A stretch of 64,000 nucleotides of DNA from Octopus vulgaris (taxonomy: Eukaryota). A program made the translations under genes and the position numbers. Where the stretch lies: positions 115,072,001 through 115,136,000 of the forward strand of contig OX597822.1 in NCBI GenBank assembly GCA_951406725.2, given 5' to 3'. The notes beneath the pieces are model-generated. The model searched no databases. It worked only from the letters and a program-made list of their open reading frames with translations, and was not told where the DNA came from. Shown piece by piece: positions 1 through 64,000 of the stretch (position 1 is the stretch's first letter; every line of letters begins with the position of its first letter).

Positions 1-8
1 TCAAAGCG

Positions 9-1376
9 TTGGCTCCGGTCATCTGCGAGCCTTTAACACGTCTATTCAATATGTCATTGGCGACGGGTGTTATTCCTGCGGACTGGAGAACAGCGATAAT
101 CTGCCCAATTTTCAAGAAAGGGAGCCGCGAAGACCCGCTTAACTACCGACCGGTTTCCCTTACTTCAATAATTAGCAAGATGTTAGAAACCATCCTTAAT
201 TAGTTAGTTAGTTAGTTAATTTGGCTCAAAAGCAAATAGCAAGGCCATGTAGGGGGACATGGAGTTAAGTACAGGGTGGTGTTCATGTAAAGAGTTCAGG
301 CCACTTGAGGTCCAGGGAGGCTTTGAACAAAGCGGTCGTCGGCATCTTCACCATCTCGTCTGGCAGCTTGTTCCACGGATCCGCAACCCGGATCTTAAGA
401 AAAGTATGATGCTCCACCTCCAAAACACAGCCTCTATCTCTGATTCGCAACACGGCTTCGTGCCGAAGAGATCATGCTTGACCAACTCACTGGTAATGGA
501 AGATTTGGTGACGCGCATCCTCGATGATGGTGATGCTGTTGACATCGTTTTATTGGACTTTGCCAAAGCTTTTGACTCGGTAAACCACCTCCTATTACTT
601 GTCAAGCTTCAAGCATATAGTTTCCATCTGGATATTGTACGATGAGTTGGTGCCTTCCTCTCAGATCGCTCCTTCCAAGTCCAAGTTAATGGTTCGCTGT
701 CCGACGTCTCCAGTGCGAGCAGTGGCGTGCCTCAAGGTTCAGTGCTTGGGCCCTTATTGTTCTTATTCTTCATAAATGACTTGCCCGACGACCTCACGCA
801 ACACACACTTCTATTTGCCGTTGATGTCAAACCGGTCGCTCATCACGGTGATATAGAGGATCTTCGTCGATGCCTCCACCAAATTTGGAGATGGTCTAAC
901 GAATAGGACCTGTGTCTGGATGTGTCAAAGTGCTGTTATCTGCCTGTTGGCTCTCCTCCAGCAACTCAACTTGATTTGAAGAAAGGCTGAAGACGCTCGA
1001 CTTTTATTCTCTAGAAAAACGACGACGCCGTGGAGATCTCATTCTTGCTCACAACATCATAAGCGGAAAGCGTAACCTCTCGAAAGAGCTGTTCTTCACT
1101 CCTGCTCCAGAGCGTCGGCTGCGGGGTCATTCCGAAAAGCTCTATCTGCGACGATTTCATCTCAATCGAAGGAGAGGGGCTTTCTCCGTTCGGGTTGCGG
1201 ATCCGTGGAATAAGCTGCCTGACGAGATGATGAAGATGCCGACGACCGCTCGGTTCAAAGTCTCCCTTGACCTCAAGTGGCCTGGACTCTTTACATGAAC
1301 ACCACCCTGTACATAACTCCATGTCCCTCTACATGGCCTTGCTTTTTGCTTTTTGAGACAAAAAATTAACTAACTA
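9..1376 (+). mobile_element. Degenerate CR1/L2-like LINE: RT fragment plus 3' end with (TAAC)n tail
   Basis: Translations LFNMSLATGVIPADWRTAIICPIFKKG, NYRPVSLTSIISKMLE, QHGFVPKRSCLTN, DIVLLDFAKAFDSVNH, SGVPQGSVLGPLLFLIFINDL and LFAVD (YADD-like). C-terminal RGHSEKL...FSVRVADPWNKLP. Ends in aattaactaacta. Contains stops and a nested insertion at 200-393. Confidence 0.9.
200..393 (-). mobile_element. 5'-truncated copy of the same LINE family nested antisense in the RT, 5-bp TSD CTTAA
   Basis: Reverse complement of ~1190-1376 with its own (TAAC)n tail. CTTAA at 195-199 and 394-398. Removing the insert restores KMLETILKKSMMLHLQ. Confidence 0.88.
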
Positions 1377-1479
1377 GCTGTCATTGGCTTCGATGTTTCC
1401 GTTTGACGGCAAATACTCCAAGCTTCAAGGTCACTGTCGATCTGCTCCTTGAAAAACAATATATACAAATACATACATA

Positions 1480-2268
<789 letters not shown>

Positions 2269-2509
2269 TGCTGGGAGTGTTTTTTGTCTTTCCATTTCCA
2301 AACGGGTTTTCCAAGTCCTATGCAGGCGAGGGAACGAACTGTAAACTTTGCCGCTGTCTCACCGGCAGAACACGGCCTACATTAAAAGATGCGTTCGCTA
2401 GCAGTATAGCAGCGTCTTTGTTACCTCAAGTACATCATAGCAGAATTCATCAAGGTGTTTGCACTCTACGAGTAAAACATACCACCTACTCCATTCAGTC
2501 TGTCTCTGC

Positions 2510-2670
2510 AGCTTTTACATGTTTCAGTCATTAGACTGCGTCCGTGCTGGGGCACCGCCTTGAAGAATTTTTAGTCGAATTTATCGACCTCAGTACTTCT
2601 TTCTTAAAAGTCTGGCACTTATTCTGCTGACCATTTTTGCAGAACCGCTAAGTTACAGGGACATCACCAC
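2510..2670 (-). mobile_element. 3' part of CORE-like tRNA SINE (family of 21448-21860)
   Basis: tgtttcagtcattagactgcg...gctggggcaccgcc...gaaccgctaagttac matches the reverse complement of the family 3' end. Confidence 0.75.
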
Positions 2671-2698
2671 ACACACGTGTATAAATACATGCGTGTGC

Positions 2699-2746
<48 letters not shown>

Positions 2747-2899
2747 TGGATGTGTGTTGGGGTGTATGTATGACACCAGTTGTTATGTCCTGTTATTATT
2801 TTTTACTGTGTTTGTATAACATTATCCGTTTTTTTTCTTCCGTCCTCGTTTTTGTATACATTCGCTGCTTTCTTCCAAGGAATCTAATGCTCTTAGCTT

Positions 2900-4060
2900 A
2901 GGATGTTGTGAAATTGTACGGCTCGCTTTTTTGACTTACTCTGAATTCCATAAGATGTCGTTTGCGCTCCAGTTTGGAATTTTCACAATCACAAGCCTGC
3001 CATTCTGATACAGACCCCTGCCAATGACATTAAAACAACTTTGTCGTTGGTTGGTCAGTAAAAAGCTTCCTAACTAACGTATTTCAGTGCATTACGAGCT
3101 TCACATGGTAAAATTAAAATCATCTGTTTCGTCCATTTTTAACCAGCAATTACCTTGTCAGAAAAAATGAAATTGTTTGCATAAAGAACTGCAGGTTGCT
3201 TTTTCTATGTCATCTACCTGCTTTCTGGTAAAATGAATGACTTTCAGAAAATATCTTAGCATATGGAAGCATAACAGCCAACACTGTCAGATTGCAGGAA
3301 TTTATATGTACTTTTTTTTCATGAGTCTTACACTTGTGCGATAATTGACACGCTTTTATACACAGTTTCAAAATCATAAACTGTTTTATATCAACGGTTA
3401 TTCCAAGATCGTTTTACTAACAAGTTAATGAGTTTACATTACGTCTGCTTTAGATGTTTCTGTGGTCTTTCAAAGAGAGAAATTTTGTGTTTTACGAGAT
3501 ATTTCAATTTTTCTTGCTTGTTATCTTCTCTGTTATCTTTTCTGCTTCGACATTGGTGCCGTTGTATTTTGCTGCTTTTGGTTATTTTGCAGAAGGCTGT
3601 TCTGTCACTATGCAAAAGATCGTCGTTTATATCAGTTCTTTGTTTTATCTGAAAATATGTGTAGGTGTTTGCGGGAATATTTTAAACCTGAATTTAGTTC
3701 ACATAGAAAAAAAGCCCAGTATTCTGCTGCTTGAATTTTATATTCATTGTCAAACCAAGAAGGTAATTTTCAATGCATCTCGGTTCTTATTTTGCGTGGG
3801 CCTTTCTTCAAGTTGAGTTAAGGAACATTTTCCTCCTGTGTTGTCTTGTTATTTCTGTTCTTCAGGAAGTAGATTTTCAGGGCATACGTTTATCTTGCTC
3901 AGGCATGTTTTTTTTTCATATCTGTTCTTCTAAGCAGACACTTCTGGGTGAAAGAGGAATGCTTTCGATCGAATATCTAACGTCAGGTCTTTTATTGTTT
4001 GCATTCTGTGTTTATTTTTAACTTTCATGTAGATAAACGGGTCTCAATTCTATGGAAACA
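2900..4060 (-). mobile_element. Highly degraded Penelope-like element RT remnant
   Basis: Hand translation of the minus strand gives TNVEAEKITEKI, FLSLKDHRN (cf. FITLKDHKENF), FLQSDSVGCYASI (cf. FDIxxFYPSI) and GLYQNGRLVIV (cf. GLYRDDGL) in the expected order, with many stops and frameshifts. Confidence 0.5.
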
Positions 4061-4129
4061 ATATTTAAAAAAAAAAATCTTATTGTATAAAAATAAAAAA
4101 AATAAGTTTATTTGTGGATGTAACATTTC

Positions 4130-4557
4130 GGATCTTTTCGGTTTGAACGGCAGTTTTTAACATAATTTCTAGGTAACTAAAAAATTTTAAACTTCGTATA
4201 CTGGTAGAATGTATTTATAAAATATCTTTTTCTCTTGGCTTTATTGAGAAAATTCTATAGTTTGTAAGATATTTGTTGTTTTTTTTCTTCAATTTCTGCA
4301 ATTTCAACCAATCAGTGACGTCTATTGAGTTAAAAAGCATTCTGTGCTTTATGAATATGTCCCTCGTTTAAGAAACAGATTGGGTTTATTTTACATTTGT
4401 GAAGAAAAAAATATACCATCCCCCCTAACCCTAACCCTAGCTAACCCTAACCCTAAAAGAGATTGAAATGCAATAGATCGATTCTAGGGTCATAATTATG
4501 GGTGATAATTTCATATGACACCGCTAGAAAAAAATGCCGTTCAAACCGAAAAGATCC
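4130..4557. mobile_element. MITE with ~23-bp TIRs and 8-bp TSD (Merlin- or hAT-like) carrying (CCCTAA)n
   Basis: TIR GGATCTTTTCGGTTTGAACGGCA and its reverse complement TGCCGTTCAAACCGAAAAGATCC. TSD AACATTTC at 4122-4129 and 4558-4565. Telomere-type repeats at ~4423-4456. Confidence 0.88.
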
Positions 4558-5481
4558 AACATTTCTTTTCAATTTACTGATGTGTGCCCTCCTACTGAAA
4601 GACCGACTCATTGAAACTATGATCCAAGAGGTTATTCCTGTTTGCACTTAAATAATCATACGCATGCACAACCCTACGCACGCACACACGCGCGCGCACA
4701 CATTTTAACGATGTAGACTCAAAGGGCTTTGTATGATTGTGTATAGAAGATTATATTCCTCAAAGGAATTCCAACTCTGATTTACACGTTTTATTTATAA
4801 TCGTATGATATTAATAAAAGATATAAAATAATATAGTAAAAACAAATGAAATGAAGTAATGTTGTTGTGGAAGACCAGAATGAAATGTGTAATGACAGAC
4901 CCCATGATCTCTGGCCTCGCTTGTCAGAGCGCGAGTTTCGAAAAAGATGGAAGCGTGTTGCACGGATGCTGGGCGTGAAAGACACTGCATGAACGCGCTA
5001 TAAGTCATCTACCAAGGTTTCAGTGGAAAAACAGGGCTCGTGGGGTCGGCAATCTTGTTTTTTCTACTTCATGTGTCCTTTTCGTGTTTTTGTTTTGTCA
5101 ATTTGTATCATCCAATTTCCGATTTTATTGTAAATACCATAGTTTTCACATGACCCCAATCATGTTGTGCTGTCCCCCTCTATGTTGGCCCTTTATGGGT
5201 AATAAAGAAATCGCAGAACCTGATATTATGCTGTCGCTTATTCATCGATACTCTGAAACTGAAATTTCACCAACTGAATACTCACCATGTAGTGCCTTTA
5301 TGCTTTTTGCTGAATTTTACATCGAGAAAGGAACCCTGAGGAAGGAGGGCTGAATTTCGAATACTTCGTACAACCACTTTTCTGAAACGGCTGCAGGTTA
5401 GGAAAAAAAATCTTAATCGCGTCTTTCAATTTAGGTTTTTATTTTTCATGTTTATATTCGTATTTCATTGTTAAGTTTATA

Positions 5482-6047
5482 TTGGGTTGTCCGGAAAGTT
5501 CGTTCTGATTTTTAAAGGAAAGTAAAGATCACTAAATACTTGCTATTACATTTTTAATGAACCAAATCTGAACCATTTCGTTGCACAATACGTCTGCATC
5601 TTTCCTTTAACTTGAAAATACCCTCTTCCCAGAATTGGGGTGGTTTCAAGGCAAAGAATTCATCAAGGTATCTTTTTACGTCATCTAAAGAATTGAAATT
5701 TTTACCATTAAGACTTTTCTGCAGAGACTTGAATAAGTGGAAATCCGAAGGAGCAATATCTGGGGAATAGGGAGGGTGTGGGTAACACATCCCAGCCGAG
5801 CTGCAGCAATTTTTGTCTGGTTCCCAAAGCATCAAGTGCCGAAAATGAACTTTCTCATCTTTTATTTTAAAGGGTTACAGAATTAACACAGGTTATAGGA
5901 ACGTAAACCTTCTTCCACGAAAAGATAGCTTAAACTGTGCTCTAAATGGAGGTGTAGTCAAATCCTATTTTATGGACTCAAACATGTTCTAAAATAAGTC
6001 CAAAGATAAGCTACTATAAATCGGCACGAACTTTCCGGACAACCCAA
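5482..6047 (-). mobile_element. Internally deleted mariner (DD34D) element with both TIRs and TA TSD
   Basis: TIR TTGGGTTGTCCGGAAAGTTCGT at both ends, TA flanks. ORF 5554-5835(-) has HPPYSPDIAPSDFHLFKSLQ...GIFKLKERCRRIVQRNG. Confidence 0.92.
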
Positions 6048-6294
6048 TATTTCTATATTTTTATCATGAAACTCTTAGCATAAATATGTGTATATTTGTA
6101 TGGAATAATACTTCATGTGCTACATCTGAATTTTCTTGTCTGAATGTTTTAAGACAAATAACCGAAATTTTTATCGTATACCACATTTTATTAATACTTC
6201 GCTCATATACGGAGACAAAAATGTTGTACTATATACTGAAGGTTATCTCCATTAAAATTCTCGTATTATATACATTATATATATATAATATACA

Positions 6295-7022
6295 CACTGG
6301 CGAAAATAAATTTAAGACCGATGATAAAAGTTCTATTTCTTACAAAATATTATGTTACTAGTCCTTTGCCGAACTTTATATTGACCAGTCTCCGAGTATA
6401 ACTTCCACGCTTGCACGCAAGCCGGTTTACAGCACTTCAGTTGCTTGCTGATGTTCGAAAAGGAAACTTTTTGCTGTAATATACGATTTTTGCTCTCGTG
6501 ACTGGACTAAGGCTACGTTGTTTTCCCATTATTAATAAAGTGTATAATAACATTAAATTATAATTTTATATGGTGCATTTAGGCTCGTTGTGTGACCACC
6601 CATTTTGGCCCAAAAAATTGCATACATATTACATGGTCTTAAACTAATTTTGCCGGTAAATTTGAAACGTTTATATTACGTTCTGAGTTCAAAATTCCGC
6701 CGAGGTCGACTTTGCCTTTCATCCTTTCGGGGTCGATAAATTAAGTATCATTTACGCACTGGGGTCGATGTAATCGACTTAATCCGTTTGTCTGTCCTTG
6801 TTTGTCCCTTCTATGTTTAGTCCCTTGTGGGCAGTAAAAAAATATATATTAATTTAGCATTAGAATTCTTCAAGCTGTATAAAAATTGTTTGCATCATTC
6901 GAAAGAGAAATAAATTTTGCATAAGGTGTAAAAGATATAAATAATTTGTATGGTGTTAGTAACAGAATATTTTGTAAGAAATAGAACTTTTATCGTCGGT
7001 TTTAAATATATTTTCGCCAGTG
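6295..7022. mobile_element. MITE with ~65-bp TIRs beginning CACTGGCG; nested SINE at ~6665-6845
   Basis: cactggcgaaaataaatttaagaccgatgataaaagttctatttcttacaaaatattatgttacta is mirrored at ~6957-7022. An internal Meta-domain SINE fragment is present. Confidence 0.8.
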
Positions 7023-7028
7023 TATATA

Positions 7029-8130
7029 TCTCAGGTCATCCCATAAGTTCTGTCCTAATTTTGGATAAAGAATCCAAGTGATCAAATGTTATATTTAATT
7101 GAAATTTAATCATCAATGTACTTTCCCTGATTATCTATGACTTACCCCCATCTATTTACAAGCTTTTTAATCCCATCAATGTAAAACTCTGTTGGTTTCA
7201 AAGCGAAGAACTCTGAAATGTCAGGTTCGACCTCCTCTTGGCTTATGAAGGTTGTGTCCCCCTTATAATTCTGTAAACTATGAAACAAATGGTATCCTGA
7301 AGGAGTAAGGTTGGGAGAATAAGTTGGATGAAGAAATCTTTCCAAACCGACCTCTTCGATCTTCTGTGATGTGATCTTTGCAGTGTGGGGTTGCGCATTG
7401 TCCTGATGAAACATTACTCGTTTTCGACTCACTAAAGCGGCTCTTTTTTCCTTCAAAGCTTGGTTCAAACCTCTAATTGCTGACAGTAGACTTGAGCATT
7501 GATTGTTGCATTAGGTGGTAACAATATAAAGTGAATTACGCCTTTGCAATCGCACCAGATAGAGTAGAACCTTTTTTCCCATGAAGTTCCCTTCTCGGTT
7601 GTGGTTGAGCGTTTTTCCTTTTACCAAGCCACTGTTTACGACGTTTAACATTTCGATAGAAGATCCAATTTTTGTCACCAGTGACAAGTCTATCCAAAAA
7701 GGGTGAAATGAGTTCGCAAGAATGGGGAGACGAGCAGATGTCAACTCGGGATTTGCAATTGCTTTCGGACAATTCATGAGGCACCCATTTTCCAAGTTAA
7801 GGAATCTTTCCACGTTGTTGAAGATGACGATGAACTGTTGTATGGTTTGAAGTAAGCTTTATTGCCAATTCTTCAACTGATAATGCAGGATTTTCTTCAA
7901 GTAATGCCTCAAGGAGCTTATCATCAAACTCAACTGGACATCCTGTTCGATTTTCATCTTCAATTTTGCAAACGATCTCCTGCAAGTTCTTTCATTCAAG
8001 CACTTTCCCATAAACTGAATGTATGTTCCGAGTCACTTCGGCTTCAGAGTTACCTTTATTGTACTCATAAAGAATTATTATGTGCCTCAAATGCTCCTTG
8101 GATACTTCCATGTTGAAAGGGTTTTAATCA
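7029..8130 (-). mobile_element. Mariner transposase pseudogene (one TIR visible at ~7030-7062)
   Basis: Frameshifted ORFs EDENRTGCPVEFDD, W(M)PHELSE, FLDRLVTGDKNWIFYRN, FHQDNAQPH, HPTYSPNLTPSGYHLF. Confidence 0.9.
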
Positions 8131-8139
8131 AAGTAATTT

Positions 8140-8772
8140 TAGGCTGTCCACGAAACCTGGGTACATGGAATAAAATCATAACATAAACAAATATAAGAAA
8201 TAATTTTCCTTTTTTACTTTTGTTTAAATTAAATAAAAAAATACTTTACTTTTCTAAATTTATTTGTTATTTTTTCTACATATGATTGAATGATGGCTCT
8301 GTCTAAAGAAGAAAGAATCCCAGATCGAATGATGGATCTGTCTAAATAAGAAAGAATCGAGTTAGTATTATTAAGTGGACGAAAAGGATGGTCTTATCGC
8401 AAAATTGCGGAAGAATTTAATCTTCACACCCTTATAGGCAACCTATTTTTTTTACTGCCGTCGGGAAATTGATCAAGAAATTTAAAAAAACAGGCAATGT
8501 TTTGGATAAACCCCGTTCCGGGCGACCATAGACTTCAGATGAAACGAAAGAGACAGTCATGGCTAAAGTTTCTGCTAGCCCAAAGAAATCACTTCGTCGG
8601 ACATCCACGGTGTTAGGTGTTCCAAAACCAACCATCCACAAAATGCTGGTTGAGGAAAAGTTTCATTGATACAACCTACATATATAGCATCACTTAAATG
8701 AAGACGACCCTGATAGACGAATGTAGACGTGCGAATGGTTTTCAGATAAATTGGATGAAAATATCAATTTTC
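8140..8772 (+). mobile_element. 5' half of a Tc1/mariner-superfamily element (DUF4817-type HTH), 3'-truncated at a TA microsatellite
   Basis: Translation MALSKEERI...WSYRKIAEEFN...KLIKKFKKTGNVLDKPRSGRP...SPKKSLRRTS...[15 protein letters not shown]. Short internal tandem duplication at ~8288-8359. Confidence 0.75.
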
Positions 8773-8852
8773 AATATATATATGTATATATGTATATATA
8801 TGTATATATGTATATATATATATGTATATATATATGTATATATATGTATATA

Positions 8853-8917
<65 letters not shown>

Positions 8918-9024
8918 GTATATATATATATATATATTATTAGTCGCCATGATAGATCGTTAGCCACTACACACATTTTTTTCTCTCCTTGTTTTTTCTG
9001 TGTCCCTTTCTGTAGAAGAGCGTA

Positions 9025-9125
9025 GGCTACAGCAGAAGACACATGCCAAGTCACCACACAGTCGGACTGAACCCAGGACCATGTGTTTGGAACGTAGTTT
9101 GCTACCACACAGCCACACCTGCCCC
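9025..9125 (-). mobile_element. 5' part of CORE-like tRNA SINE
   Basis: gaagacacatgccaag...ggactgaacccaggaccatgtg...ccacacagccacacctgc. Confidence 0.7.
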
Positions 9126-9699
9126 TATGTATGTGTGTGTGTGCGCGTATGTGTGTATGGGTAGATATATTATGTATGTATATATGTGTATATATATGTG
9201 TACATATTACATGTACATCTATATATATATACATCTACACATAAAATACAAAATACAAAGTTATATCTTGATATCGCTAGTGATAACAATACTCAAAATA
9301 TATAACAGACCGGAATTGTTAGCCCGTCTCTTGTAATTTCGATCAATTGGATCTTGTCCTCCCCCTTGTATAGAAGTGTACGGCTGCAGCGAAATTCATT
9401 GTTGGACTTTCTTCTATCGAAGGCATTTTAATAAAAATGCTTCCCTAAAGATGGTGAAAATATTGTCAATTTCCCCAAACAGGGACACAATTCAATTTTT
9501 AAACAATAACCAAAGCCCCTTCTCTGAAAGAGGGAGGGCTACGGTTTACAATTATTTAACAAATGCAACACAACAACGTTTCCCTGACGAGGAACCAATA
9601 AACGTGATTACAATAGTCAAACAGTAATAATAATAATAACAAACCTTTTTAATTTATCCCCATTTATGTGAAACCACTTATTCAAGTTTAAGTCATTGA

Positions 9700-10148
9700 T
9701 GCAAATTTATACGAATTGCTAATACACACACACACATAATAAGGGTGAAAAATTGAATATTAATTTGATTAATATGAATTGAAAACCAGTGGTGTGGCAT
9801 ATAAGACCATAGCACATCTTCTTCTAGCAAAATGGATGACCAATGTTAATGGTTCATCCCTGTTATATAATACTTTCACTTTAATAGTTTCAGTATTAAA
9901 GTGAAAGTGTCTGCATTACAATAGAGAGATGTTTTTATTTCACTTTTAACACGTGATACTGAAATAGTGGAGAAGATATGATATTGCTGTGGGGTCGCCC
10001 TAGGGAAAAAGTTAAATTTTTTTGCCGATGACACTCCCCGGACCTTAAGTAAGGCATGTGTAAAATTTGAATGAAATTGGTTGCGTAGTTCTCAAGTTTT
10101 AGGGAAACACACAGACAGACAGACAGACAGACAGGCACACATTCTCAG

Positions 10149-10186
<38 letters not shown>

Positions 10187-10190
10187 AGAG
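9700..10190 (-). mobile_element. Probable non-autonomous Helitron-like element (5' end)
   Basis: Minus strand begins TC-(TA)n-AAAAAACTGAGAATGTGTGCCTGTCTGTCTG...CAACCAATTTCATTCAAATTTTACAC, a layout common in animal non-autonomous Helitron 5' ends. I found no clear 3' hairpin or CTAG. Confidence 0.5.
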
Positions 10191-11614
10191 ATAGTGCGTC
10201 ATATACATTATCTTCATCTAATTACAGTATCTTCGGTGTGATGTGTAGCTACCTGAGTACCCCTCGTTGAGTAATTATTACATCAGAGGATGCTGGCCAG
10301 GATATATATGTAGCCTAAATTTTACCTGCTCCACTCCCTCAATTTGTATTTTTATTCGCATTCATAGCAACTCAAGTTACTAACAGTGAGCTTTAAAAAC
10401 TTATTTCAGCTTATCGAACTTCGATATGAGAAAAGGCAACAACCTTAGACGCCAATAAATTATTATTGTTCCTGAACGTTGTTTTTATATCTATTGATAT
10501 TACCAACTGCTCGAAGCTTAATGAGGAGCAGTAGTTTTGGTGAAGTACTGTCATACCACAAGAAAATTCTTAATAAATTGAAATTTCCCTGGGTTGGAGA
10601 AAAATGAAATCTACTGCAATTTTGAATGTCCCTCAAACAGAAAGGCAGTTGAGTCGAACAAATTAAAAATTCTTCTCTAAATTTAATTTACTCCTTCAAA
10701 CGAAATTCAGTTAATTATTTACAAGTAGAGGACAACTATGAACATGTTTCAGTTCTTACACCTCGTCAGCTTATTACAATGTTTTTTAATATTTTGTAAC
10801 CAATTGATAAAGATTTTTACTCATAGAAACAGTGACAAAAATAGTTTTAGACCAGTATATCTGGACACAGCAAAAAAAAAGAAAAAAAAAAGAAATGATC
10901 TAAGGGGAAATAATTCAAATTAGTCAATGAGACGAATTTGAAAACTGCTTATAATCTGTGAGCGAAGTTGAAACTAAATGAATTGGTTTTGATATTTACA
11001 TCAGAGTCATTTTGGCTTAAAGAATTTATACTCCAATTTGGCGGTGATAAACCGAGCAATGACTAAAGAATTGAATGAATGACATGTTCATGGCAAAAAT
11101 GTTAACTTACAATATACTAAGTTTTATATTTACTACAAAGCTTTAAGGTGAATTTGTAATCACTACATTGTGCATATGATTCGAGTGCATGTCTCTTTTT
11201 TCATTTCTCTTCGTAATTGCTTCCTGTTCTCTTATGTAAAGCAGTAAAGCAACATCTACATCGCCATGTTGCAAATCTCGTAATTTAAATACGTGTAGAG
11301 TATATATAATAATACATGTTAGTGCAGCTTTTGTTAAATTTGTTTACATCAAATATACAATTTTCTTGCGTAGATTCAAAGCTGCGTATTATATTGATCA
11401 TGTATAATTGATTCTTAGATGTCTTGTAGTTCTTGATATGGTTTATTCTTTTTTATTCATTCCTTCTACATGTTTCCTTTTTCTTTTGCAGACTTCTTAT
11501 AGAATACGACAAGGAAAATATTACCAGTAAATAAGTGGAATGCCGTACTATGTTATATAATTTCTCGTAGACTGAAGTTATTATATACTTAGCATGTATC
11601 TGTGCATAGATACA

Positions 11615-11728
<114 letters not shown>

Positions 11729-11729
11729 A

Positions 11730-11781
<52 letters not shown>

Positions 11782-13484
11782 GTATATGTGCATTTATATG
11801 CATATGTATATATTTGTATGTATACATGTGTATATATATATAACATATATGCATTTGTGCGTGTGTGTGTGTTATACAAAACTTTTATACACTTTTCCTC
11901 CAGCTTTAACGATTTGGCAATTGTCTGTATTCTACAGATTATCATTTTGCGTATACCGATACTTCTGCAGACACATGTCTATGCACACACATACATATGC
12001 ACAAATACCAAACATATGATTCTTTTATAAAAGTCTGTACATATTTTTCATGCAAATGTCACTTAAGGATAAAAGAGTATAATATGTACGAGTAATATTC
12101 TATACGAAGATGGTTGTATCCATCACAACTCTAAGGAAACTTTCCTGATAATAAATAAATTTATGAAATAAATAAATAAATAAATTTCTTCCCATATTTG
12201 AGATTAATTTCTTTAACATGAAAATCAAATTCCCTCTCTTTATTTTTGTTTTTTAATGCAAAAGTTAGAAACGGTGGAATAATACACTCTCTCATTGCGA
12301 AATTTCCTGAACTTATGATAATAACGTTGTTACATGTGGAGACTGAACGTTTGGAGGTCGGTGACTGTAAGCAAAAGTAGGCATCCATGGAATTCTTGTA
12401 GGAAGTAGTTCTGGAGAGAAAGGAGAGTCAGTAATGTAGGTTTTGTGATTTGAGATAAGGTAAGAATGGTTGTAGGAGAAGAGAACAATATTGCTTTTGC
12501 TGTAATTCTGGCTAGATAAAAGATGGCTGTTGAATAACCAAGCACCAAGTTTCGGGGAGGTTTAGGTCTTATGATGCGTTGCTGTTACATTCTGAAACTG
12601 ATGAAATTTCAGGACTGAATTTGGAACAGATAAAGATGTTACTAGTAATTGGCTGGAATTAACTGTTGTAAATTTCCAAACATTGGGAAAGATTTCTGCG
12701 GGGAGAAAGGGAGAAAAAGAGGGGATAGAAAGAATGAAAAAGAAAGTTTATTGACGTTAGCGTCTTTCGTACATTTTTTGAGGGTAACAAAAGGAAGTCG
12801 TCAGAGATGATCAGTTTTTAAACATGAATCAATAGAAAGTTTGTACTTGACAACTGTGAGTAAGTTATTGTGAAAGAGGTGGCATGGAGACTGATGACTG
12901 GGAGTATTTTATTGTGTGTGCAGTGTGACTTAAAAGGAAAGCCGTCAGCAAATATAAATTCACCGCGGAAGCGCAGCTTCAGTCAGCAGTAAATGAAAAA
13001 TGCCGAACTCATCTTCGAAATGCTAAAATCATATTCGTAAAATATATAGAGTGGCGAATATTTTTAGAAATTGCACCACCAGTGGCCTAGCATGTATAAA
13101 ACGTCTAACAACTTTTACCTTGTTATTTTTTTACGGTTATACCTAGGCTTCAGATTTCTTTAGCAAAGGCGACTGAAACTGCGCTTGCGCGGTGAATTTT
13201 GAAAATTTAAAACATATAATGATGAGACACGTGTTATTTGTCTCTAAATTATATGTTAATGTTATGGTACGGTTACTGAGGAGGATTCGCCTAGAAAATT
13301 ATTTTATTTGTTAAAGAAATCTGAAACCTAGGTATAAACGTAAAAAATAACAAGGTAAAAGTTTTTACTTTTCATTCCCATCGAAAATTGCTCTTAAATG
13401 TGGTTTTGGTCCTTTTGACTGCTTCTTCTAGCGTATAAAAAATTACCTATTAAAGGTGGTTTTCTCTTGTGTTTAAATGTACAC

Positions 13485-13559
<75 letters not shown>

Positions 13560-13906
13560 TTTTATCTTTGAAAAGCAGTGGATGTATTCACTGAATTTAG
13601 GTAAATAATCCTTCGAACAGACGGTCAGTAGCGGCGCCTGCTGGGTTCGGCTGCTCTGCATTGATAAGGGGCAAATACCCTAAAACTAGTCTGCAGATGC
13701 CTGACCAACAAGGGGAAGCGGCTGACCTCCCCTGTTCGAAGGTTATAATGGACACAGGTTCGTGTGTCACATAGAGGCGATGGCCTCTTGGAGATAGTCA
13801 ACGGCAGAATTTGTGACTTATTTCTGGACTGCCATATTAGCTTGGTGATAACTATTAATATATATATATATACATACTTTATTTAAAGCAGCAGAAAATT
13901 CAACAA

Positions 13907-13950
13907 AACCTGTTACTCTGAGTTTCCCGTTGCTGTTCATCGGACAGTTT
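13907..13950 (-). ncRNA. Degenerate minimal type-I hammerhead motif (Penelope pLTR-type), U4C core
   Basis: Minus strand CUGU-CCGAUGA-ACAGCAACGG-GAAAC-UCAGA-GUA-ACAG: stem I CUGU/ACAG, GAAA, near-palindromic stem III and GUA triplet. Stem II is weak. Confidence 0.5.
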
Positions 13951-14299
13951 TTGCTGTCTATGTGTTTACTCCGGTATATATATACATATATATATATATA
14001 CTGTTCCCTTATTGGCAGGATTAACAAAACAACATATTTCATCCAGTAGCAGATGAATATTATTTTACAAACACAGAATTTAAATGTGACCTACTTCAAT
14101 CCTCATGCTCTGATAATGCAGTAATCGAACGAGCTTTTATAACGTCCTGCAATGTATCCTGCAATCTTTCAGGCTCAAAATAAACGTGGCTCTTAGCTAA
14201 GAAAAAGAAAAGGGAGATGAAAGTTGTATTAGTTCAATAACTGCCGAAAAGCACACGCGATTCTTTGATAGGCTGTTGAAAATTTAAGAGATTTTGGGA

Positions 14300-16990
14300 A
14301 ATTGAGATATCTGCCGAAAGTAATACTTCTTTACTTTCCTTAGAACTTGCTAAGTCCACAATAGATATTGCTGCATTATTTGAAGCCCATTTTTCTAGTG
14401 ATGGTTAGCATACTGGAACGAGAGGTGACCATACTATTTTTTGACGTAGAAAAGATGAGCCCGGAGTTAGTTTTGCAATTATGAAAACATAAATCTAATA
14501 TATTACTGAATAACGACCTGACTTAAATTATGGATCTATGTCTATATTTCTGTGCTTTGGTCACTCTGTAACATTGAACGGTTCAATGCACCACTAGAGT
14601 ATGATTGCGATGATGATAAAGCTTTGTTTTATAAGCAACTAAAAGACATTATTCGAAAATGTTTGAATTTGTAGTAATTTCAAAGCACAAGTTGAACATT
14701 TTAAAATATAGGGGCCTTTAGGGCATTATAGGTTAAACAACTGTAACTTTTTACGTTCGCTAGAAATGTGCACAGAATTGAATTTCACTGTTTTGTAACA
14801 CGTTTTTTGATGAAAGATATTCCCAAAGAAATTTGAATGCACCAAAATTCCAGGAAATAATTAGAATAATTAGGTTTGAAAGATATGGGACATGTCTGGG
14901 ATTTACTAAGTTCATACACGAATTAAACTGAATTTCAAAATATGACCCAAAATTAGAAAATGGAAAATTTTCGCTTAGACGGTTTGATGTAAAGTAATAG
15001 AAAATATTTGTCAGGCATGGATACTAACCAAATGGAATTTCTTCGAAAACATGATTTTAAAAGTATTGAAGGTTACGAAGTCGCCAAAGCAAAGCCTTGT
15101 TTGACGACAATAATAATTCTATAGAAAGCTTATTACCCTTGCAAAGAGATCAGCGTTAACAACAAGTTTATTTGGCTAATATAAAACTACTAAGCTACAG
15201 ATTCAGAAGGAAATCAGAGGCATAAAAATAAGTGGTGGATTAAACGTGTCTGTGATCTTCAGAAAGAGGATATTAAGAAACTTAGCTCTCTTATAAATCA
15301 AGTTTATGGTCCTTACTAAATTTCTTGTGCTTTCATTAGGTTAAGGATGGTAAAACATTCATCAATGATCCAAATAAGATCCTGCAATAGCAGCAAGAAT
15401 ATTTTAGTGATCTGTTAAATTGCTTCAAGCAAGTCCTTTTTGGAACTCGTAAAGCAGCTTCCAATAAAACACTTTATGATCCATCTACTTTCAGTTAATT
15501 ATGAGATATTTTGTGCAAACTTGAATTGGAAATGGTTCTGGTATTGATGGTATTCCGGCAGAATGACTGAAGTTTAAGGGAAATAGGATGCTGGATCTTC
15601 TGGACAATATTTATGAATGCCCATAATGAATAGGAAAATGATACAGGTCCACACACATGCATCGTACAAAAGAAAATGTGGTAACGTTATATGGTACTTC
15701 AATTCCTACGCTTTTTTCACCGAAATATTGCTGAGAAAATTTAAGAATTATTCTAATAGACGCGCATTCAACGCGTTAGAGTATTCCTTTTTCCTGAGTT
15801 TCAACCATGTTCGAGGAACCAATGATATTTCAGTTTGTCAAATACAACAGAAATGCTTTTGAACAGATGTTTCATTTTTTTTTTTTTTCTTCATTGACCT
15901 CATCAAGACATTTGATTTTGTGAAACTTGGTGCTTTAGGAAGAATTATCAGAAATGTTCGCTGCCCTGACAAATTTGCAAATGTAATCAAGTAGTTTCCA
16001 AGGAGAAATGAGAACATGTGTTCTAATTGGGGTAGAATAACCGGAAACATTTTCACTCAGGGCTGGTGTAAAAGAGGATGATATAATTGCTACTATTTCA
16101 TTTGCTCCATGCTTCACAATAATTTTTTAAAAAAAACATTTTCAAAGAATACCCTGAAGATATTTATACATCTTTTATTTTTTTTATTTTATTTTACTTG
16201 TTTCACTTGTTTCAGTCATCAACAGTGCAACCATACTGGAACACCGCTCTGAATGAAGGGGCTTTAGTCGAGCAAATCGATCCCATGACTTATTTTTTAA
16301 AAAATCCGATACTTATTCTATCGGTCACTTTTGCTGAACCGATAAGTTACGGAGATGTAAACACACAAACACCAGGTGACAAATACAGACAAAAAGATAC
16401 ACAAACATATATAGACACCCACACATATGCTTGTATTCTTTAATTTGTTTCAGCCATTTGACTGCGGCCATGCTAGAGGATCATATATATATATGTGTGT
16501 GTGTGTGTGTGCGTGTAGGCTATATTAAATCTCTGGGCGAGATATAAACAGTAACAATACGGAATCGTAACATATAATTGCCAACCGAGTGTGGCGTCCT
16601 ATATAGGACAGTGCTACTGACGCTTATAGCCCCAGGAAGAAATCTCCTCCAGCTGGCTAACGACACACATTTTGTGTCCGATGATTAGTGTATATATATA
16701 TATACACGACGGTCTTCTAGTTTCTGTCTACCAAATCCACTCACAAGGCTTTGGTTAGCCCGAGGCTATTGTAGAAGACACACCCAAGGTGCCTCATTGT
16801 GAGACTGAACCTGGAATCATGTGGTTGCCAAGTAAGCTTCTTACCACACAGCTACGCCTGCGCCCCTATTGTACAGAACAATTGGTAAGTTATTCAAATT
16901 AAAATGGCTTAACTGTAAATCGCACATTCTTGCATCACCCATTAGAGATCTCTTGTTTACAGTGAAGTTCTTGCACACATCGGGAAAATT
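14300..16990 (+). mobile_element. Old RTE-clade LINE (APE endonuclease + RT) pseudogene, interrupted by SINEs at ~16190-16865
   Basis: ELAKSTIDIAALFEAHF...GVSFAI (APE), GIDGIPAE, FIDLIKTFDFV...RCPDKF and GVKEDDIIA. Resumes after the SINE with YRTIGKLFKLKWL...IRDLLF (cf. YRTDGKLFNLRRL...IRDLLFADD). Confidence 0.75.
16190..16865 (-). mobile_element. CORE-like tRNA SINE with additional internal insertions
   Basis: 3' end tacttgtttcagtc... at ~16195; 5' end ccacacagctacgcctgcgcc at ~16845-16864. Confidence 0.75.
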
Positions 16991-17309
16991 CTTCGAATTT
17001 TGGGGAATGTAACATGCTACAGCTCACAATAAATCTTGATAAGATTTTTCTCTATCGGCCTAGCTCGTTATCATTTTTGAGTAGACCATGGAAATATATA
17101 TTTCTATAAATGTCTTATCTGTATGTTAAACGATAAAAAAAAATTTCAAATAAAAATTCAAAATTCATAGATATCCACAAAATTTCCGTCAATCAACTTT
17201 CTCTAATAAAACTTTGGTCGTTCCGAGGCTAAGGCAGAGGACAGTTGGTCAAGGTATTGTATTATGAGATCAAAACCTGAATGCACGAGTAGCAACACAA
17301 TTTGCATTT

Positions 17310-17625
17310 TACTTGCTGCTTTTGGAGGAGCCCTTAGTGCTCTGCTAGACCGGCGAGATTGATGTTCCTCTTGGACTTGTGTAAATCAAATAAGCAACAG
17401 CAACAAAAGCTTGTACCGAAAAGAAGTTCCAGAAGGATGACACTCTGGGAAGAAGGAGCGGGAATATTAATGCTTCAATGAGAAGAGGCGAAATTAGTGG
17501 CTTGGGAATACCTGATTGGAGGATGCAGTACCAAGAAACAGAGGTCATTGTGGTAGTGGTAGAAAAAGCTGATAGAGAAGACCGCTCTTGTTGAAAAGCG
17601 GCTGGAGCGTGTCTACGAAAAACTT
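17310..17625 (-). mobile_element. Degraded 3' end of a CR1/Jockey-type LINE
   Basis: Minus-strand LLPRVSSFWNFF resembles the C-terminal FxPRTxxLWNxLP motif. Confidence 0.4.
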
Positions 17626-17629
17626 GGGA

Positions 17630-17845
17630 GTAATGACAGAATGGTTAGCGCGCCGGGCGAAATGCTTAGCAGTATTTCGTCTGCCACAACGTTCTGAGTT
17701 CAAATTCCGCCGAGGTCGACTTTGCCTTTCATCCTTTCGGGGTCGATTAAATAAGTACCAGTTACGCACTGGGGTCGATGTAATCGACTTAATACCTTTG
17801 TCTGTCCCCTCTATGTTTAGCCCTCGGTGGGCAATAAAGAATTTT
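17630..17845 (+). mobile_element. tRNA-derived SINE with Meta-like central domain
   Basis: A/B-box-like head (gagttcaaattcc) followed by gtcgactttgcctttcatcctttcggggtcgat...aagtaccag. Confidence 0.85.
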
Positions 17846-18560
17846 TTATTTATTTTGTAGATATCTGTGTATAGCCCAGCTACAACGTCTCTGATGCGAG
17901 ACTATTATTACCTCATCTTGAGCCTGAACATTTGCTGGGAAGTATGTGGAACGAGAGAAGGGGAGGGAGAGAGTATGCAGGTGAACTGAGATTAGGTAAA
18001 GGGGTTCGTGTTGTGTTCGTAAGGTGAAACAGAGTGATGTTAAGGAAAGGAATAGGAACAGAGGCAAAAAACACACGGGGAAGAGGAAAATCGTCGGTAA
18101 GCAAGTAGAGCGTGCGTGATCTAGTGATGTCGTGATCACCATCATCATCATCATCGTCGTCATCATCATTATGAAGTTGGTGGACAGGCAATTGAGAAGA
18201 TGATGAGAATGCGAATCTAATAATGTTAATATCTGGTGATGGTGAAGGCCTTCATGCTTCGAAGCAACTACATTGCCACGAAGCAGAGTGACAGTGATGG
18301 CTTTGAGAATTGCGGACATTATAGCGGTTTGATAATGGTGGGGTTGATGATAATGATGACGGTGGTGGTGGTGGTGGTGGTGGTGGTGGTGGTGATAGTC
18401 GAAGAAGGGTGATGGTGGCGTTATAGTAAAGGCGTTGTCTGCTGCTCATCTTGTAAGGTAGTTTACTGACACACTTCATCTCATCCTCAGGCACATAAAA
18501 ATCCCATTTGTCAGTTTTGTCTGCTTTTTGAATTCTCTGTGTATAAGTGTGTATGTATAT

Positions 18561-18636
<76 letters not shown>

Positions 18637-18733
18637 ATACATATATACATACATATCCTTCATATAAACAAATTATTACCTCTATATCCGCTCAACTTGA
18701 TCCCTCTTACACACATGAGTGTATGTATGTGTA

Positions 18734-18812
<79 letters not shown>

Positions 18813-19013
18813 ATGTATGTATGTGTGTATGTATGTATGTATGTACATGTCTGTATAACCACCAGAATCTCTAAATTGCTGCCTGAGTACGCAGGTATAT
18901 CCGACTTATCTACCTATCTACATACCTACCTATTCCTCCATCTATCAACCAATCTATCTATCCATGACGCTCTCTCTCTCTCTCTCTACCTATCTCTCTA
19001 CCTATCTATCTTT

Positions 19014-19049
<36 letters not shown>

Positions 19050-19341
19050 ATGTCTGTTTGTCTGTTTATGACCATCTATCTGTATTTATTTATCTATCTA
19101 TTTGCATGCCGATATCTTGCTCACTCCTCCTTTATCTCTCCCACTCACACACAAACACGCACGCGCGCGCACACACACATACACGCATACGCACACACAC
19201 GCATACACGCATACGCACACACACACGCATACACGCATACACGCATGCTCACTCAACATAATGCAAACCAGATGCTGTTCTTAATTTATGTCAACAATTT
19301 CACCAATTTTTATATTCATTCTTTTATATTTATATATATAT

Positions 19342-19426
<85 letters not shown>

Positions 19427-20064
19427 CGCACACTATTTTTTTTTAAAATAAAAAAATGTTACGTTGGCATGGTAACATCTAACAGAATTTTACTTATTTC
19501 TTTACATTTTTGTTGTCTTTTTATAAACTTACCACTCCGCCTATTTTCACACTCTTTATTTATTTGTTGATGGTGCGGCTGGCTGTAACATCAGATTTCA
19601 GGGTAACGCACCATGTTTAGTGATGCGGGATACGAAACAACGTCAAGATATGCCAGCAATACCGTTTGTTTTGGAAAGGGTTTCTTTTCTCTCTTCTTTT
19701 ACTTGTTTTCTTTTTCTTTTCTTTTTGTACTCATCTTCTCTTTTTCTGCGAGCATTTTTTCCTTTTTTTTATTTTTTTTTCATATTTTATGCTTGTACGT
19801 GGGTGTAGTGGCTTATGATTACGTTACCCAAATCAATTAATTAGCAATGCGGCGTATCTACGATTTCAGAGATGAGGATGATGTTGATGATGTTGATGAT
19901 GTTGATGATGAAGAATAGGAGAGCGAGGATGATGATGTGTACGATTATCAGGGTGGTAGTGGTGGTGATGGTGACGGTTTGGCTGCTTGTAGTGGGAGGG
20001 TTAAAACGATGAACGACATGAATTCCTACGATACCCACCATTTCCTCCGTTAATTTGATACTTC

Positions 20065-20158
20065 CTTATCATCATCATCATCATCACCACCATCATCATC
20101 ATCACCACCATCATCATCATCACCACCATCATCATCATCACCACCATCATCATCACCA

Positions 20159-20189
<31 letters not shown>

Positions 20190-20262
20190 CATCATCGTTG
20201 TCGTCGCCGTTATTATTATCATTACCTCATTGTTGTTGTCGTCATCATCTATATTATCACGA

Positions 20263-20303
<41 letters not shown>

Positions 20304-20532
20304 ATTATCATTGTCTCATCGTCACCAAAGTTGCCATCATCATCAGCAGTAGCACCACCACTACCTACCACCACCACCACCACCACCACCACCACCACCA
20401 CCACCACCACCACCACCACCACCACCACTACATCCTAACATGACCACCACCACCACCACTACCGCCACCACCACTACATCCTAACATGACCATCACCACC
20501 ACCACCACCACCACCACTACCTACTACCACTA
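20065..20532. repeat. Compound trinucleotide microsatellite (CAT/CAC/CAG)
   Basis: Directly visible; includes a duplicated ccactacatcctaacatgacca unit. Confidence 0.9.
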
Positions 20533-20583
20533 AAAAGCGAGGGGCTAAAAGAATCCTGTCCATAACCATTTCATCCTTCTTGT

Positions 20584-20615
<32 letters not shown>

Positions 20616-20666
20616 GTGTAGGAAGAAATGGAGCTGAACGAAGACTTAACAAAATTCCTTTTTATT

Positions 20667-20752
20667 ATTTTCTACATATGTTTCAAAGGCTGCAAAATCC
20701 CTAATTCGGATTGAATAAGGAGTCCATTTTGCAGCCTTCTCTTCAGGAAAAT
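20667..20752 (-). ncRNA. Mirror-image hammerhead ribozyme in the inverted arm
   Basis: Reverse complement of 20888-20973 with one substitution in the stem II extension. Confidence 0.78.
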
Positions 20753-20887
20753 CCAGGAACTTAATTCTCCAACAAAATGCACAGCAAGCTTTTCGAGGAG
20801 CCCATGGAATAAATTTATTCCATGGGCTCCTCGTGAGCGTTTGTCGAAAAGCTTGCTGTGCATTTTGTTGGAGAATTAAGTTCCTGG

Positions 20888-20973
20888 ATTTTCCTGAAGA
20901 GAAGGCTGCAAAATGGACTCCTTATTCAATCCGAATTAGGGACTTTGCAGCCTTTGAAACATATGTAGAAAAT
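20888..20973 (+). ncRNA. Type-I hammerhead ribozyme, canonical core, predicted GUA cleavage after 20967
   Basis: AUUUUC-CUGAAGA-GAAGGCUGCAAA...UUUGCAGCCUUU-GAAAC-AUAU-GUA-GAAAAU: 6-bp stem I, long stem II and palindromic stem III ACAUAUGU. Confidence 0.8.
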
Positions 20974-21177
20974 AATAAAAAGGAATTTTGTTAAGTCTTC
21001 GTTCAGCTCCATTTCTTCCTACACTAAATATATAAAACTTCAAATTTCCGCACTAAGGCACGGATTTTAGACCCCATGGTCGTAACCTCAACCGTGCTTT
21101 TTCTATTGTGATTTTTGCTACCCAGGTATCGGTTATCATTTGAATAATCCGTAATAAGATAATTCATTTATCTACTT

Positions 21178-21217
<40 letters not shown>

Positions 21218-21447
21218 CATTATATAAAAGTAGTTCAGGATACAATAATTTAATGATATATATATTGTGATATATATATTGTGATTTGAGACTGGCAGAT
21301 CAAGCATCCATGCTGAAGATCTCTGCGCCTTTCATTTGAACTTCAGTCGGTGTTGTTGTTCTTGTTCTTGTTCTTGTTCTTGTCGTCGTCGTTGTCGTAG
21401 TTATTTGTGCCCTGATGAAAGAAACCAAAGACTAAAAGTATTCCATA

Positions 21448-21587
21448 GGCGCAGGAGTGGCTGTGTGATAAGTAGCTTGCTTACAAACCACATGTTTTCG
21501 GGTTCAGTCCCACTGCGTGGCACCTTGGGCAAGTGTCTTCTTCTATAGCCTCGGGCCGACCAAAGTCTTTAGAAACTGAAAGAAGCC

Positions 21588-21634
<47 letters not shown>

Positions 21635-21862
21635 TGTGTGTGTGTGTGCGTGTGTGTCTGTGTTTGTCCCCCTAACATCGCTTGTCAACCGATGCTGGTG
21701 TGTTTACGTCCCCGTAAATTAGCGATTCGGCAAAAGAGACCGATAGAATAAGTACTAGGCATATAAAGAATAATACCTAGGGTCGATTTGCTCAACTAAA
21801 GGCAGTACTCCAGCATGGCCGCAGTCAAATGACTGAAACAAGTAAAAGAGTCAAGAGAGTAG
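21448..21862 (+). mobile_element. Near full-length CORE-like tRNA SINE with internal (TA)n(TG)n
   Basis: ggcgcaggagtggctgtgtg (A box), gggttcagtccc (B box), ccttgggcaagtgtctt (CORE-like), tail gactgaaacaagtaaaagag. Confidence 0.85.
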
Positions 21863-21875
21863 CAAGGATCATCCA

Positions 21876-23075
21876 TTGGGTTATCTGATAAATCCGTTCA
21901 TGTCTTCCAGTGTTATTTGAATGAACTCGAAAAATATTTTTATCGCATTTTATGGGTTTTGAAGATTTAGTCTTCCTCTACAACTTTTGTTTAGCGCTTT
22001 TGAAATTTGAATAAGCTTTACCTTTTTCCAGACACTTGATGACAGAGTAGAAAGAACATTGTCTATACCCGCTTCTCTTCGCTTTCAATCAAGTTTCCAG
22101 ACTTGTCCAAGTCATTTCTGCTGTGTACGGAGAAAGCGTTATTGCTAAAAGAACTGCAAAGAGACGTGGCGGGATGGGACATTTCATCCCAACAAGAAAT
22201 AATTTCCATCTCACATACTCTCCGCATTTCGGGAGACCGATTCAGTTCAATGATGATTGATTGAACGAGATCAAAAAATGGGATTCTCGCCGATTCTACA
22301 AGGGAATTGGCCCAGCAGATCAGATGCTTTCATAATGCTGTCTACTTCCAGCTTCCCTCGATGGGTAAGGTCCAAAAACACCGTTTATGGGTACCACACG
22401 ATCTCAACGAAAGGGTCAAATTCGGGCAGTCATCTCTCACCGCTACTTTGTTCTGTCGACCAATTCTACTTGTGGACTCCAACAGAGATTTCTTTACTGC
22501 ATCGTCACCGCCAATAAAAAAGTGTTGTCTTTACGTCATTACAAAGAAGAGGAAAGAATGGCTGAATCCTGATAAACAAGCCACGACTCGAGCCAAACCA
22601 GAGCTTCATCCGTGCAACACAGTGATCTGCTTTTGGTGGGATTAGGAAAGGCTAATCTTCTACGAAATACTTGAAAACAACTACACGGTCATTGCAAAGC
22701 TTTATGTTCAGCAAACACAGTTGCTCAACGAAGCAGTCCAGTTGAAACGACTCAACCCACAACATGGCGTACTTTTTCAACACGACAATGCTCACTCCCA
22801 CGTCGATAATTTGACCAAAAATTCTATTGAAGAACTCGGTTGGGAAGTTCTGTTGCACCCACTGTATTCTCCTGGTATGGTACCTTGGGATGATTACCTT
22901 TTTTGGCCGCACTCCAACAGTCTGCGAAGAATTTCGGTGAATAACAGTGTAAAGCTGCAAACATGACTTGTGTAATTCTACGAGACAAACCCGGTGAATT
23001 CTACCGTCAAGCCATTGACAAAATAAGGAACCAGGAAGAAGTTATGAACAATAAAGGAAAATATATAATTGAATT
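21876..23075 (+). mobile_element. Degraded mariner transposon
   Basis: LWVPHDLNE, CIVTANKK (cf. IVTGDEKW), KPELHP, FWWD, FQHDNAHSH and HPLYSPGMVPWDDYLF. TIR-like ttgggttatctgataaatcc at ~21876. Confidence 0.85.
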
Positions 23076-23394
23076 TGTTTTTGTCTTTGGTTTGCAAGAA
23101 TCTTGATGTGAATTCGCGTGTAGAAGCAAATCTTGTTTTATGGTAGGGTCATTATGCTAGTTACACACACACACTGGGCGTCTTTCATTTTCCGTTTACC
23201 GAATCCACTCACAAGGTTTTGGTCAGCTAGAGACTGTGATGTGGCACTGAATCTAATACGACATAGTTCGGAAGCAAGCTTTTTGACCAAGTAGACATGC
23301 ATATGCCTACAGGCCACACTCGTACCAATTGCAATGCTTGCTTATACCATCACCACGACATAACTTCTAATACAAGAATGTCGGAAGATGAACG

Positions 23395-23770
23395 CTTAAG
23401 TTTCAGTAGCCAAAAACATTGTGGTTAATCGTTTCTTTCCAGCTTTCATATATATTGACGTTACATACTTATGACAGGTTCTTCTGTTGCAATCAATCAC
23501 CCTCCAGCCTCAGCTTTGAATTCTGGGCTTCTCAGTTAATTTCCTTTCAATAATTACACCATGCCCAGCAGTTTTTCTATTTTTGTCCTATGTTTTAGCT
23601 TTGTAGGGCTTTTCTTGCGATCGTTTCATCATGGTGTTCAATGGTCTCAAATTTAATTTAGATTTTAGCTTTTGCACAATTTCTCCCTCCTCAACACTGC
23701 CTCTTATTTCAGCTTCTTTTTGATATTTGTTGGTGTCTTTGAAGACAGAAAACAGATGTTTGTTTTATTA
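23395..23770 (-). mobile_element. Old R4/Dong-like C-terminal remnant
   Basis: Hand translation gives SKLRLEG... (cf. LKAETEG) and KETINHNVFGY (cf. ETINHIISSC in the 44603-46225 ORF). Confidence 0.45.
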
Positions 23771-25092
23771 ATGATTTTTAACTATTTGTGTCAGCTTTGC
23801 GTTATTTGTTTCGAGATATTTTTTGCCTGTCTTCTATCGTGATTATGTTTTGATGTGGGCGATAAATTTGCAGAATCGTTTGACTGCGGTATTCGTTCCG
23901 GATCTCTGTTCACTGAGTTCCAATCACACCGAGACCATTTTCTTTTTCTTTTCGGGTTTCAGAAATAAAGCAATAGGCCTGTGCTTGAGCAGATCCTTCT
24001 ATCTCACTGACCCTTGAATTGCACCTGTAATTCAAAAGTTCAGTCTTTTCACATTATGTCCAGATGATTCGTCCCGAGAATTACGCTTATAGAATACGTG
24101 ACTGGAATACTCAGCCACTTACACGTTAATTACACCGGTAACGACTGAATGTTCCTCGTCCAAACCGACAGAAGATCTATCGTTTAATAGAAAAGTTTTC
24201 ATGTAGTTGGACTGAACCTGCACAGATGTACTTGCGTAGCAAACCGCTTGAGCAGAAGGTTCTGACGGCACCCAATGCTTCATTGTCAGAGATAAGACTT
24301 CAACTGTAACCGATTCCAGTTGCTTTCTCTTTCTGAAATGAGAGTCAAACTAACTGAAATTCAATACAATATAAAGGGAGAGCTTCTAATTGGGTTCTCT
24401 TTGACCTCTTAGAAATAATAGCCAGATTCTTTCAATTCTCATACTAACGTTTTAAAAGAGAAAGGACGCATTGGATGGTGCACACTTAGATCTACAAAAG
24501 TGAAACTGTGTGGCTTAGTGGCAATGATGCTAGGCTCAGGATCGTTCGGTCGTGGATTCGGAGTGTTGTATTGTACCTGTGAACAAGACACTGACGTCTA
24601 TGTTACTCCGGTATATTCAACTAAAAACTAGTACCAGTGACACATAGGTGCCCTGGTACAGACTGGTTTTCTGGCTCTCTTGTTTTCTGACTCAGACTGA
24701 CTGTCGGTTGGGAGATGGAAAGTCTTGTTCTGTCAGTCTAATCGCCTTGAAAATCGTTATGATCTTCGCTTTCATGATGCTGTAGGATGGATGTGACGTC
24801 TTTACATTTCCTAAAATATGGGATGGTCTTAGCCAGAAGGACTTAGACTAACCAACAGCAGTGAGATTTGTTTAAGTCTTTAAACATTTAAACAGGAAAT
24901 GCTTTTGTAGCTATGTTGTATGGTTTGCATTAGCCTTCATGATCAAGGCCATACTGGAACCTCACCTTCCATATCTAACCATTACTTTCATTGATTTATA
25001 TTTTTTCTGTTTTTTTTTCTCTTACATTTCATTTTTCTTCCGTTGCTAACATTTTGATTTCGGGGCATTAAATGTTTGCTTATATTTCTTGT

Positions 25093-25177
<85 letters not shown>

Positions 25178-25469
25178 GTATGTATGTATTTATAGTGGTT
25201 TTATGAGCGAGTATTTGCAAATGGAATATGTTTACGTAAATGTGGGTTTGTGGGTGTATATGTATACATATATTTTTGTTTGTTTGTGTATGAGTATGGT
25301 TATACATGTATGTAAAGATTAATATAAAGGTATACAGGTGTGTATATGCTTGTTTACTTGTTTGTGCTTAGGTGCACACGTGTGTATTATGAATGGTTTT
25401 TTTGTGCGCATCTCCGTCGGTGTATATTCGTGTATATAACTTATAACCAGTAAAACCTCTTTGCAAATG

Positions 25470-25836
25470 TACTTTCGTACATATTATGGACGTCTGTACT
25501 ATTGTAATATTTCCATCAATGAAGCTGATGAGCTGGTAAAATCGTTAGCACGCCGGGCAAAATTCTCGGTGGCATTTCGTCTATCAAATTCCATCGGGAT
25601 CGACTTGGCCTTTCGTCCTTTTTTGGGTCGTTAAAATAAGTACCAGTTAATCACTGTAATCGATTTACCCCTGCCCCGAAATTGCTGGCCTAGTACCAAA
25701 ACTTGAAAACAATATTTCTGTCACTGTACTATCCATGTCTACTTCCGTACATATTAAGAACGTCTGTACTATTGTAATATTTCCATCAATCAAGGTGATG
25801 AGCTGGTAAAATCGCTAACACACCGGGCAAAATTCT
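25470..25836 (+). repeat. Partial tandem duplication (period ~270 bp) containing a degenerate Meta-like SINE
   Basis: tact(t/c)cgtacatatta..gacgtctgtactattgtaatatttccatcaat...gagctggtaaaatcg occurs at 25470 and 25740. Confidence 0.85.
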
Positions 25837-26057
25837 TCTTATGACGATTTAATTCAGTAGTATGAATTGTAACAAATCCTAAGGCCTCCACTCCTCACGG
25901 CTTATCTTTCTCTGCATCATCATAATTCTTCGGAAGGCCTCGGACCTGAACAACCTATATTTACTATGAAAGAACACTTGTTAATGTAATCAATCTCATC
26001 TTTCTGAACTGATAATATTGCCCAAGCAAAACGTGAAACCCGATAAAGTTCGGCACT

Positions 26058-26355
26058 TATTATTTATGCGCCCTTTTCAAGCCTAGTCAGGCTCATGGGC
26101 CCGGTTTCCCGGTTTCTATGGCGTATGTGTTCCCCCCAGCTGAACGGGACGCTAGTCCATCGCAGCGTTACTCAAGAAACAAGAAGAAAGAGAGAGAAAG
26201 TTGCGGCGAAAGAGTACAACAGGGGTCTCCACCAACCCCTGTCGGAGCCTCGTGGAGCTTTAGGTGTTTTCGCTCAATAAACACACACATCGCCCGGTCT
26301 GGGAATCGAAACCACGATCCTCCGACCTCGAGTCCGCTGCCTTAACCACTGGGCC
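26058..26355 (-). mobile_element. tRNA-derived SINE with 15-bp TSD
   Basis: Minus head GGCCCAGTGGTTAAGGCAGCGGACTCGAGGTCGGAGGATCGTGGTTTCGATTCCC. TSD ATAAAGTTCGGCACT at 26043-26057 and 26356-26370. Confidence 0.9.
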
Positions 26356-27114
26356 ATAAAGTTCGGCACTAGTGACGCCAAAATAGCCAAAATTCCGGAA
26401 CGAACACACCTAAGTATCTTACCCGACCTTCTAATATTTCCACAAATCTACTTGCATAGATGTGCGTATAATTTGTATTCGTCCTGAAAGAGTAAGGGCA
26501 AGGAGTGTCTCGTTTAGATTTGAACAGAGAATATAAAGCACCGGAAAAGAAACCCCATGGCTTTGTAATGGGATATCTTTTATTATTCTCTTGTTAATTT
26601 ATAAGATAGCAAAAAATAAACGCTAAGTGTGCCTCAGCTGGAGTTAAACATTGAATGTAAAGAACCGGATGAAAAACTTTGCCCTGCAAGCCTTGTTGTG
26701 CAAAGCATTGCAAATCCATGTCTTCGTGATTCCCATGTTAATTTATAAAATTGGTTCCATGTTTTCAGTAAGAATTCTTAACACTTGCCGGCGTTATTTC
26801 ATAATATTCGATATCTAGTTATATCTCTTTTCCTTTCATACATAATTTGGGGGAAATAGCCATTGGAACCATCTGCTGAGGCTGACATGATTAATGCCTA
26901 ACCTGGACATCCTCATGTCAATAGTTACAGCAAAAAAGTTAAAAGGATAGATTACTAGAATTTTGCTCGGTTTTGGCAGATTTTCCTAAAGGCAAAGACC
27001 AAGCAGCGTCGTTAAAACGAATGGTGTGTTAAGTCTATCATTTGACTATAAGACATGTTTGGTAGGTCACTGTCATTTTGGGATCACGGTGTTCTACATT
27101 ATTATGTCTTCCAC

Positions 27115-27330
27115 TTAGGGGCGAGCTGGTAGAATCGTTAGCACGCCGGGCAAAATGCTTTACGGTATTTCGCCTCTTTACACACTGAGTTCTAATTCCA
27201 CCGAGGTCGACTTTGCCTTTCTTCCTTTCGAGGTCAATAAAATGAGTACCAGTTGAGTACTGGGGTCGATGTAATCGACTTACTTCCTTCCTCTAAATTG
27301 CTGGCCTATACCAAAATTTGAAGCTAAGAT
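27115..27330 (+). mobile_element. Meta-like tRNA SINE
   Basis: gcgagctggtagaatcgttagcacgccggg...gtcgactttgcctttcttcctttcgaggtc. Confidence 0.85.
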
Positions 27331-28034
27331 TATGTTTTCGACTTGAATGGTTTGTAATACGCTTAATTTCCCTACAACGTTTAAAACTACGTACTATTCT
27401 CTCTGATCAAGTAATAGCTTCATTAAACATTGAATTTAGTTTTTTGTACTAATTACATTTTATGATTTTTCTAATTTCTGCTATTGCTATTTTTTTAATC
27501 TTTTAGTGAGGTCAATGCCAATGGCACTATACATGACCTCTGAGACAAGTAAGGTGAAAGAGGGTAAAATATCCTTAGACCAGAAACCTGATCTTAATGC
27601 TTACAACAGCGGGGACTCAGTTAAAAAGATCCAAGCAATCCATTAATCTTACTCCCCGAGTAAGCCATAGCGGCATTTTAAACTCAAAATGGAAACAGGA
27701 GAAAGCAGAATACGCAAGGTATCTGGTCCAGAGTCCCTATAGTTCTGCCAATGTTCTCTCTTTGATTGGTACTTTGTTATCGGGTCGTGAAACGATAACA
27801 GGCGAAATTTGAACACAAATGCAAAGAGTCAGAATAAGGCGAGCATTCTGTTTGACACTCTAACGTCTCCGCAATTTGGCCACGATGGGCCAAAAGTCAC
27901 GCACAATTTAAGTTGAACACGATGTAGTATTGCCAAGCATGCTTCAATTTTCTTCTGAAAATCAATAAAATAAATAAGATAATGATTAACACACACGTAC
28001 TTGTAAATGTTGAACAAAATGAATAATAACAATT

Positions 28035-28242
28035 TCAATTTTTTGGTATAAGGGCAGCAAGGGTAGGGGTTAAGTCGATTACATAGAACCCAGTAGTCAT
28101 TGTTTTATCGATTCCAACAGGATGAAAGACAATAACGGCCTTGGCGGAATTCGAACTAAGAACGTGAAGGCGGACGAGTTATTGCCAAGCATTTCCCCCG
28201 GCCTCTCGGCGTGCTAACGATTCTCCTAGCACACCGCCTTAA
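28035..28242 (-). mobile_element. Meta-like tRNA SINE (degenerate)
   Basis: Reverse complement of the family head: cgtgctaacgattct...ccgcctt. Confidence 0.7.
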
Positions 28243-28336
28243 CAACAACAATAATAATAACAACGTAATATAAATAGAATAATATGTTGGTACGTGATTT
28301 TTGGCCCACCTTGTACAATCATATTCACTGACTCAG

Positions 28337-28440
<104 letters not shown>

Positions 28441-29297
28441 ACGTTTGTATTCTTTAGTATCTGTATATATTTATGCACACTCGTATGACTGAATTACTGA
28501 GTATATACGCTGTACAGATGTATACACCTTTTTGTATCGCTGCATGATTGTATGTCTTCTTTTTATTTTCGCCAATCGGTTTCTAAATATTTATATATCT
28601 AAACTTTGCTTGCCCTTTTTTTATATTTTCCTAATTTTCATTTTTTTTTTTTAGTTTTTGTTTATTTTTATTTTCAGAGTACCATCAATACAAGATCCCT
28701 GTTCTTTAGTAATTGTTTTCTCTCTCAAATCGATATTCACATTGATTTCTCTGCAGTCACTGTAGTAGCATGCAGTCACTTTCAATGCATATATGAACAT
28801 TAACGGTTTCAATAGAGACATATCAACAGTAACAGCCTCAATAGAAGCATCAAAACAGTTTCAATTGACATATCAACAGTAAAGGCGATAGCGATTCACA
28901 TTGACCAATTTACTACATCGTCTGTACATGCTTTCATCTTTTACTGAGCGAAACAGTTGCTTTCCAGTTTTTCGAGGTGCGCTTATCATAAATCCCCGAA
29001 ACAACAAATCTAGCTTTGTTGATGTTATATCGCATGATATTCAGTTGTATGAGATACCAAAATAGTGGCATGTTTATAGACTGGTCACACTGAGTTTATG
29101 ACTACAATTGGTTACTTAACATTCTATCATCACTTTTGATTTTCTAATAAGTGTGACTGCTGCTTTTTTTTTTTTTTTTTTTAGTTGCCTGCATCAGTGG
29201 CCAGATACCACAGACAACCGTGCTATTTTTTTTTATTATTATACATTGTCTGCAAAACAGTAATTGAATCATAGTCCTTGTTGTTTTTATCATTATT

Positions 29298-31458
29298 AAG
29301 GCGGCGAAAGGCGACGAGCTGGCACACTTGTTAGCACGATGGACGAAATGTTTAGCAGTATTTCGCTCGTCGCTACGTTTTGAGTTCAAAAATCCGCCGC
29401 CGAGGTCGACTTTGCCTTTCATCCTTTCGGGGTCGATAAAATAAGTACCAGTTGAACACTGGGGTCGATGTAATCAGCTCATCCCCACCTCCCCCGAGCT
29501 GCCCTTGTGGAACAATTTGCAATAATTATTAAAGCGGCGAGCTGGCAGAATCGTTAGCACGCCGGGTAAGATGTCTATCGGCATTTTGTCCATCGTTCTG
29601 AGTTCAAATGCCGCTGAGGTCGACTCTGCCTTTCACCCTTTCGGGGGTCGATAAATTAAGTACCAGTGAAACACTGGGATCGATGTAGTTGATTATCCCC
29701 TCCCCAAACATTCAGGCTTTGTGCCTACAGTAGAAAGAATTATTATTATCATTACTGTAAGGCTACAAGTCGGCAAGCTAGCAGAATCGTTAGCACGCCG
29801 GACAAAATGCTTAGTGCCATTTCGTCCGTCTTTACGTTCTGAGTTCAAACTCAGCCGAGGTCGACTTTGCCTTTCATTCTTTCGGGGTCGATAAATTAAG
29901 TACCAGTTGCGTACTGGGGCCTATGTAATTGACTGGGCCCTGCCAGCCCACCAAAAAAATTCCAGGCCTTGTGCCTTTTGTAGAAAAGATTATTTTAAGG
30001 TGGCGAGCTGGCAGAAACGTTAGCACGCCGGGCGAAATGCGTAGCTGTATTTCGTCTGCCGTTACGTTCTGAGTTCAAATTCCGCCGAGGTCGACTTTGC
30101 CTTTCATCCTTTCGGGGTCGATAAAATATGTACCAGTTAAGTACTGGGGTCGAAGTAATCGACTTAACTCTCCCCCGAAATTGCTGGCCTAGTACCAAAA
30201 CTTGAAAACAATATTTCTGTCACTGTACTATCCATGTCTACTTCCGTAATATTATGGACGTCTGTACTATTATAAATTAAGTACCAGTGAAATTCAGTAG
30301 TCGATGTAATCGACAGGTCCCCTCCCCCAAAACTTCAGGCATTGTGCCTATAATGTCGTTTGTTCTTTCTCGAGCCGCGCCTGTTTCCTTGGAGTATAGA
30401 TTCCCCACCTGGACGGGACGCCGGTCCGTCACAGGTGAGATGTTAGTTGCAGGAGGAAAGAGTGAGAGAAAGTTGTGGCGGAGGAGTCAGCAGATGTTCA
30501 CCATTACCTTCTGGCGGAGCCACGTGGAGCTTAGGTGTTTCGCTCATAAACACACACATCACCCGGTCTAAGATTCGAACCCGCGATCCCTCGACCGCTG
30601 CTCTGACCACTAGGCCATGTGCCTCCACTGTGCCTATAATAGAAAGGAATATTTTAAGGCGGCGACTGGCAGAATCGTTAACACGCTGGAAAAAATCCTC
30701 AACGGCATTTCGTCCGTTTTTCCATTCTGAGTTCAAATTTCGCCAGGCCGACCGTGACTCTCATCCTTTCGGTGTCAATAAATTAAGTGTCAGTTGAATA
30801 CTGGGGTCAATGTAATCGACTAACCCCATCCCCCTAAATTTCTGGTCTTGTGCCTATAGTGGAAAATATTATTATTATCATTATTTTAAGTAGAATCGTT
30901 AGCACGACGGGCAAAATGCTTCGCAGCATTTCTTTCATATTCACGTTCTGAGTCCAAATTCCGCCGAGGTCAACTTTGCCTTTCATTCTTTCAGGGTCGA
31001 TGAAATGAGTACCAGTTACCAAAATTAAGGCCTTGTGACTTTAGCAGAAAGGATTATTTTAAGGCACCCCGGGCAAAACACTTCGCGGCATTTCGTCCCC
31101 ATTTACGTTCTGATTTCAAATTTCGTCAGGTAGACTTTGCGTTTAATTTTTTCGAGGTCGACATAACCAACTAGACTCCTTACCCCAAAATTTCAGGTCT
31201 TTTAACTACAGTAGAAATGATTATTTCTATCAAAGGCAGTGAGCTGATAGAATGGTTAGCACGCCGGGAAAATTTATTTTTAGCGGTATATTGCCTATCT
31301 TCATATTCTGAGTTCAAATTCTGCCGGGGTCGACTTTTCCTCTCACCCTTTCAGGATCGATGAATTAAGTACCAGTTGAGTACTAGTGTCAATGTAATCG
31401 ACTCACCCTTCCCCCAAAATTGCTGGCCTTGTGCCAAAATTTGAAATCATTATTATTA
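29298..31458 (+). repeat. Head-to-tail array of about 9-10 diverged Meta-like tRNA SINE units joined by short (ATT)n
   Basis: The unit aaggcggcgagctggcagaatcgttagcacg...gtcgactttgcctttcatcctttcggggtcgataaa...gccttgtgcc...attatt starts at about 29298, 29531, 29759, 29997, 30275 (partial), 30656, 30888, 31061 and 31232. Confidence 0.9.
30355..30628 (-). mobile_element. tRNA SINE (related to 26058-26355) nested in the array, 12-bp TSD
   Basis: TSD TGTGCCTATAAT at 30343-30354 and 30629-30640. Shares ggagcttaggtgtttcgctcataaacacac with the 26.2-kb copy. Confidence 0.85.
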
Positions 31459-32444
31459 ACCTCTTGACATATTTTCCCGTATATTTTCGTTCAGTGGTGT
31501 CTGGTAAATATGTATTTGAACGAAAATGTACGTTCACTGCACTCTGGGGTATATGTCACTTATTTCTAACTCGAAATACTTCGTTCATGATGCTGTTCCC
31601 GTTTTCTATCTTTTAACTATCAGTAACTACCATTTCTAACAGTAATTTCATAATAAATCATAACTGATCCAAACACGGAAAGCAAAGGTACCAGGGGACA
31701 GGTATTTTGCCACTGCATTGTGCAAAGCATCCAAGTTGTGGCCACTTGAAGGCTTAGATTTCTCTCTTACTCTATTACTGCCTTCAGTCCTTCGGCTTTG
31801 GACATTCTCATGCTTCTCCATTATTTTCAAAAGACTTCTTTTTATTTCTTGCAAACTGTTATTCAAAGAAATAATTCGTTTTCAACCAGTTTTATTTATT
31901 ACTTTGCTAAATATTTCTATATGGCACTCTTCCTATATTTCTAATGTTCTTATAATATTCCTTAAATATTTTAACGCTTTTTTATTCAATGTTACTCTCC
32001 TCGGAATATATTAGTTAATCTTAAGAAATTCCTCCCTTTTGTACTTCTGATAATTTAAGCAAATTTTGTGTATTATTTTAGTTGATCTTGGATGAAGCTC
32101 TTCCTCGAGGGTGTGTCACTTATTTTGCAGATGACAATTATATCTGGTTAATTAATTAGTTACAGTTTCGATAATACCGTTGTTTTCTCTAGATATCTTC
32201 TACTGATGTAGTAGAATACAACTAAAAAAGATTTATTGACAGTAGAGTGCCGGACGAAAAGCCCCGCAGTAGTTAATTACGTATTTTCATGTTCTGAATT
32301 TAAATCTCGCCAATCGATAAAATAAAGTACGGCCAAGAAGTGGGATCAGTTTAATTGACTATACAGCTCTCTTAGAAAAAAGTGACCTTGACTAAAGTTT
32401 AAAATAATATTAATGATAACAGTAATAATAACTGTTATTATTAC

Positions 32445-32925
32445 TGAGTGAGCGAGCAGTGCATGCCATCAAGGTGACACTGGTTTACAAATATATGAAG
32501 CCCATTATACCCATGATGACTACCCGTCTGATAAGGGTACGCCAGGCCCATGCATCACGACCATATGTGCGAGACATGGTGACCTTGTATCAAGATAACT
32601 GCGCATGACCTTGCAGGTGGGGTCCAGTTAGAATGTTCTTCTTTCTGGTCGAGTAGCCCATCCCGCTCAAAAGGTCCCTGAATAAGGATTGTTTAAGGAT
32701 ATTGAACGAAACACCCATGTTCCCAGAGGTGAATTATCCAAACCCCAAATAATTCCTCTCAGCACATAAACATGATGCTCTCCCACTACTTCTGCTCGTG
32801 ATCAGAGATGCACGTATCGCCAGCCACTAAGGGACATACTCAACTGGTTACGCTCAAACAACCGACAAGCAAATCTGTAGTACTGAGCAGAATATTTGCT
32901 GTAGTCCATATTTTATACCATTATT

Positions 32926-32969
<44 letters not shown>

Positions 32970-33075
32970 CCCTTATTACAGCCCCTATTTGTTCCATGTA
33001 CATCTCAAGATTTTTACTCACTGTTCCCTGGGCTCCTACAATTATTGGTACTACTACTACCTTTTTCAGCGACCA
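32445..33075 (-). mobile_element. R4/Dong-type 3' end (RLE C-terminus + 3' UTR) split by a (CAT)n run
   Basis: WSLKKVVVVPIIVGAQGTVSKNLEMYMEQIG...TAKILL, then the 3' UTR ending at a TAA-type tail near 32440. Confidence 0.75.
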
Positions 33076-34887
33076 CAACTAATTTGTTGTATTCGGAATT
33101 CACTTAGACATTCCTTTGCCTGTTTTGTTGCTGAGTATGATGCTTTCTTGTTTTCATGTTTTGAGACAGGTTTTAACATCCAGTCCTCAGACTTTTTCAG
33201 GTAGGTGTCTAAGCCAATTGTAGCAACCTTCATTGCTATTGCCAGTTGTAAAAGCCCACGGCCTCCCTCTTTTCTTGGTAGATAAAGTCGATCTATATCT
33301 GCCTTAGGGTGGTGCATTCTATGCATTGTCAACAGTTTTCGTATTTTTCTGTCAAGCTGACATATTTCAGTAATTGACCAGTTTACAATGTTGAAACTGT
33401 AAGTCACGACAGGTATGGCTAAAGCATTGATCGCTTCGATCCTGTTTCTTGCATTCAACTCTGTCTTGAGTATTGCTCTTACTCTACGATAACATTCTCT
33501 CCTGATCCTTTCCTTCATCACTGAATGCCTTATTCTATCCCCTTTCAATTACCCCTAGGTACTTGTAGCTCTCCGCTGGGTCTAACTCTTTTATGACATT
33601 CTGCTGGTCGAGGTAAACGTTAACTGTTTCTGTCATTTTTCCTTTGATAAAGGTAACTTTTGCACACTTATCGAGGCCAAATTGCATTCTGATGTCATCG
33701 CTGAACTGTTTAACAATCGTTAGTAAGCCCTTGAGTTGTTGGTCATTTTTTGCAAAAAGCTTTAAATCATCCATGTAAACGAGATGATTTATATTTTTAT
33801 CCAACATTTTATATCCGTACTGTGCGTCATTGAGCAATTTTGAGAGAGGTTTTAAGGCTAAACAAAAGAGGAGTGGTGACAGTGAGTCACCCTGGAAAAT
33901 GCCACACGAAATTTTTACATCACCAGCATTTAGAGATTCATTGTCACTGTTCAGAGTTAGTGTGGTTCTCCATGATCTCATACTTACAGTGAAAAAGTTT
34001 CGCAGAGTAGGTGCTATCTTATACATTTCCAGGCATTTCATAATCCAGCAATGTGGTAGGCTATCAAAGGCCTTTTTATAGTCTATCCAGGCTATTGATA
34101 AGTTTTTGTGTCGTTTGTGACAATCTTCTAAGATCATCTTATTGATGAGTAGTTGGTCTTTACAGCCGTAGGATCCACGTTTACATCCTTTCTGTTCATT
34201 AGGGAATATGCTGCTGTCTGTTAAAAAACTATTAGTATATTCCGTCAGGATAGATGTTAGCGTTTTATACATAGTTGTTAAGCAGGTTTTGGGTCTAAAG
34301 CTTTTTGGTTCATTTGTTTCTTCACTTTTTGGGAGCAAGAGTGTTAAACTTTTAACAAGCCAAGCAGGCATCCTACTAGGGTGTTGCAAAACATCATTGT
34401 AAAGTTCTGTTAGCAGTTCATGGCTTTCTGGGAAGGCAATCAGCCAGAAGTTAGGAATCTTATCCTTTCCTGGAGACTTCCATTTGCTTGACCTCCTGAG
34501 AGCAGATCTTACATCTTCTACCTTGACACCCTCCCACTTTTATTCCTCTAAGGAGTACAAAGTCCGTAGCTATTCTGTCAATCCAAGGGGCCTTTTCGTT
34601 GTGTTTTTTCTTCTGCCCAAATTTTATTCCAAACACTGTGAACGTCGTCTTTTGATGGTACAGACTTTATAGTAACTGGTGTTTTTCCTATCTTCCTGTA
34701 AAAATTTTTAGGGTTATTTTTGAACATGTTGTTTTTGAAGAATCTAACATGCTTTTCATACCTCGCTATGCGGGCAGCTTTAGCAGATACCTTTTGCTTG
34801 ATGGTTTCTATGGTGGCATCAATATCAAGTATAGTTTTCATACATTTTTTCTTTAATTTTGGGGTTTTTGTAGGTTTGGTAGTCTTG
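33076..34887 (-). mobile_element. R4/Dong-clade non-LTR retrotransposon RT region (frameshifted)
   Basis: ORFs 34578-34967, 33535-34389 and 33066-33548: EQKGCKRGSYGCKDQLLIN, WIDYKKAFDS, GIFQGDSLSPLLF, HLVYMDDLKL, YKYLG and RLYLPRKEGGRGL. Confidence 0.92.
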
Positions 34888-34908
34888 TTGTTATTATTAT
34901 TATTATTA

Positions 34909-36548
34909 TGTTTTTTCCTTCTTTCTTCAAATTTTCTTCCGTTTCTCGCCGAGTGTTTTCCATACACCTAGGGCAGAGAAGTTCATTGTATACATTCCCA
35001 GATTACACACGCAAATTCACAGATAAAATATGTATTTAAAAATTAATAAATAAATAAATTCATGGATGGATGTTGTTTTCACAGTGATAATGCCCTTCTC
35101 AGTACATGAGCCGTTCCAGTTAATACGATTTTTTGCACTTCCTGTACGGATGGTAAGCCTGGAATCATTTTCAAATAGGTTTCAGTACCTTTTTTTATCA
35201 TTCCTAGAGATACAACAATCACTGGTACTGTAGTCGCCTTGAGATGCCACATTCTTTCTATTTCTATTAGCAAGTCTATATATTTACTAATCTTGTCAAA
35301 TTCTTTCGCTGCTCAATCTGGTGGGTATCTACGAGATCAGCAGCGAATTTTTTGCTCTCTTTGAGAATAGAGTGAAGTCTTTTCAGTCTTTTATGTTTTT
35401 CAACGAGTTTTAGCATCCAATCGTTGGTTGCTTTAAGGTATTTGGCCAGTCCGATTGTGGTGGTTTTGTATGTAAGTTCAAGCTGGATCAAACCTCGACC
35501 TCCTTGAGCTCTGGGAAGGTAAAGGCGATCCACGTCTGCCTTTGGATGGTGCATCTTATTACAAGGCAGTAACTTGCGGATTTTTCTGTCAATTTTCATT
35601 ATTTCACTGGTATTCCAGTTAAGAACATTGAAGCTATAAAGAACAACTGGTACTGCTAAGGAATTTATATTATATGCATTCAGCTCAGACTTCAGGACTG
35701 CTCGAACACTTATATAACATTTCTTCTTAACCTTCTCTTTCTAGCGTGCATGCTGCATACCAGAGCCTTCATTTATTCCTAGGTATTTATAGGTTTGTTC
35801 CTGCTCAAGTTCCTTTATTACTGTTTCGACATCTAATTCGATTGAACTAGACTTTACCAATTTCCCTTTCTTAAAAGTGGCTTTGGCACACTTTTCAAGG
35901 CCAAACTCCATCCCGATATCATCACTGAATCCTTTCACAGTATGTAATAATCCTTCAAGCTCTTCATCATCTTTGCCATATAACTTTAAATCATCCATAT
36001 AAAATAGATGGCTTATTTTCCTGTTGTCAATTTTGTAGCCATATCCTGTTCTGTTCAGTTCACTTGAGAGTGGTATTAGTGCTATGCAGAGAATTAGTGG
36101 TGAAAGTGAGTCACCTTGGAAAATTCCACAGTTTATGCTAATGTTGTTTGAGCGCAATACTCCATTAGAATGATATAATTGGAGCTTCGTGTTCCATAGT
36201 GACATATTATACTTTAAAAAATCTGAAATCACAGGAGAAATTTTGAAAATGTCCAGCGATTTCGGAATCCACGAATGTGGTATGCTGTCAAAGGCTTTTT
36301 TATAATCAATCCATGAAGAGCTGAGATTTCTGCGCTTGTTATGGCAGTTCTCAAGGATCATGCGATTAATTAGGAGCTGATCTTTGCATCCGTATGAGCC
36401 TCGTCTGCATCCTTTTTGTTCAGTGGGAAAGAAATTATTCTCTTCCATAAACGTATATCTTTTGTCTACTAGAATAGATGTCAAAATCTTATAGGTTGTA
36501 GATAAACATGTTATAGGCCGGTAGTTTTTGGGTCTTTCGTTTTGTTAT
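34909..36548 (-). mobile_element. R4/Dong-clade element: RT joined directly to the RLE C-terminus and 3' UTR, (TAA)n tail
   Basis: ORFs 35741-36484 (YMDD), 35276-35599 and 35079-35273 (EIERMWHLK...QKIVLTGTAHVLRRALSL). The CCHC region is absent at the ~35310 junction. Confidence 0.9.
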
Positions 36549-36563
36549 TTTTGGGGAGGAGGT

Positions 36564-36611
<48 letters not shown>

Positions 36612-36637
36612 TATAATTATTATTATTATTATTATTA

Positions 36638-36671
<34 letters not shown>

Positions 36672-36672
36672 T

Positions 36673-37165
36673 TTCTTTTTCTTCTTTCAAATTTTCTTCC
36701 ATTTCTTGCCGAGTGTCTTCCCGACTCTTAGGGCAAAGAAACTCATAGTGTATATTGGTAGGCCATTAAATCAAACTCAGTAGTTCGTTCATTTTAAAAA
36801 AAAATTTTTTTTTTTAAAGTTAAATTAAAATACATGAGCAGCAACAGTTCTCACATCGACAATGCTCTTCTCAATACGTGTGATGTACCAGCTAAGACAA
36901 TCTTTTGCACTTCTTGCAGGGATGGTAAGCCAGGGATCATTCGCATATAATTTTCGGTTCCCTTCTTGATCATTCCTAGTGCTCCTACGATCACTGGTAT
37001 TGTAACCGCCTTGAGATGCCACATTTTCTCAATTTCAATGAGTAGGTCTTTATATTTTCTGAGCTTGTCAAACTCTTTCGCTGAGATATTATGATCACAG
37101 GGGATGCTCATGTCGATCAATAAGCAAACTTTATTGTTTTGGTCTTTCACAACAATATCTGGTTT
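36673..37165 (-). mobile_element. 5'-truncated R4/Dong 3' end between (TAA)n tracts
   Basis: KPDIVVKDQNNKVCLLIDMSIPCD...KLRKYKDLLIEIEKMW (RLE PD-D motif). Same family as 42908-43283. Confidence 0.9.
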
Positions 37166-37196
37166 ATTATTATTATTAATATTAATATTATTATTA

Positions 37197-37236
<40 letters not shown>

Positions 37237-37237
<1 letters not shown>

Positions 37238-37640
37238 GGCGGCGAGCTGGCAGAAACGTTAGCACGCCGGGCGAAATGTTTAGCAGTATTTCGTCTGTCG
37301 CTACGTTCTGAGTTCAAATTCCGCCGGGTCGACTTTACCTTTCATCCTTTCGGGGTCGATAAACTAAGTACCAGTTACGCACTGGGGATCGATGTAATTG
37401 ACTTAATCCGTTTGTGTGTCCTTGTTTGTCCCCTCTGTGTTTAGCCCCTTGTGGGTAATAAAGAAATAGGTATTTCGTCTGCCGCTACGTTGTGAGTTCA
37501 AATTCCGCCGATGTAGACTTTGCCTTTTCATCATTTCGAGGTTGATAAATTAAGCACCAGTTGCGTACTGGGGTCGATATAATCGACTGGGCCCCTCCCC
37601 AAATATTTTAGGCCTTGTGTCTAGAGTAGAAAAGAAATTA
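37237..37640 (+). mobile_element. Meta-like tRNA SINE plus partial tandem copy inside (ATT)n
   Basis: Full head at 37237; a second unit restarts at gtatttcgtctgccgctacg (~37470). Confidence 0.88.
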
Positions 37641-37646
37641 TTATTA

Positions 37647-37678
<32 letters not shown>

Positions 37679-38644
37679 CTCATTGATAAGAGTAGTAGTA
37701 GTAGTAGTAGTAGTAGTTATGCTTTATGGAATTTTACTCTTTTACTGGTCTCCGTCTTTCGGTCTGAGGCATTTTATTGCGTCTCTTTTGTTTCGACAAT
37801 GCTTTTAAATTTTTCAGAAAACTTTTGCCCTTTTACAAACTTGTTTTACATTTTTCAACTAGTTTTATTCATTTGTTTGATAAATATTTCCCCCTGCTCT
37901 CCGTTCATTATTTCTTATGTTAATATATTTCTAAGATGTTCTGACATTTTTTCTCTTATGATAGTCTCATCTCTCTGGAATAGTTGATAATCTTAAGAAC
38001 TCATCGTCTTTGTACTTTAAGCAAATTTTCTGTGCGTTATTGTGCTTGATCTGGGATTAAGTGCATATGTTCTTCCTCAAGGGTATGCCAATTATTTTTC
38101 ATTCGACAATTATAACTAGTTAATTAATTAGTTACAGTTTCAATGATATGTCTTCTCTGAATATCTCTACTCTTCCAATGGATTGCTGCTAGAAAAAGAT
38201 TTACAGATAGTAGAGCGTTGAATAAAAAGCCTTGCAATAGTAATTTCCTTCCTGGTTTCAATTCTCTTATTTCTGTTCTTTATCTAACATGACACTGAAT
38301 CTCATTAATTTGTCCTTCCTAAAGTCGTCGAGCGGGTAGAACGCTTAGCGTGTTGGAAAATTGATTAGCAGCATTTCTTCCAGTTCTTTACGTTCTAAGC
38401 TAAATTTTGATCGCACCAGGATTTGAACTTAGATAAAGCTGACCTCAACAAGTCAGATTTGCCTTTCATTCTTTTGAGGTCGATAAAATAATTAATGGGG
38501 CTAATCGATGTAATCGACTAGCCCCCCTCCCCCACTGGCGTTATGCCAAAATTAGAATTATCTTGTCCATCTTCAATGGTGCGTTGACGCATTTTTCTCA
38601 GCCAAATTTCATATTAAATCCTTTCGTGTTCTGTGTATATTGTG

Positions 38645-38945
38645 AAGACAGATGGCTTAATGGTTAGGGTATTTGGCTCACGATCGTAAGACCATGAGTT
38701 CAATCCCTGGCGACGTGTTGTATCCTTGAGCAAGACACGTTATTTCAAGTTGCTCCAGTCCATCAGCTGGTAAAATGAGTAGCACCTGTTTTTCAAAGGG
38801 CCAGCCTGGTCCCATTGTGTGTCACGCTGAATCTCCTAGGAACTATGTTAAGGGTGCACGTGTCTGTGCAGTGCTCAGCCACTTGCGCGTTAATTTCACG
38901 AGCAGGCGATTCCGTTGAACGGATCAACTGGAACCTTCGTCGTCT
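38645..38945 (+). mobile_element. tRNA-derived SINE, third family (also at 47025-47320 minus and 57475-57745 minus)
   Basis: tggcttaatggttaggg...gagttcaatccc...ccttgagcaagacac...gatcaactggaaccttcgtcg. Homologous minus-strand copies are visible. Confidence 0.8.
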
Positions 38946-39274
38946 GTGTATATTGTCTGTAACAGATTTTTCGTTGGTTATCATCTGCTACCAACAATTT
39001 GAAGTTATCCATATAAAAGATGAATGATTGTTTTCTTGTAGATAATTCTCTTAGTCTAGTCTCGTTTCGCATTGTTATTAAAATCGTTCAAACAAAGGGA
39101 ACACGAGTGGTGAGAGAATATATATATAGTAGCATAGTCGTGGGTTCAAAGAGGCCGGCAATTTTATTACTGATATTAGTGATAGAAAATGGAGCGGGAA
39201 AACAATGGGAGAAACCATTGATAATTTATCAGCCATCGAGTAAATATATACCCATAGACAGAATAGAAAGACAA

Positions 39275-39468
39275 AGTCTGGTATATGGGAAAAGGAACAA
39301 ATCGATTACATCGAACCAGTGACCAGCTGGTATATATTTGGTCAACCCCAAGAGGATGGAAAGCAAAATCTATCTGGGCGGAATTTGAACACAGGACGTA
39401 AGGCAGACGAAGTGCCGCTAAGCATTTTGTCTGGCGTGCTAACGATTCTGCCTGCTCGCCGCCCTTCC

Positions 39469-39499
<31 letters not shown>

Positions 39500-39945
39500 T
39501 TTCAAATTTTTCTACAAGGGCAGCAGATATGGAGGAGGGTATGTGTTGATTACATCGACCCCAGTGTTCAACTGTTAACTAATTTATCGACTCCAAAAGG
39601 ATTGAAAGCAAAGTCGACCTCAGTGGAATTTGAACTCAGAATTTAAAGACGGACGACATGCCACTAAGAATTTTGTCCGACGTGCTAACGAGTCTGCCAG
39701 CTCTCTGCCTTTGTAATGATAAATAATAGTTTCAAATTTTGTCACAAAGGCAGTCATTTTGGGGGTTAGGGTGTGTCGATTACGTGACCCCAGTGTTCAA
39801 CTGTTATTTAATCTATCGACCCCGAAAGGATGAAAGACAAAGTCGGCCTCGGCGGAAATTGAACTCAGAACGTAGCGTTGGGCGAAACATTCCCAATCAT
39901 TTAGCTCAGTGTGCTAATGAGTCCGCCAATTGGCTGCCTTCATAA
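39275..39945 (-). repeat. Three tandem Meta-like SINE copies on the minus strand separated by (TAA)n
   Basis: Repeated cgtgctaacga.tctgcc...gcctt and gatttcaaattt; spacers aataataat. Confidence 0.82.
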
Positions 39946-41689
39946 TAATAATAATGATACCATAGATTTGTTGCGCGGGTTAATTATAATTTTTCTTCGA
40001 CTATAGATTCAGTTTGTGTAAAGTGGTAATTTACAGAAAATAATTAGAGGAGTACTCAATATAGCGCTTACAGAATGGATTGCATATTGTAACGTAGGCA
40101 AAAGGGGTATATTATAGAGCAGAGTGAAAGGAGTGAAAATTGTAGGGCTAGGAGAAGGTGGCACTCATTGTAGGACTGGGAAGCGAAAGCGTACATTGTA
40201 CAGAGGAAAGAGGGTACATGTTCTAAGGGTGGGCGAAGGAAACGTACATTGAAAGATTGGACCTACAGTGCTGAATACCAGTTCCGATTGTCAGTAGTAC
40301 TTTATCCATTATTAGTGTTCCAAAAATCTATCAGCAAAGAACTATGAAAAACCGTCTGTTAATCAATCAACTCTATGTTCATGCCTTTCGTTTTTCTACA
40401 GTCTTCGATTATGATTTTACTGATCAATAAATGATTTCATCAGCTTTGTGACACCTACAGTGTTCGTTCTTTTCTTCTTTAAGTTAGTTATTGTTTGCAA
40501 TGTTACAGTTCTAAAGGGCTTGGTATTGTGTATGCAGGTTGGTTATGAGAGGGTAGTTCTGAGCTGTTTCTTTAGGTTTCAGGATTAAGATTTTCTTTCT
40601 CTCGGTATATGACTCAAATGTTGTTTGTGGATCTTTCAGTAATAGTTCAGCTTTTTAGGTGTGCCCCTAAAATAGCTTTAGCTACTTCTTAGAACGTTTT
40701 GCTTGATCGTTATTCATACTTTGGCCTACTGTTTGAGTTTGTATAGCCTTCTCAATTGTTAAAGTGCTGCATATATTATTTTGAATAATCTCCTTCATAC
40801 TAATTCCTTCGCTGGCATAATTCTACTTTCCCGTTTACAAGCTGAACTTATGTGACGTATATTTATGATACCTACGTTTATCAAAGAAAGAAACATCTAG
40901 AAATCAGCTGAAGATCGCATGAAGATCGGATAACATGGCATTGAGAAAGCCAAGTTTTCATCGATTTCAGTCTTACTTTTTAAAATAATAAGAATTACAT
41001 AACTAAAGATGAGGGTTTCGCGAAGGTACTTACATAATATTCAGACACAGAACACTAATAACTAAATAATCTTTCGACATAAAACCTCCACATAAGAAGC
41101 CAAATAAAAATCCTTTAAATAGACCTTTCATAGCCGGTACTCTACTAGCGGGAAATCTATATCACTCGACCTTGTTGAAGACTGAATCAGTGACATCTTC
41201 ACATTTTCCTTTCTCTGACAGACATAGCTACACTTTGAATAATAAATATAAATGTATGGCCTGAGTTCAGCTTGGAAGGAATGATATTTGCTCATGAACT
41301 GGCAAAAACGTTGGCACGCTGGGCGAAATACTTAGCAGTGCTTCACCGAGGTCGACTTTGCCTTTCATCCTTTCGGGGCCGATAAATTAAGCACTAGTTG
41401 CGTACTGTGGTCAATCTAATCGACTTTCCCCCCTCCCCCAAAATTTCGAGCCTTGTGCTTAGAGAAGAAAAGTATATTTGCTCATGATATGTGCATATTG
41501 TGATGTGCCAGGATTATGCAACGGTTGTTAAAACGCTTAAAACTTAGTAGATGGATATCTTTCCAAGTGCTCCTGATGTGAATTTTATATCCTCGTGAGC
41601 ACTGCATCTGCGACTGACAAAAGAAATATGTGTGTATGTGCGCGCATGCGTGTGTGTGAGATATTTTTGTTAACCAAGATTATAGAGTA

Positions 41690-42118
41690 TTACTCTTACT
41701 CTTTTACTCTTTTACTTGTTTCAGTCATTTGACTGCGGCCATGCTGGAGCACCGCCTTTAATCGAGCAACTCGATCCCGGGACTTATTCTTTTGTAAGTC
41801 CAGTACTTATTCTACCGGTCTCTTTTGCCGAACCGCTAAGTAACGGGGACATAAACACACCAGCATCGGTTGTCAAGAAATGCTAGGGGGACAAACACAG
41901 ACACACAAACACACACACGCATATATATGTATATATATATATATACATATATACGACGGACTTCTTTCAGTTTCCGTCTACCAAATCCACTCACAAGGCT
42001 TTGGTCGGCCCGAGACTATAGTAGAAGACACTTGGCCAAGGTGCCACGCAGTGGGACTGAACCCGGAACCATGTGGTTGGTAAACAAGCTACTTACTACA
42101 CAGCTACTCCTGCGCCTA
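41690..42118 (-). mobile_element. Full-length CORE-like tRNA SINE
   Basis: Reverse complement of the 21448-21862 family, with tail (ttactct)n at ~41690-41715. Confidence 0.9.
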
Positions 42119-42230
42119 TTGTTTGATAATACATATATAATACAGTTCTATATTTAAGAGATGAGGAATTATGTGCATTATCTACATTATTTACATTCGA
42201 CGGATATTTGTCCTTATCTTGTTTGTTGGT

Positions 42231-42277
42231 AATACAACGTTTCGGCTGATATACTCTCCAGCCTTCTTCAGGTGCCT
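42231..42277 (-). ncRNA. Minimal type-I hammerhead motif
   Basis: GCAC-CUGAAGA-A-GGCUG-GAGAGUAUAU-CAGCC-GAAAC-GUU-GUAU, with palindromic ACGU stem III. Confidence 0.7.
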
Positions 42278-42308
42278 AGGGGAAATTTCGAACCTGGTTC
42301 TCATTCGA

Positions 42309-42367
<59 letters not shown>

Positions 42368-42373
42368 GTATTA

Positions 42374-42865
42374 TTCAGTAGTATATCTTTTATAGCGTGC
42401 TTTCACTTCACTACCGAGCGCAGCTCTGTGGGCATTGGGTATGTGCTGTGATTTGTTGTGATGCTCTGATGGTTATTGTATGGAAAGTGTTTAGCGTAGG
42501 ATGTGTGCAGTGCCTAGTAGTGCAATTTTCTGTATGTTATATGTGTTTGTAAGTCCTGGTGTTTTTGTTATGTATTTGTCTGAATATTTTTTTATCATGC
42601 CTAATGCACCTACTATGATAGGAATTGTTTCTGTTTTTAGATTCCACATTCTAGTTACCTCTATTTCCAGGTCTTTGTATTTTGAAAGTTTCTCCATTTC
42701 TTTTAGAGACACGTTGTCATCTGCTGGTATTGATACATCAATTAGAAAGCATTTTTTTCTTCATGATCTCTGACAACTATATCTGGTCTGTTGGCCTTAA
42801 TTTCTCTATCTGTGTGTATTGGCATATCCCAGAGTATGGTTGCTTTCTCGTTTTCTGTAACCTTT
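42374..42865 (-). mobile_element. 5'-truncated R4/Dong 3' end, same family as 43988-46325
   Basis: EKLSKYKDLEIEVTRMWNLKTETIPIIVGALG...LLGTAHILR; highly similar to ~45830-46325. Confidence 0.92.
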
Positions 42866-42907
42866 ATTAATATTATTATTATTATTAATATTATTATTAT
42901 TATTACT

Positions 42908-43282
42908 TTTTTTTTCTTCTTTCAAATTTGCTTCCATTTCTTGCCGAGTGTCTTCCCGACTCCTAGGGCAAAGAAACCCATATTATACATTGGTAGGCCA
43001 TTAAACCAAACTCAATATTTCGTTCATTTTTTTTTTTTTAAGTTAAATTAAAATACATGAGCAGCAACAGTTCTCACATCGACAATGCTCTTCTCAATAC
43101 GTGTGATGTACCAGTTAAGACAATCTTTTGCACTTCTTGCAGGGATGGTAAGCCAGGGATCATTCTCATATAATTTTCGGTTCCCTTTTTGATCATTCCT
43201 AGTGCTCCTACGATCACTGGTATTGTAACCGCCTTGAGATGCCACATTTTCTCAATTTCAATGAGTAGGTCTTTATATTTTC

Positions 43283-43283
<1 letters not shown>
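42908..43283 (-). mobile_element. 5'-truncated R4/Dong 3' end (family of 36673-37165)
   Basis: Near-identical 3' UTR and C-terminal coding sequence to 36673-37060. Confidence 0.9.
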
Positions 43284-43345
<62 letters not shown>

Positions 43346-43346
<1 letters not shown>

Positions 43347-43784
43347 TATGTTTGACTTTTGCTTTACATTTGTACAAGTTGGCTCCAAGTCTCACACAGA
43401 GACCTCAAAAGACAACAAGTTGGAAGTTCATGTTGGTGTTATGCCTAGGGTGCCAAATATTTGGTGTTGTACTTAGTGTTGTACTAGTGAATGCCTACAA
43501 AACCATACGAAAATTATGTTTGTTTTAAAACTTGAGATTACATAGAAAGTATTTTGCGTAGGATATGAGCAGTTCCTATGAGCACTATCTTTTGAATTTC
43601 TGCCATTTTTGGGTTTCCTGGTTTCTGAGTTAGGTAGCAATCAGCCCCTTTTGTTATCATTCCCAGGGCACCTATGACAACAGGAATTGTTTTAGTCTTC
43701 AGGTTCCACATTTTGCTGATTTCTATTTCAAAATCATTTTATTTGCTCAGTTTTTGGTAGGTCTTAACAGATACGTTTATATCG

Positions 43785-43785
<1 letters not shown>
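43346..43785 (-). mobile_element. 5'-truncated R4/Dong 3' end of a third family
   Basis: Translation EIEISKMWNLKTKTIPVVIGALGMI...EIQKIVLIGTAHILRKILSM*, with a distinct 3' UTR. Confidence 0.85.
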
Positions 43786-43844
<59 letters not shown>

Positions 43845-43935
43845 GTTCAGGTCACTGCTTGGAATTGAACTCGGAATCTTGGGGTTAGTAGCCTGCGCTC
43901 TTAACCACTACGCCATATGCCACTACGCCACAGAA

Positions 43936-43992
43936 ATATAGCGTAATAGTTAAGAGCGCAAGCTACAAACCCCAAGATTCCGAGTTCAACTT
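43936..43992 (+). other. tRNA-like head of the right-hand copy of the hammerhead element
   Basis: tagcgtaatagttaagagcgcaagctacaaaccccaagattccgagttcaa is the inverse of ~43863-43917. Confidence 0.75.
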
Positions 43993-46325
43993 CTGGTTGA
44001 AATATCTAACAGGAATGCACAAAAAGCTGGCTGAAAACTTTAACAGCATGCTAGCAGAGCCAGAGACAATGCCTGAATGGCTCACGAAGGGGAAAACCAT
44101 CTTAATTCCCAAATCAAATGAGACAGCAAAACCAGAAAACTACAGACCAATAACCTGTCTCCCTACAATATACAAGGCACTTACTGCAGTGATATCGCAA
44201 AGGTTGAACAAGCACCTGGACGAAAACAACCTGTTTCCAGAAGAGCAGAAAGGATGCCGCAAAGGCTCATATGGCTGTAAAGATCAACTAATGATTAATA
44301 AAGCCATAACTGAAGACAGCCACAGAAAGAAGAAAGGCCTCAGTATGGCCTGGATCGATTACAAAAAGGCGTTCGATAGCATCCCCCACACATGGATCCT
44401 CGAAACACTAGCCATTAACAAAGTAGCACCAACCGTTATAAAATTCATAGGGCACTCTATGAATAAATGGCAAACCGTGCTACAGCTCCAAACAAAAGAG
44501 GGACTCATGAAAACAAAAGCCATCCCCAGTTGAAGAGGAATATTCCAGGGAGACACTCTCTCTCCACTCCTTTTCTGCTTCGCACTGTCACCTCTATCTG
44601 ATATGCTAAATAGAACTGGATGCGGATATAAATGTTACGGCAAAACGATCAGCCACCTTTTATATATGGATGACCTAAAACTATACGCTGCAAATGACAA
44701 ACAGCTGGAAACACTATTAAAGACAGTTCATGGATTCACCACAGAAATAGAAATGAAATTTGGATTAGAAAAATGCGCCAAAGTAACCATGAAAAGAGGA
44801 AAACTAGTTAAGAGTAACAACATCACACTAGATAAAACCAATGAAATAAAAGAATTAGACCAAAGCCAAACTTACAAATACTTAGGAATCCATGAACTAG
44901 ATAAGACACAACACCCACAAATGAAAGAGAAAATAAAAAAAGAATATTATAGACGAGTTAGATCAATACTAAAAACAGAGCTCAATGCTAAAAACAAGAT
45001 AATAGGTATCAACACTTTAGCTGTCCCAGTTATAAGTTACAGCTACAATATCCTTAACTGGACACTAAATGAACTGACCAAAATAGATAGGAAAACAAGA
45101 AAAATAATGACAGGGTCTAGGATGCATCACCCAAAATCTGACATAGAAAGACTATATATACAACGTATAGAAGGTGGTAGAGGCCTTATACAGCTGGAAA
45201 ACTACTATAAAATAACCACCATAGGACTGCAAAAATATCTACTTCAGAAGGAAGGAAAGTTGATACAAATAGCGGCAAAACACGAGCAAAACAAAAAACT
45301 GTTCTCAGTATTTAAGGAAGCTGACAAATACAAACAAGAAATCATACCACCTAACAAATATGAAGAAGAAGAAGTAGAAAATGAAGAAACAACAAAAGCT
45401 ATAAAACAAATGAAATCCAAACTAAAACTAGAACAGCAACGAACCATGATAAAACGATGGCAAGAAAAGTCCCTTCATAGTAAATACTGGACTAAACTAA
45501 ACGCAAAAGAAATAGACAAAGAAAAATCCCAGCAATGGTTGAGAAGCTCAGGACTCAAAGCAGAGACAGAGGGATTTTTAATTGCAGCACAAGACCAAAG
45601 CCTCCCCACCAGAAATTACCAAAAACATGTAATGAAAAGAAATATTACAAGTAACTGCAGAATATGTGGAGATGGACAAGAAACAATAAATCATATTATC
45701 TCTAGCTGCCCAGTCCTGGCTAAGAAGGAATATATTCACAGACATGACAGAGTTGGAACCTACATACACTGGAAGCTATGCCAACATTATGGAATAACAA
45801 CAGAAAAAAGATGGTATAGGCACACACCAGAAAAGGTCAGAGAAAACGAGAAAGCAACCATACTCTCGGATATGCCGATACACACAGATAGAGAAATTAA
45901 GGCCAACAGACCAGATATAGTTGTCAGAGATCATGAAGAAAACAAATGCTTTCTAATTGATGTATCAATACAGGCAGATGACAACGTGTCTCCAAAAGAA
46001 ATGGAGAAACTCTCAAAATACAAAGACCTGGAAATAGAGGTAACTAGAATGTGGAATCTAAAAACAGAAACAATTCCTATCATAGTAGGTGCATTAGGCA
46101 TGATAAAAAAATATTCAGACAAATACATAACAAAAACACCAGGACTTACAAACACATATAACATACAGAAAATTGCACTACTAGGCACTGCACACATCCT
46201 ACGCAGAACACTTTCCATACAATAACCATCAGAGCATCACAACAAATCACAGCACATACCTAAGGCACACAGAGCTGCGCTCGGTAGTGAAGTGAAAGCA
46301 CGCTATAAAAATAAAACTACTGAAT
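43988..46325 (+). mobile_element. 5'-truncated R4/Dong-clade non-LTR retrotransposon: RT + CCHC knuckle + restriction-like endonuclease, one in-frame stop
   Basis: ORFs 43997-44533 and 44603-46225 are in the same frame. Motifs YRPITCL, WIDYKKAFDS, GIFQGD, LYMDDLKL, CRICGDGQETINHIISSC, RHD, RPDIVV..DVS and EKLSKYKDL. The 3' UTR ends in (TAA)n. Confidence 0.95.
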
Positions 46326-46350
46326 GATAATAATAATAATAATAATAATA

Positions 46351-46497
46351 TCGAAAAATACCTTTAGGAATGAGAACCCAGGTTTGAAATTTCCTCAAGA
46401 CACCTGAAGAAGGCTGGAGAGTATATCAGCCGAAACGTTGTTTTAAAAACAAACAAGATGAGGACAAATATCCGCCAAATGTAAATAATGTAAATAA
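46351..46497 (+). mobile_element. 3' part of the right-hand hammerhead element
   Basis: gaatgagaacccaggtttgaaatttcc...aaacaagatgaggacaaatatccg..aatgtaaataatgta is the inverse of ~42180-42306. Confidence 0.78.
46399..46444 (+). ncRNA. Minimal type-I hammerhead motif
   Basis: GACAC-CUGAAGA-A-GGCUG-GAGAGUAUAU-CAGCC-GAAAC-GUU-GUUUU; stem I carries one mismatch. Confidence 0.68.
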
Positions 46498-47573
46498 AAT
46501 ACATACATACTTATATCAATAGTTTTTTTGGTGCAGATATGGCTTCTGAATGAACTTGAGTGGCAAAAACTGCATGGAAGCCCATCGTCTATGAGTGTGT
46601 CTCTTTGATTGCCCCCCCCCTCCGAACCACCGCTTGATAATAAGTAATGTTTTGTTTACGTCCTAGTAACTTCGCGGTTCGCCAAAGAATACGTACCAGT
46701 ATCAAACTTTAAAATAAAATAAATACTGGAATCGATTTGTTTGACTACAATGCCCTAAAGCAAGGCCTAAGCATGACTGCAGTCCAATGAATGGAACAAG
46801 TAAAAGATAAAAAATTCTCTGAAGTTAAGATTGAATTTCTTGACAAACTTTCATATTATCAATAAAGAGATGAAGGGCTATGTATGTGATGTGCTGAATG
46901 CTTAATTGATATTCACTTGATCTCTCGAATACTTTCAAAACTCTCTAATTGTATTAAAACACAAATTCTCATGCGATTGAAATTCTGCTGCCTATTTGCA
47001 GTTTGCCCAAGGATGGCTTTCACTGGCACTTTGTCCGTTACGACGACCAGTATTCCAGTTGATCTGATCCACCGAACAACCTACTAGTGAAATTAGCGTC
47101 ACAAGTGTCGAGCACTCTACGAACACACGTACCCTTAACGAAGTCCTCGGGAAGATTCAGCGTGGCACAGAATGTGACAAGGCTAGCCCCTTTGAAATAC
47201 AGGTGCTACTCATTTTTGCCAGCTGAGTAATAAGGTGTCTTGTTCAAAGACAACGCATCGCCAGGAATCGAACTCTCTACCTTACGACCGTGTGCCGAAC
47301 ACTCTAACCACTAAACAAGACGTTTCCACTATACACGTGGATTAAAGCAAAGCTGTTTGCTTAAGAAGTTCGCTTAACAACAACACAGTTCGGGATTCGA
47401 TCGCATACGCAGCACACTAGGGCAACTGTCTTCTACAAAAGCCTTGGATTGACTAAATTTAGTAGACAGGATAAATGTAGTAAAAACTAACGGTGGTCGG
47501 TCCAGTTTTTGGGTAGCAGCTTCTTAAACTACTATCCAGTTTAGACAAGCTTACAGTACTATTTCTAATATAG

Positions 47574-47914
47574 CAGGAATTCTCAACCATTTTTTATCTA
47601 TAGACCCCTTTGATTTCTAGTTAATTCTGGTGGGCCTCCATAGCCCTTTGATGTTTTTTAGAGATACTTCTAACAAAATTCCTACTTTGTTTTTCACACA
47701 TTAATTTATGTAGGTTGAACTATGGAAAGTGTTAAAGAAAGAAACATGGCCGTTTCTTGTAATACATCCCAATACATACATCTAAAGCAAATTTCTTTTC
47801 AGGGGCTCTTAAAATGCTATTGAGGATCTCTGATTAACTATTTTGTTGCGTGCCCCCCACCCAATTCTTATTTGAACCCTCAGGGTTTATATGGACCCCA
47901 GTTGAGAACTACTA
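47574..47914. mobile_element. hAT-type MITE
   Basis: TIRs CAGGAATTCTCAAC / GTTGAGAACTACTA. The 8-bp flanks TAATATAG and TACTATAG match at 7 of 8 positions. Confidence 0.65.
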
Positions 47915-48654
47915 TACTATAGATTCAATGTCTGAGATACTGGTAGAAATGGATAGTCGATTACATCAATCCCAATACTCAACGGGTTTTTATTATTTTA
48001 TCGGCCTCGGAAGGGTGACGGTCGGTGTCGACCTCGGCGGAATTTGAATTCGGAAGAAATGCTGCTTAGGGTTTCATCCAGTGTGTAAAGGAATCTAACT
48101 ATATGAGTCTACAATACAGAAAGTTCTTTGACTGGAAATAGTTGCCGCCCCCCGTTCCCTCCCAGCACCCTCAGGAAGAGGCATTAAAAAGATTCTAGAC
48201 GTTGCCCCTTACGCCTCTATATAAGCAAGGAAAAAAAGTACATTTAGCATTTCATTCATCACTTCTCTTAATAAATCTCTCGCTTGAATATATTTATGAT
48301 CCGATTGTGATATATTCCATAATGCTATTTAATTCAGTTATAAGAAAGCACAGCCATGGTGAGATGTCAAATTGGGGAGGGGGGAGCATTTTCAAATTGA
48401 TCTTCTGAACAAAGTGAGGCCACATCTGTTGTTGGTGTATATGATGTTGATAATGTTGATGATGAGAAGGAAGAGGAGATAGATGAGGAGAGAGAAGAGG
48501 GTGACAACGACGACTACGACTACGACGATGATGATGATGATGATAATAATGGTAAGTACGACAAGGACGACGAGGACAATAATAACAGCATCGGCGATTC
48601 GACTGATACTAATGGAGAGAATTGTAATAACGGACATTTCTCAACAAACGCGCG

Positions 48655-51080
<2,426 letters not shown>

Positions 51081-51769
51081 GTGTAATTCAATACACTCGG
51101 GATAATCCATATAGAATATACTTTGTTCAATAAGTTTAGGTGTTCTAAAATTAGGTAGAGAAAATTTACAGGTCAAATGTCACACGTTTTACAGTTACGC
51201 TAAATTTCCGTCAGAAAATACTCTTAGAAAGCTACATCCGATATTTCGTTGTTTATGTGTCAGTGGGGTATCTGAAATAAATCACTCGTTGTGGCAGATT
51301 TGGCAATAGCTATGCAAGTAATATTATACAACCTACCATGCAGTGTATAAATTATATTAATGCTATTTATTAATATAAATTTAATCATGTTATTGAATAA
51401 CTTTAATATTAATAATAGAAAATGTTCGCCTAATTTGAAATATCATTTTATAAGACGGCTAAATATATTTTCATACATTGATTTCATTCTCTCGTAGTGT
51501 GAACGATGTGTTACGTAATTTTTGTCGCAGGTTTATTGCTAAATCTACAAGACGAATTTTACAGGATATCGACACTTTCCCACAGAGACAACACACGCAT
51601 CTTGACCTTAGTATAGGTATATCAGACGCAAAGCAGTCATGATTAAAATCCTTTATTTGTCAAGACTGTATAACGTTCTTTTATGGAATAACCTATTTAG
51701 TTTTAGAAGCTGTTTAACAATACAGTCATAGGCAAAAATGAAAATACGTGGACGTGTTCAGTATGTATA

Positions 51770-52520
51770 GAGGGCGTTCGTGCTAAATCTAACAGTTTGC
51801 ATGAAAGGAAGAGAATAGACAATATTCCATCCAAAAATATCAACTAGATTATGGCAGGGAGATATCAATTAGATTATGGCACTTGCTCAAAATAGCCGCC
51901 TTCTGCTTCCACCACAGCCTCAAGACAGCTCCGGAACCTGGCGCACGCGTTCCTCATTGTGTCCTCGAAAGATCTCCGAACATCTCCTCGATCTTGGCCA
52001 CTAGCTCGGCCTTGGTGTTCTAGGCAGAGTGTTTGGTGTTTATCTCGATGGCGCAACACACATAGTAATCCATAGCATTACAATCGAGGAACTTAGGTCA
52101 GAAATTGGCGCTGGTAAATGCGTAGAAATTCCCCGACAATCACTTCTGTCTTTTTCCGGGGGTTTGGCAAGGAGCCGAATCCTACGGTCACACATATGGT
52201 CTACCAACAGTCATCCTTTCAAGCCATGGATTAAACAAAGTCTCCAGAAGGTTTACGTAGTCGTTTGAATCGAGTCCAGAGTCCTGTTCAAAGATGCGGT
52301 TCGGCATGACGTCGCTCTCACTAGGGACACACCGAAAGACAATCCATCCTATCAGCCACGGCTTCATAGTCTCCAATGCAGCTGTCCAGCTTTTACATCG
52401 CTCACAAAGCAACAAAGCATTGAACAGCAGCCATGGTTCCGGTATTTTGATACCTGGCACTAATCATCATGATACACGTTCCAATATTCAGCTAGCTTTC
52501 AGTCCTCTCTGACAGCTTTT
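51770..52520 (-). mobile_element. Degraded Tc1/mariner-superfamily (probably maT/DD37D-type) transposase 3' portion
   Basis: NPWLERMTVGRPYVW, D-S-A-P-C motif, and C-terminal NACARFRSCLEAVVEAEGGYFE. Confidence 0.72.
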
Positions 52521-52900
52521 CTCATCTTCAGTATTCATTTTTATGTTCTTTAACACCGTTGACTGTTCACCAAAGCATAAAGCTGTTCATGAACATAGCA
52601 TACGTAAAACGTCGTGGTTAAAAATTCCACTTCGTAATCGTTACGCTGTGGTTTCGATTTCACTGCATCGCATCTTGGGCATGTGACTTCATGATAACCC
52701 AAACAATGGCAGTATGTAATTCAAAAAAATCACGCTGATTCTACCTAGGGATTATGTTAAGGCTACACATGCCCGAGGGATACGCGACCACTTCGTGAGC
52801 GAATTCAACGAGAAGATCATCCAATTCATTTAGCTACTGCACACGCAAGTCAGAATCGAAGGGAGAATTACCATCTCTCATTCTATCACTCAATCTCTAC

Positions 52901-53040
<140 letters not shown>

Positions 53041-53413
53041 CTATTTATTTATTTATTTATTTATCTGTCTATCTATCTTTCTAACAATCTATCTATCTAC
53101 CTACTTATCTATTTCACATACCCGTTCATCGGGAATTTTCCATAGACCCCGTATAAAAGTCAACCGCAGTGTTTCACGAACAATAGGACATTTGTGGGCC
53201 ATGGTACCGTATCATCCTGTTACAAAATTATGTGGCTAACTTACTGTAGCCTGCTCTATAGGTGGAATGCTTGGGGCTTATAATGGAATGCTCGGTGCTT
53301 ACAATAAAACACTATGTAATAGCGAGCACTACACAACTGTTGATAGGTGCTACATTACCATTACTAAAATGTATGCACAGGACATGTTGCAAGCCTGCAT
53401 ACACCTTGAAGCA

Positions 53414-53780
53414 CAATAAACACATGCGTCATACACTCGTTATCTACATGATGAGAAGTGTGTCTCACAGACAGCACTATTGGCGAATGCTGGCAAACGC
53501 CGCTATCTGAATTCATACAAAGGCATGACTTTGGTAAGCCTAAAAACATTCAATTAATCGCTAGATCAGTGGTTCCCAAGCGACCTTTATATTTTCCTCA
53601 TCTCCAAATACAATAAACACTTGCGTCACATACTCGACTGTTTTTATGGTGAGAAACGACGTGTTTCACAGACAGCTCGATTGGTAAACAACAGCAAACA
53701 CCACTGTATGAGTTCGTACAGAGGCATGACATCGGTAAGCCTAAAAACATTTAGTTAATCGCTAGATCAGTGATTCTCAA
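53414..53780 (+). repeat. Diverged ~197-bp direct tandem duplication ending in a hAT-like TIR
   Basis: caataaacac.tgcgtca...ggcatgac.t.ggtaagcctaaaaacatt.a.ttaatcgctagatcagtg.ttc.caa occurs at 53414 and 53611. Confidence 0.8.
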
Positions 53781-54639
53781 ACTTGGCATCCTTCGACATT
53801 ACCGTGGCATCCTTCGACATTAGTTTTTAAAATGTGAAACTCCCTGATAACTTTCAGAGAACCCCGGGGTGGTTGCAGAATACATTTTGGGAATCCATGC
53901 TCCAGACTAACAACTCTACACCACAAACTTAACTTAACTTTTATGGACATTTACTGGTAACTGCACATGAGAGCAATGCAGTCTTGTTGATGGGTTTTGT
54001 TAATTACTAGGACTCGTGTTTTGATGCATAGAATTTGTAATATTACTTTAATTCATTGTGTTTTTGTTTCTATTCGCTTAGAGATCAGTTGGGCTTCTGC
54101 TGCTGATACCGTACTTCAGATTCTAGCTTTAATTTCAGCCCCTCAAAAGTAGTGTCCATGTAATAGTCGATCCCATAAATTTGACCTTAAAAAATGGTCT
54201 AAAACCTTCGACGTTTACACGAGTATATACGGTATATGTATGAGTGTGTGTTATGTGTGTGTATTTTTATACACACACACACACACACAAATATATATGC
54301 GACAATTTGACATTTACAGTTGTTTCTGATAATCACTATCGGTTCGGTCATTGACTGGTCGATCTATTGATCGGTTGAGAAAAGTTGAACGACATCAAAG
54401 AACTAATGCTATCCTCATCGGAGTCGTAGTATACTGATGACAAACAAAGCAGAACAAAGGATCAATGAACGATACATGCATGAGAAAGGGAGTGAAAAGA
54501 GGTAAGGCGTATAAGGTGAATGGAAGACAGATAAAGATAGTCTTTTATTGTTTTATTTGCTTTAGTCATTTGGCGCGGCCATGCTGGAGCACCGCTTTTA
54601 GTCGAACAAATCGACCCCAGGATTTATATATACATTCTT

Positions 54640-56199
54640 TTATTCTTTTACTTGTTTTAGTCATTTGACTGCAGCCACGCTGGAGCGCCGCGTTAAGGGT
54701 GTTAATGGTGTTAAGTCCAAGAAATTGATCTCAGGAACTATTCTTCGTAAGCTTAGTACTAATTCTATCGGGCTCTTTTGCCGAAACACTAAGTTACGCA
54801 GACGTAAACACACCAATATCGGTTGTCAAGTGATGGTGGAGGAACAAACTCCCACACAAAAATATACAACCCCCACACACACGCGCATATGTATATACAT
54901 AAGCATGTATATATATATATATATATGTATATATAGATATAAATATATATATGTGTGTGTGTGTGTGTGTATGTATATTAGTTTGCTTCACGTGAAATGT
55001 CGCATTTTTAATTACTTGTTATTTCAGTCATTTAAAAATTCAATTATGTGTACTTTGCATTTAATCTTACCTCTTTTTCTTTCCCAACAATAATAGTATA
55101 CAAAATTCGTACCTACACACATTATTAAAATGATGACAACCAAATTATGTCGAGGGATTTTCTTGTATGAGTACAAACTGGATCACACTGTCGCAGAAGC
55201 TCTACGGAATATCGAGCGTGACTTTGGTTATGGCTTTGTTGACATCAGAGCTATTCAGAGATGGTTTCAAAGCCCTCGTTCAGGAGATATTAGCCTTGAA
55301 AATAAACCAAAGAGTAGGCCAAAATCAGTTGTTCAGCATGATAAATTAAATGCTTTAGTTGAACAATTCCGAGAAGAAAGGTTCGAAAACTTTCATCAGA
55401 ACTCTAAGCATCTCATACAACTGTTTTTTGGACACCTATAAAGAATTGGAAAAGTCAAGAAAACAGATTGGTTTCTTCTAAATCAACTGAACGAGATTTT
55501 TAAAAATAGACACCTCGAAGTGTGCTCCTTATTGCTTTCTCGACTGGAAAAAGACCATTTTTGCATCAAATCAATCATTACTTGTGATGAGAAATGGATA
55601 CTCTTTGACAACAGCCGGAGAACAGGACAGTGATTAGATGCAGGATGGTCACCTAAACACTACCCAAACCACCATTGAGCGGTCACAGTATGGTGGTCTG
55701 CGAAGGGACTTATTCATTATTCATTTTTGCGACAAGGAAAAACGGTAACAGCAACATCGTATTGCCAGGAAATTGATTGTACGCATGAGAATTTTAAAAA
55801 GAAGCAACCCAGACGAGTGAATAAAGATGGCCCAATTTTGCTTCACGACAATGCACGTCCTCACACTCTTCGAGCCGCAGTCCAAAAGTTGCAAAGTCTG
55901 AATTATGAGATTTTGCAACATCCTCCCTATTCACTGGATATCATCACTTATTGAATACTGATCATCACTTATTTAAGCATTTTGAGCTTTTCATAAACAA
56001 TAAAACATTCTTAAATAGAGAAAAGGTAGTTGAAACATTCGGACAGTTTATCACAGCAAAAATGAATTTTTTTAAAGATGGAATATAAGAAATAGACAAA
56101 ACGTTGGGTAAACTTCATAAATGAACATGGATAATACTTTGATTAAATAAATCAGTTCTTCTCTGAAGCACTTTATTGTTGCCTTTCATGTGAAACAAC

Positions 56200-56253
<54 letters not shown>

Positions 56254-56418
56254 TACGACGGGCTTCTTTCAGTTTTTGTCAACCAAATCCACTCACAAGG
56301 CTTTGGTTGGCCCGAGGCTATAGTAAAAGACACTTGCTCAAGGTGCATGCAATGGGACTGAATCCAAAACCATGTGGTTGACAAGCAAACTTCTAACCAC
56401 ACAGCCACACCTGGGCCT
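54640..56418 (-). mobile_element. CORE-like SINE split by a mariner inserted in its internal microsatellite
   Basis: 3' half at 54640-54900 and 5' half at 56245-56418, both minus and collinear with the 41690-42118 copy. Confidence 0.8.
54978..56203 (+). mobile_element. Full-length degraded mariner with TIRs and TA TSD
   Basis: TIRs TTAGTTTGCTTCACGTGAAA and (reverse complement) TTAGGTTGTTTCACATGAAA. Motifs FLYEYKLDHTVAEA, RWFQ..SGDISLENKPKSRP, ITCDEKWIL, LLHDNARPH and HPPYS. Confidence 0.92.
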
Positions 56419-56546
56419 ACATAGAGTTTTGATAAACGTCTTGATACAGTCTCAACATTTGAAAAATTATTTTCGGAAATTAAAATTATTACTAATATTA
56501 AATATGAAACCGGGGCAGTTCGAGTAAAGAAAAAAACGAAGAAACT

Positions 56547-56965
56547 AAGGCGGTGAGTTGGCAGAATCGTTAGCACGCCGGGCAATATACAAAGCGGCAT
56601 TTTGTCCGACTTTATGTTTTGAGTTCAATTTCCGTCGAGTTCGACTTTGCCTTTTATCCTTTCGAGGTCGATAAAATAAGTACAAGTTGAGCCCTGGGAT
56701 AGATGCAATCGACTTATCCCCGCACCCGAAGTTGCTGGATTTGAGCCAAATTTGAAATGAATGTTAAAAAAACATAAAGGCGCCGAGCTGGATAAAATGC
56801 TTAACTTCATTTCTTACGACTTTACGTACTAAGTTTCAACTCCACTGGAGTCGCCTTTGCCTTCCCAGGGTCGATAAACTAAGTATCAGTTGAGCGCTAG
56901 GTTCGATGTAATTGTCTTATCTTCTCCCACTAAATTGCTGGCCTTGTCCCAAAATTTGAAGCCAG
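56547..56965 (+). mobile_element. Two tandem degenerate Meta-like SINEs
   Basis: aaggcggtgagttggcagaatcgttagcacgccggg at 56547 and aaggcgccgagctgg at ~56777. Confidence 0.75.
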
Positions 56966-57379
56966 TATAATTTTTTTTTCCATTTTTAAATCTTTTAAAA
57001 ATGTAGATTGTAAGCGACTTCGTTCTTTTCTGCATTTCAAAATGTGAGAACATCGAAAACCGCTCGCACAGAAACGTTTGTGTTAATCAGCGATATACAC
57101 AGACAAGACAGAAGTAAATAGACACCATTATAATCATTACAATTTGTTTAAATCTGAAATTATACATTAAAATTACTTATCAATTATTTATTAATTATTA
57201 GTCAAGACTATTGACTATTTTCCATATATCAATGGAAAATTAAGGTGGTTTTAGAGTCAGATTATGGCTGCTATTTTCAGCATGGTGGTATCTCGTAGAT
57301 AGCCTAATTTATAATTTTATATATATATATGTATGTATGTATGTATACATATATATATGTATGTATATATATGTGTGTA

Positions 57380-57434
<55 letters not shown>

Positions 57435-58121
57435 TTATCTATATATATCTATATATATATATATATATATATATCTGGCACTCCGTCGGTTACGGCAACA
57501 AGTGATCCAGTTGATTCGATAAACCAGCTGACAACCTGTACGTGAAATTAACGTACAAGTATCCGAGCACTCAGTAACTACGCATATCCTTAACATGTTT
57601 CTCAGAGAGATTCAGCGTGACACAGAATGTGACAAGCTCGGCCCTTTGAATTCAAGGAGGGACAGTATATTTTTTGCCAGGTGAAAGAAAGTGACTTGCT
57701 GAGGGACATACGGCGCCGCCGAGAATTGAATCCACGACCTTAATGTTGTGAATTCGCGCCTTCACACATACACACTCCTTTCCGCATATACACACAACTA
57801 TACAAGTGAATGTATGTGTAAGTATATATTTATCAACAAGTTTATTCAGGAATGCATTACTTCAATTTTCGTCGGTACGAACATCAAAGTTAATCACCTG
57901 AAACCTTATGCCTGACTCAGAAGGAAGCATTAATCCGATCGAGCGCTCCTTTAGAGTCCGGGTAACTTCAATTAAGGGACTTCTAAAACCAACTGTTTAT
58001 AAAACATATTTAAATTTCACGCCTTGTTCTTAAAATTTCCTTATTCTTTCCTTGTTTGTAAATGCGCGCAAACACACATACACACACACACATATATGTA
58101 TGTATATATATATATATATAT

Positions 58122-58344
58122 AAGGTTAATCCAAACGGGAAAACAGAAAAAACAACAACACGTGGAACAATTACAGTATTATTATTATTAGGCGCTCAGG
58201 AAAATGGAAGAAGGAGGGTATGACGTTTCGAGCGGAGCTCTTCGTCGGAAACATAGGAGAAAGAAAGATCCCGAGACGGGAGGACAGAGGAAAAAAAAAA
58301 TTGCAGGTAGTCTTCAAGAGGTCACATACTGACCTTCACGAGGT

Positions 58345-58348
<4 letters not shown>
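58122..58348 (-). mobile_element. Penelope pLTR-like fragment with hammerhead-like motif (58218-58254) between (TA)n runs
   Basis: Minus strand GUUU-CCGACGA-A-GAGC-UCC-GCUC-GAAAC-GUC-AUAC. Confidence 0.55.
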
Positions 58349-58398
<50 letters not shown>

Positions 58399-58612
58399 CA
58401 AACACACACACGCACACACATATATATATATACATATACATGCACACACACACATATATATTTATGTATATATGTAGGCATGTACGTATACTTACATATC
58501 TATATATTTATACACATCATTCGATAGCTAGTTAGACACGGACTGATAAACACATCCATGCACATTTAAATAAATGCGTTTTTATAAATGCTTCTCTTTT
58601 TGTGTATATAAT

Positions 58613-58664
<52 letters not shown>

Positions 58665-59164
58665 CTAACATATGGCGAGTCTAAACATAATAATGGAAAA
58701 TCTGTATATATCAATGCATTTATCTAACTCGCTGCGCTGCTGTTTATGTTCTGAACTTCCAGCGAGTATTCGATTTAAGCAAGCATTTTTCGGATTCTTT
58801 GCAATTTATCACCTGTGAACTCGTATACTTCTCTTGAGTGTAGAACGAATTGGCACATTCCATAACGTCCTTTAAATACACTGCGTTTAAGAAATGATTA
58901 TAGGAATACAGTCAAAGCGTTTTTGATTCGTCTTTGATGAAAAGATACGCTGAATCGCAACAGACTTTGGCTTAAACAACAACAATAACCAAGGCGATGT
59001 CGACGACGATAATGATGATAATGATGACAACAAAGGGAGAGGGTGTGGTGGAGATGTGGAGGACGGAGAATGTAGAGGAGGACGACGGCGACGAAGACGA
59101 CATCGACCACGGTGACTTTGATGGTGATCTCGATCATAAAGAAGGGCATACAACTCATCTTGCT

Positions 59165-59376
59165 CCTCCTTTCCCCCTCTTCTTCCTTCTCTTCCTTCCA
59201 TCCCCTCCCTTCCTCCTCCTCTTCTTCTCCTCCTCCTCCCTTCCTCCTCCACCTCCTCCATCTCCTCCACCTCCTCCACCTCATCATCATCATCGTCCTC
59301 ATCCTCATCATCACCACCACTACCACTACTACTACTACTACTACCACCACCACCACCACCACCACCACCACCACCT

Positions 59377-59467
<91 letters not shown>

Positions 59468-59475
59468 TATCATCA
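59165..59475. repeat. Compound (CCT/CAC/CAT)n microsatellite
   Basis: Directly visible. Confidence 0.9.
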
Positions 59476-61031
59476 CCGTCAACGTCATCATAAGCATTAC
59501 TATCATGGCCGCAATGTTTAGCAGTTTTGCCATGGCCGGATACCCAGATCTCTTAGACAAATCTGTTCAGTTGCAGATAACAAATACAGTCGGTTTTTAA
59601 ATTCTCCGTATTATTCCTAGCCCATCTTGCTGGTGCTTTTAATAATTATGCAGTAGACCTTTTTTCAAATAATATGTCATATAGACTAGAATCCCATTGG
59701 TTCTCGCTGAAAATATCTTTAAGGATAGATGCGTCTGTAGAATATCAGCCATTTGTAGGTTAATTCAGGGGCAGGTAATTTGGTTGATCGAACGACTGAA
59801 TACTCATCATCGAAATAATGGAGAAAAGAAAGAAATATTTGACTGGCTGAACAAAGGGATTAACGTAGAGAATAACCTGTTTCTTTTCAGATATGGTAAG
59901 TATTTGAAATTCCTTCACACTAGTAACTATTACTGCCACTGATATTGGAGAAACTCTGTGTTACGAATCAACAAGGGAATCTCTAATTAGTGTTCAAAAT
60001 CTTACTCCAAACAAAGCCCAGCCGCCATTTTAAAACAGATAAATAGCACCTTACATTTTACATAGCGTACTTACAGGTACACAGTAATTGTAAAATAGAG
60101 AACTTACAGGATGAATAAGGTTAAAATATATTTGATCATAAATAACCAGAGTTGACTTCAAATCAGAAAACTGCGGCAAAATTTATATAAGCAGAGTATA
60201 TTCTTCTGTTGCATTCATGCTGTTTGTAAATGATTTTGTTTATCGTATATCTAATAATCCGCTCAACATATGACATATTCAGCAGTAATGTTAGGCTGTG
60301 TATTTGTGTAATATCCAAAATAACTTTTCTACAAAACAACGAAATGCTGGAAAATTGAGCACAGCTAGCTTCCTGTGCCATGCTAATTCTTTTAGATGCT
60401 TATGTAGTCTCGAAGAAGACACATACACCCTCTAGGCCACCTTGTCTTTGACGCAGCAGAACATCTAGGATGTGAGTTCTGGAGAGAGTGAAATCTTCAC
60501 CAGCACCTGGTTGGTACATCGTGTTGCTGAATCAAATAGAGCAACTTGAAAGAAAGTAACTTGCTCATGGCTACAACTCGCATCAGAAACAGAACCCACA
60601 TCCTTCTGGTCATGAACCAAGCACCGTAATCACTAGGCCACTCGTTTTCACAGACAAAAGTGTTTCCAAAGGCCAAGCGATGATAGCTAACCAAGTGGTG
60701 GATTATTTCTTCTCGGGTGGGGGAAATACTTCTGACCGACTTCAACACCGTTTCTGTCACCAATTTTAAAATAGTGCTTAGCAACATGAATGACTAAAAC
60801 AATCAAGATTTTCTAGTTCCCTGTAGTTTCTAACGTATCAGAGTGGACTCTCAAACAATATTAATTAATAAGCATAATAAAATAATTTGACACTCCATGT
60901 TTGCTGTTATTGGATAGATATAAATGGGCGTAGTGCAAAATACGTCAAGTTAAATTTTGCTGATAAGTTAATCAACATTTAGCTGCCACTAGCATTGACT
61001 GAACTAGAGCTAATAGAAGGCAATTTGTCCT

Positions 61032-61114
<83 letters not shown>

Positions 61115-61740
61115 CCTCCCTCGCTCTCTCTCTCCTATTCCAACCTTCAATTTCTCTCACCTATTCTTCCATTCTCTCTTTTTCTCTGTCACCACCCTTC
61201 TGTTTCTAACTCCCTCTCACTCGCTCTCACACTTCCATTGTCCTTTTCCACTCTCAAAGCATTGGTCAACGCGAAGCCATAGCAGAAGACACTTGTTCAA
61301 CAATGCTGAAGGCTGTGGGATCGAACCCGAAACCACGAACTTATGAAGTTAACTTCTTAACCTCACAACCATACCTGCATGCATATTTGCTTCAGGGTGT
61401 TCAAGATCGCTCACTGAGCGTTTATTCAGATGAGAAACTCAGATGGCGTGATGAAGTGACGGAGTTTACCTTCATATTACGCCATATTAATAAATAAACC
61501 CTGCCACATGTACTTCCTATTAACACACACACACACACACATACACACACACACACTTACATACGAACACAGAGCACCAACAAAACATCAGCACACCACA
61601 ACAGCTACAACCACCATACATTAACACCACTGCCACCACTTCCAGTTACACAGCTGCCACCAACACCGTTACGAATATCACTTCACACATACACACATAC
61701 ATATTTACACATTTATACGTACACATAAACACATGTGTGC

Positions 61741-61796
<56 letters not shown>

Positions 61797-62282
61797 TTAT
61801 GCATATATCTATGCATACATATATATGTATGCATAGATAGAAAGATTTATAGATAGATAAATAGATAGAGAGATAGAGAAATAGATACGGAGAGAGAAAA
61901 GGAGAGAGAAACATATACATGTTTGTATATATGTATATATATGTGTGCATATATATATACATATATATATACACACTCAGATATACATTAGCATACATAC
62001 ATACACATACACAACACACACAAACGCGCGCGCATATATATTCAATTGAACACGCGCTCGCACGCACATATGTGTGTGTATGTGTATTCGTGTGTTTCTC
62101 TATGAGTATATCGTTGTGTATTCATATATTCATATTGGTACGTACTAATATGTATATTTATCTACGCACTTAAATCGCTCATGCGTGTATGATGCAAACC
62201 TCATGCATTCTTAGACATTCATATTATCAGACTTTTCCCGGTCTCCCGATATGTATGACAAGTACCCATTTTGCACTTGTAA

Positions 62283-62313
<31 letters not shown>

Positions 62314-63534
62314 CACACACGCGCGAGCGCTCAAAAATATACTTGTACACATATACCTATTAAACACATACGAGTTCTCAATCACACAGACACATACGCA
62401 TACTCATACATATTATACACATACATGATATACATACATACATACATACATGTAAGTGGCGCATATAATACATTCATTCAAGGCACACAAAACTCCCGCA
62501 TTATAAAAACACATTCACACAACCCATTTCCTTGTCTACAAACAACACCGTTGCCCTTCCCCGCCCAAATGATTATAACCCATCTCCACCCTTGTCTACG
62601 CAAGCCACCCCATTCTCAACCCTCCCGCACCTCAGCATTATTCACCCGCTATTAACCCCCTCCCACCCTCCTACCATACTCCAATCATGAATAGCCCCTA
62701 TGCATTCATACATTTGTCCTGGCCTTCTCCCCAGCCTCGTTCTCCCGCTTTCTAACTACCACTCCCTCTCTTAAACTCTCTCCCACTAATTTTTTTCCCT
62801 CCTTGAAAACTTTAGCCCCTTTCTCCACTCTCTCTCTCTCTCTCTAGCAACCTATATCTCTATATACTTCCCCCACCACCACCACCCAACCTCCGTACGG
62901 CCAATCTCAGAAGGTTGCTCTGACGCCCTCCCCGCCACCCGGTCCTCCACCGATGTTTCAACCGTTATAAGTCGTACATTAATTATTTCACTCAATCTAC
63001 CACGAATCAACGAAAAGCGATCAGTCATGCACGTAATATGGCGGCTCTCGACCACCACCACCATCGCCGCCACCTCCAGTACTACTGTAGCAATCACCCC
63101 CACCGTCACGATCATCATCACCACCACCATTCCAACAACCATCGCCATCATCATCATTCTCGACTATCATCATTCTCGACTACCACACAATCCCCACCGC
63201 CACACAATCCCCACCGCCACCATCACCGCAACCACCATCGCTATCAGCACCACCACCACCACCACCACTATCACTACCACCATGATCACAGCACCATCGC
63301 CGCAAACACCATCATCACCGCTACCAACATCACAACCATCACCATCATCATCATTACCTCCACAACCAACACTACCACCACCGCTGTCACTACCACTACC
63401 TGCACCATCACTGCCGCCTTCATCTTTATTACCATCACCACCACCACCACCACCACCACCACCACCACTACCTCCACAATCACACTCATTTCTACATCTG
63501 CTTACACACCACTACCATCATTTCTTATTTCTGT

Positions 63535-63743
63535 ATTGCCCACAAGGGGCTAAACATAGAGGGGACAAACAAGAACAAAGGGATTAAGTCGATTACATTG
63601 ACCACAGTACGTAACTGGTACTTAATTTATCGACCCCGAAAGGATGATCTCGGCGGAATTTGAACTCAGAACGTAACGGCAGACGAAATTCTGCTAAGCA
63701 TTTCGCCCGGTGTACTAACGTTTCTACCAGCTCCTCGCCGCCA
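63535..63743 (-). mobile_element. Meta-like tRNA SINE
   Basis: cccacaaggggctaaacatagagggg...tcggcggaatttgaactcagaacg...ccagctcctcgccgcc. Confidence 0.85.
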
Positions 63744-64000
63744 TCATCTCCACCACCATCGACACCACCAACACCTCCAATATTATTAATAGCACGATAC
63801 GCACCGCCATCGCACCCACCATCATTACCACCACCACTAACTATAACAGCAACGTCAGCAGTGCAATGTTCGGCGTCGTAACGAATCTCGCAGTTCGCCG
63901 TGTTACAAATAATCTTTTCTACAATATGAACAAGGCCGGAAATTTTCTGAGGAAGGGGATAGTCGCTTACATCGAGCTCAGGGCTCCGATGGTACTTATT

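What the first reader, a model, noticed from the sequence alone, without database searches (positions are those of the whole stretch)
20606..21185. 429-bp loop-less fold-back carrying two outward-facing canonical hammerheads
Seen: arms 20606-20796 and 20844-21034 differ at one base. The centre is a perfect 40-bp palindrome (20794-20833, axis AAA|TTT). The left arm lacks 13 nt, deleted between TCG microhomologies. Each arm has AUUUUC-CUGAAGA-long stem II-GAAAC-AUAU-GUA-GAAAAU. The forward copy continues ~150 bp further, and (TA)n flanks both sides. Inference: a young Penelope-type insertion made by snap-back (hairpin-primed) synthesis. A transcript from either strand would contain an HHR and could form ~200 bp of dsRNA, a potential ADAR or siRNA substrate. 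The extended stem II is unusual for minimal pLTR hammerheads.
Basis: partly seen in the sequence, partly recalled or inferred. Interest (0 to 1): 0.75.

Follow-up and report, generated by a model that had tools for sequence, protein, structure and literature searches.

The report
Head-to-head Penelope insertion, two priming sites
This palindrome is one young, truncated copy of a common Penelope-type jumping gene; about 100 sister copies show that such palindromes cannot all be single fold-backs, and likely arise when both ends of a cut TA repeat copy the same RNA from two fixed start points and the two copies are joined head to head.

Summary
The fold-back is real as described. It is a young, 5'-truncated insertion of an autonomous, endonuclease-bearing Penelope-like element (PLE) with an 899-aa RT + GIY-YIG ORF, sitting in (TA)n. 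This layout is known, and the scan met it before elsewhere in this genome. The new part is a junction census. Inverted arms end at one site (q221) and forward arms at another (q~370). These two kinds pair almost always (66 of 67; 38 of 38). In 36 of 101 junctions the arms share no sequence, so snap-back cannot be the general mechanism. Arms share rare alleles (61 of 75, against 12% between loci) and join by short microhomology. About 40% of arms that reach q0 stop there, the likely RNA 5' end. Here both arms end at q0 and overlap by a self-complementary AT, which explains the loop-less axis. Best reading: two target-primed cDNAs from one RNA source, end-joined. Mirror-symmetric junctions are in excess, so some snap-back may occur. 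The hammerhead is type I with a covarying long stem II, but read-through RNA would trap it in duplex. The lineage lacks the Cys linker proposed to target (TA)n, yet still inserts there.

The parts
20584..20612 (.). Left (TA)n target tract; its last 7 bases are shared with the arm
   Evidence: Sequence
20606..20813 (-). Inverted arm A = family positions q221 to q0/1 (q1 = window 20814), with a 13-nt deletion between 20796 and 20797; inferred cDNA primed from the left end at start site 1
   Evidence: 130 exact q221-(TA)n ends genome-wide
20667..20752 (-). Type I hammerhead in arm A; predicted cut after 20673
   Evidence: Mirror of the + motif
20794..20833 (.). Perfect 40-bp palindrome; both arms end at q0 and share the self-complementary AT at 20813-20814
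   Evidence: exact junction mapping a=0, b=0, overlap 2
20813..21184 (+). Forward arm B = q0 to q~371 of the pLTR; inferred cDNA primed from the right end at start site 2
20888..20973 (+). Type I hammerhead: stem I 20888-20893/20968-20973, core CUGAAGA 20894-20900, stem II 20901-20955 (12 bp plus an 8-bp upper helix), GAAAC, 2-bp stem III with palindromic AUAU loop, predicted cut after 20967
21026..21034 (+). Start site 1 (AAATATATA, q213-221): where inverted arms meet (TA)n
   Evidence: same site in a ~77% identical subfamily
21035..21184 (+). 151-nt 'tail' between the two start sites; in tandem copies it continues into the 5' UTR and ORF
   Evidence: L134, L135, L136; L038
21184..21212 (.). 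Start site 2 (q369-371) and right (TA)n target tract
   Evidence: Outer ends 359-372, mostly 369-372

Best explanation
This is a 5'-truncated copy of an autonomous Penelope-like retrotransposon whose two arms likely arose as two separate cDNAs, each primed by one end of a cut (TA)n repeat at one of two fixed sites on the element's RNA and then likely joined head to head by microhomology. Shown: the family, its ORF, the two fixed outer ends, their near-obligate pairing, mostly independent inner ends, shared alleles, microhomology and the stop cluster at q0. Inferred steps: (1) the GIY-YIG domain cuts both strands of (TA)n; (2) one end primes at q~221 and the other at q~370 on the same RNA or on RNA from one source copy, which leaves the 151-nt tail on one arm only; (3) each cDNA stops independently or runs off the RNA 5' end, here at A(q0), probably the transcription start; (4) the two 3' tails anneal (here AT with AT) and host end-joining fills in; (5) the 13-nt deletion in arm A came by slippage or repair between TCG repeats. 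The two hammerheads are passengers of the pLTR and would be held in duplex in read-through RNA.
For: Pairing: among loci anchored at q221-(TA)n, 66 of 67 two-armed copies pair with a q~370 arm. Among 64 unique loci anchored at q~370, all 38 with a detectable inverted partner pair with a q221 arm. No overlap: 27 of 66 and 36 of 101 pooled. An older subfamily repeats this in 11 of 19 two-armed loci of 30 examined (my count). L038 and L040 have 3.2-3.5-kb inverted arms against 1.1-kb forward arms. Solo q221 copies with (TA)n on both sides exist, e.g. L042, L046, L052, L107, L109, L114. Microhomology averages 2.05 nt against 0.72 expected in 63 junctions without insertion; 34 of 97 resolved junctions have insertions, several visibly templated. 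Arms share minor alleles at 61 of 75 sites, against 531 of 4325 between loci. Stop cluster at q-4..+10: 18 of 44 A arms and 7 of 18 B arms that reach it (P 1.5e-13), with no strong hairpin there (z 0.46). Of five loop-less junctions without added bases, four sit on a self-complementary word. In vitro, the anole PLE protein cuts and extends both target strands and starts at two internal sites that bound the tail (PMC11167929).
Against: Mirror-symmetric junctions are in clear excess: 20 of 65 overlapping pairs against 5.6 expected, and 10 of 54 against 3.0 away from q0. Independent stopping does not predict this; it needs shared RNA 5' ends or some snap-back. By my reading 4 of the 20 near-symmetric junctions fit snap-back cleanly and 3 marginally. 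Allele sharing is also predicted by snap-back or by gene conversion between arms. Exceptions to the pairing: one 221+221 locus (L065) and one tail+tail locus in the older subfamily (beside L261). Frangieh et al. saw no strand difference in start-site use. The transcription start at q0 is inferred from DNA only. Where both arms keep shared sequence, A-longer and B-longer loci are about equally common (about 12 and 11, my count), as later deletion would also give.
Confidence: 0.68

Rival explanations
1. Snap-back (self-priming): one cDNA from q~370 folds back at its 3' end and copies itself to q221, where it anneals to the target. It would apply to this locus and to the symmetric class.
For: Excess of symmetric junctions. 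Arms share alleles. L005, L029, L061 and L117 have a longer forward arm, a loop and microhomology. It explains the 221/370 pairing directly. Self-priming was proposed from junction palindromes in rotifer PLEs (PMC3846280).
Against: It cannot give the 36 of 101 non-overlapping pairs, the 59 of 101 with a longer inverted arm, or solo q221 copies without a second step. This locus has no loop; it would need two untemplated T's. Six of the 20 near-symmetric junctions are loop-less and six have the inverted arm longer (my count).
Confidence: 0.17
2. All copies begin as perfect snap-back palindromes, and most then lose their centres asymmetrically because long palindromes are unstable.
For: Long perfect palindromes are deletion-prone (established knowledge, recalled). 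The window copy has a 13-nt deletion next to its axis. Microhomology and insertions at junctions also fit repair.
Against: Asymmetric loci are not older: arm-arm divergence is about 1.0% against about 1.5% in symmetric ones (summed by hand). L040 has 3 differences in 966 bp yet 2.2 kb of asymmetry. About ten loci have arm A intact to q0 while arm B is short, which needs one-sided deletion starting at the tip.
Confidence: 0.12
3. Assembly or chimeric-read artefact at this locus.
For: Inverted repeats trouble assemblies (PMC8557442). No contig spanned this junction.
Against: The arms differ by a substitution and a 13-nt deletion. The inverted arm ends at the family's fixed site. Analogous joints occur in four other DNA runs.
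Confidence: 0.03

Closest known systems
Hydra clade of C-terminal EN+ Penelope-like elements (Craig et al. 2021, PMC8557442; passages read)
   Same: [quoted passage not shown]
   Different: The CxCx5C linker is absent (24 of 24 in-frame copies, against 115 of 120 homologs that have it). The ORF is 899 aa with two N-rich inserts, and the unit is about 3.6 kb rather than under 3 kb. The tail is 151 nt rather than 30-40.
PAc / Poseidon of Anolis carolinensis (Frangieh et al. 2024, PMC11167929; parts 1-2 of 4 read)
   Same: Two internal RT start sites bounding the tail; AT-rich targets; both target strands cut and extended; no sign that hammerhead cleavage defines copy ends.
   Different: PAc sites are 30-40 nt apart, inside the ORF, in an AC-rich stem-loop, non-homologous to the target and used without strand bias in vitro. 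Here they are about 150 nt apart, upstream of the ORF, end in TA-like bases, and are used one per end in nearly every insertion.
Adineta vaga Penelope families (Arkhipova et al. 2013, PMC3846280; passages read)
   Same: Head-to-head inverted pLTRs with junction palindromes of 18-38 bp, an optional tail, an Inr-like site in the pLTR, and N-rich inserts in the ORF.
   Different: That paper reads the palindromes as self-priming on an antisense template. Here the palindromic class is a minority, and 36 of 101 pairs do not overlap at all.
PLE and retrozyme type I hammerheads (Cervera and de la Pena 2014, PMC4209133; parts 1-2 of 4 read)
   Same: Type I topology; G10.1-C/U11.1; 2-bp stem III with a palindromic loop suited to dimer cleavage; enlarged helix II; opposite-strand pairs 100-700 bp apart.
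   Different: Stem II here is 12 bp plus an 8-bp upper helix (55 nt), against 6-8 bp described in the parts read. Stem I is a full 6 bp with a further extension.
L1 twin priming (5' inversions; passages of PMC11702581, and recalled)
   Same: Both target ends prime cDNA on one RNA, and the products are joined with microhomology.
   Different: In L1 the second site is variable and the two pieces hardly overlap. Here both sites are fixed, and the arms overlap in 65 of 101 cases.

Membership tests
EN+ Penelope-like element | Single ORF with RT and GIY-YIG endonuclease | tested here: met
   899-aa ORF in L034 with YRDD and AIY..YIG, R, E, N. Atlas neighbours carry GIY-YIG in 26-50% and RVT_1 in 18% of members. 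Pfam and PDB searches were blank. dN/dS RT 0.06-0.14 (8 pairs), EN 0.08-0.19 (5 of 8 computable). The window copy itself holds no ORF.
EN+ Penelope-like element | pLTRs from partial tandems, inverted 5' copy, tail on one end | tested here: met
   Tandem pLTR-ORF junctions in L134, L135, L136; 101 inverted junctions
EN+ Penelope-like element | Hammerhead motif in the pLTR, sense to the ORF | tested here: met
Hydra clade | DKT and RW(K) motifs | tested here: met
   SDKT is present; RW is present but followed by L or F, not K
Hydra clade | No CCHH; CxxC and CxH flanking E and N | tested here: met
   CALCNSE...VN...CTH
Hydra clade | CxCx5C linker before the endonuclease | tested here: not met
   Absent in 24 of 24 copies readable in frame (26 examined, 2 frameshifted); present in 115 of 120 homologs. 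Filed as Hydra-like, not as a canonical member.
Hydra clade | Insertion into (TA)n | tested here: met
   30 of 30 BLAST-picked loci, not selected on TA, end in (TA)n
Hydra clade | Placement in the RT phylogeny with named Hydra families | not tested
   No named reference sequences came from the tools; homologs are unnamed except one Argonauta hians protein. The paper's supplement was not read.
Penelope/Poseidon, Neptune, Nematis | CCHH motif with two Cys between GIY and YIG | tested here: not met
   Only one Cys there
Type I hammerhead ribozyme | Core C3-U4-G5-A6-N7-G8-A9, G12-A13-A14, A15.1-U16.1, NUH | tested here: met
   Invariant in 7 subfamily representatives; N7 is A or U, triplet GUA or GUC
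Type I hammerhead ribozyme | Stems supported by covariation | tested here: met
   88% of cells paired; 5 of 12 lower stem II pairs change on both sides; slid controls 35-48%. Only 7 related sequences, so modest; the upper helix has no two-sided change.
Type I hammerhead ribozyme | Self-cleavage | not testable with these tools
   No sharp pile-up of copy ends at q155
Non-LTR retrozyme | Non-autonomous head-to-tail monomers, each with a hammerhead | tested here: not met
   The sequence is the pLTR of an ORF-bearing element, and the copies are head-to-head

The most novel reading that the evidence does not exclude
One RNA, two reverse transcriptases: a PLE protein dimer holds a single transcript, cuts (TA)n on both strands, and assigns one fixed start site to each broken end. 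The inverted repeat and the tail are then two footprints of one coordinated double-priming step finished by host microhomology joining. In this lineage (TA)n targeting works without the Cys linker that was proposed to direct it, possibly through TA-like bases at the two RNA start sites.
Probability: 0.4. Interest if true: 0.7.

Novelty: new variant of a known kind. Interest (0 to 1): 0.45.

Why it matters
How PLEs make their inverted-plus-tail insertions is stated as open in Craig et al. 2021 and Frangieh et al. 2024. A young family with more than 100 readable junctions discriminates between the published self-priming idea and two-strand priming. It adds a rule not seen in vitro: one start site per end. 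It also gives a natural test of the linker-targeting hypothesis, because an element under purifying selection inserts into (TA)n without that linker. The single locus is otherwise ordinary transposon debris, unlikely to act as a ribozyme.

Tried and rejected
Rfam: no hammerhead hit, only microsatellite-driven miRNA matches. Pfam and PDB sequence searches of the ORF were blank. Hammerhead cleavage as the source of copy ends: stops are mildly raised over q131-175 (0.07-0.14 per 15 nt, against 0.044), but there is no sharp peak at q155; one solo copy (L059) ends there; not supported. A hairpin as the cause of the q0 stop: rejected. Expression: no RNA holder is on record. Contigs of four runs only guessed to be RNA cover the family but show no joint for the intron I suspected in the tail, and cannot show a start site; uninformative. 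Two different source elements for the two arms: rejected by allele sharing. Retrozyme reading: rejected. Target-site duplication cannot be read inside (TA)n. One search used wrong coordinates and was redone; crashed and were rerun. Literature: 7 searches found no junction census of PLE inversions and no report of a linker-less Hydra-like element. Subscription journals are not searched and no supplements were read; these may hold either.

Full report
Coordinates. q1 = window 20814. Arm A is the inverted copy and arm B the forward copy.

Observation. The genome is 2.8 Gb. The forward arm has 2530 candidate matches, and the 40 scored are 97-100% identical. The only named protein relative is from Argonauta hians, so I infer a cephalopod host.

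What it belongs to. Longer copies continue upstream into a 3' UTR and an ORF. [quoted passage not shown] In L134, L135 and L136 the tail runs straight on into the 5' UTR and start codon. The window sequence is therefore the pLTR of an autonomous element with a unit of about 3.6 kb. RT and endonuclease are under purifying selection between subfamilies. Motifs match the Hydra clade as described by Craig et al.: DKT, RW, no CCHH, CxxC/CxH, (TA)n targets. The clade's CxCx5C linker, present in 115 of 120 homologs, is missing in all 24 in-frame copies of 26 examined, across subfamilies down to about 65% amino-acid identity in that region. I call it Hydra-like. The window's arms differ at 1 of 197 compared bases, so the copy is young.

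Census, set 1. A pattern for q221 followed by (TA)n has 130 exact matches, of which 100 were listed. I analysed 90. Seven were left out as already held or as the same locus, and three were fetched later. One duplicate was dropped, leaving 89. Of these, 67 have an inverted partner: 66 end at q359-372 and one at q221. In 27 of 66, arm B starts downstream of q221 and shares nothing with arm A. In 43 arm A reaches >10 nt further 5', in 11 arm B does, and 12 are within 10 nt. The other 22 have no partner found by BLAST; several have (TA)n on both sides.

Census, set 2. A pattern for the q~370 end gave 359 raw matches, with minus-strand hits partly double-counted. I examined 70 loci, 64 unique. All 38 with a detectable inverted partner pair with a q221 arm, and none with another tail arm. 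The two sets overlap, so they are not independent. Pooled and de-duplicated, including the BLAST-picked loci that favour long B arms, there are 101 junctions: 36 non-overlapping, 59 A-further, 20 symmetric, 22 B-further. An older subfamily, about 77% identical, has 210 matches; in 30 examined, the same two sites are used and 11 of 19 two-armed loci are non-overlapping (my count). One tail+tail pair turned up there beside L261.

Junctions. Of 101, 97 were resolved. The 63 without insertion have a mean microhomology of 2.05 nt, against 0.72 expected; 35 of 63 have 2 nt or more, against 17%. The other 34 carry insertions, some copied from nearby sequence. This pattern resembles polymerase-theta joining (recalled). 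In 40 loci with overlapping arms, the arms share minor alleles at 61 of 75 sites, against 12% between loci, so both arms come from one source.

The q0 stop. 18 of 44 A arms and 7 of 18 B arms that reach q10 stop in q-4..+10, against 4.4% per 15 nt in q11-130. No strong hairpin lies there. The base at q0 is the A of CCATTT, and of TCATTA in the older subfamily, which has TATAAAG 15 or 28 nt upstream and 3 of 10 arms stopping at q0-9. These look like initiator elements (consensus recalled). L119, L222 and L026 have extra A's added where the cDNA ends. I infer an RNA 5' end, probably the transcription start; no RNA data could test it. In the window both arms map to q0 with a 2-nt AT overlap. L011, L223 and L111 are likewise loop-less on self-complementary words; L028 is blunt.

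Against my reading. Symmetric junctions exceed the shuffled expectation (20 of 65 against 5.6; 10 of 54 against 3.0 away from q0). Two enzymes running off one RNA 5' end would explain this, but so would snap-back, which fits L005, L029, L061 and L117 cleanly. Allele sharing does not separate the two. Later deletion of palindrome centres cannot be excluded, although asymmetric loci are no older.

Hammerhead. It is type I with an invariant core in seven subfamily representatives, and 5 of 12 lower stem II pairs change on both sides. Stem III is 2 bp with a palindromic loop; two copies can pair through it (-9.0 kcal/mol), as in dimer-cleaving PLE motifs. In a single arm the hammerhead stem I costs 2.4 kcal/mol over the minimum; in the whole fold-back it costs about 113 kcal/mol on either strand. 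Copy ends do not pile up at the cut site. This agrees with Frangieh et al., who found cleavage dispensable for insertion in vitro.

Comparison with print. The inverted copy plus tail, junction palindromes, opposite-strand hammerhead pairs and enlarged helix II are all described (PMC8557442 passages; PMC3846280 passages; PMC4209133 parts 1-2 of 4). Two start sites and two-strand extension are shown in vitro (PMC11167929 parts 1-2 of 4). I also saw part 1 of 5 of bioRxiv 10.64898/2026.07.22.740005, passages of PMC13282606 (recently active Penelope families in Octopus vulgaris) and passages of PMC11702581. Seven searches found no junction census and no linker-less Hydra-like family; no supplements were read. 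Two earlier scan notes on other pieces of this genome reached the same 'ordinary PLE footprint' verdict.

Verdict. A real and ordinary locus in a family that is informative about mechanism. New variant of a known kind; interest 0.45.

Noticed in passing
L034:5377-8073 and copies L031-L040, L232-L248: The ORF lacks the CxCx5C linker found in 115 of 120 homologs; a conserved Cys-free stretch stands in its place, yet the family inserts in (TA)n.
   Followed up: yes
L034 ORF, about residues 440-500 and 590-720: Two N-rich in-frame inserts in the C-terminal half of the ORF, with an expandable (AAT)n run; the second has dN/dS 0.34-0.73. They resemble the N-rich inserts of rotifer Penelopes; the top homologs P0001-P0003 and P0017 have inserts at one or both places.
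   Followed up: partly
L136:2158-2161 (q34-37), run X7: One contig (depth 6) of a run guessed to be RNA reads four consecutive A as G on the sense strand; none of 81 genomic copies has this. A weak hint of A-to-I editing in the family, not tied to this locus.
   Followed up: partly
window 21126 to the AG after the tail in tandem copies: Possible ~70-nt intron (CAG|GTATCG ... TACAG|) spanning start site 2; no spliced joint was seen in contigs.
   Followed up: partly
L013:474-581, L027:1363-1468, L042:2075-2184, L079:145-252, L083:7468-7575, L127:5130-5239, L170:908-1016, L173:2223-2329, L177:237-342: Other, sequence-unrelated motifs with hammerhead core words and a 40-70-nt stem II region lie in the flanks, so long stem II forms may be common in this genome. 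Not folded or tested.
   Followed up: no
L222, L119, L026, L044 junctions: A-runs or repeated short words are added where cDNA reaches q0-1, like terminal stutter by a telomerase-related RT or templated repair.
   Followed up: no
L261 (second element, about 260-980 bases from the match): A tail+tail inverted pair in the older subfamily, both arms ending near q0; an exception to the pairing rule.
   Followed up: partly
L058, L079, L074/L075, L052: Whole insertions are duplicated in tandem, inverted around (TA)n, or within a 52-kb segmental repeat.
   Followed up: no
window 33066-36544 (-) and 43892-46225 (+): Broken reverse-transcriptase ORFs of an unrelated LINE type; family not determined.
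   Followed up: no
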